Below the pieces are notes generated by a model. That model saw nothing but the letters and a program-made list of their open reading frames with translations. It was not told the origin of the DNA and made no database searches. A stretch of DNA of 64,000 bases from Acidobacteriota bacterium (GTDB lineage: Bacteria; Acidobacteriota; UBA890; WLXD01): assembly GCA_965205505.1 (NCBI GenBank), contig CBDBHB010000009.1, forward strand, positions 1,888,001 to 1,952,000, in the 5' to 3' direction. Positions 1-64,000 of the stretch are shown here, one piece after another. Positions within the stretch are counted from its first letter, which is position 1, and every line of letters starts with the position of its first letter. The position numbers and the translations under genes are program-made.

Positions 1-1598
1 ACCGCACGAAGCCACTCGGTGGTGCCGTCGGCGCCGTCCTTGAGAGCGAGGTAGCCGTTGTCGAGGAGCCACCGATTAAGGTTCAGGCCACGGCGGAACG
101 AGGTAAAGCCGTGGTCTGATAGCACCATCAGCAGGTCATCCTCGGTGACTCTCTCCAACACCTCACCCACGAGCTTGTCGTTGCGCACGTAGAGCTCCTC
201 GATGGTGTCGCGACAGTCGTCTTGGCTGCCGTCGTCGGCCGGATGTCCCTCCTCGATGTAGCGCCAGAACATGTGCTGGATGCGGTCGGTGGCGTCGAAC
301 ACGCACACCAAGCAGCCGCGGCGCAACCGCTCCATCGCCGCGAAGAACATGTCCTTGCGCTCGTCGTCGATATCGAATGTGAGCTCCTTGAAGTGGCGGT
401 CGTCGATCACCTTCTCGTTCAGTGCCCAGGTATCTTCGGCAAGCCCCAGCGTCGAGTACTTTCCCTGCATCTTCGACAGGTACACGGCATAGTAGTTGGG
501 GTGTGAGATCGGCATCGCGGGTCGCTCCGGATCGAGCGCGATGGGCGTCATGTACATGGAGAAGTCGCCGTTCATCTCGGTCATCATGACGCGCCCGATG
601 CCGCGCACCTTGATGCCGGGCGCCGCAGGGAAGGTCAGCGGCAACCACTCGGAAAGCTCGCCGAGGACCAAGTCGACGCTCTCGGAGCCGAAAGTGACAC
701 GCGCGCGGCTCTCGCCGCGGTCGAGCTCGGCGATGATCGGTATCTCCAGCGGAGGGCTGCCCTTGCGAAGGATGTTCTCGGGTCCTAGCAAGGTTCCGGT
801 GACTCGGTCGCCCTCCATGGTTACCGGCACTCGCTGGCCGCCCTCCTTGAACTTGGTGCTTTCGGGCCGGGTGGTGAAGAGCAGGAACGTGCCCTGCGTT
901 CCGAGAAGGTCCGGGACGCACATCGCCGATAGCTGGGCGCCATAGAAACGGTCGGGTGGAAAGGTGATGGGCACCCGAAGCACGGTGCTCCAGATATTGT
1001 GTTCGCCGAGAACGCTCCAGAATGGCTTGGACTTGCGCAGAAGTCGGAGCTCCGGTTTTTCGAGCGGAATACGAAAGGGTCCCAGGCTCAGGAATCGATC
1101 GACCGAACCGATCTTGGTCGACGACAACACCGGCATGTATGTCCGGCGGTCGCGGTCGAGAAAGTCGTAGATGTTGTGCCGTGCAGGGTGAGCGCCAGTC
1201 GAAAACGACGACCAGGCTACCGGAGAGATCGACGGGAACGTCGTCTTCAATGGCTTGTAGCAGCCCATGTCGGCGAGCTTCTTGAAGTTCGGCAACTTGC
1301 CTTCGGCCATGAAGCGGTCGGTCAACTGCGGATCCTGTCCGTCGAACCCGACGACGATGAGGCGCCGGATCTTGGGCGCCACCTTCGTACGGCGCGTGAT
1401 CGCCCGCCATAAGGTGCGGAACGGCCAGATCAGCAGCGAGGCGACGACCGCCAGAATGGTCGAGAACAGCACCAGGAAGCTGCTGATGAACGCGAAGCCG
1501 GCTCCGGGACCAACGTAGGCATCGGCCACATGCGGGTAGGCCAGCACCGACAGCACGGCCAGGACGAGGCGCGATACGAACCAGGACCGCGTGCTCAC
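1..1598 (-). CDS. Alkaline phosphatase superfamily (nucleotide pyrophosphatase/phosphodiesterase-like) protein with N-terminal membrane segments; 3' end runs off the window
   Basis: Not in the ORF track. Manual translation from GTG 1598 (GTGA overlap with upstream stop) gives MSTRSWFVSRLVLAVLSVLAYPHVADAYVGPGAGFAF...RLIVVGFDGQDP...TTFPSISPVAWSSFSTG, and VLSDHGF near position 120. Confidence 0.85.
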   Translation of the reverse strand, partial: MSTRSWFVSRLVLAVLSVLAYPHVADAYVGPGAGFAFISSFLVLFSTILAVVASLLIWPFRTLWRAITRRTKVAPKIRRLIVVGFDGQDPQLTDRFMAEGKLPNFKKLADMGCYKPLKTTFPSISPVAWSSFSTGAHPARHNIYDFLDRDRRTYMPVLSSTKIGSVDRFLSLGPFRIPLEKPELRLLRKSKPFWSVLGEHNIWSTVLRVPITFPPDRFYGAQLSAMCVPDLLGTQGTFLLFTTRPESTKFKEGGQRVPVTMEGDRVTGTLLGPENILRKGSPPLEIPIIAELDRGESRARVTFGSESVDLVLGELSEWLPLTFPAAPGIKVRGIGRVMMTEMNGDFSMYMTPIALDPERPAMPISHPNYYAVYLSKMQGKYSTLGLAEDTWALNEKVIDDRHFKELTFDIDDERKDMFFAAMERLRRGCLVCVFDATDRIQHMFWRYIEEGHPADDGSQDDCRDTIEELYVRNDKLVGEVLERVTEDDLLMVLSDHGFTSFRRGLNLNRWLLDNGYLALKDGADGTTEWLRA

Positions 1599-2887
1599 TT
1601 GTCGTACTCCCGTTCAATAAGTGCGGCGATCTCGCCGATCCAGAGGTCGCCTTCGATGGGGTAGGGTGTCAAGAGGAAGGCGTCGTCGTACGTGTGCATG
1701 CCCACGAGGTCGCTGCGTCCGAATACCGCACTCGCCGCGGGGCACGCCTTGAGGTCGAACCCCGGGAAAGCGAGAGCGACAAGGTCGGGACCGCGTGCAG
1801 AGCAAGGTCCCTGTTCGTAAATGTCCGCAGCGTCGAACACCTCGCGGACGACCCGTTGCCCATCATACCGCAGCTGTTTGATCGCGTTGGCGATCTCCGA
1901 CTTGAGCGCCGGCACATCGCTTTCGGCGACGGTGCCGCGCCCAAACCGTTCGGATCGATTCAGATAGATCCGCCCCGGATCCAACGCGAACGCTCGACTC
2001 TTCGGCTCGATCGAGGTCAGGTCCGTCGGTGCCTCCGCACCGAGGGTCAGGTAGCCCAGGTTTTTCAGAGCTGCGTTCAGCTGCACCTCCTGACGAATAG
2101 CACAGAAACCGTGATCCGACAGCATCCAGAAACAGGACTCCGGATCGGTCTCTTCGGCCGCGAACCGGTCCCATATCTCGCCCACCAGGGTGTCCACATC
2201 GTGGTGGTAGTCGAGGGTTTGCTGGTGGCGCGGATGCTGCGTGTCCGTGAGGGCGTCCCAGAGGTAGTGATAGAGGCGGTCTGTGCCGGTAACCACGACT
2301 TGCAGGAAGCGCCAATCGACCTCGTCCCAGAGCCGCATCACCGCTTCGCGCCGTGTTCGAAGCGTTTGCCGCAGGTCGCGCATGAGCCAATCGTGGTCCT
2401 GGCGGCTGCGCGCGGTATCGATATCGATGCGGTAGTTCATGCGTCGCAACGGACCCAGCCACCGCAATGGCTTGACCGAGCGAGTGAGATCCACTGCAAC
2501 GAAGCCCGAGACCATGACTCCGGGAATCGAGCGAGCTGGGTAGGTTGCCGGCTGATTCAGTACAACCGAAGTTACGCCGCGGCGGCCGAGCCGGTCCCAC
2601 AAGGTCGGAACGCGCACATCGGCAAAGCTCGGGAACGTGAGCCCGTAGCTCTGAGGCTCGATATCAGTGAAGCCGTAGATCCCATGCTCGCCGGGACCCG
2701 TACCGGTCATGAAGCTCGACCAGCTCACCGAGGAGATTTCCGGCAATGAGGCGCGCATGGAGCGGAGGTGGGCACCGGCAATGCGCTCCGCCAAGCGCGG
2801 CATGACGCCGTCGTCGGCGAGGCGTCGCAGTAGCTGCTCCGGGACTCCGTCGAGCCCGATCAGACAGAGTCGCTTGCTGCGCGACAT
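1595..2887 (-). CDS. Alkaline phosphatase superfamily (type I phosphodiesterase/nucleotide pyrophosphatase-like) protein
   Basis: IGLDG, PEISSVSWSSFMTG, TDRLYH, LSDHGF and GMH motifs. Confidence 0.88.
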   Translation of the reverse strand: MSRSKRLCLIGLDGVPEQLLRRLADDGVMPRLAERIAGAHLRSMRASLPEISSVSWSSFMTGTGPGEHGIYGFTDIEPQSYGLTFPSFADVRVPTLWDRLGRRGVTSVVLNQPATYPARSIPGVMVSGFVAVDLTRSVKPLRWLGPLRRMNYRIDIDTARSRQDHDWLMRDLRQTLRTRREAVMRLWDEVDWRFLQVVVTGTDRLYHYLWDALTDTQHPRHQQTLDYHHDVDTLVGEIWDRFAAEETDPESCFWMLSDHGFCAIRQEVQLNAALKNLGYLTLGAEAPTDLTSIEPKSRAFALDPGRIYLNRSERFGRGTVAESDVPALKSEIANAIKQLRYDGQRVVREVFDAADIYEQGPCSARGPDLVALAFPGFDLKACPAASAVFGRSDLVGMHTYDDAFLLTPYPIEGDLWIGEIAALIEREYDK

Positions 2888-2906
2888 TGGCGCCCCCTGC
2901 GAGCGA

Positions 2907-3506
2907 TCAGAGGTACCCGAGCGACTCTAGCCGTGCGCGGATCGCCTCTTCTTGCTCTGGACTAGTGTGGTGGTCCTCGGCGGGCGGAACGTATCCCATG
3001 AGCTCGAGACTTCGCACGATCTTTTCCCGGCTCTCCTCCGGCGTCTCTTTCTCTGTATCGCAGACGATCTCGGGGTTAACCGGTTCCTCGTAGGGATCGG
3101 AAACGCCTGTAAAATTGGAGATCTCACCGGCCAGGGCTCGTTTGTATAGCCCCTTGGGATCCCGTCGTGCCAGCTCTTCGATACTGCAGCGTGCGTAGAC
3201 CTCGACGAAGTTCTCGATCGCTCCGCGCAGCTCATCCCGGATCTCTCGATAGGGAGAAATGGCCGCAGAGACCGCCGCCACTCCGTTGCGGCTGAGCAGA
3301 TTACAGACGTAGCCGATGCGCCGGATGTTGGTATCGCGGTCTTCCTTCGAGAAGCCGAGTCCTTTGGACAGGTTCGTTCGTACCTCGTCGCCGTCGAGGA
3401 TCTCGACCCGTAGGCCGCGTTCGAGGAGGACCCCTTCGACTGCCGTGGCCAGCGTCGACTTGCCGGAACCCGAAAGCCCTGTGAACCAGAGCGTGAAGCC
3501 CTTCAT
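2907..3506 (-). CDS. cysC: Adenylyl-sulfate kinase with extra C-terminal RLESLGYL tail
   Basis: [13 protein letters not shown]-loop, [34 protein letters not shown]. Confidence 0.95.
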
Positions 3507-3544
3507 CTGAGCAAACTCCTTATGATGCCTCGGTAGGTGCCGAA

Positions 3545-4714
3545 TCAGGCCACGGCGCCGGCGGTCGACCCCTGATAGTGACGTCGCAAGATCTCCGCCA
3601 CCTCGGGCCGGGTGAATTCCTTTGGCAGCTCTTCACCGCGCGCCAACATGTCGCGGATCTTCGTGCCGCTGAGGAACACGTGCTGTTCCTTGTCGTGCGG
3701 ACACGTTTTCTGCGACGCCATGTTCTCGCAAGCGTGGCAGTAGAACGCGTGGTCGAAGAAGAGCGGCGTAATGCCGATCTCGAGCGCTTCGAATTCCTCG
3801 AAGATGGTGTGCGCATCGTAGGTGCCGTAGTAGCCGCCGACGCCGGCGTGGTCGCGGCCGACGATGAAGTGCGTGCAGCCGTAGTTCTTTCTTACGATGG
3901 CGTGGAAGATGGCTTCCTTAGGGCCGGCATAGCGCATCGCTGCTGGCAGAATCGACAGAGCGACGCGTGCGTTCGGGTAGTAATTGTGCAGCAGCGCCTG
4001 GTAGCACTCGAGCCGTACGTCAGCTGGGATATCGTCCGACTTAGTCTCGCCCATGATCGGGTGAATCAACAGTGCGTCGACCAATTCGAGAGCGCACTTC
4101 TGCAGGTATTCGTGGGCGCGGTGGATCGGGTTTCGGGTCTGGAAGGCGGCGACGCTGTTCCAACCCTTGGCCTTGAACAAGACGCGGGTTTCGCGCGGAT
4201 CGAGCCGCGAGCTTTCGAAGCTGGCGTGATGCGGGCGGTGTAGCAGCGTGATTTTCCCGCCCAGGTAGGAGTTGCCGGTCGATCGCAGATATGCGACTCC
4301 GGGGTGCGCGTCATCATTCGTCTGCAGCACCTGGAGGGCCTCGTGAGCTCTATCGGGCTGGTAGACGTCGGTCAACTCGAGCACGCCGTGTAACGTACCG
4401 TCGGGCCCCTTGAGCGCTACCGGGTCGCCGATCCCGACGTCGGTTGCGGTCGCAGCATCGACCGCCAGCGTGATCGGTATCGTCCACGGCAGGCCGCCGG
4501 GCAAGCGGCCATGGGCGCATACGTGCTCGTAGTCTTCCCGTCCCATGAAACCCTCGAGCGGGCTCAAGGCGCCGGTGGCGATCATCTCCAGATCAGAGGT
4601 CTCCCGACGGTTCATGGTGACGGCGGGAAGCTTGTCGACATGGTCGAGCCACTCGGTGCGTTCGGTTGCTGATGCGAAGCGGTCAACGAGGCGCCCGCCG
4701 TGAGCTTTGATCAT
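3545..4714 (-). CDS. sat: Sulfate adenylyltransferase (ATP sulfurylase)
   Basis: [10 protein letters not shown] start (TAATG overlap with upstream stop), [36 protein letters not shown]. Confidence 0.95.
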
Positions 4715-4929
4715 TAGAGGTATCCGAGGTTTTCTAGTTTCTTGCGGATCGCCACCAGCTCGTCCTGGCTGAGATCGGAGGACGATGCCTCCGGTTCCAG
4801 GCTCCCGACCAGGTCGCGAAGCACGAAGACGATGAAGTCGGTGGCCGAGCTGAAGCCCGACCCGTCGATCACCCGCTGCAGCCGATTGTAGAGCGGCCGG
4901 GGAATCTTGATGCTTACGCGGTCGGGCAT
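4714..4929 (-). CDS. Small ribbon-helix-helix (CopG-like) protein ending KKLENLGYL
   Basis: MPDRVSIKIPRPLYNRLQ...GFSSATDFIVFVLRDLV shows an RHH-like beta-alpha-alpha pattern; translationally coupled to sat. Confidence 0.75.
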   Translation of the reverse strand: MPDRVSIKIPRPLYNRLQRVIDGSGFSSATDFIVFVLRDLVGSLEPEASSSDLSQDELVAIRKKLENLGYL

Positions 4930-5032
4930 GGGCAACGAGGGAATGAACTGCAGTAGGGCACGAATTGGGTCCTGATCGTAACCCAATTAGAATCAGATGC
5001 AAGTCCGATCGCGGCACCGGCCGCCGCCGACG

Positions 5033-5839
5033 CTAGAAGTAGCCGCGCAGTCGTTGCACCAAGTCGTCGTGCCGGGTGCCGTTGCTCCCCAGCAGGCCGC
5101 GGCGATTCACGATGTCGTGAGGGTCATAGTCGATCGGGCGGCCGTCGAAGTCGGTGAGGCGGCCACCGGCGGCGTGCAGAATCGCCTCCGGAGCGCAGGC
5201 GTCCCAGAGCTTTGTACCGGATGCCGGCTGCAAATAGAGGTCGCAAACCCCGGTACCGATCTTGCCGATCTTCAGGCCGACGCTGCCGGACTGCAGCATG
5301 CGCGAGATGCCGAGCTCGTCTTTCATGCGCTCGACGATCTCGGGGAGGTGCGAACGACTACAGATCAACGTCAGCTCGGCGAGCTCGCTGGTCGTTCCGA
5401 CGCGCATCGTATCGACGCCATCCGGGTGCACGCGTTCCGCCCCCTCGCCGACGATGCCGCGGTAAACAGTCTCCTCCGCGGGCTGGGCGACGACGCCGAG
5501 CACTGGCGTGCCTTCTACCACCAGCCCGATCATCACGGCGAACTCCGTAAGATGGCGGGTGAACTCCTTGGTGCCATCCATCGGGTCCACCATCCAAACG
5601 CGCCGCTTGCCGACGATCGCCGCGGGGTCAGCAGATTCCTCGGCGAGAATGCCGTCGTTGGGGAAGTGCTCCTGCAGCCGCGCGACAATGTGCTCGTTGG
5701 CGGCGCGGTCGGCCTCGGTAGCGGGCTCCCCACCGGCCTTGGCCTCGACCCGATAGTCGCTTCGGTAGTAGCGCATCAGGATCTCGGACGCCTCTCGCGC
5801 GATTGTCTCGGCGAGGTCGAGGTCACGAGCAAGGGTCAT
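5033..5839 (-). CDS. cysQ: 3'(2'),5'-bisphosphate nucleotidase (inositol monophosphatase family)
   Basis: TEAD, LAEE, WMVDPMDGTKEF, SRSH, WDACA motifs; lies beside sat/cysC. Confidence 0.88.
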   Translation of the reverse strand: MTLARDLDLAETIAREASEILMRYYRSDYRVEAKAGGEPATEADRAANEHIVARLQEHFPNDGILAEESADPAAIVGKRRVWMVDPMDGTKEFTRHLTEFAVMIGLVVEGTPVLGVVAQPAEETVYRGIVGEGAERVHPDGVDTMRVGTTSELAELTLICSRSHLPEIVERMKDELGISRMLQSGSVGLKIGKIGTGVCDLYLQPASGTKLWDACAPEAILHAAGGRLTDFDGRPIDYDPHDIVNRRGLLGSNGTRHDDLVQRLRGYF

Positions 5840-6078
5840 GTGGCTGCCGGGGCGATGCGAAGCCGATGAAGCGGGACGGCGGAGCCCTGGACACTAGCAG
5901 GAAGGCGCCCGTTACGTTCCGCGTCGTCGGTCCGGGACCCTCTGTCAGGCGAAGGGAGACCCCTTTTTTTTGGCCTCGACGCTTACAAGTTGTGCGCTGG
6001 CGCTTGACCGCCATCGACGGGCGCTGTATCTACCGCTCATCAGCAAGCAACTTGCCGCACACCCACGGGGAGACACAC

Positions 6079-6480
6079 ATGGCCGTTGCACGACAACTGA
6101 CCGTCGGGTGGCAGAATCGGCCCGGTGAGCTGGCGAACTTCTGCGAGGCGTTGGCCGCCGCGAACGTGAATATCCTGGCGCTGGCTACGGCCGAAGCGGG
6201 TGAGTACGGCGCTGTTCGGCTTCTCGTAGACGATGTCCCGCGTGCGCGCGAGGTGTTCCGCGAGAGCGGCGTGGCGCATACGAGCATCGAGGTGCTGGTG
6301 GCGACCCTGGGGAGCCACGCAGGCCAGTTGGCGAAGATCGCCCGTCTGCTCTCGGACAACAAGATCAACATCGAGTACTTCTACGCCTCGGTGTCACCGG
6401 ACGACGGCCTCGCGATTGGTGTCTTCAAAGTGTCGGATGCTGCTGCCGCCGACGCGTTGCTGGAGTCGGTCCGAGACTAG
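6079..6480 (+). CDS. Tandem ACT-domain protein
   Basis: NRPGELA...ANVNI and AGQLAKI...INIEYFY; GGGGAG RBS before ATG 6079. Confidence 0.85.
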   Translation: MAVARQLTVGWQNRPGELANFCEALAAANVNILALATAEAGEYGAVRLLVDDVPRAREVFRESGVAHTSIEVLVATLGSHAGQLAKIARLLSDNKINIEYFYASVSPDDGLAIGVFKVSDAAAADALLESVRD

Positions 6481-6501
6481 CGGCCTGTAACAGATCACTA
6501 G
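6477..6501. repeat. Collapsed remnant of CTAG-bounded repeat (type A end)
   Basis: CTAGCGGCCTGTAACAGATCACTAG matches the type A terminus CTAGTGGCCTGTAACAGAT; overlaps the ACT gene TAG. Confidence 0.7.
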
Positions 6502-6517
6502 CCAGCGTGACCGACGT

Positions 6518-7610
6518 ATGGAGTTGCTGCACATGAGTACTGTTCCCACCGCGGAACCGTTGCTGGAAACCGAGCTGCCCGATGTTGACCTGATCCACCG
6601 TGGCAAGGTGCGCGACGTGTACGGAGTCGGCGATGAGCTACTGCTTGTTGCCACCGCCGGCGAAGGGGACGGTGCTGACTCAGCTGTCGTGTTTCTGGTT
6701 CGATCGCCTGCAACACGTGGTTGACAACCACCTGATCAGCGCCGATGTGGACGAGTTTCCGGACGTCCTGCAGCCCTACGCTGACCAACTCGCCGGGCGT
6801 AGCATGTACGCGCGCCGTGACCGTATCTCCGCCTTCGACGTGGTGCTGCCCGGAGGCGTGCCGGCGAAGGGGACGGTGCTGACTCAGCTGTCGTGTTTCT
6901 GGTTCGATCGCCTGCAACACGTGGTTGACAACCACCTGATCAGCGCCGATGTGGACGAGTTTCCGGACGTCCTGCAGCCCTACGCTGACCAACTCGCCGG
7001 GCGTAGCATGTACGCGCGCCGTGCCGAGCGATTCGATGTCGAGTGCGTCGTGCGCGGATACCTCATCGGATCAGGGTGGCGCGACTACCAGCGCACCGGT
7101 CAGGTCTGTGGCATCGAATTGCCGCCTGGCCTGCAGCAGGCGGCGCGGCTCCCCGAGCCGATCTTCACGCCCTCCACCAAAGCCGACTCGGGCCACGACG
7201 AGAATGTGTCGGTGGCTCAGATGGCAGAGCTGATTGGGCCGGACTGGACCGCGCAGTTGGCTGAAGTGTCGTTGCGCCTGTACTCCGAGGCAGCCGAGTA
7301 TGCCGAGTCACGCGGCATAATCATTGCCGACACGAAGTTCGAGTTCGGGCTGGTCGGGGACGAGCTGATCCTCATCGACGAGGTGTTTACACCAGACTCG
7401 TCGCGCTTCTGGCCGGCGGACGAATACCGGCCGGGAACCAACCCACCGTCCTATGACAAGGAATTTGTGCGCGATTACCTTTCCCATCTGGACTGGGACA
7501 AGACGCCCCCTGGCCCGGTGCTCCCCGAGGAGATCGTGCAACGAACGTCGGCCAAGTATCACGAGGCATACGAGGTGCTTACGGGCACAGCGTTGCCGGA
7601 CTTTTCCTGA
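6518..7610 (+). pseudogene. purC: SAICAR synthase, frameshifted by an internal 163-bp copy (real lesion or assembly artefact)
   Basis: HRGKVRDVY...LLLVAT in one frame; DRISAFDV, ECVVRGY, FTPSTKA, IADTKFEFG, DEVFTPDSSRFW in another. Confidence 0.88.
6656..7023 (+). repeat. 164-bp direct repeat (6656-6819 = 6860-7023)
   Basis: Identical by eye from GCCGGCGAAGGGGACGG to TACGCGCGCCGTG. Confidence 0.92.
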
Positions 7611-7620
7611 GCGCCAGCGA

Positions 7621-7839
7621 ATGAGTCGCAAGCCCACTCTGAAGGTTCGCCTACAGGAACTCGTCGTCGACATGGTGAAGAAGGGAATCCGGCTTCAGGA
7701 GGCCCACGAGCAGCTCGAGCGGCAGTTCCTCAGCGAGGTGCTGTCGGTCTGCGAAGGTAACCAGAGTCGCGCCGCCGAGGCGCTCAAGGTGCATCGCAAT
7801 ACACTGCGGCGCAAGCTCCGGCAACACGGCCTGCTCTGA
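7621..7839 (+). CDS. Fis-family HTH protein
   Basis: ERQFLSEVL...GNQSRAAEALKVHRNTLRRKL. Confidence 0.88.
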   Translation: MSRKPTLKVRLQELVVDMVKKGIRLQEAHEQLERQFLSEVLSVCEGNQSRAAEALKVHRNTLRRKLRQHGLL

Positions 7840-7881
7840 TGCCCGCCATCACGGCGCGGTTCGTGACGGTCGGTCAGGAGC

Positions 7882-7936
7882 TTGACGAACGCCGGTGCGG
7901 CCACTACGGTTAGCACTCATCTTAGGAGAGTGCCAG
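7882..7936 (+). promoter_or_regulatory. Sigma70-type promoter plus CIRCE (HrcA operator)
   Basis: TTGACG at 7882; TTAGCACTC-N9-GAGTGCCAG at 7910-7936, upstream of a groES start. Confidence 0.88.
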
Positions 7937-8042
7937 CGGAGTCCACTTCAAAGTGCTAGTCCCGCGCAGACTCCCGCTTCCAGCAGACGAACTGGCGCCC
8001 AACTGCGTCTGCAATTATCACCTCACAAGGAGCTTACAGTCC

Positions 8043-8147
8043 ATGGCGAAGAAGAAGACTGTTGGCGTGCGTCCTCTGCACGACCGGGTTTTGCTACGTC
8101 GTTTGGACGCCGTCGATGAGGCTCGCGGCGGCATGGGCGGCTTCTAA
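8043..8147 (+). pseudogene. groES: groES 5' end fused to a groEL-like 3' end (deleted groESL operon)
   Basis: AAGGAG RBS; MAKKKTVGVRPLHDRVLLRR...RGG (GroES N-terminus) followed directly by MGGF* (GroEL-type GGM tail). Confidence 0.8.
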
Positions 8148-8376
8148 CCTTTGCTCCAGTCCGACGAGCACGGGACACACCGGGCTCGGGGTGTACCAGG
8201 TTCGCTCCGGGCTCGATGTGGGTCGGCCAACCGCACCGACCGGCGGAAGGTCTCAGGATGGGCGGCGAGAAAAATTGCCGCCCTGGAACGCGCTTGCTAC
8301 GATTGGGTAATGGTCAGCGACACTCCGTTGCGGCCGTACCCTCCCTAGATACCGACCTCGCCAGGAGTATGATCCG

Positions 8377-8922
8377 ATGCGGACGACCACCAGCTTGCTA
8401 ATCGGCGCGGCAATGTTCACGTCGGCTGTTTTCTCCACCCCGCAGTCTACGGGCACCCGCATCGTCTTCATCGATGGAGACTCGGTGCTGACTGGATCAG
8501 AGATTGGACGCGTTGCCCGCGAGCGGCTCGAGGTTGAAGCTGCGAGGTGGCAGGAGAATCTCAACGCGCAGGCGACGGAGCTCGAAGCGTTGCAGCGCCA
8601 GCGCCAAGATCAAGCGCTGACCCTCAACGAGGCTGCGTTGGCGCGGCTCAACCAGGACATTGAAGAAAAGCAGGTGCTGGCCCAGCGCACCAACGACGAT
8701 GCCCGTCGTGAGCTCGAGCGCATGGAGCAGCAGATCACGCTCGATGTCAACGAGCAGCTTGGACCACTGGTCGAACAGTTCGCCGCCGACAACGGCTACG
8801 ACGTGATCTTCGACTCTTCACGGGCCCAGGGCGTGCTCTACTTCGCCAACTCGACGATCGTAACCACCGAGTTCTTGGCGCTGGTCAACTCGAGCGTAGG
8901 CGCCGATTCGTCGCAGGACTGA
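8377..8922 (+). CDS. skp: OmpH/Skp periplasmic chaperone
   Basis: Signal peptide, IVFID, long coiled coil, GYDVIFD. Confidence 0.8.
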   Translation: MRTTTSLLIGAAMFTSAVFSTPQSTGTRIVFIDGDSVLTGSEIGRVARERLEVEAARWQENLNAQATELEALQRQRQDQALTLNEAALARLNQDIEEKQVLAQRTNDDARRELERMEQQITLDVNEQLGPLVEQFAADNGYDVIFDSSRAQGVLYFANSTIVTTEFLALVNSSVGADSSQD

Positions 8923-9009
8923 CAGATCTCCAACAACCGCGCGTTCGGGGTGCTGCACGGGCCACGGGAGGAGTTGTGGGGCGCGAGCCTCACAGACGGA
9001 GTGCGGGAT

Positions 9010-9380
9010 TGACCCGCGAGGCAGGGGAACCGCTGTCGAGATGATCGGCAGAGGAAAGTCGGGACTCCACAGGGCGGCGCGCTGGGTAACCCCCAGCGGG
9101 GGAAACCCCGGGAAAGTGCCACAGAGAACAGACCGCCTGCGGCCTTCGGGCTGTCGGTAAGGGTGAAACGGTGGGGTAAGAGCCCACCAGTGTCGGGGGC
9201 GACCCCGGCAGCTAGGTAAACCCCGCGTGGAGCAAGGCCAAATAGGGAAGCGATGGGCTGGCCCGGCCCGGCTTCCGGGTAGGCTGCACGAGGCGTCGGG
9301 AGACCGGCGTCCCAGATTCATGGTTCCCAGCCTGGCTTCGGCCGGGTGAACAGAATCCCGCTTACTCGCCTCGCGGGTCA
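9010..9380 (+). ncRNA. rnpB: RNase P RNA, bacterial type A
   Basis: GAGGAAAGTCGGG...GAAAGTGCCACAGA...GGGTGAAACGGTGGGGTAAGAGCCCACC...GGTAAACCCC...GAGCAAG...AACAGAATCCCGCTTA; P1 TGACCCGCGAGGC/GCCTCGCGGGTCA; compensatory change in P4. Confidence 0.96.
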
Positions 9381-9401
9381 GCTCCGTAATCGTCAGGCGT
9401 G

Positions 9402-9444
9402 CCACACTTGCAGCACGGCCTGTTGCAGGCTGTTAGAGGCCACT
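9402..9444. repeat. Remnant type B end plus type A end of the CTAG repeat, interrupted by the IS
   Basis: CCACACTTGCAGCACGGCCTG resembles the B terminus; CTGTTAGAGGCCACT resembles the A terminus CTGTTACAGGCCACTAG. Confidence 0.7.
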
Positions 9445-9469
9445 TCTAAGAGAAGGCCTAGTTCGGTCA

Positions 9470-9645
9470 AGGGCAATGTGGTGGCCAGCGAAGAATCGAT
9501 CTGCACGCCATGCTCCTATTCGCACTCTGGTGGACGAGGATTCAGGTCGTCCGGTGCATTCTGGGGTCCGTCCCGATTCGAGGCGCTGCAATCTAGCTGC
9601 CGAGCTCGAAGCTCGTAGTGACCTTCGCAGTCGCCCGGACCGGGC
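9470..9645 (-). ncRNA. Putative bridge/seekRNA of the IS110 element (boundaries approximate)
   Basis: Stem CTGCGA/TGCAG encloses hairpin CGAGC-TTCGA-GCTCG with loop strands AGGTCACTA and GCAGCTAG matching the insertion site; second hairpin GGACGA...TCGTCC followed by ATAGGAG, similar to IS end TTAGAAG. Confidence 0.65.
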
Positions 9646-9704
9646 GGTCAGATCGATAACCGTTGGGTCGCGTCGCCCTACCGACCTCCTGGTTGCGGGT
9701 TAGT

Positions 9705-10748
9705 TCATGCTGCTGAAACCTCTACAGGTGCGCGCAACGGTTCGTACTCGTCTCCACTCAGCCACAGTCGGTGCAGCACAACGGCGAGCTTACGGGCGAC
9801 AGCAACTGCTGCCTTTTTGTTGCCATGAGGACCACCGCGTCCGGCCAGCTTGAGCCCCCAGCGTCTGAGCTCAGTATCGGGCCCGAAGGGGCCCAGGATG
9901 TAATGCGCCGAGCCCACCAACAGGCGTCGGAGCATTTTGTCGCCCGCCTTGGTTATTCGTAGCGCAGGGTCCTTGTCCCCCGACTGCCGTTTCTTCGGTC
10001 TCAGTCCCAGGTACGGGCCCACGGCTCTGGAGGTATTGAACCGTTCCGGCTCCTCGAGCGTCAGCACATACGCCAGTGCGGTCAGAGCTCCGACCCCGGC
10101 CACTTGCTGGAGCTGCTGTGTCTCCGGGTATCGCCCCTGGCACAGCTGCACGATCTGACGCTCGTATTGCTGGATGTTGCCCGTCAGCATGGCGATCGTT
10201 TCAAGCACCGGCTCGAGCGCTCCCTTGAGCCGCTCCGGTATGTGCTCTGGCGCGGTGCGCGCGAACGCCGGCGTCGAGCACCTGGGAATACGACAACCGG
10301 CCGACTTGACCGCACCACGCACATGGCTCACCAACTGCGTGCGGCTCTTTACCAGAGCATCTCGGCTCCGAATCACGGCTAGATCCGCTCGCGCTTGTCT
10401 GCCTCGATGCTGCACCGTCTTAAGCAGCTTTGGGTCCATTCTGCCCACTCGTGCCAGGTGCTCGGCATCCAACCGGTCGGTCCGTGCTCGCCATAGATCA
10501 GCTTCAGCCGCCTCGGGTTAGCCACCAGCACCTCATGACCCAGTTGCTTCAACTGCTCACTCATCCACGGCGAGTGCGTTCCAACCTCCAGCACTAACTC
10601 GAGCGGGCTCCTCGCACCCGAACCGCCTCGCCAGCCCCTCCGGGCTCGTCCTCACCCGCCCTTCCTCCATCACCCTGCCCTTACTGTCGAGCACGCACAT
10701 ACGGCTGTACCGGTCGCTTACGTCCAGTCCAATCGTTACACTCCTCAT
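9705..10748 (-). pseudogene. IS110 transposase (DEDD RuvC-like plus Tnp20 domain) with two frameshifts, near 10597 and 10487
   Basis: IGLDVS / LEVGTHS / TDRLDAEHLA / GVGALTA / YLGLRP..RQSG...ITKAG / AVARKLAV are spread over three frames. Confidence 0.92.
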
Positions 10749-10845
10749 CGGCCAACCTCCTTGGGCTTCGAGCCCGTTACGTTTGAAGAAACGTTTGCAG
10801 AGCCGTCAGGCTACTGCGTTCAGGAGGTTGGCCTTCTCATCTCAT

Positions 10846-11292
10846 CTAGAAGGGGATGTCGTCATCGTTGATGGGGGCGTCGCCACCACCACCGCTACCG
10901 ACAGCGTCACCGTCAGCGCCGCCGCCCGCCGGGCCGGGGTCACCGTAGTCGCCGCCTCCACCACTAGCGGCGCGGCCGAGCAGCTGGATGTTATCGGCGA
11001 CGACCTCCGTCGTGTAGCGCGTGTTGCCGTCGCGATCCTCCCACTGGCGTGTCTGCAGACGACCCTCGATGTACAGCTGCTTCCCCTTGTTGGCGTACTG
11101 GTTCACGATTTCGGCCGTGCGTGCCCAAGCGACGCACCGGTGCCACTCCGTCTGCTCCTGCTGGTTGCCGTCGCGATCCTTGTACCGGCGGCTCGTGGCA
11201 AGCGAGAAGTTGGCCACGGCGGTGCCGCTTGCCGTGTAGCGCAGCTCGGGGTCTCTACCCACGTTTCCCAACAGGATGACCTTGTTAACCAT
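10846..11292 (-). CDS. ssb: Single-stranded DNA-binding protein
   Basis: MVNKVILLGNVGRDPE...TEWHR...IEGRLQTRQW...DDDIPF. Confidence 0.97.
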   Translation of the reverse strand: MVNKVILLGNVGRDPELRYTASGTAVANFSLATSRRYKDRDGNQQEQTEWHRCVAWARTAEIVNQYANKGKQLYIEGRLQTRQWEDRDGNTRYTTEVVADNIQLLGRAASGGGGDYGDPGPAGGGADGDAVGSGGGGDAPINDDDIPF

Positions 11293-11444
11293 ATCGCCCC
11301 CTAAAAGTACCCGCTGTTAGGCGCCACGCGATGATGAGAAGGCCATGCGGCGCCGGAATTCCGAGCACGAAAGTGTCGACTCTGGCCGGGCTCCGCGCAA
11401 GTCGCAGCCGCGCGGTGTGCGTCGCTGACAAACCAAACTCCCGA

Positions 11445-11942
11445 TCAGCGCTTCTGCAGGATCACAGAAATCCCGGTATGGCCAATCCACCACTCAGTCG
11501 CGTTGCCCTGCAACGTGACCCTGACTTGCAGGTCGACGTTGCCTGGCGAGAACTCGTAGGGGACGGTCATGCTGGCCATCACCCACCCGTCGTCGTCGGT
11601 GGCGGTCTCGTTGCCGGAGCAGAAGGCATCGTCCGTGTTGTCACTCTGGCCGATCGTACTGCCGTTGACAATGATGTCGATTGAGACCCAGTCCGCCACA
11701 TCGCCCTCGACGCTGCATTCTGCACTGAATGTGATGACCCCGTGTCCGCTCCTGCCGACATTGAACTGCAGCGTGTCGCCCACGGCGTTGCCGTTGAGAT
11801 CGGTACCAAGATCGATCAGCGCGTCGGCGTTACCAAGCTGGTTGTCCAGGGAGGTAGCGCCGTAGATGCGAGTCGCTCAGCCCGCCGAGGCGAAGCACAG
11901 TACCAGGGTCAGCGACAGGCTGACCACCCCGAGTCTCTTCAT
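11445..11942 (-). pseudogene. Secreted beta-rich protein, paralog of 12158-12655, with in-frame TGA at codon 22
   Basis: MKRLGVVSLSLTLVLCFASAG*ATRIYGAT...AECSV...FCSGN...DGWVMASMT...WWIG...LQKR; same 498-nt length as the paralog. Confidence 0.8.
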
Positions 11943-12157
11943 TAGGAGACCTCCTGCGCGTCGAGTTTCAGCAAACCGGTCCCAGTCTAGGCAACAGCAC
12001 AGTAAGCCGGCCCGCCACACCGCGAAACGAGAGTGACCGGACGGTAGTCCGTCACATCGATCGTCGCAAGGAGTTGGCTGGCCGTGTGCCGGCCGTGTCG
12101 GGCTCCAGCGGCGAATTGCACCGGGGCCGCGCGGTGAATCTCAGGCCGCCGCCCGCG

Positions 12158-12655
12158 TCAACGTTTCTGGACGAGGACCGTAAGCGCCAGGTCGCCGATC
12201 CACCACCCTGCGGCCCCCCCGGAGGGCGTCACCTGGATCTGCAGGTCGTAGTTGCCGGCAGCGAGCTCCACCGGGGCGGTCATGCTGGCCATCACCCACC
12301 CGTCGTTGAACCCGGCAAAGCCATTGCCCGAGCAGAACGTATCCTGATCGCCCCGGCTGGGCCTCAGAGCGTCGCCGTTTACGAGCAACTCGATGCTCAC
12401 CCATTGTTGCTCGGTGCCGTCGACGGCGCATTCGGCGGTGAAGGTGATGATGACCGCGCCGTCTTCCTTCAGATCGAAGGCGAGGGTGTTACCAATATCG
12501 TTGTCACCGATGTCCGCGCCCAAGTCCAGGAGGCTCTGGACGGTCCCCATCTGATTACCGGGGTTCGTGGCGCCGAAGATTCGCACTGCCCATGCGGCCG
12601 ACGCCATCGTCAGCACTAGGGCCATGGCCAGAGCCAGGGTTGGCAATCGCTTCAT
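12158..12655 (-). CDS. Secreted hypothetical beta-rich protein with two Cys
   Basis: Signal peptide MKRLPTLALAMALVLTMASAAWA; strong similarity to the tandem paralog. Confidence 0.75.
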   Translation of the reverse strand: MKRLPTLALAMALVLTMASAAWAVRIFGATNPGNQMGTVQSLLDLGADIGDNDIGNTLAFDLKEDGAVIITFTAECAVDGTEQQWVSIELLVNGDALRPSRGDQDTFCSGNGFAGFNDGWVMASMTAPVELAAGNYDLQIQVTPSGGAAGWWIGDLALTVLVQKR

Positions 12656-12678
12656 AGGCGACGTCATCGTGGCGGCGA

Positions 12679-13518
12679 TCATTGCTCGCAAGTGCCGGGA
12701 CGCTGGAGACCTAGCACGCGCAGCTGGCCGCAGGCCAGGAACGCTGCGTCGCTGTCTCCGTACGCTTGAATCAGCCGTCGGAACGACTCTGCAGCGGCTC
12801 GCTCGCGGCCCTCTTCCTTGAGAATCAGCCCGTCGTTGAGCATGGCGTCGGGTACTAGCTCGCTGTTCGGATGGTCGCGGACCACCGACTGGAACGCCGT
12901 GTGAGCCGCCGAGAGCTGACCGCGCTCTCGCTCGCACATGCCGATCCAGTATCGGGCGTTGTCGGCGCGATCCGACGAGACGTAACGGCGCATGTACTCC
13001 TCAAACCCCTGCACGCACAGTTCCCAATTCTCTCGTAGGTAGTCGTTGTAGGCGCTATTGTACAGCGTGGTGGCGGCACTTTGCTGGGAAGCGGTTGGCT
13101 CCTCGGCAGTGGTCGCGAGGGCTCCACGCGGGGGCGGCATCGCGGTACCCGTGAGCGTCGCCTCGGAAGGGGGGCCGCCGCCGGCTGCGAGCTGCTCGGT
13201 GAGGCGTGCGATCCGTGCGTTCATTTCGGCCACCTCGGCTTCGAGGGCGGTGACCTCGCGTTCCACCGAGCGCAGGTCCTCGCCGCGGTCGGCGGATTGC
13301 GTGCGGAGCGGCTGCAGCGAATTGTCGAGCTCCTGCCGCACTTGTACCAGCCGAGCGGTGATGTTCTGCTGCGCGGTTTGCAGGTCGGCGACCTGCGCCT
13401 CCACGGCGGCCTGACGTGACTCGATGTTCGCGAGGCGCTGCTCGCCCGACGCGCAGGCGGAGGCAAGGGCAAGGAGTGCAACCGAGGAAACCAGCAAGCT
13501 CAGTCGTTTCATTTTCAC
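12679..13518 (-). CDS. cpoB: Tol-Pal associated TPR lipoprotein CpoB/YbgF
   Basis: Lipobox, coiled coil, then LYNSAY...ADNARYWIG...PDAML; directly downstream of pal. Confidence 0.85.
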   Translation of the reverse strand: MKMKRLSLLVSSVALLALASACASGEQRLANIESRQAAVEAQVADLQTAQQNITARLVQVRQELDNSLQPLRTQSADRGEDLRSVEREVTALEAEVAEMNARIARLTEQLAAGGGPPSEATLTGTAMPPPRGALATTAEEPTASQQSAATTLYNSAYNDYLRENWELCVQGFEEYMRRYVSSDRADNARYWIGMCERERGQLSAAHTAFQSVVRDHPNSELVPDAMLNDGLILKEEGRERAAAESFRRLIQAYGDSDAAFLACGQLRVLGLQRPGTCEQ

Positions 13519-13596
13519 CCTTGCTTCCCGTGCCGCAGCCTCGAACAGAAACGGCGGGCGGGAGCTCGTCGCGCCCGCCCGCCGCTGCCGAACCTG

Positions 13597-14190
13597 TTAC
13601 TCGTTCGTCTGGCCTGCCGAGGTGGCCACGAACTCGCCGCGGCGGTTCTGCGACCAGTTCTGCTCACCCTCTCCCATAACCGCGGGGCGCTCTTCACCGT
13701 ACGAAACGATCTCGACGCGGTTGGCGCCGATGCCGAGCGAGACGATGTAGTCGCGCGTTGCCGCAGCGCGGCGGTCGCCGAGCGCGAGGTTGTACTCGCG
13801 CGTACCACGCTCGTCACAGTGGCCTTCGATCAGGACTGCGACGTCGGCATGCTCACGCAGCCAATCAGCGTTCGCCTGGAGCGTGGCCCGCTGGTCGCTG
13901 CGAATCTCATCCTTGTCGTAATCGAAGTAGATCGGCTTGAGCAGCCGGCGTCGGTTGATCTCCTCTGCCGACAAGAAGGTCTGCTCGGGAGCATCAGCCT
14001 CTTCCCAGTCGCCGGTCTGGGCTGGCTCAGTTGGGGCAGCCGGCGCGGCGGGGGCCGGAGCCTCCGGCATCGGCTCGGGTGTTGGCGCGGGCGGGGCGTT
14101 TTTGCTGCATGCGGGCAGTGCAACGACCACGGCCGCGAGCGCGATTAAAGCGAGTCGCTTCGCGGGGCTGGGCATCGTGGTTTCCTCCAT
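13597..14190 (-). CDS. pal: Peptidoglycan-associated lipoprotein
   Basis: LPAC lipobox, IYFDYD, IEGHCDERGTREYNLALGDRRA, SYGEERP, NRR. Confidence 0.96.
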   Translation of the reverse strand: MEETTMPSPAKRLALIALAAVVVALPACSKNAPPAPTPEPMPEAPAPAAPAAPTEPAQTGDWEEADAPEQTFLSAEEINRRRLLKPIYFDYDKDEIRSDQRATLQANADWLREHADVAVLIEGHCDERGTREYNLALGDRRAAATRDYIVSLGIGANRVEIVSYGEERPAVMGEGEQNWSQNRRGEFVATSAGQTNE

Positions 14191-14221
14191 GCGATGGCCG
14201 CGTTTCGTTAGGGGCGGGCCA

Positions 14222-15583
14222 TTAGGGGCGGGTTCCCCAAGTCGGGGTCAGATTGTTACCTGCGTTCGTCAGCATACGCTGCCGCGAGCCGTCAAAGCCC
14301 ATGGCCCAGATCTGTGTGCTGGGACCCTGAGCCCACTCGAAGGTCAGCTGTCGCCCATCGGGCGACCAGGCCGGTGCCTCCTTGCGGCCGCGACCGCGCG
14401 TTAGCTGATGGACGCGATCGGTCGTGAGATCGTACACGAAAATGTCGAAATTGTTACCACCAGTCGAGGCGGTAAAGGCGATAAGTTCGCCGCGCACCGG
14501 TTGCCACGCTGGATCGTCTTTTTGTCCTCCGGGTGCCGAGAGCCGTCGAGTGTTCAAGCCGGTGGCGTCCATCACGTAGAGCTGTTGGCTGCCGCTGCGG
14601 TCGGAGACGAACACCAATTGCCGCCCGTTCGGCGACCAACCGGGGGATACGTCGCTCGCCGGATTGCGCGTGATCTGCAGCATTCCCTCGCCGTTGGGCT
14701 TGATCACATGGATCTCGGAGTTGCCTCCGCAGCTAGAGGAAAAGGCAATCAGCGTACCGTCGGGGGAGAAAGCCGGGCCGTTGTTCATGCCCCGGCAGGT
14801 AACGAGGGGCCGCGGCTGACCGCCGGTGTTGAGAATGATGTGGACCTCGGCATTCGGAAAGCGGTCGCGCATCATGTAGGTCTGAAACGCGATCCGGTCC
14901 GACTGTGGCGAGAAGGATGGCGACAGCGAAATCGAGGAGTTGTAGGTGATGCGTCGCTGCCGCTCGCCATCGCAGTCCATCAGGTAGATCTCTTTTTGTG
15001 GCGTTCCTGCCGGTGCTTCGCGGTCCGAGACGAACGCGATATAGGAGTTTGCCACCCCCGGCACGCCCGTGTAATTGAGGGCCGTTTCGTCGTTGAACGT
15101 GTGCGCGATGCGCCGCACACGATACGCAGCGTCGGGAGCCGAGAGTCCCTCGGTAGATTGCGAGTAGCGCTTGCCGCTGATCTGTCGGCCGGTGTCGACG
15201 TCGAAGAGCCGGAAATCGGCCACCACGAGCGAGCCCTGCACGCTTACCGATCCCTGGATCAGTCCGCGGGCGTCGGTGCTTTTCCACGCCTGCCACGGTA
15301 TCGGCTCGTTGGGGGCAGCGCTCGGATAAACGCGGGGATCGACGAGATCGAACACCATGGAATTCTGCAGATCGTTCAGTAGGACGGCGTGAATGCGCTG
15401 AGCATGCTCGGCGGCGCCGCTTGCCGCCAGCAATGTCGGCACGGCGACCTTGATTGCGGGGGCGCCGCGTTGGCGGATCTCCAGCTGTACGTCTTGGTCT
15501 TGCGCCGATGCCGCACCGACTACGAGCAAGGACACGATGAGCGGCCACACTGAGTTTCTATTCCGTAACGAAGGCAAGCCCAA
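14222..15583 (-). CDS. tolB: TolB beta-propeller protein (start uncertain)
   Basis: RRIAH, IAFVS, repeated PxF/WSPDG propeller units. Confidence 0.92.
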   Translation of the reverse strand: MGLPSLRNRNSVWPLIVSLLVVGAASAQDQDVQLEIRQRGAPAIKVAVPTLLAASGAAEHAQRIHAVLLNDLQNSMVFDLVDPRVYPSAAPNEPIPWQAWKSTDARGLIQGSVSVQGSLVVADFRLFDVDTGRQISGKRYSQSTEGLSAPDAAYRVRRIAHTFNDETALNYTGVPGVANSYIAFVSDREAPAGTPQKEIYLMDCDGERQRRITYNSSISLSPSFSPQSDRIAFQTYMMRDRFPNAEVHIILNTGGQPRPLVTCRGMNNGPAFSPDGTLIAFSSSCGGNSEIHVIKPNGEGMLQITRNPASDVSPGWSPNGRQLVFVSDRSGSQQLYVMDATGLNTRRLSAPGGQKDDPAWQPVRGELIAFTASTGGNNFDIFVYDLTTDRVHQLTRGRGRKEAPAWSPDGRQLTFEWAQGPSTQIWAMGFDGSRQRMLTNAGNNLTPTWGTRP

Positions 15584-16382
15584 CTCCGAGTGATTGCCCG
15601 TCGTACTCGCGGGGCAGAGGAGGGAATGGAGCAGCGGCCGCGACGGCTCGCATGGCTGCTCGATCGAACGCGGTGTCGCCGGATCCGTCGTCCAATCGTG
15701 GCTGCACGACCAGGCGGCCGTTCCTACCGAGTCTGAAAAACACCTCGGCGCGACGCTGCAGCCCGTAGGGGCCGGTGGGCGGCGGTGACCACTGGGCTGC
15801 GATCAGGTCGCGAATCCGATAAAGGTAGTCGGCGAAGGGAAACTCCTCGACCGTGTAGCCGCTATCGCCGCTTTGGGTGACGTCGATTCCCGTGCGCCGC
15901 GCGTTTTGGCTCTGCGCCGGGGGACGTTGGCCGGCACGCTGTGGCTGTCGACGTGCCTCGTCCTCGCGACGGCGGCGCTCCTCTTCGGCGCGGCGCTGGC
16001 GTTCGAGCTCGGCTTGACGCTGCCGCTCCGCCTCTTCGCGGCGGAGCTGTTCCTCAGCCTCGCGCTCGCGCTGCAGCTCGGCCAGGCTGCGGGGAATGGG
16101 CTCGGGCTCACTGACCACCGGCTGTGCAGGTTCGGGCTCCGCCTCAGCCTCCTCCTGCGGGGCTTCGGCGGGCGTGGCGGGCTCGGCAGCTGGCGGCGGT
16201 AACTGGACGAGCCTCACCGGCGTGAAGCTCATGTCGTAGGCTGGTGCCGGGATGAGCATCGGGCCGAACAGCAGCGTCAGAAACAACGCCAAATGTGTGG
16301 CCGCAGAGCTGATGACGGCAGCGCGAAAGCGCTGCTCGATCACCTGCTCGCTCAATATGGTTTTCTGCTCGGCGTAGCTCAT
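15558..16382 (-). CDS. tolA: TolA/TonB-family energy transducer
   Basis: TM helix with SxxxH, Glu/Arg-rich helix, C-terminal SGDTAFDRAAMRAV..PFPPLP; lies between tolR and tolB. Confidence 0.82.
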   Translation of the reverse strand: MSYAEQKTILSEQVIEQRFRAAVISSAATHLALFLTLLFGPMLIPAPAYDMSFTPVRLVQLPPPAAEPATPAEAPQEEAEAEPEPAQPVVSEPEPIPRSLAELQREREAEEQLRREEAERQRQAELERQRRAEEERRRREDEARRQPQRAGQRPPAQSQNARRTGIDVTQSGDSGYTVEEFPFADYLYRIRDLIAAQWSPPPTGPYGLQRRAEVFFRLGRNGRLVVQPRLDDGSGDTAFDRAAMRAVAAAAPFPPLPREYDGQSLGVGLAFVTE

Positions 16383-16435
16383 GCTGTTAGCTTAGCAAGC
16401 GGCCCGGGGTGGCCGCTCGGCCTGCACACTTCCAC

Positions 16436-16840
16436 CTAGCGGCGCGGGACGGGCTCGGTGACCAGGCCGATGTCGGCTCCCAGGCTCCAGAGAACCTCTA
16501 TGACCGCTACCACGCGCCCGTATTCGCCCGCCCGGTCGCCATACAGCAGAATCGTGCGCCCGGGCGTGATGCGGGGCGACAGGCGGGCTTCCAACTCTTC
16601 GAGCGGCACGGCATCGCCATTCACCAGGATCTGGCCCTGATCGGTGACCGAGATGAAGATCTGCTCTTGCGGAAGGCTGTCCATTATCTGGGTTCGTGGC
16701 AGCCGGACCTCCGCTCCTTGGATCATCATCGGTGCGGTGATCATGAAGACGATCAACAGCACCAGCGCGACGTCGACCAGCGGCGTAACGTTTATCTCCG
16801 AGAGGATGCGGTCATCTTCCTTGAACCAGCTCTGTTTCAT
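16436..16840 (-). CDS. tolR: TolR/ExbD
   Basis: SEINVTPLVDVALVLLIVFMITAP. Confidence 0.93.
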   Translation of the reverse strand: MKQSWFKEDDRILSEINVTPLVDVALVLLIVFMITAPMMIQGAEVRLPRTQIMDSLPQEQIFISVTDQGQILVNGDAVPLEELEARLSPRITPGRTILLYGDRAGEYGRVVAVIEVLWSLGADIGLVTEPVPRR

Positions 16841-17553
16841 CGGCCGCGCTCCGCCTGCCAGGATTTCTGCACCACGTTGAGGAACTCGAGACCGAAATCC
16901 TCCATGTCGCCGCTAAGGCCACGAACGCGCGATAGCAGGTGGTTGTAGGCGATCACTGCAGGAATAGCAGCCGCGAGCCCGGCGGCGGTGGTGATCAACG
17001 CGGCGCTGATGCCGGGCGCGACGACGGCAAGATTGGCGTTGCCGAACCTGCCGATGCTCTCGAAGGCGTTCATGATGCCCCACACCGTGCCGAACAGGCC
17101 GATGAAGGGGGCGGCGGAGCTGGTGGTGGCGAGGAACAACATACCGCGTTCCAGTTGGCGACGCTGTTGATGCGCCGCGCGAGTAAGCGAGCGCTCGAGG
17201 GCCTCCATGTTCATGCGCGAGCTTCCGATTGGCTGGCCGGATTGCGCTGTGCCCTCGAGCTGCGACGAGATCTCACCGTACCCGGTGTCAAATACGCCCG
17301 CCAGAGGCGTGGTTACCAGCTTCTTGGCGGCAGTGCGCACCTGCGAGAACTTCGAGCTGGCGCGGAACACCTCGAGGAACTTGACAGTTTGCTTCTCTGC
17401 CTTTCGATACAGCAGGATGCGATCCACAATCACAGCCCACGAGAGAATCGAGAAGAAACCCAGTACCAGCAGCACTGCGAGGGCGAATGGACCCAGATTG
17501 CGAATGATGCCCAGGACGCCTTCGGACATGAAATCGGCCTGCAACAAGAACAA
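16837..17553 (-). CDS. tolQ: TolQ (MotA/TolQ/ExbB family)
   Basis: APFIGLFGTVWGIM, VVAPGISAALITTAAGLAAAIPAV. Confidence 0.93.
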   Translation of the reverse strand: MFLLQADFMSEGVLGIIRNLGPFALAVLLVLGFFSILSWAVIVDRILLYRKAEKQTVKFLEVFRASSKFSQVRTAAKKLVTTPLAGVFDTGYGEISSQLEGTAQSGQPIGSSRMNMEALERSLTRAAHQQRRQLERGMLFLATTSSAAPFIGLFGTVWGIMNAFESIGRFGNANLAVVAPGISAALITTAAGLAAAIPAVIAYNHLLSRVRGLSGDMEDFGLEFLNVVQKSWQAERGR

Positions 17554-17744
17554 AGATGTCCTCTCAGCGTTCCGAGGTCAGAAGAAGCGTCCGTTTGCCG
17601 AGCCCCCCAGCCGCACCGGACGGCATCAAGCTACCACGATGGTCTGTGTGTGTCATCAATGCGTATCAGCCGTCAGACCGGTCGCGGAACCGATCTTGGG
17701 TCTTCCGGTATATTTGCCGGGCCATCTCATCCCAGGTTCGACCC

Positions 17745-19436
17745 ATGCTGAGCTATTTGCGGATCCGCGACCTCGCGCTGATCGAGGATGTTGCCATCGA
17801 GCCGCCCGCCGGCCTCGTCGCGTTCACCGGTGAGACGGGTGCTGGCAAGTCGATCATTCTGGGCGGGCTGTCGTTGGCCACGGGGAACCGCGCGGCGCTC
17901 GATCAGGTGCGCACCGGGGCGGATTCGGCCACTGTAGAAGCGGTGTTCGACATCACCGGTCGGCCTGACATCGCCGAGTTGCTGGAGCATGAGGAGCTGT
18001 CACCGGAGTCTGGCGAGATTCTTGTTCGCCGCACCCTAGGCAGCCGTTCCAGTCGCGCCTATGTCAACGATCGGCTGGTCACCGTGGGCCTTGTCCACAA
18101 GTTGGGCACGCGCCTTGTGGATATCGCCGGGCAGCACGAGAACCAATCGCTGCTGGCGTCGGCGGCGCAACTCGAGCTGCTCGATCGTTTCGGCGAGCTC
18201 TGCGCACAGCGCCTCGCTGTGGCGAGGGCGTGGGATGAGGCGGTGGATCTGCAACACCGGTCACAGGTGCTGGAGACGGACGATCGCGATCGTGCCCAGC
18301 GCGCCGATTACTTACGCTACCGCGCACAGGAGATCCGCGCCGCCGATCTCGGCGTCGACGACGAGGTGGCGTTGAACGCGGAGCGCCAGCGGCTGCGACA
18401 CGCCGAAGACCTCTCGGCGGCGACCGCGGAGGCGTTGGATGTTCTCTACGAGCGCGAAGAATCGGCGGCAGCTCTCATTCGCCGTGCTCAACTCGTCATC
18501 GAGAGAATTGTCCGGCTCGATACCGGTGCGCCGGCCAGCGGCGATGACGCCGCCGAGGCAGGTTACGCGATCGAGGAGATTGCCCGTTCGCTGCAGACGT
18601 ACCTCGACCTGGTGCAGGTGGACCCGGTGCGGCTCGATGCGGTCGAGGAGCGTCTGGCGACCTTTGATGGTCTACGGCGCAAATACGGCGATCGAATCGA
18701 GGACATCCTGCAGGTAGCCGACGACGCTGAGCACGAGCTCGCCTCGCTCGACAACCGGGATCAGGAGATCGCTGAGCTGGCCGGCCAGGTAAGGCAAGCA
18801 GTACGGGGCTTCGACGAGGCGGCCTCGAACCTGAGCACGCTACGGGCCGAGGCAGCGACGCGACTATCCGAACACATTACTTCGGAGTTGCAGAAGCTTG
18901 GCATGGAGGGAGCCCGTTTTCAGGTTCGGTTGAAGCCTGGCAGCGCCAACGCCGAGGGTGGATTGCCGCCAGGAGCCAGCCGGCGCGGTTATGAAACCGT
19001 CTCGTTTCGCCTCGCCGCTAACCCTGGGGATGCGCTGGGCCAGCTGGTGCGAGTCGCCTCCGGCGGGGAGCTCTCACGCGTGATGCTGGCGCTGAAGCTG
19101 ACGGAAACGCGTCAGGCGCCTGCCCAGACGCTGGTATTCGACGAGATCGATGCCGGGGTAGGTGGGGGTCGCGTTGCCGACCGACTGGCGACGAGGCTGG
19201 TCGAGCTCGGGGCCAGACATCAAGTCCTGGTGGTCACGCATCTGCCGCAAATTGCTGCCCGGGCGACAACGCACTATCGCGTCCGCAAGGCCGAGCGCGA
19301 CGGACGCGTGTGTGTGTCGGCGGCAGCGCTCGACGTCGAGCAGCGCATCGAAGAGCTGGTCCGCATGCTAGGTGGCATCGGTGAATCTCGTAGTGTGCGC
19401 GAGCATGCCCGTAGCCTGCTGGGCGAGCTCACCTAG
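17745..19436 (+). CDS. recN: DNA repair protein RecN
   Basis: TGETGAGKS, ASGGELSRVML, FDEIDAGVGG, THLPQIAA. Confidence 0.96.
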   Translation: MLSYLRIRDLALIEDVAIEPPAGLVAFTGETGAGKSIILGGLSLATGNRAALDQVRTGADSATVEAVFDITGRPDIAELLEHEELSPESGEILVRRTLGSRSSRAYVNDRLVTVGLVHKLGTRLVDIAGQHENQSLLASAAQLELLDRFGELCAQRLAVARAWDEAVDLQHRSQVLETDDRDRAQRADYLRYRAQEIRAADLGVDDEVALNAERQRLRHAEDLSAATAEALDVLYEREESAAALIRRAQLVIERIVRLDTGAPASGDDAAEAGYAIEEIARSLQTYLDLVQVDPVRLDAVEERLATFDGLRRKYGDRIEDILQVADDAEHELASLDNRDQEIAELAGQVRQAVRGFDEAASNLSTLRAEAATRLSEHITSELQKLGMEGARFQVRLKPGSANAEGGLPPGASRRGYETVSFRLAANPGDALGQLVRVASGGELSRVMLALKLTETRQAPAQTLVFDEIDAGVGGGRVADRLATRLVELGARHQVLVVTHLPQIAARATTHYRVRKAERDGRVCVSAAALDVEQRIEELVRMLGGIGESRSVREHARSLLGELT

Positions 19437-19987
19437 AGTGGCCTGTAACAGATGATCGTTGCATATCGCAGATGGGATTTGCGGGTGAGATCAAGGCGCG
19501 GCGAGGATGTCGATGCTAGCAGGCCGTGATGGAAGTGTGGTGGGTCTGGCAAGTGGGACTCACGGGCTAGGGCAAGGATCGACGACGAGGCGATGCTGGA
19601 GCCATCGTCGAGGAGGAGAGACGCCGCCATCGCCCGTGACTCCCACTTGCCCTACGGGTTACGCCGCCAAGGGCGCGTCTCCGGCGTTGCCGCTCCTAGA
19701 CGATGCGCACGGGCATCGCCGGCGACGCGGCGCCTTGGATCTGCGCCCTTGGCGGCGTAACCAGACCCATCACACTTCCACCACGGCCTGCTGGGGCATC
19801 GTCGACGAGCCGCAACGCCGATATCGCCCACAACTGCCCATCTGTCCGGAGGATGGCGGCGAAATGGGCCCGTCTGCGGCGTTGCTTCTCCTCGGAAGCT
19901 GGGCCAACATCGTCTCGTCGTAGCGCCTGGCATCCGGACCCATTCCGCCACCACGATATGCAACGATCATCTGTTACAGGCCACTAG
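19435..19987. mobile_element. MITE-like element type A (~278 bp) carrying nested type B
   Basis: 32-bp TIR AGTGGCCTGTAACAGATGATCGTTGCATATCG / CGATATGCAACGATCATCTGTTACAGGCCACT; no transposase. Confidence 0.88.
19516..19794. mobile_element. MITE-like element type B (279 bp), nested in type A
   Basis: TIR CTAGCAGGCCGTGATGGAAGTGTGGTGGGTCTGG / CCAGACCCATCACACTTCCACCACGGCCTGCTGG. Confidence 0.88.
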
Positions 19988-20262
19988 TGCTCCTGATCAT
20001 AAGTACGGTGACGTTTGTGGCGCGCGCGACCGGGGCGAATTGTAGGAGCGGCGACGAGGGCGATGCTGGGTGTATCGTCGAGGCGCCGCGACGCCCAAGG
20101 TGGCCGGTCCCGCGGCCACCCGGAGGGCAGGAGCGATATGCGGGCGAACTCGGCGTCAGGGCTCGTCGAGGATGGCTAAGGCATCGCCTTCCTCACCCTT
20201 CCTTGATCTCGCCCGCATCTCGCTCCTGCAAACGTCACCGTACTTATGATCAGGAGCACTAG
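19984..20262. mobile_element. MITE-like element type C (279 bp)
   Basis: Perfect TIR CTAGTGCTCCTGATCATAAGTACGGTGACGTTTG; shares its left CTAG with type A. Confidence 0.88.
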
Positions 20263-20322
20263 TAGGCTGCTACCGTTTCCGCTGTCGGGTGTGGTAGCCA
20301 GGATGCTCCAGTTGAGGACGGG

Positions 20323-21192
20323 ATGGAAAAACGAATCGGTGTGATCGGGGGCAGCGGCCTCTACGAGATGGACGGGCTGACGGTTCTCGACGAGATGCAC
20401 CTGGAAACGCCGTTCGGCGATCCTTCCGACGCATTCGTGCTAGGCGAGCTCGACGGCCGGCCCGTCGCGTTCCTATCGCGGCACGGCCGCGGGCACACCT
20501 TCAGCCCTTCGAACGTGCCCTACCGGGCGAATGTCTATGGATTTCGGCTGCTCGGCGTGCGCAATCTGTTCTCGGTGAGCGCCGTAGGCAGCCTACGCGA
20601 GGCTATCGCGCCGCTGCAGTTCGTGGTGCCCGACCAGTTCGTCGATCGAACCTGCAATCGGGCGACGACTTTCTTCGACGAGGGCATAGTGGCGCACGTC
20701 GCGTTTGCCGACCCTGTCTGCGCTCGGCTGGCAGACCTGCTCGCCACGGCAGCGGAAACGATTGACGTGGAGGTGCATCGTGGAGGCACCTACGTCTGCA
20801 TCGAGGGGCCCCAATTCTCCACTCGCGCCGAGAGCAATCTGTATCGCTCCTGGGGGATGGATGTAGTTGGCATGACCAACCTCACGGAGGCGAAGTTGGC
20901 GCGCGAAGCGGGAATCGGCTACGCCACCCTGGCGATGGTGTGCGACTACGACTGCTGGCACGACGAGCACGCAGATGTCACCGCCGAAATGGCCGTCGCC
21001 AACCTGGGAAAGAGTGTCGGCAACGCGCAGCGCGTGCTCCGTGCAGCGATTAACAACCTCCCAACAGACGCGCCTTCGTCGTGCGAGGCTGCCATCGCCA
21101 ACGCGATCATGACATCCCCCGATAGCTTTCCACCGGCGCTGCGGCGCCGTCTGGCGCTGCTTCTCGAGCCCGACGACGGAGCCCAACCTTGA
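20323..21192 (+). CDS. mtnP: S-methyl-5'-thioadenosine phosphorylase
   Basis: IGVIGGSGLY, TPFGDPS, SRHGRGH, EGPQFSTRAES, GMTN, DYDCW. Confidence 0.93.
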   Translation: MEKRIGVIGGSGLYEMDGLTVLDEMHLETPFGDPSDAFVLGELDGRPVAFLSRHGRGHTFSPSNVPYRANVYGFRLLGVRNLFSVSAVGSLREAIAPLQFVVPDQFVDRTCNRATTFFDEGIVAHVAFADPVCARLADLLATAAETIDVEVHRGGTYVCIEGPQFSTRAESNLYRSWGMDVVGMTNLTEAKLAREAGIGYATLAMVCDYDCWHDEHADVTAEMAVANLGKSVGNAQRVLRAAINNLPTDAPSSCEAAIANAIMTSPDSFPPALRRRLALLLEPDDGAQP

Positions 21193-22097
21193 GCATCGTG
21201 GTAGTCGGTTCTGTGGCGTTCGACACGGTGATTACGCCGTACGGTCGTGTTGACGATGCCCTGGGTGGGGCTGCTACGTACTTCGCGGTGGCGGCCTCGT
21301 ACTTCTGCCCAGTACGGGTGGTGGCCGTCGTCGGCAATGACTTCAGCGCCGAGCACGAGGCAGTGCTGTTGGAGCGCAGTGTGGATACGAGCGGCATCGA
21401 ACGGGCGCCCGGCCGGACGTTCCGCTGGGGTGGCGAGTATTCCTGGAACCTGAACGAGCGGAAGACGCTGTTTACCGAGCTGAACGTCTTCGAGACCTTC
21501 GCGCCGGTGCTGCCAGCGGAGTTTCGAGACACCCCCTATGTGTTCCTGGCGAACATTGCGCCGCAGCTGCAGCAGTCCGTCCTGGAGCAGGTGGAGAGGC
21601 CGGAGTTGGTGGCGCTCGATACGATGAACTATTGGATCGAGGGCTCACTCGAGGCGCTGAAAACAACCCTGCAACACGTCGACATCCTGGTCATAAACGA
21701 CGAGGAGGCGCGCGAATTGGCCGGTGCCTACAACCTCGTAGAAGCCGCCAAGTCGATTCGGGCGCTGGGACCGGCCAGCGTGATCATCAAACGCGGGGAG
21801 CACGGTGCGACGGCCTTCCTGGAAGGCGATGTCTTCACCGTGCCGGGATTCCCTTTACGCCAGCTTGCCGACCCGACCGGCGCCGGCGATACGTTTGCTG
21901 GAGGCTTCATGGGCCACCTTGCGAGTACCGGCGATCACAGCGCGAAAGGGTTGCGTCGGGCAATCGTAGCCGGCAGCGTTCTGGCCTCGTTTTGCGTCGA
22001 GAGCTTCAGCCTCGATGGGATTCGGGGGCTCGACAGCGACCAGATCGCCGCTCGGTACGGTGAGTTTCAGGCGCTGACAAGGTTCGACGACATCTGA
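21189..22097 (+). CDS. PfkB-family carbohydrate/nucleoside kinase
   Basis: GSVAFD, LGGAATY, DPTGAGDTFAGG. Confidence 0.9.
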   Translation: MSIVVVGSVAFDTVITPYGRVDDALGGAATYFAVAASYFCPVRVVAVVGNDFSAEHEAVLLERSVDTSGIERAPGRTFRWGGEYSWNLNERKTLFTELNVFETFAPVLPAEFRDTPYVFLANIAPQLQQSVLEQVERPELVALDTMNYWIEGSLEALKTTLQHVDILVINDEEARELAGAYNLVEAAKSIRALGPASVIIKRGEHGATAFLEGDVFTVPGFPLRQLADPTGAGDTFAGGFMGHLASTGDHSAKGLRRAIVAGSVLASFCVESFSLDGIRGLDSDQIAARYGEFQALTRFDDI

Positions 22098-22107
22098 CGA
22101 GGCGCAC

Positions 22108-22881
22108 GTGCTCCTGGCAATCGATGTGGGCAACACGAACACTCAGTTCGGGGTATTCGACGGCTCGACCCTACGGGCTGATTGGCGATTGGCAACGCAT
22201 GGCAACGGCACCGCTGACGAGATGGGGTTACTGTCGCTGTCGCTCCTGGAGCGCGAGGAGATTGCCGCCGAGCATATTTCGGGCATTGTGGTGGCCAGCG
22301 TCGTTCCACCATTGACGGGGGCTCTCGCGCGTATGTCGCAGCGGTACTTCGGCGTCGAGCCACTGCTCGTGAGTGCTGACGTCGTTGATGATCTTCCGGT
22401 GCTTTACGATCCACCGGGCGATGTGGGGGCAGACCGTATCGTCAACGCGGTTGCGGCGCGCCAAAAGTACGGCGTCCCCGCCGTGGTAGTGGATTTCGGT
22501 ACCGCCACAACGTTCGACGTGATCAACGACGAGGGCGCCTATCTCGGCGGCGTGATCGCTACCGGTGTGGGGGTATCGGCCGACGCCCTGTTCGCTCGTG
22601 CGGCGCGTCTCCCGCGAGTCGACATTGCTCGGCCGCAGCAGGTCATCGGTCGATCTACCGTGGGCAGCGTGAGGTCGGGCCTGTTCTATGGCTACGCCGA
22701 CCTCGTAGACGGCCTACTAGGCCGCATTAGCCTGGAGCTGGGTACCGAGCCGACGGTTGTCGCCACCGGTGGATGGGCGATGACAATCGGGGAGGCGTGC
22801 GAACGCATACAGCATATCGATCTGTTGCTCACCCTCGAGGGCCTGAAGATCATCCACGCCCGTTACGCGAGCACTCGATGA
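22108..22881 (+). CDS. coaX: Type III pantothenate kinase
   Basis: LAIDVGNTN, VGADR, VVDFGTATTFD, VATGG. Confidence 0.95.
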   Translation: MLLAIDVGNTNTQFGVFDGSTLRADWRLATHGNGTADEMGLLSLSLLEREEIAAEHISGIVVASVVPPLTGALARMSQRYFGVEPLLVSADVVDDLPVLYDPPGDVGADRIVNAVAARQKYGVPAVVVDFGTATTFDVINDEGAYLGGVIATGVGVSADALFARAARLPRVDIARPQQVIGRSTVGSVRSGLFYGYADLVDGLLGRISLELGTEPTVVATGGWAMTIGEACERIQHIDLLLTLEGLKIIHARYASTR

Positions 22882-24467
22882 GCCCTCCGAAAGACCTCGT
22901 CAAGGCGATTCGACGCGCCGTGAACCGCATCGCCAAAGGTGGACTCGATGGCGACGTGCCCGAACGCGAGGTCGAGGCCGTCATGGCATTCGGTCCGGGG
23001 GTGGAAGAGGGGCTCCGCGACGCGGTTGACAGCGGGCCGCCGGAGCGCCTTGCGGCCACGATCCGACTCGTCCGATTGGCGGGTGCCGGCGGGTTGGCAA
23101 ACGAAATCGCATCGCAGGCTTTGCGTCGTGCAGTACCGCTCGATGCCAAAGGGGAAGCAATCGGCCTACTCCGCGACGTTGGCGTCGAGATACCGCAGCA
23201 GGTCGAGGACATGCTGCGGGTGGCGCGTCAGTTCGTTGAAGCTCCCGATGCCAAGGGTTTGGATTCCGTGCTGGCGTTGCCGGAGGCCTGGAAGGAACCT
23301 GTGCTGAGTGCCTGGCTGGCTCGCCCATGTTCGGATGCCAGTCTTCTTGAGACTGTCTTGGGACTCGACCCCCGGATAGACGCCATTGTCGTCGAGCGTC
23401 TCGGTGCGTCGGGGAACCAAGAGGCCGTACCGGCTCTGCGGCGGCTGGTTGCAGAGGAGGATCGCAAGCTCCGCAAGGTTGCCAAGCGGGCCCTGCATCG
23501 CCTACGAGCCGCCGGCGTCGACGTGACCGGGGAAACGCCGGCGCCGGAAAAATTCTCGCTGCGGATCGCGCCGGACATCCAACGCGAGTCGCGCGCCTTC
23601 GCCACCGGCATCGATGGGTCGGGTGGGCGCATCCTGTGGGTGATGGCACCCTCTAGCAAGGGCGGTTACCGCTTGCTGGAGGCAGTTGTCGACGATCAGC
23701 AGGGGCTGCGCAGGTCCGAGGTGATGCCCGTGGCGCTGAAGGGGTTCAAGGCTCATATCGAGCGCCTGCGAGCCAATCCGGCGCTCCTCATAGCGCAACT
23801 CGAGTTGGCACAAGCGGTGGCGATCCTGCGCGCTGGGGAGGCGTTAGCCGCCGACGCCGGAGAAAGTCTTCCACCCGAGTACGAGGCATGGCGCGAAGAT
23901 ACGGCGGCAGAGCTGTTTGTCGTGCCGGCCGGGGTGCCGCGAGGCGGGAGCTTGGCGGTCGAGTCAACCGAGGAGAAGACGAAGGACGGGCCGCCAGACG
24001 GTCAGGCCGGTCGGTCGGTCCCGGAACAGCGCGAGCTACTGGCACGGTCGGCGGATCTGCTCGGCGAGCCCTACTTTGCCAACTGGGCCGTTTTGGGCGA
24101 GGTAGTCGAAAGCGCTGCTGCCGGGGTTCGTCGTGCCGAAACGAGCACCCTGCTGGTAGACGAAGAGCAGCGTAAGCAACAGGTAGACCGCGAGATCAGC
24201 GCCGTCGCCGAGGTCTTCGACAGCGCCACACGGATGCGCTACAGGCAGCGGCTCGAGCAGATGACGGATGTCTTGAGGGCCACAAAGCACGAGCGTGAGG
24301 CAGAGCTCGCCCTCGCTGCCGCACAGGGGTTCACGGATGTAGCCGATCTGTACTCTGATCACCCGTTCGCGCGCGCGCTGATTCAGCGCGGCGTGTTGGC
24401 GGCCTATCAAGGCGTACGTCAGGAGGAGGACCGTGAGTCGTCCGAAAGCCGCATTGTGCAGCCCTGA
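22878..24467 (+). CDS. Hypothetical HEAT-repeat-like helical protein
   Basis: ATGA overlap with coaX stop; AVPALRRL...KVAKRALHRL. Confidence 0.7.
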   Translation: MSPPKDLVKAIRRAVNRIAKGGLDGDVPEREVEAVMAFGPGVEEGLRDAVDSGPPERLAATIRLVRLAGAGGLANEIASQALRRAVPLDAKGEAIGLLRDVGVEIPQQVEDMLRVARQFVEAPDAKGLDSVLALPEAWKEPVLSAWLARPCSDASLLETVLGLDPRIDAIVVERLGASGNQEAVPALRRLVAEEDRKLRKVAKRALHRLRAAGVDVTGETPAPEKFSLRIAPDIQRESRAFATGIDGSGGRILWVMAPSSKGGYRLLEAVVDDQQGLRRSEVMPVALKGFKAHIERLRANPALLIAQLELAQAVAILRAGEALAADAGESLPPEYEAWREDTAAELFVVPAGVPRGGSLAVESTEEKTKDGPPDGQAGRSVPEQRELLARSADLLGEPYFANWAVLGEVVESAAAGVRRAETSTLLVDEEQRKQQVDREISAVAEVFDSATRMRYRQRLEQMTDVLRATKHEREAELALAAAQGFTDVADLYSDHPFARALIQRGVLAAYQGVRQEEDRESSESRIVQP

Positions 24468-25245
24468 GGAGCCGTGCGGCCTCGAGACTCGGCAATCGCG
24501 GAGGCTGGATCGCTCACGTCCTGCACTGTCGAGTGTCTTGTTCGCGGCGGTGCTGGCGGTTGCCTGTGGGGAGGATCGCTCGGCGCTGGAGTTGGCCCGA
24601 GAAGCGGCCGACGACCGCGACCGAGCGCGCGCCATCGGATTTTACCAAAGGCATCTCGAGCAGTTCGGCGATGATTTCGAAGCGCGGCTGGAGTACACAT
24701 TGCTGCTCGGGGAGGCCTGGGCGTTCCGCGGGGGTGATTCTGCTCCCATTCTCGAGAGCCTGGAGCGACTGCACGAGGAGCAGCCCGACAACCTGCGGGT
24801 GAAAGAGCTGTACGCGATGATGCTAGTGCGCGAGGGTCAGGCCGCAGGGTCGGCGCGCCGCTTCGAGGATGCCGAGCGTTACTACCAACAGGCCCTGGAA
24901 GTTCATCCGGATGTCGGCACGCCCTACTACCACCTCGGGGCCATGTACCAGGATCAGGGTCGTAGCCAGGCTGCCTTTCAGGCGTACGTTGCTGCCGCGC
25001 TCAAGCGGCCGCCGCTTCCCGATTTGTATCTCCGACTCGGGCGCGAGTACCTCGAGCGGGGCGATCTGGATCGCGCCATCAACACGTTGCTGCTCGTCGA
25101 TGAGCTACGAGGTACGTCGACGTACCTGCTTCCCGCCGCTCATTGCGCCCTGGCGGAGGCCTATCACCGGCGCGGAGACGACGACAGCGCGCGGGAGTAC
25201 CTGCTAGTGGGCGGTGAGGAATGCGTCGTCGCGGGGCTCTCCTAG
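24433..25245 (+). CDS. TPR lipoprotein (true start likely later)
   Basis: LAVAC lipobox; TPR-like units (AERYYQQALEVHPD). Confidence 0.72.
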   Translation: MSRPKAALCSPEEPCGLETRQSRRLDRSRPALSSVLFAAVLAVACGEDRSALELAREAADDRDRARAIGFYQRHLEQFGDDFEARLEYTLLLGEAWAFRGGDSAPILESLERLHEEQPDNLRVKELYAMMLVREGQAAGSARRFEDAERYYQQALEVHPDVGTPYYHLGAMYQDQGRSQAAFQAYVAAALKRPPLPDLYLRLGREYLERGDLDRAINTLLLVDELRGTSTYLLPAAHCALAEAYHRRGDDDSAREYLLVGGEECVVAGLS

Positions 25246-25265
25246 CAGGCCGTGGTGAAAGTGCG
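25242..25265. repeat. Single type B terminus
   Basis: CTAGCAGGCCGTGGTGAAAGTG sits on the TPR gene TAG. Confidence 0.75.
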
Positions 25266-25274
25266 GTCCATCAC

Positions 25275-25553
25275 CTACATGAAGACGAGATCGCCAGTCT
25301 GCTCGAAGGGTTCGCGTTTTATCATGTCGATCGAATCCCACGGGCAGTACCGCGCGCACAGCACGCAGCCGATACAGGTCTCCTTGTCGATGAGCACGTA
25401 CTTCTCTGCCGGGTTGTCTTCCGGCTGCACCAGATCGATGCAGTCCACTGGACAGAAAATGATGCAGGCCTCGCACCCCGTGCAGTCGTGGCGACGCACG
25501 ATGGCGATCGATGCAGAACGTTTCTTTGGGCGTTTCTTGACTGCGGTAGCCAT
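25275..25553 (-). CDS. 2x[4Fe-4S] ferredoxin
   Basis: CTGCEACIIFCP and CIGCVLCARYCP. Confidence 0.9.
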   Translation of the reverse strand: MATAVKKRPKKRSASIAIVRRHDCTGCEACIIFCPVDCIDLVQPEDNPAEKYVLIDKETCIGCVLCARYCPWDSIDMIKREPFEQTGDLVFM

Positions 25554-25746
25554 GCGTCGTGTCCGTTCCCCACAGTGACGGTGATCCGCCGCGCCGACGA
25601 AACCATCGATTTCTGTCTGGCAAAGGAGAATACAGCCCCAACAGGTCGCACTCAAACGCTCCGTGGGAACGTGTCATAGACCTCCATCTGAGGTCCACCT
25701 ATAATCGGTTATGGGTGGTCGAACGGTCTAACGGGCAATCTGAACC

Positions 25747-26535
25747 ATGAATCTCGGCGGCGATCGATACCGGAAAATTCACCTCCGCGACGAGAAGGCT
25801 CGGCGCTGGGCGAAGATGCGCCGGGAGTCATCTGGCGCACCTTCCGCTCCCGCCGGCACCGGTTCAGAGGTGTTCCGGGAGTACCTCGAAGAAAACAACG
25901 CGGAGCGCAACGTCTCGTTGAAGAAGTCGGGGATCTTCGCGATCGTGGCCCACTTCATTGCGTTCCTGATGGTGATACCCGCCGCGATGCCCGAAGTCGT
26001 GGAGCTCGAGCGCACCGCGGCGACGGTGGTGAAGCGGTACACGCCGCCGGCGCCGCCCGCCAAGGCAAAGAAAACCAAGAGGAAGAAATCGGCTTCGGTG
26101 GTGCCGATTCCCGATCCGACGCCGGACGATCCGGAGCCCATCGAGCCCGAGGCGTCGGATGTTGACAAGGGTGAGTTCGACGACGAGTTCGCCATCGGCG
26201 ATCCGGTAGGCATTCCGGGCGCCGGCGGGCTGCGCGGACAGGCGTTCCGGGCTGGCGACGGTGGAATTCTATCGCCGCAGGTAGTGCGTCAGGTGGACCC
26301 AGAGTACACGCCCGAGGCCACCCGCAAAGGGATTCAAGGGGAGGTCTGGATCGAGGCGGTCGTGGATGTCGACGGCTCGGTTGTCGAGCCTCGCCTGCTC
26401 CGCGGACTTCCGGACGAAGAGCTCAATGCCCGCGCTATGGAGGCCATTCAAAGATGGCTCTTCAAGCCGGGGATGAAGGATGGCGTGCCCGTCCCGGTAA
26501 TCGCCGTTTTCACCGTTACTTACAGGCTGCACTAG
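25747..26535 (+). CDS. tonB: TonB-family energy transducer
   Basis: TM helix with His, Pro-rich linker, PEYTPEA...GIQGEV...WLFKPG..DGVPV. Confidence 0.85.
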   Translation: MNLGGDRYRKIHLRDEKARRWAKMRRESSGAPSAPAGTGSEVFREYLEENNAERNVSLKKSGIFAIVAHFIAFLMVIPAAMPEVVELERTAATVVKRYTPPAPPAKAKKTKRKKSASVVPIPDPTPDDPEPIEPEASDVDKGEFDDEFAIGDPVGIPGAGGLRGQAFRAGDGGILSPQVVRQVDPEYTPEATRKGIQGEVWIEAVVDVDGSVVEPRLLRGLPDEELNARAMEAIQRWLFKPGMKDGVPVPVIAVFTVTYRLH

Positions 26536-26706
26536 CAGGCCGTGTTGAAAGTGTGGTGGGTCTGGCGACAGGGATTTGCGAAGTGGAGGCAAGGAGAGAG
26601 GAGGAGGCGATGGCTACCCCATCGTTGACGAGGAACGACGCAGCATACGCGCGCAACCCCCTGTCGCCGTAACCAGACCCACCACACTTTCACCACGGCC
26701 TGCTAG
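26532..26706. mobile_element. Type B element, one-arm form (175 bp)
   Basis: CTAGCAGGCCGTGTTGAAAGTGTGGTGGGTCTGG ... CCAGACCCACCACACTTTCACCACGGCCTGCTAG; sits on the tonB TAG. Confidence 0.88.
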
Positions 26707-26774
26707 TGTCCTGTAGCAGAGGTTCGACCCATACACTCTGCAGGCGTACCACTATTTGTGGGGCGCAGTACTAG
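26703..26774. repeat. Type D terminus joined to an unrelated CTAG-ending segment
   Basis: CTAGTGTCCTGTAGCAGAGGTTCG ... GGGGCGCAGTACTAG. Confidence 0.65.
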
Positions 26775-26816
26775 CTCGCCGACCCCGATGAGAGTTCTGC
26801 GACGGGCTCCTGTGTC

Positions 26817-27551
26817 TTGCTGCGCGCCCTGATTACCGGCGTCGCTCTGGCGCTAATCGTTCCGCTTGCTGGATCGATTGGCCTGTTGGCCGCATGGATC
26901 ACCGGCTCGCCACGGCCCCTGTACGCCCTCGCGTTTCCGATTGCGCGCGGGTTGTTCCGCGTCGCCGGGATCCAACTTCGGGTGATTGGGCGAGACCGGT
27001 TGGATCCGGAAGCCACATATGTTTTCGTAGCGAATCACGTCAGCAACGTCGACCCGCCGGTAGCCTTCGTGGCGATCGGTCGGAACATCCGTGCGTTTGC
27101 CAAGGCGGCGGTCTTCAAGCTACCCGTGTTTGGGGCCGTGCTTCGCGCGGCGGAGTTTCCGCCGGTGCATCGCAAGGACCGCGAACGCAGCATACGGGCA
27201 GTTGATTTGGCTGCCGAGGCGTTGCGGAAGGGACACGACTTCCTTGTCTTTGCCGAGGGCACGCGGAGCAAAGACGGTCGCCTGCAGGCCTTCAAGAAAG
27301 GACCTTTCGTGATGGCCATCAAGGCACAGGTGCCGGTCGCTCCCGTAGTCCTTCGCGGCACTCGTGGAATCCAGCCGAAGGGGAGCATGACAATCACGCC
27401 GGGGATCGCTGAGATCGAGTTTCTTTCCCCGATACCGACCCGAGGTCTAGGCTTCAGCAACCGGAATGATCTCCGAGATCGCGCTCATGATGCCGTCTCA
27501 CAGGCCCTTGCCGCAGCGCCGGTGGGCGCTATCGGAGCCGGATTGCAATGA
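26817..27551 (+). CDS. plsC: 1-acyl-sn-glycerol-3-phosphate acyltransferase family
   Basis: NHVSNVD, FAEGTRS, FKKG. Confidence 0.88.
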   Translation: MLRALITGVALALIVPLAGSIGLLAAWITGSPRPLYALAFPIARGLFRVAGIQLRVIGRDRLDPEATYVFVANHVSNVDPPVAFVAIGRNIRAFAKAAVFKLPVFGAVLRAAEFPPVHRKDRERSIRAVDLAAEALRKGHDFLVFAEGTRSKDGRLQAFKKGPFVMAIKAQVPVAPVVLRGTRGIQPKGSMTITPGIAEIEFLSPIPTRGLGFSNRNDLRDRAHDAVSQALAAAPVGAIGAGLQ

Positions 27552-27618
27552 CCCAGGGGCGCCCGTACTCTGCTCGCACTGAACCTCCAACTGCGTTCGC
27601 TAGTCCCTCGAGGGCCTG

Positions 27619-28287
27619 ATGTCCCCTGACCCACCGGTACGTTCACAACCTGTCGCCGTGGCATCGCGCTTCGATCGGGAAGGGATGCGCACCGCCGTGG
27701 CGCACTTCCTCGTCGCTGCAGGCCTGCCGGAAGACGCGGCGGGCGAGGCACCAGACAACACCGCCGCAGCGTGGATCAACGATCTGTTGAGCGGCTACGC
27801 GACCGATCCGGGTTCGGTGCTCGAGCCCACCTGGCCGGAGCGCAGCGGCGAGATCATCACGGTTACCAGCATTCCATTCGTCTCGGTCTGTGCGCACCAC
27901 CTTCTGCCATTCTTCGGGCAAGCGCACGTCGCCTACTTGCCCGACGAGCGCCTCACCGGGCTCTCTCGGATCGAGGAGTTGGTTCGCTGTCTGTCGCGCC
28001 GGCTGCAGATGCAGGAGCGACTAGGCGAGCAGATTGCCGAGGAGCTGATGACCGGGGTGGCGGCGTCAGGCGCCGCATGCGTGCTCGAGGCCGAGCATCT
28101 CTGCGTGTTCGCGCGCGGTCGACGCCAGCGCGGTAGCGTTACGCGTACCGCAGCGTTCGCCGGAAGCCTGGCCACCGATCAGCGGTTGCAAGATCACTGC
28201 CTGGCCTGGTTGAGGCCGGCGAGCCCAACGAAGCGGGATCAAGACGGGCCCCCGGCCGCGGCCCGCAACAGGAGTACGGACGGATGA
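27619..28287 (+). CDS. folE: GTP cyclohydrolase I (divergent)
   Basis: SVCAHHLLPFFG.AHVAY.P, GLSR, RRLQMQERL, EAEHLC. Confidence 0.85.
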   Translation: MSPDPPVRSQPVAVASRFDREGMRTAVAHFLVAAGLPEDAAGEAPDNTAAAWINDLLSGYATDPGSVLEPTWPERSGEIITVTSIPFVSVCAHHLLPFFGQAHVAYLPDERLTGLSRIEELVRCLSRRLQMQERLGEQIAEELMTGVAASGAACVLEAEHLCVFARGRRQRGSVTRTAAFAGSLATDQRLQDHCLAWLRPASPTKRDQDGPPAAARNRSTDG

Positions 28288-28454
28288 GCGACAAGCAAAC
28301 GGGAGTAGGGGTAAATGGCGAGCCCGACGACTTCGCCGCCCGGTACGACCGCATGGTGTTGGGCGGTGGTCAGGGCTGGGTCGTCAAGACAATCGTGGCG
28401 ATTGTGGTCCTGCTGGTGCTGATCGCCGCCGGGCGCACCGCGATCGGGCTCTAG
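28284..28454 (+). CDS. Small single-TM hypothetical protein (56 aa)
   Basis: AGGAG RBS, ATGA overlap with folE stop, hydrophobic WVVKTIVAIVVLLVLIAAG; fills the gap to the next gene. Confidence 0.55.
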   Translation: MSDKQTGVGVNGEPDDFAARYDRMVLGGGQGWVVKTIVAIVVLLVLIAAGRTAIGL

Positions 28455-28459
28455 CTACT

Positions 28460-30946
28460 GTGGACGCCGACGCGTTGCGTCTGAGACCCGATCAGCTGCG
28501 CAATACCTGTGATCCTGCCATCTTTCCGTTCGAGACCACCGCCGATGTTGAACCGCTAGACGAGATCATTGGACAGGATCGCGCCGTGCGCGCGATCGAG
28601 TTCGGCCTGGACATATCCAGCTCCGGGTTCAACCTGTTCTTGGCCGGGCCGCCGGGGACGGGGCGTAAGACCATCTTGCGGAGGATCCTGTCGCGCTGCT
28701 GCGAGGGTCGTTCGACGCCACCCGACGTCGCCTACGTCCACAACTTCGACGATACGGATTCGCCGCGCGTACTAGTGCTTCCGGCCGGTATGGGCGCCCG
28801 ATTGCGCGACGACCACAACGAGCTGGTCGATGAGCTCAAGGAACGGGTTCCTAAGGCGTTCGAGGGGAAGGCATACGAGGAGCAGCAGCGGGCAACCAGC
28901 GAACGGTTCCAGTCGCAGAAGCAGGAGCTACTGGACAAGCTCGAGGGCGAGGCGGCGGAGCTGGGGTTCGAGATCAAGAGCACGCCGATGGGCTTCCGCA
29001 CCATCCCCGTCCGCGAGAAGAAGCCCCTCACGCAGGAGGAGTATCAGGACATGCCGGAGGACGAGCGCGCGGCGCTCGACTCCCGCATGGAGGGATTGCA
29101 GGGGAAGATCCGCGAGGTCATGTCCGAGATCAAGGACGTTGACCAGGCGCTCAAGGAGGAGGTCCGGGACCTCAACCGCCAGGTGGCGACCAACGTGCTG
29201 GGCACGCTAATGAGCGATCTACGCCCGCGCTACAAGGATCTCGACCCCGTTATCGAGCACCTCCGCAGGATGGAGCAAGACGTGCTCGAAAACATCGAGC
29301 AGTTTCGTCCGAGTGACGAGCCACAGCTGCCGATTCCGGGCCTGCGCATGCCGCGGCAGGAACCCGATCTGGCGCGCTACGAAGTGAATCTCATTGTCGA
29401 CAACGGAGCCGCGGACGGCGCCCCGGTGATCATCGAGAACAACCCCACCTACGCCAATCTCGTCGGCCGCATTGAGCGCCGGGCACAGTTCGGCGCCCTG
29501 ATTACAGACTTCACGATGATTCGCGCCGGTTCGCTGGCCAAGGCCAACGGTGGCTACCTCGTGCTCGATATCGAGGATGTGCTACGCAATCCATTCGTTT
29601 ACGAGGCGCTGAAGCGTGCCCTGGTAAACAAGGAAGTACGGGTAGAAGACGTGGCCGAGCGCTACGGCTTGTTCTCGGCGTCGACGCTTCGGCCCGAGCC
29701 GTTGGAGCTCGATGTGAAGGTTTGTCTCATCGGACACCCGCGCTACTACCACTTGTTGTTCGCCTATGACGAGGTGTTCCGCGAAATCTTCAAGGTCAAA
29801 GCCGACTTCGACTATCAGGCGGAGCGCAACGATGAAGCGCTGTTGCGGTTCGGGCCATTCATAGCCCAGCTCATAAAGCGCGAGAATCTACCTCAATTTC
29901 ATCGCAGCGCGGTGGCCGCGGTGGTCGACGAGAGCTCACGCAACGTAGAGGACCAGCACAAGGTGTCGCTGCGCTTCGGCGAGCTCAACGATCTCATCCG
30001 CGAGGCTGCTTATTGGGCCCGTCAGGATGACTCAGACCCGGTTATGGATCGACATGTCGAACGCGCCGTGGAGGAGTCGGAGTTCCGTGCATCGCTCAGC
30101 AAGGAGCGGGTACAGGAGTTCATCCAGCGCGAGATCATCCTTATCGATACCGACGGCGCGGTGGTGGGACAGATCAACGGTCTGGCCGTGCACATGCTCG
30201 GCGACTATCTGTTCGGTCGACCATCGCGGATCACGGTGTCTGTTCATCTTGGTCGCGGAGGCGTCGTCAACATCGAGCGCCGAGTACGCATGTCCCACGC
30301 CACCCATGACAAGGGCGTGCTCATCATCACCGGTTTTCTGGGCGATCGCTTTGCCCAGGATCAGCCGCTGACGCTGTCGGCGGCGCTGACGTTCGAACAG
30401 TCGTATTCGGAGATCGCTGGTGATTCGGCATCAAGCACCGAGCTCTACGTATTGCTATCGGCGTTGGCCGAGGTGCCCGTCAAGCAGGGAATCGCGGTGA
30501 CCGGGTCGGTCAACCAGCGTGGGCAGGTACAAGCAATCGGGGGTGTTAACTACAAGATCGAGGGCTTCTTCGATGTCTGCGCAGCACGGGGCCTCACCGG
30601 TGACCAGGGCGTGATGATCCCGAGCGCCAACGTGCAACACCTGATGCTGCGCCCAGATGTTGTCGAGGCGGTCGCCGCCGGTACGTTCAATGTCTGGGCG
30701 GTCGATCACGTCGATCAGGGAATCAGCATTTTGACCGGGGTGCCGGCAGGGGAGCGCGACGAGGATGGCGACTGGACCCCCGACTCGGTCAACGCTCGTG
30801 TGCACGCTCGCCTGCGGAGCTTCGGCAAGCAGCTCATGACGTGGGGCCGGGGCGCTCGGGACTCGACACCGGAAATGGTGCAACCTACGGAAGCCGGCGA
30901 TGAGATGCCGCCACCACCCAAGCCCCCCGATCGACCGCCCGAGTAG
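28460..30946 (+). CDS. Lon-like (LonC-type) protease with AAA-like domain
   Basis: IIGQDRA, GPPGTGRKT, GQINGLAV, FEQSY..IAGDSASS (Ser), GGVNYKIEGFF (Lys). Confidence 0.92.
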   Translation: MDADALRLRPDQLRNTCDPAIFPFETTADVEPLDEIIGQDRAVRAIEFGLDISSSGFNLFLAGPPGTGRKTILRRILSRCCEGRSTPPDVAYVHNFDDTDSPRVLVLPAGMGARLRDDHNELVDELKERVPKAFEGKAYEEQQRATSERFQSQKQELLDKLEGEAAELGFEIKSTPMGFRTIPVREKKPLTQEEYQDMPEDERAALDSRMEGLQGKIREVMSEIKDVDQALKEEVRDLNRQVATNVLGTLMSDLRPRYKDLDPVIEHLRRMEQDVLENIEQFRPSDEPQLPIPGLRMPRQEPDLARYEVNLIVDNGAADGAPVIIENNPTYANLVGRIERRAQFGALITDFTMIRAGSLAKANGGYLVLDIEDVLRNPFVYEALKRALVNKEVRVEDVAERYGLFSASTLRPEPLELDVKVCLIGHPRYYHLLFAYDEVFREIFKVKADFDYQAERNDEALLRFGPFIAQLIKRENLPQFHRSAVAAVVDESSRNVEDQHKVSLRFGELNDLIREAAYWARQDDSDPVMDRHVERAVEESEFRASLSKERVQEFIQREIILIDTDGAVVGQINGLAVHMLGDYLFGRPSRITVSVHLGRGGVVNIERRVRMSHATHDKGVLIITGFLGDRFAQDQPLTLSAALTFEQSYSEIAGDSASSTELYVLLSALAEVPVKQGIAVTGSVNQRGQVQAIGGVNYKIEGFFDVCAARGLTGDQGVMIPSANVQHLMLRPDVVEAVAAGTFNVWAVDHVDQGISILTGVPAGERDEDGDWTPDSVNARVHARLRSFGKQLMTWGRGARDSTPEMVQPTEAGDEMPPPPKPPDRPPE

Positions 30947-31007
30947 GTACGGTGACTCTACGAGACCAACGCGGGGGTGCCGCGCCGCGCTAGGGTCGCC
31001 CTCGTTC

Positions 31008-31382
31008 TCAGGAGGCGTCGGATTCCGTTGCTGGTTCCGAACTCTCACTATCGTCGTCAGGGGCGTCCCAGTCGAGCGCCATGTCGCCAAGAGAACGCGG
31101 CGTCGCCTCGGCCGGCGCGTGAGTCACCTTGTGGAGATGGTCCTTGAGGCGACCGAGCTCACGATACGGTAGAGCTTTCGGAGGCGCACCCGAAGGAGTA
31201 CGACCGAGCGCTACGTCGAGAGCGCGCCGCGCCTCGTAGATGGCGTCGTCGAGGCCCTTTAGCGCCGCGTGTAACCGTAGCAACACCGGATCGTGATCGA
31301 CCGTAGCGCCGGCTGCCGCCGCCGCTGCTCCGATCGACGGAGGCTGTCGGAAGTCTTGTACCATGCCATTCTCCATAGCCAA
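31008..31382 (-). CDS. Hypothetical protein
   Basis: Fills the gap and converges on the protease; no recognised motif. Confidence 0.45.
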   Translation of the reverse strand: MAMENGMVQDFRQPPSIGAAAAAAGATVDHDPVLLRLHAALKGLDDAIYEARRALDVALGRTPSGAPPKALPYRELGRLKDHLHKVTHAPAEATPRSLGDMALDWDAPDDDSESSEPATESDAS

Positions 31383-31475
31383 TCTTCAAATCCTAGGTCG
31401 CTAGGCGGCGCGTACCAAAGCAGAAAGAACCGGCAGAGGAGATGTTGAGGGCGACGGTTTTGGGAAGCGACGATC

Positions 31476-31973
31476 GTGGCTGATCACAGAATCAACGACG
31501 GGAAGGGCGTTCGGTCACAGCGCTTGAGAGCAGAAGTCGAACGCTTGCGCACCGCGAAGGCTGCTGCGTATGACGAGCGCAATCGCCTCGTCGCAGCGCT
31601 TGCCAGGCTGTTCCCATCCGGCGTGCAGCGAACAGAGATCGACGACGCGGATCGTCAATGGCACGGCTGCGTCTACATTGATCTGCCCACCGGGCAAGCA
31701 TCGTGGCATTTCCAAGGGGATCAGGCACGGCACTTTCGTGACCTGCCAACCTACGAATCCACCTGGGACGGACACACGACGGAGGAGAAGTACGAGCGGT
31801 TGGCTGGCGCGATGGCGACGATCACCGAGCTCGCCGAGCTGCGCAGGCGCCTCGAGTCGGCGGAAGCGGCGCTTCGTGAGCTGCTTGCAACCGATGATGA
31901 ACCGCTATCCAGTGCCGAGGCACGCGCCGCGCGTCGGCGCGGCCGCGAGTACCTGGAACGTATCGATGGCTAG
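31476..31973 (+). CDS. WDGH-motif protein of a kind usually seen in phages
   Basis: YDERNRLVAAL...IDLPTGQASWH...WDGHTTEEKYERL. Confidence 0.7.
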   Translation: MADHRINDGKGVRSQRLRAEVERLRTAKAAAYDERNRLVAALARLFPSGVQRTEIDDADRQWHGCVYIDLPTGQASWHFQGDQARHFRDLPTYESTWDGHTTEEKYERLAGAMATITELAELRRRLESAEAALRELLATDDEPLSSAEARAARRRGREYLERIDG

Positions 31974-32055
31974 GGCATCGCCTGTGTCAGGCCGCCTTGC
32001 ATCTGGCCCCAACTCGCCGTAACCAGGCCCGCCACACTTTCACCACGGCCTGCTA
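31970..32055. repeat. Truncated type B element (half arm plus right TIR)
   Basis: GCATCGCC...GCCTTG...GTAACCAGGCCCGCCACACTTTCACCACGGCCTGCTA between convergent stops. Confidence 0.75.
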
Positions 32056-32484
32056 TCAGGCCGAAAGCACCTCAGGGAGCGATGCTACGACCTCGCGAAT
32101 CTCGTCTCGAACTCGCCGATAGTGCTGCAGCGCTTCGTGCCGAGATGACGCGGCGGCTGCCAACTTCGGCGGATCATCGAAGCGGAGGTGCTGCACGATT
32201 GTCGATCGCGGATACCGTGGGCAGTGCTCTTCGGCATGCCCACAGACGATGACGACGGCGTCGAAGTGAACTGCGGCAAGCTCATCGACGTGCTTGGAGC
32301 GATTGGAAGAAATATCTATTCCCACCTCGCGCATGACCAGCACCGCGGCCGGGTCCAGATCCAGCGGCTTGATCCCGGCTGAGTACGGTACGAGGTCGGC
32401 GGATCTGAGGTGCCGCGCCCAACCCTCTGCCATCTGGCTGCGACACGAGTTGCCAGTACACAGGAACAGCACGGTGAGGCTCAT
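32056..32484 (-). CDS. arsC: Arsenate reductase (LMW-PTP type)
   Basis: VLFLCTGNSCRSQMAEG, C..AEEHCP, FDDP, RRVRDEI. Confidence 0.9.
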   Translation of the reverse strand: MSLTVLFLCTGNSCRSQMAEGWARHLRSADLVPYSAGIKPLDLDPAAVLVMREVGIDISSNRSKHVDELAAVHFDAVVIVCGHAEEHCPRYPRSTIVQHLRFDDPPKLAAAASSRHEALQHYRRVRDEIREVVASLPEVLSA

Positions 32485-32819
32485 TCGGCGAGAGCGTCGG
32501 CCCGCGCAGCCATGATGAAGTCGTTCACGTGCAGCCCGCGGATCTTGTGAGTCCACCACGTGACGCCGACCCTTCCCCATTCGGTGACCAGCCTGGGGTG
32601 ATGGTTCGCTTCCTCGGCGATCGAACCTATCTGGTTGGTAAATGCCAATGCTTCCGCGAAGTTGCCGAATCGGAACGTGCGGGTAATTCGCTTGATACCA
32701 TCCGCTTCGATGAGCTCCCACGCCGGTATCTGTCGGTGCAGCTCGCCCGCTTCCGCGTCGGTCACCGTCGGGGCGCCGACCCGACACGCCTCGCATTTCC
32801 GTGTTGCCAACTCACACAT
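32481..32819 (-). CDS. phhB: Pterin-4-alpha-carbinolamine dehydratase
   Basis: CEAC, AEEANHHP, WWTHKIRGLHVNDFIMAA. Confidence 0.93.
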   Translation of the reverse strand: MCELATRKCEACRVGAPTVTDAEAGELHRQIPAWELIEADGIKRITRTFRFGNFAEALAFTNQIGSIAEEANHHPRLVTEWGRVGVTWWTHKIRGLHVNDFIMAARADALAE

Positions 32820-32865
32820 GGTTTCCTCCCGCCCCCAACCCGCGTTTGACTGAGTCGGAGAGCCT

Positions 32866-33054
32866 ATGGAAATCCCGAAGGATGACTACGAGCGTATTGC
32901 TCGACTGATCGATAGCGCAGCCAGTCCGGTCGGCATCGACGCCAAGAAGACCCATGTGCTTATCCTGCACAAGCTCGAGCAGATCGAACGCCGGCTTGCC
33001 GTCGTCGAATCACGGCTGGGGCAGGGTGCGCAAGCCGAAGACGAGGTAGTCTAG
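32866..33054 (+). CDS. Small hypothetical protein
   Basis: GGAG RBS; SPVGIDAKKTHVLILHKL. Confidence 0.6.
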   Translation: MEIPKDDYERIARLIDSAASPVGIDAKKTHVLILHKLEQIERRLAVVESRLGQGAQAEDEVV

Positions 33055-34004
33055 TTCTCCCGATTGTTGCGGGCCCACCGTTCGAGCAGGTCGACGCGGC
33101 GTCGCACGTCTCGCGTCAGGTCGCCGAGCGAGGTGATATCGGCCAGCGTCATCGGCAGGGAGAAGGCGATGTCGTTGGTCTTCGTATCCACCAGCTCGAG
33201 CAGACCCTTGAGCTCGTTCCTACCGGCATTGGGGCGCAGGCCGTCCTGACGCGCGAGGTTGATATTCACGTCGCCGACGCGGTTCTGTAGGCCGGCGCCA
33301 GCCGCGCCACCGTAGTCGGCGACGTTCACCACAACCATGTAGTCGGCGAGCTGAAGCGCGCGCACGAGACCGAAGTTGGGCGAGTCGCGCAACGCCCGCG
33401 CGATCTGTCGCTGCACGATGGCCAGCTCTTTCTGAACGCCCATGAGCGCCGATTCCATTGAACCGTTACTTTCCGTGACGGTCGTATCCATTGGTCCTAC
33501 CAGGACGCGCGGCGCATTGATCCTCTCTTCGAGATCGTCCGGTGGGTCGGCGACCTCCCTGAGCTGGGCGATCTCCTTGGTCATGTCGCGCCCGGCCTGA
33601 TGCGCGAGGATCGTCTGCTCCCAGCAGGTCTCGTAGTCGCCGATGCCGAAGGAGGCGATCCCCGCCATGAAGTAAACGTCGGGCACCCCGGGTTGCCGCT
33701 CGTCGGCGGCCATGAACGACGCCAGCGCGTCCTTCTCATCACCCTTTTGCCCCTGTGCCATGCCCATTAAATAGTGCGCCGTCCACAGCGCGTCGTCCGC
33801 CTCGAGCACCTCTTCGAGCACGCCGAGGGCGTACTCTGGCTCGCCCTGGTCGATGTATTCCTGGGCCCGCTTGAGCTGTTGCTGTTGCTCCTGAGTGGGC
33901 TGCTGAGGCAGCGGGCCGGCCGCAGAGTCCGGGATCGAATAGACGGTAGAAACCACCAGCATGGTGGCACCGAGCACGACGATCAGTCTCGAAGTTCGTC
34001 TCAT
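33051..34004 (-). CDS. Secreted TPR protein
   Basis: Signal peptide; AHYLMGMA-type TPR units. Confidence 0.7.
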   Translation of the reverse strand: MRRTSRLIVVLGATMLVVSTVYSIPDSAAGPLPQQPTQEQQQQLKRAQEYIDQGEPEYALGVLEEVLEADDALWTAHYLMGMAQGQKGDEKDALASFMAADERQPGVPDVYFMAGIASFGIGDYETCWEQTILAHQAGRDMTKEIAQLREVADPPDDLEERINAPRVLVGPMDTTVTESNGSMESALMGVQKELAIVQRQIARALRDSPNFGLVRALQLADYMVVVNVADYGGAAGAGLQNRVGDVNINLARQDGLRPNAGRNELKGLLELVDTKTNDIAFSLPMTLADITSLGDLTRDVRRRVDLLERWARNNREN

Positions 34005-34237
34005 GGCTGTTCCGGATCTCCCAGGTGGAAAACGGTACGCCCAACTTTACGATGCGCCTGCCGCGATGGCCACGGGATCTCTCCAGGCAGGTCAATATCT
34101 CTTGTTGAGAGGAGGTGAGCCAGCTAGCCGGCCCTTCACGGTCGAAAGCGCGGCACGTCAGCAGTGCCGTTCGGGATACGCTTAGTTCGGTGCGAAGATT
34201 ATCGACGAAACAGTCGACATCAGGTGCGGGAGCGACC

Positions 34238-35134
34238 ATGAACTCGAAAGTCATCGTGACGTGTGCCGTTACCGGATCCGGCGACACGGTCGACAAGCAT
34301 CCGGCGATCCCGGTTACTGCGCAACAGATCGGCGATGCGGCGCTGCAGACGGCTGATGCCGGGGCCGCTGTCGTTCATTGCCATGTGCGCGATGTGGAAA
34401 CCGGCAGGGGCGTGCGTGACGTGGGCCTGTATCGGCAGGTCGTGGAACATATTCGAGCTCAGAATACCGACGTGATCATCAACCTCACTGCCGGCATGGG
34501 CGGCGACTTGATGATCGGCGATGGGGAGCGCCCGCGGGATTTCGACGAGGAGCTCACCGACTTGGTCGGGCCGGTTGAACGGCTGCTGCACGTGGCGGAG
34601 CTGCGCCCGGAGATCTGCACGCTCGATTGCGGCTCGCTCAACTTCGGTGACACACACTCGGTGGTCATTCAGACGCCTATTCAGCTACGCGAGCAGGCCA
34701 AGCTGATCCGCTCGTACGGCGTGAAGCCGGAGTTGGAGATCTTTGACTCCGGCAACCTGTGGTTCGCGAAGCAGCTATGTGCCGAAGGACTAATCGAGGA
34801 TCCGCCGATGTTCCAGCTGTGTCTGGGCATCCCATGGGGAGCCCCGGTCAACACCCAGACCATGGCCTATATGGTGAGCGAGCTGCCCGTCGGCTGCGCC
34901 TGGGCGGGCTTCGGAATCGGTCGCTGGGAGATGCCGATGGTGGCCCAGGCGGTTCTGCTCGGCGGCCACGTACGCGTCGGACTGGAGGACAACCTTTATC
35001 TGGAGAGAGGGGTGTATGCCTCGAACGGCTCGCTCACCGAGCGTGCGATCCAGATCGTCGAGCTAATCGGTGCAAAGGTCGCTTCGCCCCACGAGGCGCG
35101 AAGTATCCTGGGTCTCGAGCAGCGCGGCGGGTGA
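34238..35134 (+). CDS. Beta-keto acid cleavage enzyme (BKACE; likely 3-dehydrocarnitine cleavage)
   Basis: [30 protein letters not shown]; adjacent to carnitine dehydrogenase. Confidence 0.9.
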
Positions 35135-35156
35135 GCTTGCCGCTCGGAGGGTCGAA

Positions 35157-36128
35157 GTGAGCCAGGTCCAGACCGTCGGCATCGCAGGTGCCGGGTTGAT
35201 CGGAGCGGGATGGGCTGCTCGCGCTCTGGCGCGTGGCCTGGACGTGGTGGCATACGACCCGGCACCGGCAACAGAGGAACGCTTTCGCGCCAGCATCGAG
35301 AATGCCTGGCCGTCGATGCTGAAGCTCATGGACTGCGAGCACGTCGAGCGCGGCACCCTCAGCTTCACGCAGGACGTCGAAGACATGGCGGGGCGCGCCG
35401 ACTGGATACAGGAAGCCGCCCCGGAGCGGGAAGACCTCAAGATCGCGCTGTTCGCGAAGATCGACGCCGTCGCGCGCCCTGATGTCGTTATCGCCTCCTC
35501 GTCTTCCGGTTTCTTGCCGACGCGCCTGCAGTCTCGATGCGCTCACGCCGAACGGCTGCTCATTGGCCACCCGTTCAACCCCGTCTATCTCCTACCGCTC
35601 GTCGAGATCGTTCCCGGCGAGCAAACGTCGGACGAGGCAATGCGGTGCGCCGCCACTTTCTACGAGTCCATCGGCATGCACGTGTTACGGCTACAGCGCG
35701 AAATTGAGGGCTACCTCTGCGACCGACTGCAGGAGGCCCTCTGGCGTGAGGCGCTGCACTTGATCGACAAGGATGTCGCCAGCACGAGCGAGATCGATGA
35801 CTCGCTGGTCTTTTCCGCCGGGCTACGATACGCGTTCATGGGCCCGTTCCTGACCTACCATCTCGCCGGCGGCGAGGGCGGAATGCGCCATTTCCTCGAT
35901 CACTTCAATCCGACCGAGGAGCTTCCGTGGACCGAGCTGAGGTTCCCGGAATGGTCCGACGAGATGAGTCGCCGACTTATCGAGGGCTGCGAGGAACAGG
36001 CCGCCGGTCGGTCGGTGGCTGAATGGGAGGCCAAGCGGGACGAAGTGCTGGTGGACCTGATGAAGGTGCTCGAGAAGCATGGCATCGGCGCGGGGACGCT
36101 GCTGTCGCGCGAGCGTGCAAAGGAGTAA
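35157..36128 (+). CDS. lcdH: L-carnitine dehydrogenase (3-hydroxyacyl-CoA dehydrogenase family)
   Basis: GAGLIGAGWAAR, QEAAPE, SSSSG, GHPFNPVYLLPLVE, DRLQEALWRE, GGEGGMRHF. Confidence 0.85.
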   Translation: MSQVQTVGIAGAGLIGAGWAARALARGLDVVAYDPAPATEERFRASIENAWPSMLKLMDCEHVERGTLSFTQDVEDMAGRADWIQEAAPEREDLKIALFAKIDAVARPDVVIASSSSGFLPTRLQSRCAHAERLLIGHPFNPVYLLPLVEIVPGEQTSDEAMRCAATFYESIGMHVLRLQREIEGYLCDRLQEALWREALHLIDKDVASTSEIDDSLVFSAGLRYAFMGPFLTYHLAGGEGGMRHFLDHFNPTEELPWTELRFPEWSDEMSRRLIEGCEEQAAGRSVAEWEAKRDEVLVDLMKVLEKHGIGAGTLLSRERAKE

Positions 36129-36139
36129 GACAAACTGAC

Positions 36140-37219
36140 ATGGTCGTGCCTCGGTTTTACATCGTCGGCAGCGCGCTGAAGCGCCCCGCGAGCCGCAGGA
36201 CGATCTTCGCCGATGGCGACTCGGACAGCACTTTCCGTGATGGCCTGGACATCGAGCTCAGCCACTGGGTGCCCAACAAGACACCAGTAGCGTACAAGGC
36301 CGACACCTCGACGGGCTGTTGTATGAAGTTCGTCGAGCAGCAGGAGGCCGACGACTGGGATCTGGCGATCAACAATCACCTAGACGTTGATGGCGTACTC
36401 TCGATCTTCACGCTCGTCAACGCGGCGCTCGCCCGCACCGAGCGGCAGACGATCGTTCAGGCGGCCGAGATGGGCGATTTCTGGGGGTGGGGCGAGAAGC
36501 CGGCGCAGGTTCTCTTTCAGGGGCTCACGCTATTGATGGACACCCTGCAAGCTCAGCAGGTCGATGTTCAGGAGATCTACGAGCGGTGCTTCGATCGGGC
36601 CTGCGAGTTGATCGGCGACCGCAACGACGACGATGCGGCGATACGCCAGGGGCTGGCAGCTCTCGGGCGCTCACTCGACCTCGTGGAGTCGGGGGACATC
36701 GAGCGGCGCGGTCTACACCGGCGGTTTACCCATTTCCACATACCGCGCTCGATCGCTCAGGAAAGCTGGCAGTTGGCGCTCAGCGTTCCAGCTTTTAACG
36801 CTCCCCTAGGCGAAACCATTCCGTTGCTGCCACAGGTCCGCAATCGGCATGATCGTGACCGGGTACAGCTGGTGTCGGTCGAGTCGGTGGACGGTTGGCA
36901 CTACGATCTCTACTACCCCGGATACATGTGGGCCGACACGCCGGAAGCCTGGCGCGCGCCGGGCCTGGAGTTCAGCGGCAGCAAGAATGGCTACTACTAT
37001 GGCCATCCACCGCTGGACCAAGCCGTGTTCGAGCTCGAGCAGGCGGAAGGCGGCGCTGGCCGCTGGCGCATCGCCGACGAGGTGACTCCGTTTTCCACCC
37101 TCGCGGGACGAGGTTTCCCGGTGGTGCTGAGCTTTCTCGACAACGATGACCGCCCGGCTCGCAGCGACCTTCCACCGCGCCGCGTTGCGTCGATCCTGGC
37201 GGCTGCGTTCGACCTCTGA
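36140..37219 (+). CDS. Hypothetical DHH-like (DUF6687-like) protein
   Basis: LSHW.PN.TP..YKADTST, NNHLDVDGVLS, GDF. Confidence 0.65.
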   Translation: MVVPRFYIVGSALKRPASRRTIFADGDSDSTFRDGLDIELSHWVPNKTPVAYKADTSTGCCMKFVEQQEADDWDLAINNHLDVDGVLSIFTLVNAALARTERQTIVQAAEMGDFWGWGEKPAQVLFQGLTLLMDTLQAQQVDVQEIYERCFDRACELIGDRNDDDAAIRQGLAALGRSLDLVESGDIERRGLHRRFTHFHIPRSIAQESWQLALSVPAFNAPLGETIPLLPQVRNRHDRDRVQLVSVESVDGWHYDLYYPGYMWADTPEAWRAPGLEFSGSKNGYYYGHPPLDQAVFELEQAEGGAGRWRIADEVTPFSTLAGRGFPVVLSFLDNDDRPARSDLPPRRVASILAAAFDL

Positions 37220-37236
37220 GGACACGGAGAGACGAC

Positions 37237-38952
37237 ATGAGGACTGCCCCATGCGTCATGCTGGTCGCGTTGCTGAGCCTGGGCGCGGCGGTTCCTGCCG
37301 TGCGGGCATCCGAAGCCGCTGATCTCGTTTTCCGCAACGGCGCCGTATACCGCGTCGATGCGGCGCGGAGCTGGGCTTCGGCGGTTGCGGTGGAGGGAAA
37401 CAGGATCGTCTACGTCGGACACGATGCCGGGGCGGCGCCTTTCTTGGGGCCGGATACACAGGTTATCGATCTCGACGGGCGGATGTTGCTGCCGGGGTTT
37501 CAGGACTCACATCTGCATCCCGGCACCGGAATGCGTCTGCAACAGATCGACCTACAGGGGGTTCTCGAGCTCAGCGAAGTGATCGCCAAGATCGAGCGCC
37601 ATGCGGCGACGCATCCGGAGTATGCCTGGATCCAGGGCGGAGGCTGGGAGGAGGGGGCCTTCGGCCCCGACGGGCTACCGAGCCGCCAGCTGCTCGACAG
37701 CGCAGTGCGCGACCGGCCAGCCGCCCTCCGGAGCGCCGGTGGCCAGGCCATCTGGGTCAACTCACGCGCCCTCCAGGCGGTTGGGATCACCGCGGCGACC
37801 CACCCGCAGAACGGGCGCATTGCGCGCAACGAGCGCGGTGAGCCCTCCGGGGTACTCTTCGGCAGTGCCCTCGCCACGGTGCTGCGGCAGATTCCCCAGC
37901 CCAGTGAGCGCGTCCGGCTCGACGGCTACCGCGCGGCGTTACGCCTGATGAGGCGCAACGGCATCACCTCGATCACGAACGCGTCTTCCTCCGAGCAAAG
38001 TGAAGCGGACTTCTCCAAGCTTGCCGAGGCCGGTGAGCTCACGGTGCGCGCCACACATTGCCAGCGGTTCCGCCTGGAGATGGACGACGAGGAGCAGGTC
38101 GCCGAGTTCCTCGCACGCCGGGCTCGGCTGCCGTCGGGCTCACCGCGCGCCACCTGCGTCAAGATCTTCCTCGACGGCACGCTCACCAGAGAGACGGCCG
38201 CGTTATTGCGCTCGTATGAGGGACGGCCCGGCGATCTGGGCGAGGTGTTTGTCGAGCCCGCGCGCCTCGCACGGTTCTTGACCCGACTCGATCGTGAGGG
38301 CTTCCAGGTGTTGATTCACGCGATCGGCGATCGGGGAGTGCGGCGAGCACTGGACGGGTTCGCCGCGGCGCGAACCGCCAACGGTCCCGACGGTCCGCGA
38401 CACACGATTACGCACATGGCGCTGATCGACCCGGCCGACGTGCCGCGCTTCTACCAACTCGGCGTGACCGCCAACATGACGCCGCACTGGGGAAGGGCCG
38501 ACGAGTGGAACACGGCTTCCGGGGTTCCATCGCTGGGCATTCAACGCGCGCAACAGATCTATGCCTACAAAGGGCTGTTGGGAAGCGGTGCCCACCTGGT
38601 GTGGGGAACCGATTGGGGGGTGTCGCCCATCGTGCCGATGGAAGGGATCGAGGCGGCTGTGACACGCCGGCACATGGGTGGCCGCGATGCTGCTGGCAAT
38701 CCGGACGAGGCGTGGGGTCCCGACGAGCGATTGACGCTGGGGCAGGCAATTGCCGCGTACACCATCACCGGTGCCTATCTCTGGTCGCAGGAGGACACGC
38801 GTGGATCGATTGCCGTCGGCAAGCTCGCCGACCTGGTGGTGCTCGAGCGAAACCTCTTCGAGGTGCCGGAAACGGAGATCCACCAGGTCCGGGTCGACAT
38901 GACGGTCCTCGACGGGCAGGTGATCTTCGAGCGTGACGAGGCGTCACCGTAG
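37237..38952 (+). CDS. Amidohydrolase family 3 (YtcJ-like), secreted
   Basis: PGFQDSHLH, KIFLDG, HAIGD, GTDW, GKLADLVVL. Confidence 0.9.
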   Translation: MRTAPCVMLVALLSLGAAVPAVRASEAADLVFRNGAVYRVDAARSWASAVAVEGNRIVYVGHDAGAAPFLGPDTQVIDLDGRMLLPGFQDSHLHPGTGMRLQQIDLQGVLELSEVIAKIERHAATHPEYAWIQGGGWEEGAFGPDGLPSRQLLDSAVRDRPAALRSAGGQAIWVNSRALQAVGITAATHPQNGRIARNERGEPSGVLFGSALATVLRQIPQPSERVRLDGYRAALRLMRRNGITSITNASSSEQSEADFSKLAEAGELTVRATHCQRFRLEMDDEEQVAEFLARRARLPSGSPRATCVKIFLDGTLTRETAALLRSYEGRPGDLGEVFVEPARLARFLTRLDREGFQVLIHAIGDRGVRRALDGFAAARTANGPDGPRHTITHMALIDPADVPRFYQLGVTANMTPHWGRADEWNTASGVPSLGIQRAQQIYAYKGLLGSGAHLVWGTDWGVSPIVPMEGIEAAVTRRHMGGRDAAGNPDEAWGPDERLTLGQAIAAYTITGAYLWSQEDTRGSIAVGKLADLVVLERNLFEVPETEIHQVRVDMTVLDGQVIFERDEASP

Positions 38953-38981
38953 CAGGCCACACCTCCACCACGGCCTGCCAG
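38950..38981. repeat. Collapsed type B remnant
   Basis: TAGCAGGCC-ACACCTCCACCACGGCCTGCCAG sits on the amidohydrolase TAG. Confidence 0.65.
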
Positions 38982-39080
38982 AGGCCGTGTGCCACGGCTG
39001 GTGTCGCGCTTGCTGCAGCGCCAGACTGCCGGCGTGCCCGCGCGCCGCGCCCAGGTCCACGCCCACGATCACGGTGCGCG

Positions 39081-39320
39081 CTAGAATCGCGCCCCTGAAA
39101 TGGGCGCCGTCAACGTCGCTCGACGAGGCCGAGCTCCTGACAGGTCGCCGCGTGATAGATCGGCTCCCGCAAGGTCGGCGCTTGTCAGGTCGGCTCTGTT
39201 GAGCGCCGCGCGCACCCCCCCGGCGTGATCGGATTCCAGCCAGAGTCGGTGCTCGCGGACGATGCGATCCAGCTCGTCGCGGCCCACCGGTCGTCGGTCG
39301 TCATTGATTGTTGAACTCAT
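39081..39320 (-). pseudogene. Truncated pentapeptide-repeat protein
   Basis: ELDRIVREHRLWLES..GG.RAALNRADLTSADLAGADLSRGDLSGA, then the frame is lost. Confidence 0.7.
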
Positions 39321-39455
39321 ACACTGCGCCGCCTATCGCTCGACGCTTCATGCATCCAGTGTTGCGGCTCTGAGCCTGTCGCGGGCGCTGTCCGCGGTTG
39401 ACCCTTGTGGGGATGGCAAGGGCGCCAGCCATCGACCGCCGCCACTCCCACTCTG

Positions 39456-39630
39456 CTAGTGTCCTGTAACAGAGGTTCGTCCCAGCCCTCCGGGGGCCGC
39501 GGGACTGGCCACCTCCGGCGTCGGCTCTCCTCTGCGATGCGCTCAGCATCGCCGTCGTCGAGCCTCCTTGGATTCGACTCAGTCGCGCACGCCACAATAT
39601 GCAACGAACCTCTGGTACAGGACACTCTAG
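39456..39630. mobile_element. Type D element, one-arm form (175 bp)
   Basis: CTAGTGTCCTGTAACAGAGGTTCGT...ACGAACCTCTGGTACAGGACACTCTAG; near-identical to the right half of 42306-42584. Confidence 0.88.
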
Positions 39631-39702
39631 ATTGGGCAGGTTTGGCCTCGCGCGAGCAATTCGCAGTCTCGCGGGGCTCCACGATCGACGATCGACGAGT
39701 CT

Positions 39703-42309
39703 GTGCGTGTAGCCCGGGAAGCGCTGGTGAAACTCGGTCCGACCCTTTATCGAGTGTTGACCCTCGTCACCGTCTCGCTGGCGCTCGCCAGCTCGGCCAT
39801 GGCTGCCGGGCAGGACCGCCGGGAACAAGAACGGCGTCGACGACAGATTCCGGTGCGCCTAGTTCGCCCCGGCGAGTCTGGAAGCGCGGTGCGTCTGGGC
39901 CCGCGGCGCAGCATTCCGGTACGCATGGTTCAACCCGGCGAGACGGGGCGAGTGCGGTTGCCGCCCGCAGCGCCCGTGCCGCTAGCGAATGCTCCGATTG
40001 CAAGCCCCGGACCCATTGCCGCAGGCGTGCTCCAGCCTGCTGTCGCTAACGGACCCCTTCCGGTGAGCGCAGATCGTGCGTCGCTAGCGGAGAGCGGAGC
40101 AGCGCCGCCCTCGTTGGTCGAAGACCTCGCGGATTTGATGGCGTCAGGCGGGGATACCGGTGCTGTCGCAGGAGTGCCCTTCGATCCGCCTATCGATGGC
40201 AAACGCGCCGCGGCGACATGGACGGACACGCCCCCCGTTCTCGATGGCCGGATCGACGACGCAGCGTGGCTGTTGGCCGACGTCGTCAGCGATTTCGTCC
40301 AGAAGGAGCCCGTCGCCGGATCGACGCCGACAAAGCGTACCGAAGCGCGCGTCTTGTACGACGAGGACACGCTCTACATTGGCTGGATCAACCACGACGA
40401 TGAGCCCGACAAGATCGTCGCCACGGAGATGCGGCGCGACAGATACCCTGCGGCGGACGATTGGGCGGTGGTCTACTTGGACACGTTTCACGACCATCGC
40501 AACGCCTTCGGCTTCGTAGTCAACGCGCTCGGCACCAAGTTCGACTTCACGCTGCGTGACGAGAGCCAGTTCAACATGAACTGGGACGAGAACTGGGAAG
40601 CCGCGGCGAGCATCACCGAACGCGGCTGGGAAGCCGAGCTCGCCATCCCGTTCTCGGCCCTCCGGTATGCCACCGGAAGCAACATCTGGGGCATCGAGTT
40701 CGAGCGCGAGGTCATACGCACCAAGGAGCGCATGACCTGGAACAACACGAGCCGCGACTACGACTGGCGCGCCGTCTCGCAATACGGCAATCTCGTCGGG
40801 CTGCAGAACCTGGCGCTCACCGATCGGTTCCGCCTCAAGCCCTTCGTGACCGGCGGCTACGACTCCTTCCAGCAGCGTGACGATCCGCTGTCTGATGGCA
40901 GGGGCGAAATCGGCATCGAGGTCTTCAAGGTACAGCTGACCCCCAGCCTCACCGCCAACCTGACGGTGAACACCGACTTCGCCGAGGTCGAGGCCGACAC
41001 CCAGCAGGTGAACCTGACCCGTTTCTCGCTGTTCTTTCCCGAGCAGCGCGAGTTCTTTCTCGAGGCCGCCAACAGCTTCACCTTCGGCACTCTGCCACGG
41101 CGCAGCTCGGGCGACAGCGAGGGAGGTGGCTTCCAGCGACAGCCGCCGCTGGCACTGCTGTTCTTCTCACGTCGTATCGGTCTGGGGCCAGAGGGGCAGC
41201 CGGCCCCCATTCGCTTCGGGGGCAAGCTGACGGGAAAGCTCGGCAGCGGCAACGTCGGCTTCGTGAACGTGCAGACAGGCGACTCGCAGTTCGGTGTCGG
41301 TCAGAACTTCGCGGCCTTTCGCTGGAAACAGGATGTCTTTGAGCGATCGAGCGTCGGCGCGCTGGTCACCAACGTTCAGGGGCCCGATGGCCAATACAAT
41401 CGCGTTTTCGGGGTCGACGCCGATTTCATATTTTTCGACCACCTGTTTCTGTCGGGGTTCGTGGCCGGTGGCCAGGACAACGACCTCGACGGCACTTCCT
41501 GGGTTGGTCAGCTCAGCGCCGGGTGGGATACCGAATCGTGGGGGCTAGGCGGCGATGTCACATACGTGGCCGACGACTTCGACAGCGACCTCGGCTTCGT
41601 TCTCCGGCGCGACATCGTGCGCTACAGCTACCAGGGACGCTGGTCGACGCGCCCGAGCTGGCCGCTGTTGCGGCGCGTGTCGCTGAGCCCCTCGTTGGAA
41701 CGCATCACCGACACCAGCGGGCGACTGGTTTCGCGGCTTGGCAGCCTGAGCACGCGGCTGGATCTGGAGTCTGGTGACATCATCCGTTTTCGCGTCAACC
41801 GCAACTACGAGCTGTTGGATGTCGCGTTCCCCATCGACGACGACGTCTCCATCCCGATCGGCGACTACTCCTGGACCGACGGCGAGGTCACTCTGCGCTC
41901 CGCGGCCCGCCGGGCGCTGAGCGGCAACCTGACCCTCAGCCTGGGCGAGTTCTACGACGGCACACGCTTCGGGGTTGGCGGCGGGCCGCGGTTCCGATTC
42001 AGCGATCGCTTCGCGCTGAACCCCGAGTACAGCTTCAACCGTATCCAACTGCCCGGTGGGAGCTTCGACACCCACCTCGTGCGGCTACGCGCCAACCTGT
42101 CGTTCTCGGAGCGAGTGCTGCTTGACTCGCTGCTGCAGCACAGCAGCGTAACCGATCAGCTCTCGGCGTTCGTGCGGTTGCGCTACATCTACCGTACCGG
42201 CGACGACTTCTACCTGGTGTACCGCCAGTCGACCGCGTTCAGCGGCTTGTTCGACCGCTTGGACGACGGCTCGCTCACCGCCAAGATGACGTTCACGTTG
42301 CAGCGTTAG
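39703..42309 (+). CDS. CBM9-like/DUF5916 putative outer-membrane protein, copy 1
   Basis: PVLDGRIDD..W, LDTFHDHRNAF, NTDFAEVEAD.QQVNLTRFSLFFPEQREFFLE, FFSRRIGL. Confidence 0.85.
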   Translation: MRVAREALVKLGPTLYRVLTLVTVSLALASSAMAAGQDRREQERRRRQIPVRLVRPGESGSAVRLGPRRSIPVRMVQPGETGRVRLPPAAPVPLANAPIASPGPIAAGVLQPAVANGPLPVSADRASLAESGAAPPSLVEDLADLMASGGDTGAVAGVPFDPPIDGKRAAATWTDTPPVLDGRIDDAAWLLADVVSDFVQKEPVAGSTPTKRTEARVLYDEDTLYIGWINHDDEPDKIVATEMRRDRYPAADDWAVVYLDTFHDHRNAFGFVVNALGTKFDFTLRDESQFNMNWDENWEAAASITERGWEAELAIPFSALRYATGSNIWGIEFEREVIRTKERMTWNNTSRDYDWRAVSQYGNLVGLQNLALTDRFRLKPFVTGGYDSFQQRDDPLSDGRGEIGIEVFKVQLTPSLTANLTVNTDFAEVEADTQQVNLTRFSLFFPEQREFFLEAANSFTFGTLPRRSSGDSEGGGFQRQPPLALLFFSRRIGLGPEGQPAPIRFGGKLTGKLGSGNVGFVNVQTGDSQFGVGQNFAAFRWKQDVFERSSVGALVTNVQGPDGQYNRVFGVDADFIFFDHLFLSGFVAGGQDNDLDGTSWVGQLSAGWDTESWGLGGDVTYVADDFDSDLGFVLRRDIVRYSYQGRWSTRPSWPLLRRVSLSPSLERITDTSGRLVSRLGSLSTRLDLESGDIIRFRVNRNYELLDVAFPIDDDVSIPIGDYSWTDGEVTLRSAARRALSGNLTLSLGEFYDGTRFGVGGGPRFRFSDRFALNPEYSFNRIQLPGGSFDTHLVRLRANLSFSERVLLDSLLQHSSVTDQLSAFVRLRYIYRTGDDFYLVYRQSTAFSGLFDRLDDGSLTAKMTFTLQR

Positions 42310-42584
42310 TGTCCTGTAGCAGAGGTTCGTTGCATATTGCTGGATCGAGATGGGGGCAAGCTCAAGGCGCGATGAGGATGGCGATGCGGCGGCCATCGTC
42401 GACGAATCGCAACGCTGAGATTGCCCCCATATCGACCCAGCCCTCCGGGTGGCCGCGGGACTGGCCACCTCCGGCGTCGGCCCTCCTCTGCGATACGCTC
42501 AGCATCGCCGTCGTCGAGCCTCCTTGGATTCGACTCAGTCGCGCGCGCCACAATATGCAACGAACCTCTGCTACAGGACACTAG
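42306..42584. mobile_element. MITE-like element type D (279 bp)
   Basis: TIR TAGTGTCCTGTAGCAGAGGTTCGTTGCATATTG / CAATATGCAACGAACCTCTGCTACAGGACACTA; sits on the DUF5916 TAG. Confidence 0.9.
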
Positions 42585-42608
42585 GAGCCCTGGTGGTGGT
42601 GTGGCGTG

Positions 42609-43511
42609 CTAGCCGTGTTCCGGCCCGGCGCGTGCCGCCAGCAGCATCGAGATGGCGGCGTACGTCACCACTACCACCACCAGCCAACGGATGGCGGTGA
42701 GTGGCAGCGAGCCGACGATGAAGGCGGCGACCAGGACCGCGGGGATGCCGCCGAACAGCAGGCCTAACGACGGGCGCAGCGCGTAGCTGTTCTTGCGTAC
42801 GAAGCGCATACCCGCCACCGGCATGAGGAAGGCGCATGAGCCCATCATGATGGGGAAGGCAGCCCGCGGATCCATTCCCATGAGGCTGACCATGATCATG
42901 CACGGGGCGTACATGCCGATTCCCAGTGTCATGAGGGCGCCGAGGATCAGGTTGCCGAGGATTGCCGCCACCAGCAACGGGCCGTTCAGAGCCAAGGCCT
43001 CGCCACCGGCGGGAAACAACCCGAACTGCGTCATGACCATCAGGCCCGCTGCCACCAGAAGGGCGACTCCCATGCCCAACTGAATGCTGCGCCGTGGTAG
43101 CTCAGCGACCACGCCGGCGCCGAGCCAGGCACCGACAACGGCGGCGGTGATTAGTAGCGCTAGCGTCCACACGTCGACCTCGATAATCGCCATGAAGATG
43201 GACGCCTGCACGACGATGGCGAGGCCGCCGCCGACGTTGAGCGTGCCGGGAATGATCCGATCGGGGACCATCTTGAAGAACTTGTAGGCGGCGGTCGTCG
43301 GCGCGAACGAGCCGATGCCGAGGGTGTCGAAGAAGTTGACAATCGCGCCGATGGTGATCTCCTTGAGGTCGGGCCATTCCCATCGAGCTGCCGGGTGGGA
43401 GGCCGGCAAGTCGCGGCGAGCGTTCCGTGCTGCGGCGACCCAGACGGCGAGGAAGGCTGTTGCGACGAGGCCGAGAGCGATGAAGATCGCCAGCTTGGCG
43501 GGCGAGATCAT
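42609..43511 (-). CDS. TauE/SafE (sulfite exporter family) membrane protein
   Basis: NFFDTLGIGSFA, IPGTLNVG, GIGMYAPC, AFPIMMGSCAFLMP; multiple TM segments. Confidence 0.8.
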   Translation of the reverse strand: MISPAKLAIFIALGLVATAFLAVWVAAARNARRDLPASHPAARWEWPDLKEITIGAIVNFFDTLGIGSFAPTTAAYKFFKMVPDRIIPGTLNVGGGLAIVVQASIFMAIIEVDVWTLALLITAAVVGAWLGAGVVAELPRRSIQLGMGVALLVAAGLMVMTQFGLFPAGGEALALNGPLLVAAILGNLILGALMTLGIGMYAPCMIMVSLMGMDPRAAFPIMMGSCAFLMPVAGMRFVRKNSYALRPSLGLLFGGIPAVLVAAFIVGSLPLTAIRWLVVVVVTYAAISMLLAARAGPEHG

Positions 43512-43557
43512 CGCCTCACCGCTGGTAGTTGGTCCGGAATCGCCAACCCGCCGCTCG

Positions 43558-44721
43558 TCAGGCCAGGCTGGCGAGTCGCTGACAGGCTTCCGTCAGCACC
43601 TCGTCGTCCTTGGCGAAACAGAAGCGCAAGTATTTTTTGGCGTCAGTTCCCTGGAAGAACGCCTCGCCGGGAACGGCCGCGATCCCGGTGGTATTCAGCA
43701 GGTGCATGGCGCGCGCCTTGCCGTCCTCGCCCGGCAGGTGAGAGGCGTCGGCGAGTACGTAGTAGGCGCCGGCGGGAACACACGGAGTGAGCCCTGCGCT
43801 GTCGAGCGCGTCGCAGAACAGATCCCGCTTGGCCTCATACTCATCCGCTAGGTCGGCGAAGAAGGTGTCGTCCAGCGTGTTGACGCCGGCGGCGACGCCG
43901 TACTGCAGCGGCGCCGGCGCGCATACGTAGACGAGATCGTTCATGTACCCGATGATCTTGGACCATCGCGCCTCGCTGGCCGTATAGCCGATGCGCCAGC
44001 CGGTGATGCTGAAGGTCTTCGAGTAACCCGAGATGGTGATCGTCCGATCGCCGATCTGCGGCAGCGATCCGGGGCTGATGTGCTCGGCACCGCCGTAGAG
44101 GAAGTATTCGTAGATCTCGTCGGTGACCACCAGGAGGTCGTTGCGCACCGCAAGCTCGGCGATCCACTCGAGCTCCTCGCGTGTGAACACCTTTCCGGAC
44201 GGGTTGCCGGGCGTGTTGACCAAGATCATCTTCGTGCGCGGCGAGACAGCCGCTTCCAAGGCAGCCGGATCGAAGCTCCAATCCGGAGGCTGGAGCTTGA
44301 CCGTAACTGGAACCGCCTCAACCGAGCCCAGCGTGTTGACGTGGTAGCCGTAGTAGGGCTCGAAGAGAATGACCTCGTCGCCCGGATCGAGGAACGACAG
44401 GCACACGGCATAGAAGGCCCCGGTCGAGCCGGCCGAGACCACCACGTCGGTTTCGGGGTCGACCTCGATGCCGTTGTAGGCCTCTAGCTTTCGCGCCACT
44501 GCTTGTCGCAACACCTCGAGACCGTCGTAGCGGGTGTAGGTATTGATTCCCTGCTCGAGCGCTTCGCGGACGCCCTGGACTACCGGCTCGGGGGTCGGCG
44601 TGTCGCAGGTACCCTGCGCCAGGTTGATGCCGTCGACGCGCTCGCACTCGATAAACATGGCGCGGATCTCGGCCTGGGTAATAGAGTCCGCGCGTCGGCT
44701 CGGCGAAATTCCCGAAGTCAC
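43558..44721 (-). CDS. Class I/II PLP-dependent aminotransferase (start uncertain)
   Basis: INLAQG, NTPGNPSGKVF, TDEIYE, SKTFSITGWRIGY, LRFCFAK. Confidence 0.92.
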   Translation of the reverse strand: MTSGISPSRRADSITQAEIRAMFIECERVDGINLAQGTCDTPTPEPVVQGVREALEQGINTYTRYDGLEVLRQAVARKLEAYNGIEVDPETDVVVSAGSTGAFYAVCLSFLDPGDEVILFEPYYGYHVNTLGSVEAVPVTVKLQPPDWSFDPAALEAAVSPRTKMILVNTPGNPSGKVFTREELEWIAELAVRNDLLVVTDEIYEYFLYGGAEHISPGSLPQIGDRTITISGYSKTFSITGWRIGYTASEARWSKIIGYMNDLVYVCAPAPLQYGVAAGVNTLDDTFFADLADEYEAKRDLFCDALDSAGLTPCVPAGAYYVLADASHLPGEDGKARAMHLLNTTGIAAVPGEAFFQGTDAKKYLRFCFAKDDEVLTEACQRLASLA

Positions 44722-44728
44722 AGCGATC

Positions 44729-45019
44729 TCACTGCCCAAAGGGCGGATCCGGTATGAGCTCAGGTCCACGGCGCTCGATCGTAAGGTTGGCCCCGGCGGG
44801 CACGTTCTTGACCGTCTTCATCGCGTTGCCGAACTGCGTCGGGCCGCAGAATGGATCGGCTAAGTTGCCGGGATTCGGGCAGTTGATCGGACCGACCCGG
44901 AGCTCATCGCCATTGGCGCGCGCCGCCGCCGACTCGTCGGCGAAGAAGTTCTGCGCCAGCACCTCACCGTCCCCGAGCACCAGCAGGTCGCCGCCGGCCC
45001 AGATCGAATAGGTGGTCAT
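44729..45019 (-). pseudogene. Probable 3' fragment of a degraded hypothetical gene
   Basis: Coding-like codon usage; the upstream part (to ~45170) appears to be in another frame. Confidence 0.35.
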
Positions 45020-45454
45020 TTCGTCGAACCCCGATTGCCGTTCGCGGCATGTGTGAAGGTGAGCATGGGAAGTGCCGAGCCGAAGCCCGGGAAGAACTCT
45101 GCGTGGTGGGCCCTTACCCTGATGATCTCATCCGTGGAGGGCGGTTCGAAGTTGGAGACATGGAACATTCGACGCATCGCCCTTGATGGTGGGGCGGCGC
45201 GTCGAGCTTTCTATCACGCCGGCCGCGTCGGCCACCAGAGCCTGTGCGGCGTGCCCGCTGCAACGGAGTTTAACGGGGGTCCCGCCGTCCGGCCTCCAGC
45301 ACATGCAATCCTCGCGGCATGTGCGAAGGGACGAACTGACGGGCCGACATTTGGCACGGTTGAGGCGCCCCAAGCAGGAGACTACGACCAGCGCGGCAAT
45401 TGCGCCGTGGGCACGGGCATTGCGCCGTTTCCACGAGAGACGGGGGAGCTTCGA

Positions 45455-45706
45455 ATGACCGACCTCGAGCGTCGGCTAGCCGGGCTCATCGTGGCTCTGT
45501 GGTTGCACGACACCACGCTCGGACGATCGTCGTTTCTGGTGTTCGCGGTATCGGGCCTGAAGGTGTTGCTTTATGATCTTGCCGGCGCCGCACCGCTGGT
45601 GCGTATCGGTAGCCTGGTGGCGCTGGGCGTGAGCCTGTTCGTTGGCGGCTGGCTCTATCAAGAGCTCAGCACTTCCGCCCCGCGCCAGCAGCAAGACGAG
45701 AGCTGA
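45455..45706 (+). pseudogene. Internally deleted DUF2339-like membrane protein
   Basis: GGGGGAG RBS, MTDLERRLA joined to the C-terminal KVLLYDL...RIGSLVALG...WLYQ motif. Confidence 0.55.
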
Positions 45707-45717
45707 TCTTCGCTCAA

Positions 45718-47955
45718 ATGCCCGACGGCGGTGCCATATTCAACAGACACCCGGCTCGCACACGCGGCTGGTGGTTGCTCGCCAGCGCCGGTCTACTCGG
45801 CGCGCTGCTGGCCGCGCCAACCGTCGGGGCACAGACCGGGCCCGAGGAAACCAAGCTCACGACGGCGACCTTCACGAGCACCCCGCCGGTGATCGACGGC
45901 CGAGTTGACGACGTCGCTTGGGAAGCGGCCGAGGTGATCACCGACTTCGCGCAGAAGGATCCCGTCGCGGGGGCGCCACCGTCGCAGCGCACCGAGGTGC
46001 GGATCCTCTACGACCAGGACAACCTCTATTTTGGCTGGACGCTGTTCGACGACAACCCGGAAGCGATCGTGGCGACGTCGCTCGAGCGCGATGCGTTCAA
46101 GGTCGACGACGACCACATCACGATGGTGCTCGATACGTTCCACGACCACCGCAACGCCTTCATGTTCGCCGCCAACCCGTTGGGCACGAAGTTCGACTGG
46201 GTGATCACCGACGAAAGCCAGGTGAATGGAAACTGGGACGAGGCCTGGGAGATAGCCACCGCGTTCACCGATGAGGGCTGGGAGGCCGAGGTGGTGATTC
46301 CGTTCGCCATCCTCAGGTATCCGCCGGGCACACACGTCTGGGGCCTGGAGCTCGACCGCGGCATCGGCCGCCACCGCGAGGAGATCAACTGGAACAACCT
46401 TGGCCGCGATTACGATTGGCGCGCCATCTCACAGTCGGGGCACTTGGCGGGATTGGAGAACCTGAAGCTCACCGAGCGGTTTCGTCTCAAGCCGTTCGCC
46501 ACCGCAGGATACGACTCGCTGAAGCAGCGCGACGATCCGGTGTCTGAGAGGACCGGCGAGTTCGGCCTCGAGGTCTTCAAGATCCAGCTGACCCCCAACC
46601 TCACCGCCAACCTTACCGCCAACACTGATTTCGCCCAGGTCGAGGTCGACGACCAGCGCGTCAACCTCACCCGGTTTTCGTTGTTCTTTCCCGAGAAGCG
46701 CGAGTTCTTCCTCGAGGCCAATGACAGCTTCACCTTCGGCACCCTGTCGCGCCGTGGCCAGGGTGGAGGCGGCGGCTTCGGCCGGCAGCCGCCGCTGGCG
46801 CTGTTGTTCTTCTCACGGCGGATCGGCCTGGGGCCGGACGGCGAGCCTGTCCCCATCCGCTTCGGCGGCAAGCTGACCGGCAAGGTCGGCAGCGGGACCC
46901 TCGGCATGCTCAACGTGCAGACCGACGATTCGCAGTTTGGCGCCGGCCAGAACTACACTGCGGTGCGTTGGAAGCAGGACGTGCTGGGTCGCTCCAGCAT
47001 CGGGGCGCTGTTCACCAACGTGCAAGGCGCCGATGGCGAGTTCAACCGCGTGTTCGGCGCCGATGTCGACTTCACGTTCTTTGACCACCTGTTCGTATCC
47101 GGCTTTGTTGCCGGGATGAGCGACAGCGACGTCGAGGGCGCGCCGTGGGCCGGCCAGTTCAGCGTTGGTTGGGATACCGACAAGTGGGGTGCTTCGGGCG
47201 ACGTAACCTACATCGAAGAGGACTTCGACAGCGACCTCGGCTTCATTCTGCGGCGCGACATCATTCGCCAGAACTATCAAGCGCGATGGTCTTCCCGGCC
47301 TGGGTGGGCAGTCCTGAGGCGGACTTCGTTGACGGGATCGCTCGAGCACATCACCGATGTCTCCGGGCGCCTCGTCTCTCGCCGCGCTGCCGCCGACGCG
47401 AGCTTGGAGCTCGACTCGGGTGACCGGCTCACGTTCAGCGTGCACCGAAATTTCGAGCGCCTGGACTTCGATTTCCAGATCGACGAAAGCGTGACCATCC
47501 CGATAGGTAGTTACTCCTGGACCGACGGCCGGATCACCTTGCGTACGACCAATCGCCGCTGGCTCAGCGGCAACGTGAGTGTTGACCTCGGAGACTTCTA
47601 CGATGGCACACGGGTCGGGATCGGCGGCGGTCCCTCGATCCGGTTCAGCGAGCGCTTCGGCCTGCAGCCCGAGTACCGCTACAACCGAGTGCGGCTACCC
47701 GGTGGCGAGTTCGAGACCCAGCTGGCCCGAGTGCGCGCCAATCTGCACTTCTCGGATCGAGTGCTGATCGACTCGATCGCACAGTACAGCAGCGTGAGCG
47801 ATCAGCTGTCGCTGTTCGCGCGGCTGCGCTTTATCTACCGCCCCGGCGATGATTTCTATCTTGTCTATCGGCAGACGACCGCTTCCGGGGGTATGTTCGA
47901 TGGTCTCGACGATCGGTCGCTGACCGCCAAGATGACCTACGCATTCGATTGGTAG
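45718..47955 (+). CDS. CBM9-like/DUF5916 putative outer-membrane protein, copy 2
   Basis: Colinear paralog of 39703-42309; ends YAFDW (beta-barrel-type C-terminus). Confidence 0.87.
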   Translation: MPDGGAIFNRHPARTRGWWLLASAGLLGALLAAPTVGAQTGPEETKLTTATFTSTPPVIDGRVDDVAWEAAEVITDFAQKDPVAGAPPSQRTEVRILYDQDNLYFGWTLFDDNPEAIVATSLERDAFKVDDDHITMVLDTFHDHRNAFMFAANPLGTKFDWVITDESQVNGNWDEAWEIATAFTDEGWEAEVVIPFAILRYPPGTHVWGLELDRGIGRHREEINWNNLGRDYDWRAISQSGHLAGLENLKLTERFRLKPFATAGYDSLKQRDDPVSERTGEFGLEVFKIQLTPNLTANLTANTDFAQVEVDDQRVNLTRFSLFFPEKREFFLEANDSFTFGTLSRRGQGGGGGFGRQPPLALLFFSRRIGLGPDGEPVPIRFGGKLTGKVGSGTLGMLNVQTDDSQFGAGQNYTAVRWKQDVLGRSSIGALFTNVQGADGEFNRVFGADVDFTFFDHLFVSGFVAGMSDSDVEGAPWAGQFSVGWDTDKWGASGDVTYIEEDFDSDLGFILRRDIIRQNYQARWSSRPGWAVLRRTSLTGSLEHITDVSGRLVSRRAAADASLELDSGDRLTFSVHRNFERLDFDFQIDESVTIPIGSYSWTDGRITLRTTNRRWLSGNVSVDLGDFYDGTRVGIGGGPSIRFSERFGLQPEYRYNRVRLPGGEFETQLARVRANLHFSDRVLIDSIAQYSSVSDQLSLFARLRFIYRPGDDFYLVYRQTTASGGMFDGLDDRSLTAKMTYAFDW

Positions 47956-48009
47956 CGGTGTCCCTAGAACACGCGCCGCCGAGCTCGTTGCTGTCACTCG
48001 CGTAGCCTG

Positions 48010-49182
48010 TTAGTCGTCTTCGTACTCGTGCTCGCCTTCGATCAGGGCGCCTTCGGCGAAGCGTGCGGGCCGAAAGGCGCTGATGTCGACCGTCGAGGCT
48101 GCACCGTCGAGCAGCAGCTCCGACATCACCACGCCGATCGCCGGTGAGATCTTGAAGCCCATCCCGGAGAAGCCTGCGGCGACGTACAACCCGGAAACCT
48201 CTGGCACCTCGCCGAGAATCGGGCGAGTGTCGGGGCTCACGTCGTAGATTCCTGTAACCGCGCGCTGGATACCCGCGTCTACGAGCGCCGGGATCCGACC
48301 GGTGGCGCTCATCACCAGCTCGGCGAGATCTTCCTCGGGGGGGTTCTCCTGGAAGTCACTCGGGTCGACGTTGCGGTCCCCGTAGAAGTCGCCCACCAAG
48401 GTGAGATCGCCGGCGTCAGATCGGAAGTACGTCCTCGTGATGGAGTCGATGCAGGCGCAGCCCTCCGACTTCATGCCGGGCGGGTTCCGCAGGACGGCCA
48501 CCTGGTGGTATTCGGGTTCGATCGGCAGGTCCAGGCGCAGCGTGCTCAGCAACGGCCTAGTCCACGGACCGATCGCCGACACAATTACCGGGGCTTCGAT
48601 GGTCCCGTCGTCGGTCTCCACGGCGCGGATGCGGCCACCCTCAACACGGAGCGCCGTGGCGGTTGTGTGCGGTCGGTACTCGACGTCCATTTCCCGCGCG
48701 CGTGACAGGAAGTCGCCGGCGACGACGGCGCCGTCACCGTATCCGGAATCGGGCTCGTAGGCGGCCAGCGCAACATCCTCGACGTTCCAGTCGGGCTCGA
48801 TCTGGGAAAGCTCATCGGGTCCGATGAGCTCGACGTTAGCGCCGAGTCCGCGCTGCATATCGACCTGCGCCCGCAACCGCTCGACCTCCGCCTCGGGCAC
48901 CAGGCGTACGAAGCCGACGTTGCGGAAGTGTGTCGGGCGCTCGACGATGTCCTCCCAGTTCTTGAAGATCTCCAAGCTGCGCAGCGCCAGCTCGACCTCA
49001 GGCGGGAAGCTGTAGTGCATGCGGATGAGGGCCGATGATCGCCCGCTACCTCCGGCTGCCACCACATCTCGGTCGAGCAACACGACCCGCCCGGGAGCGC
49101 GGCGGGCGAGCTGGAAAGCGATCGACGTGCCGATCACCCCAGCGCCCAGGATGACGATGTCAGCATTAGTGTTGTTGCTCAT
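48010..49182 (-). CDS. DAO/sarcosine oxidase beta-like FAD oxidoreductase
   Basis: ILGAGVIG, SGRSSALIR, YDVSPD.RPILG, GFSGMGFKISP. Confidence 0.9.
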   Translation of the reverse strand: MSNNTNADIVILGAGVIGTSIAFQLARRAPGRVVLLDRDVVAAGGSGRSSALIRMHYSFPPEVELALRSLEIFKNWEDIVERPTHFRNVGFVRLVPEAEVERLRAQVDMQRGLGANVELIGPDELSQIEPDWNVEDVALAAYEPDSGYGDGAVVAGDFLSRAREMDVEYRPHTTATALRVEGGRIRAVETDDGTIEAPVIVSAIGPWTRPLLSTLRLDLPIEPEYHQVAVLRNPPGMKSEGCACIDSITRTYFRSDAGDLTLVGDFYGDRNVDPSDFQENPPEEDLAELVMSATGRIPALVDAGIQRAVTGIYDVSPDTRPILGEVPEVSGLYVAAGFSGMGFKISPAIGVVMSELLLDGAASTVDISAFRPARFAEGALIEGEHEYEDD

Positions 49183-50790
49183 GCGTCCCTCCGGCGTAGA
49201 TCGCCAAGCACCTGCTTGGCGGCGTTGTGGCCTGGTGCCGCGGTAACACCTCCCCCGGGATGTGCGCCAGCGCCGCAGAGGTAGAGACCCTGCACAGGTG
49301 TCCGGTAGTGTGCCCATCCCGGCACAGGCCGCATGAAGAACAACTGTTCGAGACTCAAGTCACCGTGGAAGATGTTGCCCTCGGTGAGCCCGTAGGTACG
49401 CTCCAGGTCGAGAGGTGTGAGTACCTGTCGTGCTACCACCGCGCCAGGAACGTTGGGCGCGTACTGGCCAATCGTAGTAACCACGCGATCACCGAGCAGG
49501 TCGCGATTGTCGTCCCAGGTGCCCTCTTGCAGGTGGTAAGGCACATACTGCACGAAACAGCCGACAATATGCCTCCCGGGCGGCGCTAGCGTGTCGTCGA
49601 CGACGGAGGCCCACACACAATCGACCCACAGCTGTTCCGGGATCTCGCCCATCTTGGCGATGTCATAACAGCGCTCAGCGAACTCCAGCGATGGTACCAG
49701 CGTAAACAGCGATCATTGCTCGGGGCTAGCGTCCTCGGGCATGCCGTTCACGCGCGGCTCCTCTGACAGCACCAGGTTCACCTTGGCGCAGGGGCCGTCC
49801 ATCTTGATGCCAGCGATCGCCGACCGGAACTCGTCGTCAAGCACCTCGGCATCGACAAGTCCAAGGAACGTGCGCTTGGGGTCGGCGTTCGATACTACGG
49901 TTGCAGCAGTGATCTCGCTGCCGTCCTCCAGAACGACTCCGCGAGCGCGCCCGTCGCGTACGTCGATCCGGCTCACCGGGCTGGAGGTGCCGGATCTCCA
50001 CCCCGAATTGCCGGCAGGCAGTTGCCATGGCCTCGGTAATGGCGCCCATGCCACCGATGACGTGACCGGAGAAGCCCTGCTGGTCGTGCTCGCCGCCTGA
50101 GAGCAAATGGAACAGCAGTCCGATGGCGGTGCCGGGTTGGTAGGGGCCGCCGTGCTTGTCGTAAACGTTGTTGGCCAGAAACAACGCCTTGACCTCGTCG
50201 GATTCGTGGTTGCGATCCAGGAACTCGCCCAGGCTGCCGGTCAGAAACGACACCAGCCGGCCCATCTCGTCGCCGGTCATGCCGAGGAAACGTCGCCCCA
50301 CCCGGATGAGCTCTAGCAGGCCAGCGAAGCCGCGTGTGTGGACATCGGGGGGTGGCTCCATGAAGAACGGCTGCAGGTAGCGCGCTAGCCGCTTGAGCTC
50401 ATCGTCGACGCGCACGAAAGTGCGGGCGTCGCGCTGCGAGAAGCGGGCGAGCTCCGCGACAGTGCGATCACGGTCGTGCCACCATGGCAGCACGGTGCCG
50501 TTGGGAAACGCCACCTGCAGCGACGGATCGCACGGCACCATACGGAGTCCGTTCGCGCCCAGGTTCAGGTCACGGATTACCTCCGGACGCAACATGCTGG
50601 CGATATACGACGTGGTGGAGGCACGACATCCGGGAGCGATCTCCTCGGTAACGCAGGCGCCGCCGACGATCTCGCGCCGCTCGAGCACCAGCGTGCGCAG
50701 GCCCGCTTTGGCGAGATAGGCCGCTGCCACCAGGCCGTTGTGCCCGGCACCGACAACGATGACATCGAAGTCCGTGTTGCTGTGGCTCAT
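49179..50790 (-). pseudogene. Phytoene desaturase-like (PYROXD2-type) FAD oxidoreductase with frameshift near 49990 and in-frame TGA at 49713-49715
   Basis: VGAGHNGLVAAAYLA / GGMGAITEA / SNADPKRTF / TPLDLE...GNIFHG...GAHPGGGV are split across ORFs. Confidence 0.88.
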
Positions 50791-50895
50791 GGCTCGCGAA
50801 GCTGGTTGCCGAGAACGACGGTTGCGGGGAGCTGTGCTTGCGGGAAACCTGCGTCGGGTCGCCGCGAACAGGCGGTTGGCAGCGCCGAGAACCTT

Positions 50896-52164
50896 CTAGC
50901 CGATTCCCTGCCAGAGGTCCTCGACCCGGAACACCACCTCGCCGTTGGCGCGCACCTTCCACGCGGTGATCGGATTCAGATGGTACGAAGCGTCAGGACG
51001 ACCCCGCACTTTAACCAATTCCGATCCGGTGGGTTGTACGTAGCCGGTCTCGTCGACGGCGCGGCTGAGGATCTGGGTCTCGGCGCCGTTCCAGCGCCAC
51101 AAGTGACGGAAGCGCGTGTGCGCCTTAGAAAGCACAGGTGACTGGAGCTCTGCCGGTGTCCACGAGCGGCCGGAGTCGGTGCTGATGTCGACGCGCCGAA
51201 TCTTGTCGCGGCCGCTCCATGCGAGGCCGCGGATCTCCACCCAGCCTGGTTGCAGACGATTCGGGTAGGCGGGAAAGGTGATGATCGAGCGCGCGTCCAT
51301 GACGAAGCTGAACATGTGAGCGGTGCCGTCTGTGTATACCTCGGTATATCGGGCGGTTTCCTCACGGGTCATGAACGGGGCATCCGCCACCTCGATACGA
51401 CGCAGCCATTTGACGCTGGCGTTGCCCTCCCATCCTGGCAGCAGCAAGCGCATCGGGTAGCCCTGCTCGGGGCGCATCGCCTCGCCGTTCTGCGCGTAAG
51501 CGATCATGGCGTCGTCCCAGCCCTTGCTCATGGGCACGCTACGGGTCATCACCGCGGCGTCGCTTCCCTCGGCGAGGAACCACGTCGCCTTCGGCTTGAC
51601 GCCGACCTCGCGGAAGAGGGTCGATAGCAATACCCCGGTCCATTCACTCTGGCTGGTCATGCCACAGATGTCACCGGGGGTATTCTCTTCGCGTCCGTAC
51701 CAGTAGAGGTTGCCGGCGCACTCGAGAAAGCAGATCCGGGACACCGCCGGGAAGCGCTTGAGCTCATGGAGCGAGAGCTTCAGCGGTCGGTCGACCATCC
51801 CGTGAATGAGCAGGTGGTGGCGATCGGGGTCGATCTGCGGAACCCCTCCGTGGTGTCGCTCGAAGTGGAGCCCCGAGGGCGTGATCATCCCGTACAGGTC
51901 TTGCAAGGGCGTGCGTGCGCCGCGCTCGCTGGTGAGGATGCGCTCGGGTCGTTCGAACGGGGAGCGGCCGCCGATTGCGCTCGAGGCGGCGCCCGGCACC
52001 TTGGTGGGATCCTCCGGGGTTGCCTGTACGTTCTGGGCCGTCGTCTGCACCACCCTGCCGTCTGCGGTGCGCGTCAGCACGACACCGGCGGTGGCAGTGG
52101 CCACGGTGATCAGCTTACGGCGGCTGATGAGGTCGGCGCGGTTGATCGTCTCGTTATCGTTCAT
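50896..52164 (-). CDS. soxC: Sulfite/sulfane dehydrogenase molybdopterin subunit
   Basis: Tat-like SRRKL, ITPSGLHFERHHGGVP, FLECAGN, RPEQGYP.RL..PGWEG...KWLRR. Confidence 0.9.
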   Translation of the reverse strand: MNDNETINRADLISRRKLITVATATAGVVLTRTADGRVVQTTAQNVQATPEDPTKVPGAASSAIGGRSPFERPERILTSERGARTPLQDLYGMITPSGLHFERHHGGVPQIDPDRHHLLIHGMVDRPLKLSLHELKRFPAVSRICFLECAGNLYWYGREENTPGDICGMTSQSEWTGVLLSTLFREVGVKPKATWFLAEGSDAAVMTRSVPMSKGWDDAMIAYAQNGEAMRPEQGYPMRLLLPGWEGNASVKWLRRIEVADAPFMTREETARYTEVYTDGTAHMFSFVMDARSIITFPAYPNRLQPGWVEIRGLAWSGRDKIRRVDISTDSGRSWTPAELQSPVLSKAHTRFRHLWRWNGAETQILSRAVDETGYVQPTGSELVKVRGRPDASYHLNPITAWKVRANGEVVFRVEDLWQGIG

Positions 52165-52801
52165 GGACCCGGAAACGATCGACGGCCGGCATGACCACGC
52201 GTGGCAATGACTCGCGGTTCATCTGGATGTCCTCGGGAACGATCTCGTTGAGATGCAGCAGGTAGGCGGTGAGGCCGTAGACCTCATCATCGGTCAGGGC
52301 GCCGGGAGTGTCGGGTGGCATGGTGCGGCGTATGTAGTCGAACAACGTGGTCGCATACGGCCAGTAACTGCCGATCGTCTTCGGTTGGGTCGGATCCTCC
52401 GCGAACGGGAAGGCGTCGCCGGGCTGACGCCCCACGAGGATGTTGTAGGGGCCCTCGATGCCGGTGGCCCCATGGCAGACGCTGCAGCCAGCGGCGTAGA
52501 CGGCGGCACCTGACGCGACGGTGCCGCTACCGGGCGGCAACCCGGTGCCGTCCGTCCGTACGTCGATGTCCCAGGCAGCGATCTCCGCGGCACTGGGAGA
52601 GTGTCCGAAACCGAAGCGCTCCGGCCATTCCTTCTGGGGGCCGTTTTGTGCTCCGGCTCCGTCCGTTCGCGCCCCGGCTGCCGGCACGCTGTTTGCCGGC
52701 GGCTCTGCCGCTTGCGCGTTGGCCGCTGCGGAACCCGCCTGAGTCAGCAGCAGGGCCGCGGCCAGCAGGGCCGCACTCCTCACTGATCCGCGCACCGACA
52801 C
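52154..52801 (-). CDS. soxD: SoxD-like monoheme cytochrome c (start uncertain)
   Basis: AWDIDVRTDGTGLPPGSG, CSVCHG, TIGSYWPYATTLFDYIRRTMP. Confidence 0.85.
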   Translation of the reverse strand: MSVRGSVRSAALLAAALLLTQAGSAAANAQAAEPPANSVPAAGARTDGAGAQNGPQKEWPERFGFGHSPSAAEIAAWDIDVRTDGTGLPPGSGTVASGAAVYAAGCSVCHGATGIEGPYNILVGRQPGDAFPFAEDPTQPKTIGSYWPYATTLFDYIRRTMPPDTPGALTDDEVYGLTAYLLHLNEIVPEDIQMNRESLPRVVMPAVDRFRVHER

Positions 52802-52982
52802 ACGCTGGTCGAACGGCGCTGCAGGCTGGCACAGCTGGATTGGTGCACCTTGCGTGCCTGGCTCGGCTCGACGGAAAGAGATCGCTCGGTGCATCGTCAC
52901 GCGATGATACCGTTCGTGCGCGGGCGATGTCAGGAAAACCGGCCGCCGAGTTCGGCGACCGGCGAAAGGACGGGAGGGCACG

Positions 52983-53966
52983 ATGGCGAGACGCGCGCTG
53001 ACCGCGCTGGCGGTTCCCTTGTTGGTTTGCGTGGCGTGCGCTCCGTCGCCGCCGGATCTGCCCGCCGCCGGCGCCGCCGAGACTGGCGGTGCGGTAGGTA
53101 GTTCGCTGGCCGGATTGGCAGACGGGGTGGTCTCTCGCGTGCATGAGATGGCCGCCGGTGTGTTCCTCTATGAGCAGCTAGCCGGTCCGAACGAGGAGGT
53201 AGTAACTACCGTCAGCATGTTCGTGGCGACCTCCGACGGTGTACTGGTGGCCGACGGACAGGGAAGCCCCGAAGACACCCAACGGCTGATCGACGAGATC
53301 GCCAAGGTCACCGCCGAGCCGATCACACACGTGGTGATCTGCTCGGACCACGGTGACCACACGCGCGGTAATGTGGCGTTTCCGGCAGACACCGTCTTCT
53401 ACGCGCATCCGACGTCTGCGGCGACGCTGGAGGCGAGCGCCAACCGGCCGGATCAGCCCGCCGACTCCCCGCCGGTCATCACGCCGACCGCGCTCGTTGA
53501 TGAGCGGCTGGTCTTGCAGATGGGCGGAAAGGAGATCCAGATCCTGTTTCTGGGCCGTGCCCACACCGGCGGCGACCTGGTGGTTTATCTGCCGGCCGAG
53601 AAGATCCTCTTCATGGGCGAGACCTACTTCAACGACATGTTCCCGGCGATGGCTACTGCCTACCCGACGGAGTGGATGGCCATGATCGAGAAGGTCGAGG
53701 CGATGGATGTCGACATGTACGTCCCCGGCCATGCGGTGGTCGGCTCCGCGGAGATTCTCGGCAGGCCGCGGCTGACCATCCACCGCGACGCTGTGGGGCA
53801 GGTGATCTCCGAGGTCACGCGCCTCCACGCTGCCGGCCTCAGCGCCGACGAGGCGGTGGAACAGGCGGACTTCGGCGATCTGGAGAGCTGGGTCGATCGG
53901 TCGCTGCAGGGTGCGCGCGCCGTGCGGCGGGTTTACATGGAGCTCGACGGCGAGCTGCCTGGCTGA
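52983..53966 (+). CDS. MBL-fold lipoprotein
   Basis: Lipobox; SDHGDH, AHTGGD, VPGH. Confidence 0.82.
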   Translation: MARRALTALAVPLLVCVACAPSPPDLPAAGAAETGGAVGSSLAGLADGVVSRVHEMAAGVFLYEQLAGPNEEVVTTVSMFVATSDGVLVADGQGSPEDTQRLIDEIAKVTAEPITHVVICSDHGDHTRGNVAFPADTVFYAHPTSAATLEASANRPDQPADSPPVITPTALVDERLVLQMGGKEIQILFLGRAHTGGDLVVYLPAEKILFMGETYFNDMFPAMATAYPTEWMAMIEKVEAMDVDMYVPGHAVVGSAEILGRPRLTIHRDAVGQVISEVTRLHAAGLSADEAVEQADFGDLESWVDRSLQGARAVRRVYMELDGELPG

Positions 53967-54202
53967 TGAGGGGGCACGCCGCGGTAGCGGCGCAGCCGGC
54001 CCCGTTCTTACAGCTGCTGCGGCCCCAGCCCCCTCCGCGCTTCGAGACGGGTGGCCCGGTTGTCGCAACCTGGCCGGACTTGGCCGCTCCTGGCCACTCT
54101 TGTCCGCGCCCGCGTCTTGTGGAGGTGGCTAGGAGTTGGGTACGCTGCCGCCGGCCGCGCTCAACGCACGTGCCGATTGACTTGTTAGATCCGGGAGTAC
54201 CC

Positions 54203-56677
54203 ATGACCGATCGCCGCGCGCCTTTCAGTTCTGCCCTCGGCTCGATGCTTCGGATAGTCACCTGTCGCTTGGGGATCGCCTGCGGGTTGCTGCTGGGTCT
54301 GACGATCCCTGCATCGGGCGTTCTCGCCCAGGAATCGGCCCTGCTCGAGGTCTCCGGCCTCTACCAGCCGGTCGAGATCCTCGTCGACCGGTGGGGTATC
54401 AGCCATATCTATGCTGAGACCGAGCACGACCTGTTCTTCACCCAGGGCTGGAACGCGGCACGCGACCGGCTATTTCAACTCGAGCTCTGGCGCCGTCAGG
54501 CAACCGGGACCGTGGCCGAGATCCTCGGGCCGCGTGAGATCGAGCGCGATAGGGGAACTCGGCTGTTCAAGTTCCGTCGCAATCTGGAACAAGAGCTGAG
54601 CCACTATCACCCCAACGGGGTGGCGATCATCGGTGCCTACGTTGACGGCATCAACGCCTATGTCGAGCGAACTCGGCGTGATCCGAGCCTGTTGCCGATC
54701 GAGTTCGAGTTGCTCGGCATCAGCCCCGGGAGGTGGACGTCGGAGATCGTCATCTCGCGGCACCAGGGACTTCTAGGAAACATTGGTGCGGAGCTGCGTA
54801 CCGGTCGGTTGGTCGCCGAGCTGGGCGCGGCGAAGGTGAAGGACCTCGGTACGTACGGGCCCGGTGATCCGCTGCTGGCGCTCGACCCAGAGATTGATAG
54901 GGCGGCGCTCTCTGCCGACATCCTCGGCGTATACAACGCCTTCCGAGGCCGCGTGCGCTTCCGACCTGAGGACATCGTTGCCGAGCATCGCGGCGACGCC
55001 GAGTCCTTCGCCCGGCTCGAGCGTGCGGCCGAGGCCTCCAGCACGGCGCTCGCCTACGACCCGGAACTGGACGTCGGCTCCAACAACTGGGTGGTCAGCG
55101 GCGCCCGCTCCGAGAGCGGCTATCCGATCATGGCAAACGACCCCCATCGGGTGCAGGCGGCGCCGTCGTTGCGGTACTGGGTACACCTCGTGGGGCCCGG
55201 CTGGAACGTCATCGGTGGGGGCGAGCCCAGCCTCCCGGGTGTCTCGATCGGGCACAACGGCCACGGTGCCTGGGGGCTGACGGTGTTCCAGACCGACGCC
55301 GAGGATCTCTACGTCTACGAGACCAACCCGGCGAACACCAACGAGTATCGCTACCGTGGGGAGTGGCAGCCGATGACGGTGCTCGTCGAACAGATCCCGG
55401 TGAGCGGACAGAATGCACATCGCGCCGAGCTCAAGTACACGCGCCACGGCCCGGTGGTCTTCGAGGATCACAATCGCAACCTCGCATACGCGGTGCGCGC
55501 CGGCTGGATGGAGATCGGTGGGTCGCCTTACTTGGGCTCGTTGCGCATGGACCAGGCGACGACCTGGGAGGAGTTCGTCGAGGCGAGCAACTACTCCAAC
55601 ATCCCAGGCGAGAACATGGTCTGGGCGGGACGCGACGGCACCATCGGCTGGCAGGCCGTGGGTATCGCTCCCATACGTCGCAACTGGAGCGGCCTGGTAC
55701 CGGTCCCCGGCGACGGCCGCTATGAATGGGATGGCTACCTGCCGATCAAGGCCAAGCCCCATGTCGTGAACCCACCCGAGGGCTATTTCGCCACCGCCAA
55801 CAACGACCTGGTGCCACGTGACTACGAGTACATGGACGCGATCGGCTTCAGCTGGTCGGACCCGTATCGCTGGTTGCGGTTGGTTGAGGTGCTCGGCAGC
55901 GGCACACGCTTCTCGATCGCCGACATGATGCGCCTGCAGACCGACGAGCTGTCGATTCCGGCGCGGCAACTGGTGCCGCTGCTCGAGGAGGTCGAGGCTG
56001 GCGACGATCGCACCGAGCGCGCCCGGCAGCTTCTGCTCGAGTGGGACTACGTGGTCGATAAGCGGTCGGCCGCCGCCGGGCTGTACGTGGCCTGGGAAGC
56101 GCAGTTGCGCCGCAGCGTCAACGCCGCTCTGGTGCCGCCGGCAGCTCGAATGGGCCTGTCGTTGAAGAAGACGATTGACACGATCATGATCCCGCCCGGT
56201 ACGCTCGGAAGCGACCCCCTACGTGCCCGCGACCAGATCCTACTGGATGCTCTCGAGTCAGCGGTCGAAGTGTTGACTCAGAAGCTCGGGCCCGACCCTG
56301 CCGACTGGGTCTACGGCCAGTCCGACTACAAGCACGTCACCCTGCGCCACCCGTTGGGGACAGCGGTGAGCGAGTCGATGCGGGCCCGGCTCGAGGTCGG
56401 CCCGCACCCGCGCGGTGGCTACAGCTACACCGTCAACCAGACCAGCGGCGCCGACAACCAGACGTCCGGGGCGTCGTTCCGGATCATCATCGATACCGGC
56501 GACTGGGATCGCGGCGTGGGGATGAACACGCCCGGGCAGAGCGGCGATCCCGACTCACCCTTCTACCGCAACCTCTTCGAGGACTGGGCGAACGATCGGT
56601 TCCATCCAGTCTTTTATTCCCGGGATAAGATCGAGGCGGCGACGGCGATGCGAATCGAGCTCACGCCGGGAAGCTAG
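54203..56677 (+). CDS. Penicillin acylase family Ntn-hydrolase
   Basis: DRWGISHIYA, ARDRLFQ, GSNNWVV, ANDPH, PGQSGDP.SPFY. Confidence 0.93.
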   Translation: MTDRRAPFSSALGSMLRIVTCRLGIACGLLLGLTIPASGVLAQESALLEVSGLYQPVEILVDRWGISHIYAETEHDLFFTQGWNAARDRLFQLELWRRQATGTVAEILGPREIERDRGTRLFKFRRNLEQELSHYHPNGVAIIGAYVDGINAYVERTRRDPSLLPIEFELLGISPGRWTSEIVISRHQGLLGNIGAELRTGRLVAELGAAKVKDLGTYGPGDPLLALDPEIDRAALSADILGVYNAFRGRVRFRPEDIVAEHRGDAESFARLERAAEASSTALAYDPELDVGSNNWVVSGARSESGYPIMANDPHRVQAAPSLRYWVHLVGPGWNVIGGGEPSLPGVSIGHNGHGAWGLTVFQTDAEDLYVYETNPANTNEYRYRGEWQPMTVLVEQIPVSGQNAHRAELKYTRHGPVVFEDHNRNLAYAVRAGWMEIGGSPYLGSLRMDQATTWEEFVEASNYSNIPGENMVWAGRDGTIGWQAVGIAPIRRNWSGLVPVPGDGRYEWDGYLPIKAKPHVVNPPEGYFATANNDLVPRDYEYMDAIGFSWSDPYRWLRLVEVLGSGTRFSIADMMRLQTDELSIPARQLVPLLEEVEAGDDRTERARQLLLEWDYVVDKRSAAAGLYVAWEAQLRRSVNAALVPPAARMGLSLKKTIDTIMIPPGTLGSDPLRARDQILLDALESAVEVLTQKLGPDPADWVYGQSDYKHVTLRHPLGTAVSESMRARLEVGPHPRGGYSYTVNQTSGADNQTSGASFRIIIDTGDWDRGVGMNTPGQSGDPDSPFYRNLFEDWANDRFHPVFYSRDKIEAATAMRIELTPGS

Positions 56678-56772
56678 AGGACACTAGCAGTCCGTGGTGG
56701 AAGTGTGGCGGGTCTAGCGATACGGTCTTGCGAGGCGTAGGCACCAGGCCACCACTTTTCACCACGGACCGC
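56674..56772. repeat. Type D stub plus internally deleted type B element
   Basis: CTAGAGGACACTAG then CAGTCCGTGGTGGAAGTGTGGCGGGTCT...CACTTTTCACCACGGAC; sits on the acylase TAG. Confidence 0.75.
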
Positions 56773-56829
56773 CACGCGGTTCGGGGTCGCTCTCGCAGCG
56801 ACCGGTTCAGAAACCAAGGAGCGGGAACC

Positions 56830-57285
56830 ATGAAGCGAGCGCTATTCGGCGTCACGGCAATCGGTTTGATGATCGTGGGCGCGCTGGCGGCGACGGCGGT
56901 CGCCGGCGAGGATGTTGTCAGGCCGGCAGAGCTGACCGCGGCGGAGATCGCGGGAGCCATCTTCGATCACCCGGAGATCGTGGTGACTACGCGCAACGAT
57001 CGCACCACGCACGATTTCATCACGCACCTGAGTAGCGACAAGAACTTCGTCAGCGGCATGTATCGCGCCACCGAGGGGCACTGGACCTACCACGACAAGC
57101 CGTACGGCGTCGACGAGTTCATGTACTTCATCGAGGGCAGCGTTACGCTGACCTCGGAGGACGGCACGGTGCAGGTGATCGAGGCCGGCGAAGCGGCGAC
57201 CATTCCGAAGGAATGGAAGGGCACCTGGGACACAATGGGCTATAGCAAGATCTACGTGATCTACTCGGCCGACGGAGTCGAGTAG
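56830..57285 (+). CDS. Secreted cupin (EutQ/DUF861-like)
   Basis: Signal peptide; EFMYFIEGSVTL...IPKEWKGTW. Confidence 0.8.
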   Translation: MKRALFGVTAIGLMIVGALAATAVAGEDVVRPAELTAAEIAGAIFDHPEIVVTTRNDRTTHDFITHLSSDKNFVSGMYRATEGHWTYHDKPYGVDEFMYFIEGSVTLTSEDGTVQVIEAGEAATIPKEWKGTWDTMGYSKIYVIYSADGVE

Positions 57286-58379
57286 GCGTCCAGATAGGCG
57301 TCGATCACCGGGTCGACGTAGTCGCCGCTGTCGAAGTCGCCGCGGTTCGAAAGCAGGATCACCGTTAGCCCGATCTCCGGATGTCGTGCGATGTGCGTCC
57401 GGAAGCCCACCCAGCTGCCACCGTGCGCGATGCGCTGGTAGCCACGGTAGTCGCCGATCGTGAAGCCGAAGCCGTAGCCGGTGTCCTCTCCGTTGTTGAG
57501 TCTCGCGGGCGTGAACGCTTCCTGCAGGGTTGCGCTGCTGACCAGCACCACTGTGTAGAGTGCCTGGTCCCACTTGTAGAGGTCCTCGAGGGTGGAGAAC
57601 ATGCTGCCCGAGCCGACGATGCCGTTGAGTGGGTGCTGGTCGTTCTCCACGTACCCATCACCGTCCGGGTTGTAACCGACGACGCGACGAGCGATGTGCG
57701 GACCAGTGTGATCGTGAATCAGGGAGTCGTCCATCTCCAGCCGAGCGAAGACGCGCTCGCGCATGAAATCAGCGAAGCCCATCCCGGACGCCGCTTCCAC
57801 CACTACCGCCAGCATGTCGTAGCCGGGATTGCTGTACTCGTAGCGCTCACCTGGCGGAAACAGTGGCTCACCCGTCTTCGCCAGCTGCGCTAGCGCGTCC
57901 GCGTTGGACGGCATGCCCCGCGAGGTGTCGATGTCGTTGTAATAGCCCGGCAGACCGCCCTGGTGGTGCAGGAGGTGTCGAATCGTGATGCCCTCGCCGT
58001 AGCGGGCCAGCTCGGGCAGGTGATGGGCGATGGGATCGTCGTAGTCCAAGTCGCCGCTCTCGGCCAGCAGCATGATCGCCATGGCGGTGAACTGCTTGGA
58101 GAAGGAACCGAGTCGGAACGTCGAGTCGGCGCCGATGGGGACCCCGTGTTCGATTTCCGCGTAGCCATAGCCAGCGCTGTGCACTACCTCGCCGTCGCGA
58201 ATCACCATGACCGCGACGCCAGGCTGAATGCCCTCGGTGTAGTGGGCGAACAGGGCATCGACCTGCGCCGACGGTTCCAACTGCGGGGTCTCGACCGCCG
58301 GGGCAGCACCACAGGCGAGCTCCAGGCACGACAGCAGAGCAGCCATCAGCGGGCGGCCGCGCGCCGGCCTGCTAGGCAT
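57261..58379 (-). CDS. Serine hydrolase, beta-lactamase/class C-like lipoprotein
   Basis: SFSK (SxxK), YSN, HGG. Confidence 0.9.
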   Translation of the reverse strand: MPSRPARGRPLMAALLSCLELACGAAPAVETPQLEPSAQVDALFAHYTEGIQPGVAVMVIRDGEVVHSAGYGYAEIEHGVPIGADSTFRLGSFSKQFTAMAIMLLAESGDLDYDDPIAHHLPELARYGEGITIRHLLHHQGGLPGYYNDIDTSRGMPSNADALAQLAKTGEPLFPPGERYEYSNPGYDMLAVVVEAASGMGFADFMRERVFARLEMDDSLIHDHTGPHIARRVVGYNPDGDGYVENDQHPLNGIVGSGSMFSTLEDLYKWDQALYTVVLVSSATLQEAFTPARLNNGEDTGYGFGFTIGDYRGYQRIAHGGSWVGFRTHIARHPEIGLTVILLSNRGDFDSGDYVDPVIDAYLDAYSTPSAE

Positions 58380-59793
58380 GCTGTCCTCCGTTGGCGCCCG
58401 CGGCGTCGAGGGCGTCGCGGATCATCCGCCGCTGCTGGGCGGGGTCAGACCAGCGCCGCTGGCTCTCGACGGGGAGCATGGGGATGGGGTCGAAATACAG
58501 GAAGTAGCCATCCTTGACCGACGGCGCCGTGTAGACGCTGATGCCAGTATCCGGATCGTAGTGTTCGTACGAGTGGATGTCGCGCTTGCCACCGCCGCCG
58601 GGCGCGTCGACGACCACGGTGGGGGTGTTGAATCCCGCCGTCACGCCACGCACGCGCTTCTCCACGGCGATGCCGGTGGCGACGGTGGTGCGTAGGTCCT
58701 CGACGCCCTTCACCAGATCGTGCATGTATACGTAGTATGGGTGCACGTTGATGTAGCTGAGCCGTTTGACCAGCCGCTGCATGGTGGCGACCTTGTCGTT
58801 CACCCCGCGCTGCATGACGCTCTGGTTGCGCGACGTCACGCCGCGCTCGAACAGCACGTTCATGGCGTCGTGCGTAATGCCGGTGATCTCGCGCCCAGTG
58901 TTGAAGTGCGTGTGCAGCACTACCTCCTTGCCGAGCTGCCTGCCGCGCTCGTGCACGTCGGTAAGCGCATCAACCCACTCGTGGTCGGTGAGTAGCTTCT
59001 GCGGCATGACCGCCGGGCCTTTGGTGGCGAACCGCATGCGGCGAATATGATCGATCTCCAACAGCGTCAAGCCGATGGTGCGGATCTGCTCGGCACGCAG
59101 GTTGTAGGCATCGCCACCGGAGATGACGATGTCCTCGAGCTCGGGGCGCGAGCGCACGTACTCGAACATGAGATCCCAGCGCTCGGTGTTGACCTTCAGC
59201 TGGACCTTCTCGACTTCCTCGGTGTCGATACCCACCGCGTAGCTTCGAGTGCAGAATCGGCAGTACACCGGACATGTATCGAGGGCGAGAAATAGCGCCT
59301 TGTCGGGATAGCGGTGCGTCAAGCCGGGCACCGGAGCGTCGGCCTGCTCGTGCAGCGAGTCGAGCTCTAGCTTGGGATGGTCGGGCAATAGCCGCGATCC
59401 GACCGGGATGAACTGGATACGTAGCGGGTCCTCGTAGGGGTCCTCCCAGTTGATCAGACTGAGAAGATAGGGGGAGACCCGTACGCTCATGGGCGAGTGC
59501 TCGAAGCCGTTGCGCACGTCCTCGATGAATGCGTCGCTCACCAGCCCGCTGAGCGCCGCCAGCAGTTTCTTCGGTGTCGTGATCGAGTTTCTCGCCTGCC
59601 ACAAGTGGTCGAGGAACTGCGGCTCCGAGACGTCGCCGTATGCCGGAACATCGCGCCAGAACTCGCCCCGAACCAGATCGCGATGCCCGAGCGCCGACGG
59701 ATCGACCGAGTCCTTGAGATACGGGGCGGCTGCGCCTTCTACTTCGGTGGTTTTCAGCGTGCTCGACGACATGATTCCGATCCTTTGCTTCAC
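58372..59793 (-). CDS. KamA-family radical SAM aminomutase
   Basis: GLTHRYPDK, CPVYCRFCTR, SGGD, HFN, NQSV, DAPGGGGK (PLP Lys). Confidence 0.92.
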   Translation of the reverse strand: MKQRIGIMSSSTLKTTEVEGAAAPYLKDSVDPSALGHRDLVRGEFWRDVPAYGDVSEPQFLDHLWQARNSITTPKKLLAALSGLVSDAFIEDVRNGFEHSPMSVRVSPYLLSLINWEDPYEDPLRIQFIPVGSRLLPDHPKLELDSLHEQADAPVPGLTHRYPDKALFLALDTCPVYCRFCTRSYAVGIDTEEVEKVQLKVNTERWDLMFEYVRSRPELEDIVISGGDAYNLRAEQIRTIGLTLLEIDHIRRMRFATKGPAVMPQKLLTDHEWVDALTDVHERGRQLGKEVVLHTHFNTGREITGITHDAMNVLFERGVTSRNQSVMQRGVNDKVATMQRLVKRLSYINVHPYYVYMHDLVKGVEDLRTTVATGIAVEKRVRGVTAGFNTPTVVVDAPGGGGKRDIHSYEHYDPDTGISVYTAPSVKDGYFLYFDPIPMLPVESQRRWSDPAQQRRMIRDALDAAGANGGQHA

Positions 59794-60146
59794 CTGGGGC
59801 TGATGAGACCAACTAGCGTGCCCCGGCAGGACGCAGGGGCACGGTCACGGCATCAGCGGTAGACGTCGGGCTGGTGAAGGATGTTCCGGTTGAACCACAT
59901 GTCAGGCCACGAGCGATTGGGTGGAGACGTGAGGCTAGCCGCCGAAGCAACGGCGTCGCGAAACGGACGGAGGCCGGACAAGTATCATCCCATCGCACCG
60001 TGAGCACGGGCAACCTCGGGGTGTTTCCCTACGCGGTCAGGCGTTTTGCAGCGACTTGACGACAGGCATACGATGTCCGCCTGAGATCGGCCAGGCGATC
60101 CGGCTGATCAGGCGACGACGACTGAGTTATCCACCGAGAGGCGACC

Positions 60147-61709
60147 GTGATGGCCGAAGAATTCCGCGTTACCTATGCGACGCTCGCAGCCGACCCGAAC
60201 ATGCACGCCGACTACGAGCGCGGCATCGAGGACGCCAAGGCGTGGCTCGGCCAGCGACATCCGTTCTATGTGAATGGGGAGGCTCGCGACGGTGATGGCT
60301 GGCACACGGAGGTGTCCCCGATCGACTCGGACATCGTGCTCGGCGAGTTCGCCAGAGCGACCCATCAGGACGTGAGCGATGCCATCGCTGCCGCCAAGGA
60401 CTACGCGCTGGCCTGGGACGCCCTGGGATACCAGAAGCGCGCCGAGATCCTCGACCGGGCCGCAGGGATCATCGAGGAGCGGCGCTACATGATGTCGGCG
60501 CTGATGGCCATGGAGGTGGGGAAGAATCGCCTCGAGGCCGTCGGCGACGTGCAGGAGTCGGCCGACCTCATCCGTTGGAACACACACGCGATGATCCAGG
60601 CCAAGGGCTTCAAGGTGCCGATGCAGCCGCTGGGCGAGGCCGGCGACTACTACGACATCATGCGCCCCTACGGCGTCTGGGGGGTCATCAGCCCCTTCAA
60701 CTTCCCGATGGCGCTGGCGGCAGGCCCGTCGTCGGCGGCGCTGGCAGCCGGGAACACGGTGGTCTTCAAGCCTGCTTCACAGGGCGCGGCAACCGGGCAC
60801 ATGCTCTACGAGGCCTATCGCGAGGCCGGCATGCCACCCGCGGCGTTCCAGTTGTTGTCGGGGTCTGGGGAGGTCGTCGGCGACGGCATCGCCACCAGCC
60901 CCGACGTAAAGGGCCTCACGTTTACCGGCTCCTACGAAGTCGGGATGAAGATCTACAGGGAATTCGCCAAGGACTACCCCAAGCCGGCTATCTGCGAGAT
61001 GGGCGGCAAGAACCCGACGATCGTCACCAGGCACGCCGATATCGAAAAGGCCACCGATGGCGTGTGGCGCAGTGCGTTCGGTCTCCAGGGGCAGAAGTGC
61101 TCGGCTAACTCGCGGGTGTACGTGGAGCGCGAGCTGTACGACGAGTTCGTCGCCAAGTTGAGGGAAAAGACCGAGGCCCTGGTGGTCGGCAACCCGCTTG
61201 AGCAGGGCGTGTTTGTTGGACCGGTGATCAACCAGGCGGCTGTCGACACTTTCGAGGAAGCCGCCGAGGAAGCCAGACGGACAGGTGAGGTGATCGCCGG
61301 CGGAGAGGTGATGACCGACGGCGAATTGGCACGCGGCACCTACGTGCAGCCGACAGTGGTACATGTGCCACGCGACTCCTGGCTGTGGAAGCGCGAGCTG
61401 TTCGTGCCGTTCGTGGCGGTGGATGCGGTGGACTCGCTCGACGAGGCGATCGAGCTCGCCAACGACACCGAGTACGGCCTTACGGCGGGTCTGTTCAGCG
61501 AGGATCAAGCCGAGATCGACCGCTTCTGTAGCGAGATCGAGGCCGGCGTCATCTACATCAACCGCGCCTCCGGAGCCACCACCGGTGCTTGGCCGGGAGC
61601 TCAGCCGTTCGGCGGCTGGAAGGGTTCCGGGACGATGGGTAAGGCCGCCGGCGGTCCCTACTACGTGCTTCAGTACATGCGCGAACAATCCAGGACGGTG
61701 ATCGGATGA
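60147..61709 (+). CDS. Aldehyde dehydrogenase (P5C dehydrogenase-like)
   Basis: ISPFNFP, FTGS, EMGGKN, GQKCSA, ELF, QPFGGWKGSG. Confidence 0.92.
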   Translation: MMAEEFRVTYATLAADPNMHADYERGIEDAKAWLGQRHPFYVNGEARDGDGWHTEVSPIDSDIVLGEFARATHQDVSDAIAAAKDYALAWDALGYQKRAEILDRAAGIIEERRYMMSALMAMEVGKNRLEAVGDVQESADLIRWNTHAMIQAKGFKVPMQPLGEAGDYYDIMRPYGVWGVISPFNFPMALAAGPSSAALAAGNTVVFKPASQGAATGHMLYEAYREAGMPPAAFQLLSGSGEVVGDGIATSPDVKGLTFTGSYEVGMKIYREFAKDYPKPAICEMGGKNPTIVTRHADIEKATDGVWRSAFGLQGQKCSANSRVYVERELYDEFVAKLREKTEALVVGNPLEQGVFVGPVINQAAVDTFEEAAEEARRTGEVIAGGEVMTDGELARGTYVQPTVVHVPRDSWLWKRELFVPFVAVDAVDSLDEAIELANDTEYGLTAGLFSEDQAEIDRFCSEIEAGVIYINRASGATTGAWPGAQPFGGWKGSGTMGKAAGGPYYVLQYMREQSRTVIG

Positions 61710-63046
61710 GCAGCACCGAGGTTTCTATCGCAGATCTCGCCGGCGTAGCGGCTCCACTAATCGTCGTCGAGCCGCCTGGTCCCAAGGCTCAGGCGATTGT
61801 TGCGCGCGACCAGCGGGTGACCTCACCGTCGCTGCCGCGCGCATATCCGTTTGCCCCGCGGCGCGGGAGCGGCTCGGTACTCGAGGACGTCGACGGCAAC
61901 CTGTTCCTCGACTTGAATGCCGGCATCGCGGTCAATGCCACGGGACATTCGCACCCCGCCGTGGTCGAGGCGATTCAGCAGCAGGCGTCCGAGTTGCTGC
62001 ACTACTCGGCGTCGGACTTCTTCCTGCCAATCTACTCCGACGTTTGTCAGCGGCTCGACGAGATCTCGCCGTTCTCAGGGCCGTCGCGCGCTTTTCTCAC
62101 CAACTCGGGTACCGAGGCCGTGGAGGCGGCCCTGAAGCTGGCACGCTACGTCACCGGCAGGCACAACGTGATTGCGTTCTACGGTGCCTTCCACGGTCGC
62201 TCGTACGGCAGCGTCTCGTTGACAGCTTCCAAAGCCAAGTACCACCGGCGTTTCGGACCCCTGCTTCCGGGCGTGTACCACGCTCCGTATGGCGACGGCT
62301 ATGGATGGGGTTTGGGCCTGGCGGAAAGCACCGGGGGATTGGCGAGCATCGATTACATCGAGAAGGTGCTTTTCAAGCACGTTCTGGCAGCCGACGACGT
62401 GGCGGCGATCTTCGTCGAGCCGGTGCAGGGCGAAGGCGGCTACATCTTCCCACCGCAGGAATTCCTGCCCGAGCTGCGGCGGCTGTGCGACGAGCACGGC
62501 ATCCTGCTGGTGGCCGACGAGGTGCAGTCGGGTATGGGCCGTACCGGTAAGACGTGGGCCATCGAGCACTTCGGCGTCGAGCCCGACATCATCCTGTCGG
62601 GCAAGGGCATCGCCAGCGGCATGCCGCTGGGCGCGATGATCGCGCGCGAGGATCTGATGTCCTGGGAGTTCGGTGCGCACGGCTCCACCTACGGGGGATC
62701 GCCGACGCCGTGCGCAGCCGCGCTTGCGACCATCGATCTGATCGAGAACGGCCTCAAGCAGAACGCCGCCGACGTCGGGGCCTATCTGATGGACGGGCTG
62801 CGCGAGCTGCAGTCGAGGCACGACGTGATTCGCGATCTGCGCGGGCTGGGCCTGATGATCGGCGTCGAGTTGCCGAGCCACGACGTGATGGGTCGGATCG
62901 AAAAAGAGGCCTTCAAGCGCGGTTTGCTGATGCTGGGCTGCGGCGACAACGTGATCCGCATCACGCCACCGCTGGTCTTCACTCGACAGCAGGTCGACCG
63001 GGGTCTCGAGGTGTTCGAAGAGGTCCTCGACGCGGTCGACGGGTAG
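61706..63046 (+). CDS. Class III aminotransferase (4-aminobutyrate/5-aminovalerate-like)
   Basis: NSGTEAVE, FHGR, EPVQGEGG, DEVQSGMGRTG, GKGIASG. Confidence 0.92.
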   Translation: MSSTEVSIADLAGVAAPLIVVEPPGPKAQAIVARDQRVTSPSLPRAYPFAPRRGSGSVLEDVDGNLFLDLNAGIAVNATGHSHPAVVEAIQQQASELLHYSASDFFLPIYSDVCQRLDEISPFSGPSRAFLTNSGTEAVEAALKLARYVTGRHNVIAFYGAFHGRSYGSVSLTASKAKYHRRFGPLLPGVYHAPYGDGYGWGLGLAESTGGLASIDYIEKVLFKHVLAADDVAAIFVEPVQGEGGYIFPPQEFLPELRRLCDEHGILLVADEVQSGMGRTGKTWAIEHFGVEPDIILSGKGIASGMPLGAMIAREDLMSWEFGAHGSTYGGSPTPCAAALATIDLIENGLKQNAADVGAYLMDGLRELQSRHDVIRDLRGLGLMIGVELPSHDVMGRIEKEAFKRGLLMLGCGDNVIRITPPLVFTRQQVDRGLEVFEEVLDAVDG

Positions 63047-63054
63047 GGGCGACA

Positions 63055-63972
63055 GTGGGCAAGGTCGTTTCCATGCAGGACGCCGTGCGCGATCTCGTGC
63101 GCGACAGCGACACGGTGGCGATCGAGGGGTTCACCCACCTCATCTGCTTTGCGGCCGGGCACGAGATCATCCGGCAGCGCAAGCGCGACCTGACGCTGGC
63201 GCGCATGACCCCCGATGTGACCTACGACCAGATGATCGCCGCCGGTGTGGCCAGCAAACTGATCTTCTCGTGGTTAGGCAACCCTGGCGTCGGGTCGCTG
63301 CACGCTATTCGCCGTCGTGTAGAGAGGGCTGACCCGGCGCCGCTCGAGATCGAGGAGTACAGCCATTTCGGCATGGTGTGCCGCTACGTGGCAGGGGCCT
63401 CGCGACTGCCGTTCATGCCGCTGCGCTCGTACGAGGAGTCCGACATCCCGTCGGTCAACGATCAGATCCGCTGGGTCGACAACCCCTTTGGCAGCGGTCG
63501 GATCGCCGCCGTGCCGCCGCTGAACGCAGACGTCGCGATCATCCACGCGCAGCGTGCTGACGCTGACGGCAACGCACAAATCTGGGGCCTGCTCGGCTGC
63601 CAGAAGGAGGCCGCGTTCGGTGCCGGGCGCGTCATCCTGGTGGTGGAGGAGCTGGTCAGCGAGCAGACGATCCGCCGCGACCCCAACCGCACGATGATCC
63701 CGGGGATCAAGGTCGATGCGGTTGTTGTCGAGCCGTTCGGGTGTCACCCCTCCTACGTTCAGGGGTACTACGACCGCGACAATGATTTCTACGTAAAGTG
63801 GGACGAGATCGCGCGCGATCCGGACACCCTCGCCACCTGGCTCCAGGAGTGGGTCTACGACCTGTCGTGCCATGCCGACTACGTGGAGAAGTTCGGCGGC
63901 GCCTACTGGGATCGCCTACGCCCAACTGGCCCGGCTCTTTCCGGCGAGGTCGACTATGGAGAGTACGCGTGA
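63055..63972 (+). CDS. CoA-transferase subunit A (glutaconate CoA-transferase-like)
   Basis: EGFTHLICFAAGHEIIRQ, IIHAQRAD..GNAQ, HPSYVQGYYDRD. Confidence 0.88.
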   Translation: MGKVVSMQDAVRDLVRDSDTVAIEGFTHLICFAAGHEIIRQRKRDLTLARMTPDVTYDQMIAAGVASKLIFSWLGNPGVGSLHAIRRRVERADPAPLEIEEYSHFGMVCRYVAGASRLPFMPLRSYEESDIPSVNDQIRWVDNPFGSGRIAAVPPLNADVAIIHAQRADADGNAQIWGLLGCQKEAAFGAGRVILVVEELVSEQTIRRDPNRTMIPGIKVDAVVVEPFGCHPSYVQGYYDRDNDFYVKWDEIARDPDTLATWLQEWVYDLSCHADYVEKFGGAYWDRLRPTGPALSGEVDYGEYA

Positions 63973-64000
63973 GCGCCGCGCTGCCTGACGTGGGCTTCTC
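63969..64000 (+). CDS. Probable start of CoA-transferase subunit B (partial)
   Basis: GTGA overlap with subunit A stop; identity inferred from operon logic only. Confidence 0.4.
   Translation, partial: MSAALPDVGF

Follow-up and report, generated by a model that had tools for sequence, protein, structure and literature searches.

An IS1111-type element with a predicted guide RNA directed at the tips of IS630-like MITEs in an acidobacterial genome

Why an IS110-family element (IS) should recur throughout one Acidobacteriota genome at nearly the same short sequence is the question raised by the stretch of DNA analysed here (the window, 64,000 nucleotides). A BLAST search of the region against the genome returns about 30 copies that are 98 to 100% identical, and 31 left ends and 27 full copies can be counted in total. 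RNA-guided targeting of repeats by the IS110/IS1111 family is already established, and a preliminary description of the window had proposed that an RNA loop of this element is programmed against the ends of a CTAG repeat family. We consider it very probable (roughly 0.88) that this is an IS1111-type IS110 element whose predicted seekRNA, or bridge RNA, guides insertion in one orientation at the tips of IS630-like MITEs. The element, its ends and its neighbours are arranged as follows.

9445-10845, minus strand: IS110-family (IS1111-type) IS, delimited by a BLAST comparison with the genome and by its junctions; 1401 bp in the window copy, 1404 bp in intact copies
9705-10748, minus strand: transposase gene, broken in the window copy (open reading frames 10748-10557, 10594-10379 and 10472-9705)
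9430-9444, plus strand: left target half CTGTTAGAGGCCACT, resembling a solo MITE tip, with the part read by the predicted guide, AGGCCACT, at 9437-9444
10846-10849, plus strand: right target half CTAG
9443-9444: left copy of the CT core (AG in transposase orientation); CT stands at both junctions, a single CT in empty sites
10846-10847: right copy of the CT core, from junction comparison
10830-10838, minus strand: 5' subterminal inverted repeat GAGAAGGCC, which follows the 7-nt extension ATGAGAT; conserved in the family
9450-9458, minus strand: 3' subterminal inverted repeat GGCCUUCUC, with a 5-nt extension after it (TTAGA in this copy but ATAGA in the majority), from alignments of copies and relatives
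9465-9470, minus strand: TTGACC, possibly the -35 box of a promoter that would become whole only at a circle junction
9014-9380, plus strand: RNase P RNA gene (Rfam RF00010, 287.6 bits), left neighbour of the IS
10846-11292, minus strand: ssb-like gene, in the same orientation as the transposase gene
19437-19987, plus strand: unoccupied dimeric target MITE, from repeat comparison

The element carries the characters by which the IS110 family and its IS1111 subgroup are recognized. There is no long target duplication, and a 2-nt core is common to the target and the element ends; AG stands at both ends of most of the relatives listed. The 9-bp pair of subterminal repeats (GAGAAGGCC and GGCCTTCTC) agrees with the 7-17 bp subterminal inverted repeats and short terminal extensions attributed to the IS1111 subgroup by Durrant et al. 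2024 (PMC11208160). Siddiquee et al. 2024 (PMC11187229) give a longer non-coding region downstream of the transposase gene, and a transposase of 330-350 amino acids with a GL-P----S(t)G motif, as further marks of the subgroup; here 260 nt are non-coding downstream (9704-9445) and 97 nt upstream (10845-10749), and the intact 348-residue translation contains GLRPKKRQSG. This translation matches Pfam PF01548 (E=1.1e-17) and PF02371 (E=5.6e-17), reaches 206.9 bits with NCBIfam NF033542 ('IS110 family RNA-guided transposase'; cut-off 140), and has the ISCro4 and IS621 transposases as relatives in the PDB, that of IS621 being a distant one (8wt6 and others, E=4.5e-8 over residues 188-339). Residues D9, E54, D92 and D95 are invariant across 24 homologs and are assumed to be catalytic. 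Compared with intact copies, the window copy is frameshifted, with four bases missing near 10483 and one extra base at 10597, and could therefore move only with protein supplied by the intact copies, which make up 10 of the 27.

The junctions of the copies define the insertion site sharply. Thirty of the 31 left flanks end in AGGCCACT and one ends in AGGTCACT, whereas right flanks begin with CTAG at 25 of 27 junctions and diverge beyond it. Because AGG(C/T)CACT is present at 31 of 31 left junctions and CTAG at 25 of 27 right junctions, this recurrence is far beyond chance. Removal of the IS and of one CT yields AGGCCACTAG, which is the tip of a 274-bp IS630-like MITE together with its TA duplication. 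That repeat has terminal inverted repeats and no coding capacity; 24 pairs of its termini lie 250-299 bp apart, mostly at 274-275 bp, and its flanks read cTA...TAg, which places the TA duplication within CTAG. Table 1 of PMC2577343 gives CTAG as the target of IS630, with a 2-bp duplication. A resident 1190-bp DDE_3 (PF13358) element has the tips CTAGTGTCCTGAGT. At the window site the joined flanks are CTGTTAGAGGCCACTAG, identical at 16 of 17 positions to CTGTTACAGGCCACTAG at 19971-19987, the tip of the dimeric MITE. The preliminary description had placed the CT core at 9443-44/10846-47 and had noted this same match, and both observations are confirmed. The repeat family that it named after CTAG is real, but its identity is corrected to an IS630-like MITE, of which CTAG is the target-site remnant. 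It had also proposed that insertion of other copies at unrelated sites should count against it, and the other copies prove to use the same site.

We find it very improbable that the common flank reflects hitch-hiking, in which the copies would have been carried along as the MITE spread, or exchanged between MITE copies through homologous recombination or gene conversion, instead of entering each site by an independent guided insertion. A recognizable MITE arm is present in 18 of the 31 left flanks and one pair of right flanks is identical, as such a history might leave them. Furthermore, the haplotypes of the 27 copies are mosaic and all different, which points to recombination among copies or to mixing in the assembly, and either process could account for part of the spread among mosaic copies. 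However, among the 27 right flanks 26 are different sequences that begin immediately after CTAG, the left flanks derive from different MITE subfamilies, and 13 of the 31 sites, including the window site, have the short tip motif only and no MITE arm. Hitch-hiking would also leave unexplained why, in unrelated relatives, the loops described below match their own, different flanks.

Guided insertion, the reading that we prefer, draws on the non-coding region downstream of the transposase gene, which would encode a seekRNA or bridge RNA with two internal loops. Its predicted modules are as follows.

9582-9635, minus strand: predicted target-binding loop module, from folding and the family alignment, with outer stem 9635-9627 paired with 9589-9582 and hairpin 9615-9601
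9616-9626, minus strand: 5' guide strand GAAGGUCACUA
9590-9600, minus strand: 3' guide strand GCAGCUAGAUU, of which only CUAG matches the variable flank side
9513-9567, minus strand: predicted donor-binding loop module, with inner stem GCAC (9557-9554) paired with GUGC (9525-9522)

In the outer stem of the target-binding module, GGCG(A)CUGC (9635-9627) is paired with GCAGCGCC (9589-9582), and the family alignment shows this stem to be 98.1% paired, with compensatory changes in five of the nine pairs. The minimum free energy fold of the whole 260-nt non-coding region is no better than those of shuffled sequences (z=-1.29), and it is only the local modules that are supported, through comparison with relatives. 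RNAalifold applied to a MAFFT alignment recovered just the two outer stems, as the hairpins vary in length, and an Rfam scan of 8000-12500 at E<=1 returned RNase P RNA only and no family for an IS RNA. Contigs from two RNA-library runs (X16 and X17) extend across 9430-10665 and other parts, and a third run (X18) covers only about 150 nt; DNA is possible in these libraries, and the contigs cannot prove transcription, strand or ends. Both the RNA and its ends are presented here as predictions.

Both guide strands are invariant in all 27 full copies. Within the 5' strand, AGGUCACUA would pair with T-AG-TGGCCT, which is the core plus the MITE tip on the top strand of the target in transposase orientation, by eight Watson-Crick pairs and one U-G wobble. 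The 3' strand would pair through CUAG only, a match of 4 nt in this element that corresponds to the last MITE base, the TA duplication and the following G. Within the predicted donor-binding loop, AUAGGAG (9519-9513) is the 3' strand and corresponds to ATAGA, the 3' end of the IS, followed by AG; in 60 of 64 elements a strand of the form AU(A/G)G(N)AG is the same as the element's 3' end and core taken together. A candidate 5' donor strand, ACCCCAG (9567-9561), shows an association with IS base 4 (Fisher p=1.6e-4) but forms only four of seven pairs in this element. The preliminary description had recognized a stem and internal loop after the transposase gene, with one strand (9616-9624) able to pair with the target through a single U-G wobble and the other (9593-9600) matching the other flank at CTAG only, as well as a second loop in which AUAGGAG resembles the IS end. 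All of this is borne out, and the two target strands extend to 9626-9616 and 9600-9590. The IS end that it reported, TTAGA, holds for the window copy but not for most copies, which end in ATAGA, and the donor-loop match is therefore better than had been thought. Specifically, the base at window position 9449 is A in 20 and T in 7 of the 27 aligned full copies, and a manual count from the listing of 31 left ends gives 22 A and 9 T.

A test of these loops is offered by relatives that insert elsewhere. A single-protein search of genome contigs found one relative only, and more were recovered by an alignment-based metagenome scan. We examined 80 metagenome loci and excluded from the counts those whose loop or end was not parsed by regular expressions; locus L002 was analysed by eye and supports covariation, L056 was misparsed in one listing, and L005-L007 (31-35% identity) were left out. 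Metagenomic relatives that are 50-71% identical keep the scaffold, and their loop strands have changed and match their own flanks. Another relative, in G011, has the loops CGGACUCUA and CCGAGUAGA, and its flanks read ...GAGTAG before the IS and AGAGTCCG after it. Across metagenome relatives, an exact run of at least 7 between the 5' loop strand and the reverse complement of the element's own 3' flank is present in 32 of 54 dereplicated elements (the run is shorter in the other 22), compared with 55 of 2862 mismatched pairings. Likewise, the 3' strand matches the element's own 5' flank over a run of at least 6 in 27 of 39 cases, compared with 30 of 1482 mismatched pairings. If G-U pairs are allowed, at least seven of eight positions are paired in 36 of 52 dereplicated elements and in 183 of 2652 cross pairings. 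Covariation of homologous loops with their own targets, which the preliminary description had named as a test, is therefore observed, and its suggestion that the IS parasitises repeat ends by means of an RNA loop gains support from the flanks of the copies as well as from guide-flank covariation.

It could be argued that the protein, or DNA structure at the MITE inverted repeat, chooses the site and that loop complementarity is a coincidence or by-product, since the target lies within an inverted repeat able to form hairpins and the match of the target and donor loops to flanks and ends, as expected of the IS110 family, is established here by sequence and covariation alone. We judge this even less probable than hitch-hiking. 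Across 52-54 dereplicated elements whose targets are unrelated, the guide changes together with the flank while the protein and the RNA scaffold are conserved, and published experiments (PMC11187229, PMC11208160) show RNA-programmed targeting in the IS110 family. It is scarcely credible that AGGCCACT is part of the IS itself, with misplaced boundaries and no specific target: BLAST identity between copies often begins at window position 9430, within the flank, but the genome has 109 IS-free AGGCCACTAG sites, many of which are the paired tips of 274-bp MITEs, the sequence upstream of the 8-mer varies between copies, and the tip is abundant (56-119 matches) in three of four same-genus genomes, none with a transposase match at E<=1e-30.

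In those four genomes, a search for the 17-mer tip with one mismatch allowed gave 115-119 matches in two, 56 in the third and 3 in the fourth. Since the tip is present in genomes that have no transposase match at this threshold, the target MITE predates the IS. One mobile element here lives at the tips of another, and the repeat that it targets is, in this lineage, older and more widespread than the IS itself.

Guided insertion by the predicted RNA also makes sense of which tips are occupied. Empty sites number 109 for AGGCCACTAG, 2 for AGGTCACTAG and 87 for the A-type sequence AGGACACTAG. Occupancy by tip type is 30 of 139 for C, 1 of 3 for T, 0 of 87 for A (Fisher p=1.1e-7) and 0 of 6 for G. 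Avoidance of A-type tips fits what should be expected if a guide U pairs with G or A and not with T, and the overall pattern fits RNA-DNA pairing rules that include the U-G wobble. These approximately 230 near-identical candidate sites in one genome, varying at one guide position, amount to a natural specificity experiment. On AGGNCACTAG targets, the guide model predicts that C and T should be accepted and A and G rejected, and that bases beyond CTAG should matter little. T directly after CTAG is rarer at occupied sites (6 of 25) than at empty sites (60 of 109; p=0.007), a difference that the guide model does not predict.

In the mechanism we propose, a circle junction (...ATAGA-AG-ATGAG...) would recombine with the target at the common AG/CT core, giving insertion in one orientation at MITE tips. 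The guide U would accept C- and T-type tips and exclude those of A-type, and the flanking DNA on the other side should hardly matter. In 60 of 65 relatives, TTGAC stands at a distance of 18-20 nt from the 3' end of the IS, where it may belong to a promoter formed at the circle junction. No sigma-70-like promoter was detected when the linear element was scanned for one. We advance one extension of this mechanism tentatively, and with more doubt than conviction. The IS might be specialised as a hyperparasite on the tips of IS630-type MITEs, and its target guide might in effect have a single arm: 9 nt would read the tip, and the other arm would read only the CTAG regenerated by every IS630-type insertion, so that any tip would be a site irrespective of the neighbouring sequence. 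The single wobble position (the guide U) would select MITE subfamilies and spare A-type tips, including those of the resident autonomous IS630-like element, and broken copies might persist and spread since ends and RNA would suffice with protein from intact copies.

The element is a clear natural example of the mechanism described in 2024 and leaves the known mechanism unchanged. Its closest parallel in habit may be IS4321/IS5075, for which Partridge and Hall reportedly described, in 2003, specificity of position and orientation. Those elements are, like the present IS, of IS1111 type with subterminal inverted repeats, and use one position and orientation in the terminal repeat of another mobile element. 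Here, in contrast, the victim is a 274-bp IS630-like MITE rather than a Tn3-family transposon, the site consists of the last tip bases plus the TA duplication with one guide arm reading almost nothing beyond CTAG, and the host, with 31 copies, is a high-GC bacterium from the environment.

Among elements with experimentally shown seekRNAs, the IS1111-family members ISEc11, ISPa11, ISKpn4 and ISPst6 (PMC11187229) share with our element the non-coding region downstream of the transposase gene, a 330-350 amino acid transposase with GL-P----S(t)G, and a top-strand match located 5' of the bottom-strand match, both overlapping in the target. They differ in that our target is a MITE tip rather than a REP or attC, and in that our RNA is a prediction from sequence. 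The IS621 bridge RNA has two internal loops of two strands each that read opposite target and donor strands around a CT core, and its promoter is reconstituted at the circle junction (PMC11208160). The present element resembles it in its two predicted two-stranded loops around a common CT core and, to judge by the possible -35 box, perhaps in its promoter. Unlike our element, IS621 encodes its RNA ahead of the gene, at the left end, has the reverse order of guide strands, possesses subterminal repeats of only 2-3 bp and targets REPs. ISPpu9 of Pseudomonas putida, an IS110-family element inserted in extragenic repeats and accompanied, downstream of its transposase, by a small RNA gene (PMC12288879), likewise has a repeat target and a downstream RNA region, which is predicted in our case, whereas its target is a REP and its host a pseudomonad.

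A non-exhaustive literature search found no paper in which an IS110/IS1111 element is directed at the tips of MITEs or of IS630, and the supplementary bridge-RNA and target-logo tables of PMC11208160 and PMC11187229 may include relatives. The clade itself is large and uniform: 7996 of the 8000 candidate proteins scored reach E<=1e-40, and its parsed members among the 80 metagenome loci have nearly the same ends and RNA scaffold and different guides. It should help in working out how IS1111-type bridge RNAs choose their targets, a subject that has received less study than targeting by IS621.

The preliminary description had further supposed that repeat tips provide safe sites at gene ends, and this holds in part. 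Only 10 of 27 occupied sites terminate a reading frame with 100 or more open codons, compared with 39 of 109 empty sites and 252 of 1173 of all CTAG sampled. The window copy sits between the RNase P RNA gene and the stop codon of the ssb-like gene, which we named by reading its translation by eye (OB-fold SSB-like, with DDDIPF before the stop). That stop is the minus-strand TAG at 10846-10848, inside the target CTAG, and the insertion has left it intact.

The insertion sequence (IS) lies between an RNase P RNA gene and an ssb-like gene, and the same genome carries repeats and a larger element whose tips resemble its insertion site:

9014-9380, RNase P RNA gene, left neighbour of the IS (Rfam RF00010, 287.6 bits)
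9445-10845, minus strand, insertion sequence, 1401 bp
right neighbour of the IS, minus strand, ssb-like gene
19437-19987 and 42308-42584, copies of the target repeat, read as a MITE
G000:C9:263590-264779 in the source genome (locus L113, 844-2033) and locus L114, 1190-bp DDE_3 element, open frame of 390 aa

On sequence grounds, we assign a probability of roughly 0.88 to this IS being of an already known kind, namely the IS1111 subgroup of the IS110 family. Every family and subgroup trait that was tested is present, and those of the subgroup comprise 9-bp subterminal repeats, a long non-coding region downstream of the transposase gene, a protein of 348 aa and the motif GL-P----SG. This transposase, when intact, matches Pfam PF01548 and PF02371 and scores 206.9 bits against NCBIfam NF033542 (‘IS110 family RNA-guided transposase’, cut-off 140), and its only relatives by sequence in the PDB are the transposases of ISCro4 (E=4.6e-9) and IS621 (E=4.5e-8). 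Within the family, IS4321/IS5075 target the terminal repeat of another mobile element. Repeats are also known targets of IS621 (PMC11208160), ISPa11 (PMC11187229) and ISPpu9 (PMC12288879). What sets the present IS apart is that its victim is a MITE/IS630 tip, that it almost lacks a second guide arm and that a single base discriminates between MITE subfamilies.

A BLAST search of the genome (5.98 Mb in 9 contigs, with the window at G000:C9:1888001-1952000) revealed approximately 30 copies of 98-100% identity, and anchoring on both ends yielded 31 left ends, 27 right ends and 27 full copies, 10 of which encode the intact protein. The same 4-base deletion breaks the transposase frame in 12 of the 27, including the window copy (near 10483), which has a further extra base (near 10597) and whose transposase gene is split into three ORFs. 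Five full copies have a 1-base deletion elsewhere. Across 14 informative columns, the 27 copies represent 27 different mosaic combinations of alleles, which suggests that copies have recombined or undergone gene conversion, or that they were mixed in assembly or polishing.

The 260-nt minus-strand region past the stop codon comprises, in order, GGCG(A)CUGC, GAAGGUCACUA, the hairpin CGAGCU-UCG-AGCUCG, GCAGCUAGAUU and GCAGCGCC. In the target loop of this predicted seekRNA, AGGUCACUA can pair with the top-strand target T-AG-TGGCCT (transposase orientation) by eight Watson-Crick pairs and one U-G wobble, and the match of the second guide strand is limited to CUAG. Both guide strands are invariant in all 27 copies. 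The match to the top strand lies 5′ of that to the bottom strand, which is the order that two earlier studies (PMC11187229; PMC11208160) give for IS1111-type seekRNAs, the order in IS110-type elements being reversed. Across the 30 sequences of the family alignment of the RNA region (A2), pairing reaches 98.1% in the outer stem of the target loop, where 5 of the 9 base pairs have compensatory changes, and the whole 17-pair structure is better than all 500 shuffles and all slid controls.

The preliminary description proved accurate in its positions, which were CT at 9443-44 and 10846-47, loop strands at 9616-9624 and 9593-9600, and AUAGGAG at 9513-9519. Its restored site, CTGTTAGAGGCCACTAG, is likewise recovered, with a 16/17 match to 19971-19987. 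Among all copies, 30 left flanks (window orientation) end in AGGCCACT and one in AGGTCACT, whereas right flanks start with CTAG in 25 of 27 cases (one has CTAA and another a short duplication) and are distinct over 60 nt in 26 of 27. Thus, removal of the IS and one CT restores AGGCCACTAG. Sites without an IS comprise 109 instances of AGGCCACTAG, 2 of AGGTCACTAG, 87 of AGGACACTAG and 6 of AGGGCACTAG.

Occupancy differs among tip variants that vary at a single guide position, at 30/139 for C-type, 1/3 for T-type, 0/87 for A-type and 0/6 for G-type sites (C and T vs A, Fisher p=1.1e-7), and A-type and C-type sites overlap in upstream context (CTGTTAC, CTGACTC). We infer the cause to be a guide U, which accepts G or A as its partner and rejects T. 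The guide model does not explain why T just after CTAG is rarer at occupied sites (6/25) than at empty AGGCCACTAG sites (60/109; p=0.007). The target TAG terminates an open frame of 100 codons or more at 10/27 occupied sites, 39/109 empty sites and 252/1173 sampled CTAG sequences, and these counts are upper bounds because long frames can be open by chance in a genome of 64% G+C. Where this TAG ends a gene, the transposase and that upstream gene point the same way, as at ssb, whose stop (10846-10848) falls within the CTAG of the site and survives the insertion.

Agreement between guides and flanks extends to more distant elements. A genome of the same order (G011) contains an interrupted relative of 63-68% identity. 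It shares the scaffold, its loops are CGGACUCUA and CCGAGUAGA, and its flanks, ...GGAGAGTAG|IS|AGAGTCCGCGG, are exactly what these loops predict. This closest genome relative of the transposase (G011:C1:3908161-3911885; loci L010 and L004) is split by an insert of ~2.7 kb between residues 150 and 146. The element at locus L002 (43% identical) has loops CACGCGCUU and AUCUAAAGA, which fit its flanks ...GCCTAAAG|IS|AGCGTGTGG with one G-T wobble.

Of the 8000 candidates scored in a protein search, 7996 are homologs at E<=1e-40, and an alignment of 24 homologs led to the retrieval of 80 metagenome loci (50-71% identity). Where locatable, the ends of these relatives are near-constant (ATG(A/G)GATGAGAAGGCC ... 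GCCTTCTCAT(A/G)GA, with AG on both sides in most), and the scaffold GG(Y)GACUGCG - guide - hairpin - guide - AGAU(U/G)GCAGC is kept while the guides vary. In the dereplicated set, 32/54 elements have a 5′ guide with an exact match of 7 or longer to the reverse complement of the 3′ flank of the same element, vs 55/2862 cross pairings. The 3′ guide shares at least 6 with its own 5′ flank in 27/39 vs 30/1482, and with G-U allowed at least 7 of 8 positions pair in 36/52 own vs 183/2652 cross pairings, all of these counts covering elements whose loop and end were captured by the pattern search.

The insertion site is the tip of a MITE. We identified 24 pairs of inverted termini 250-299 bp apart, mostly 274-275 bp, and other pairs ~548 bp apart, as dimers would give; with up to 3 mismatches to a 15-mer allowed, the genome has 299 tips. 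The termini read AGTGGCCTGTAACAGATGATCGTTGC... with flanks cTA...TAg, and the tips fall into at least two subfamilies, AGGCCACTAG and AGGACACTAG. The resident 1190-bp element, with its DDE_3 (PF13358) open frame and tips CTAGTGTCCTGAGT...ACTCAGGACACTAG, is a likely autonomous relative of the MITEs, and its A-type tips are unused by the IS. Given these termini, flanks and tips, and the 2-bp duplication and CTAG target motif listed for IS630 (PMC2577343, Table 1), we read the repeat as an IS630-family MITE and the target CTAG as the last C of the tip, the TA duplication and the G of the old target. A recognizable MITE arm is present at 18 of 31 occupied sites, and the remainder, including the window site, have the short tip motif only. 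Of four genomes of the same genus that were searched, none has a transposase match at E<=1e-30. The 17-mer tip (1 mismatch allowed) occurs 115-119 times in two of them and 56 times in the third; the fourth, whose assembly is fragmented, has 3. Hence the repeat predates the IS and is more widely distributed, and the IS encountered sites that already existed.

In the donor loop, the strand past the conserved GUGC is AU(A/G)G(N)AG. In 60 of 64 elements this strand is identical to the final five IS bases followed by the AG core; another two (the window IS and locus L035) have G for A, which would form a G-T wobble, and two others differ at the flank. The likeness of this loop to the IS end, initially put at 5/7, is better than that figure, since 20 of 27 aligned full copies end in ATAGA and the window copy in TTAGA. 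The sequence A(C/U)C(C/U)CA before the GCAC stem is a candidate for the partner strand and shows an association with base 4 at the 5′ end of the IS (24/7 vs 2/12, Fisher p=1.6e-4, kinship ignored). Its putative role as 5′ donor strand is unproven because it pairs at only 4 of 7 positions in the window IS.

A scan of the linear element for sigma-70-like promoters gave none. In 60 of 65 relatives, TTGAC precedes the IS 3′ end by 18-20 nt (9465-9470 in the window), and GAAGAT, which a circle junction would build from the two final IS bases, the core and the two initial IS bases, would follow it at the right spacing. IS110 circles rebuild a promoter across the core, according to PMC11208160. One idea is that TTGAC might serve as the -35 box of a promoter that becomes complete only when the ends are joined in a circle, with GAAGAT resembling a -10 box. 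Two metatranscriptome runs contain contigs of an IS allele without frameshifts at a word depth of ~17-18, which is no proof of transcription, strand or ends; an RNase P RNA contig from the same run has a depth of 118.

Related elements on soil metagenome contigs (L036, L038, L040, L041, L043, L045, L047, L048, L052, L053, L055, L058, L064, L077 and L092) share one site type, TTCTC(C/G)GAAG|IS|AGTTCGC, with guides GCGAACUU and CUC(C/G)GAAG, and appear to target another repeated sequence of their hosts. In the window, the 64 nt separating the RNase P RNA gene from the IS (9381-9444) contain GGCCTGTTGCAGG and then CTGTTAGAGGCCACT, which resemble a pair of degenerate MITE tips set back to back, with the MITE body missing.
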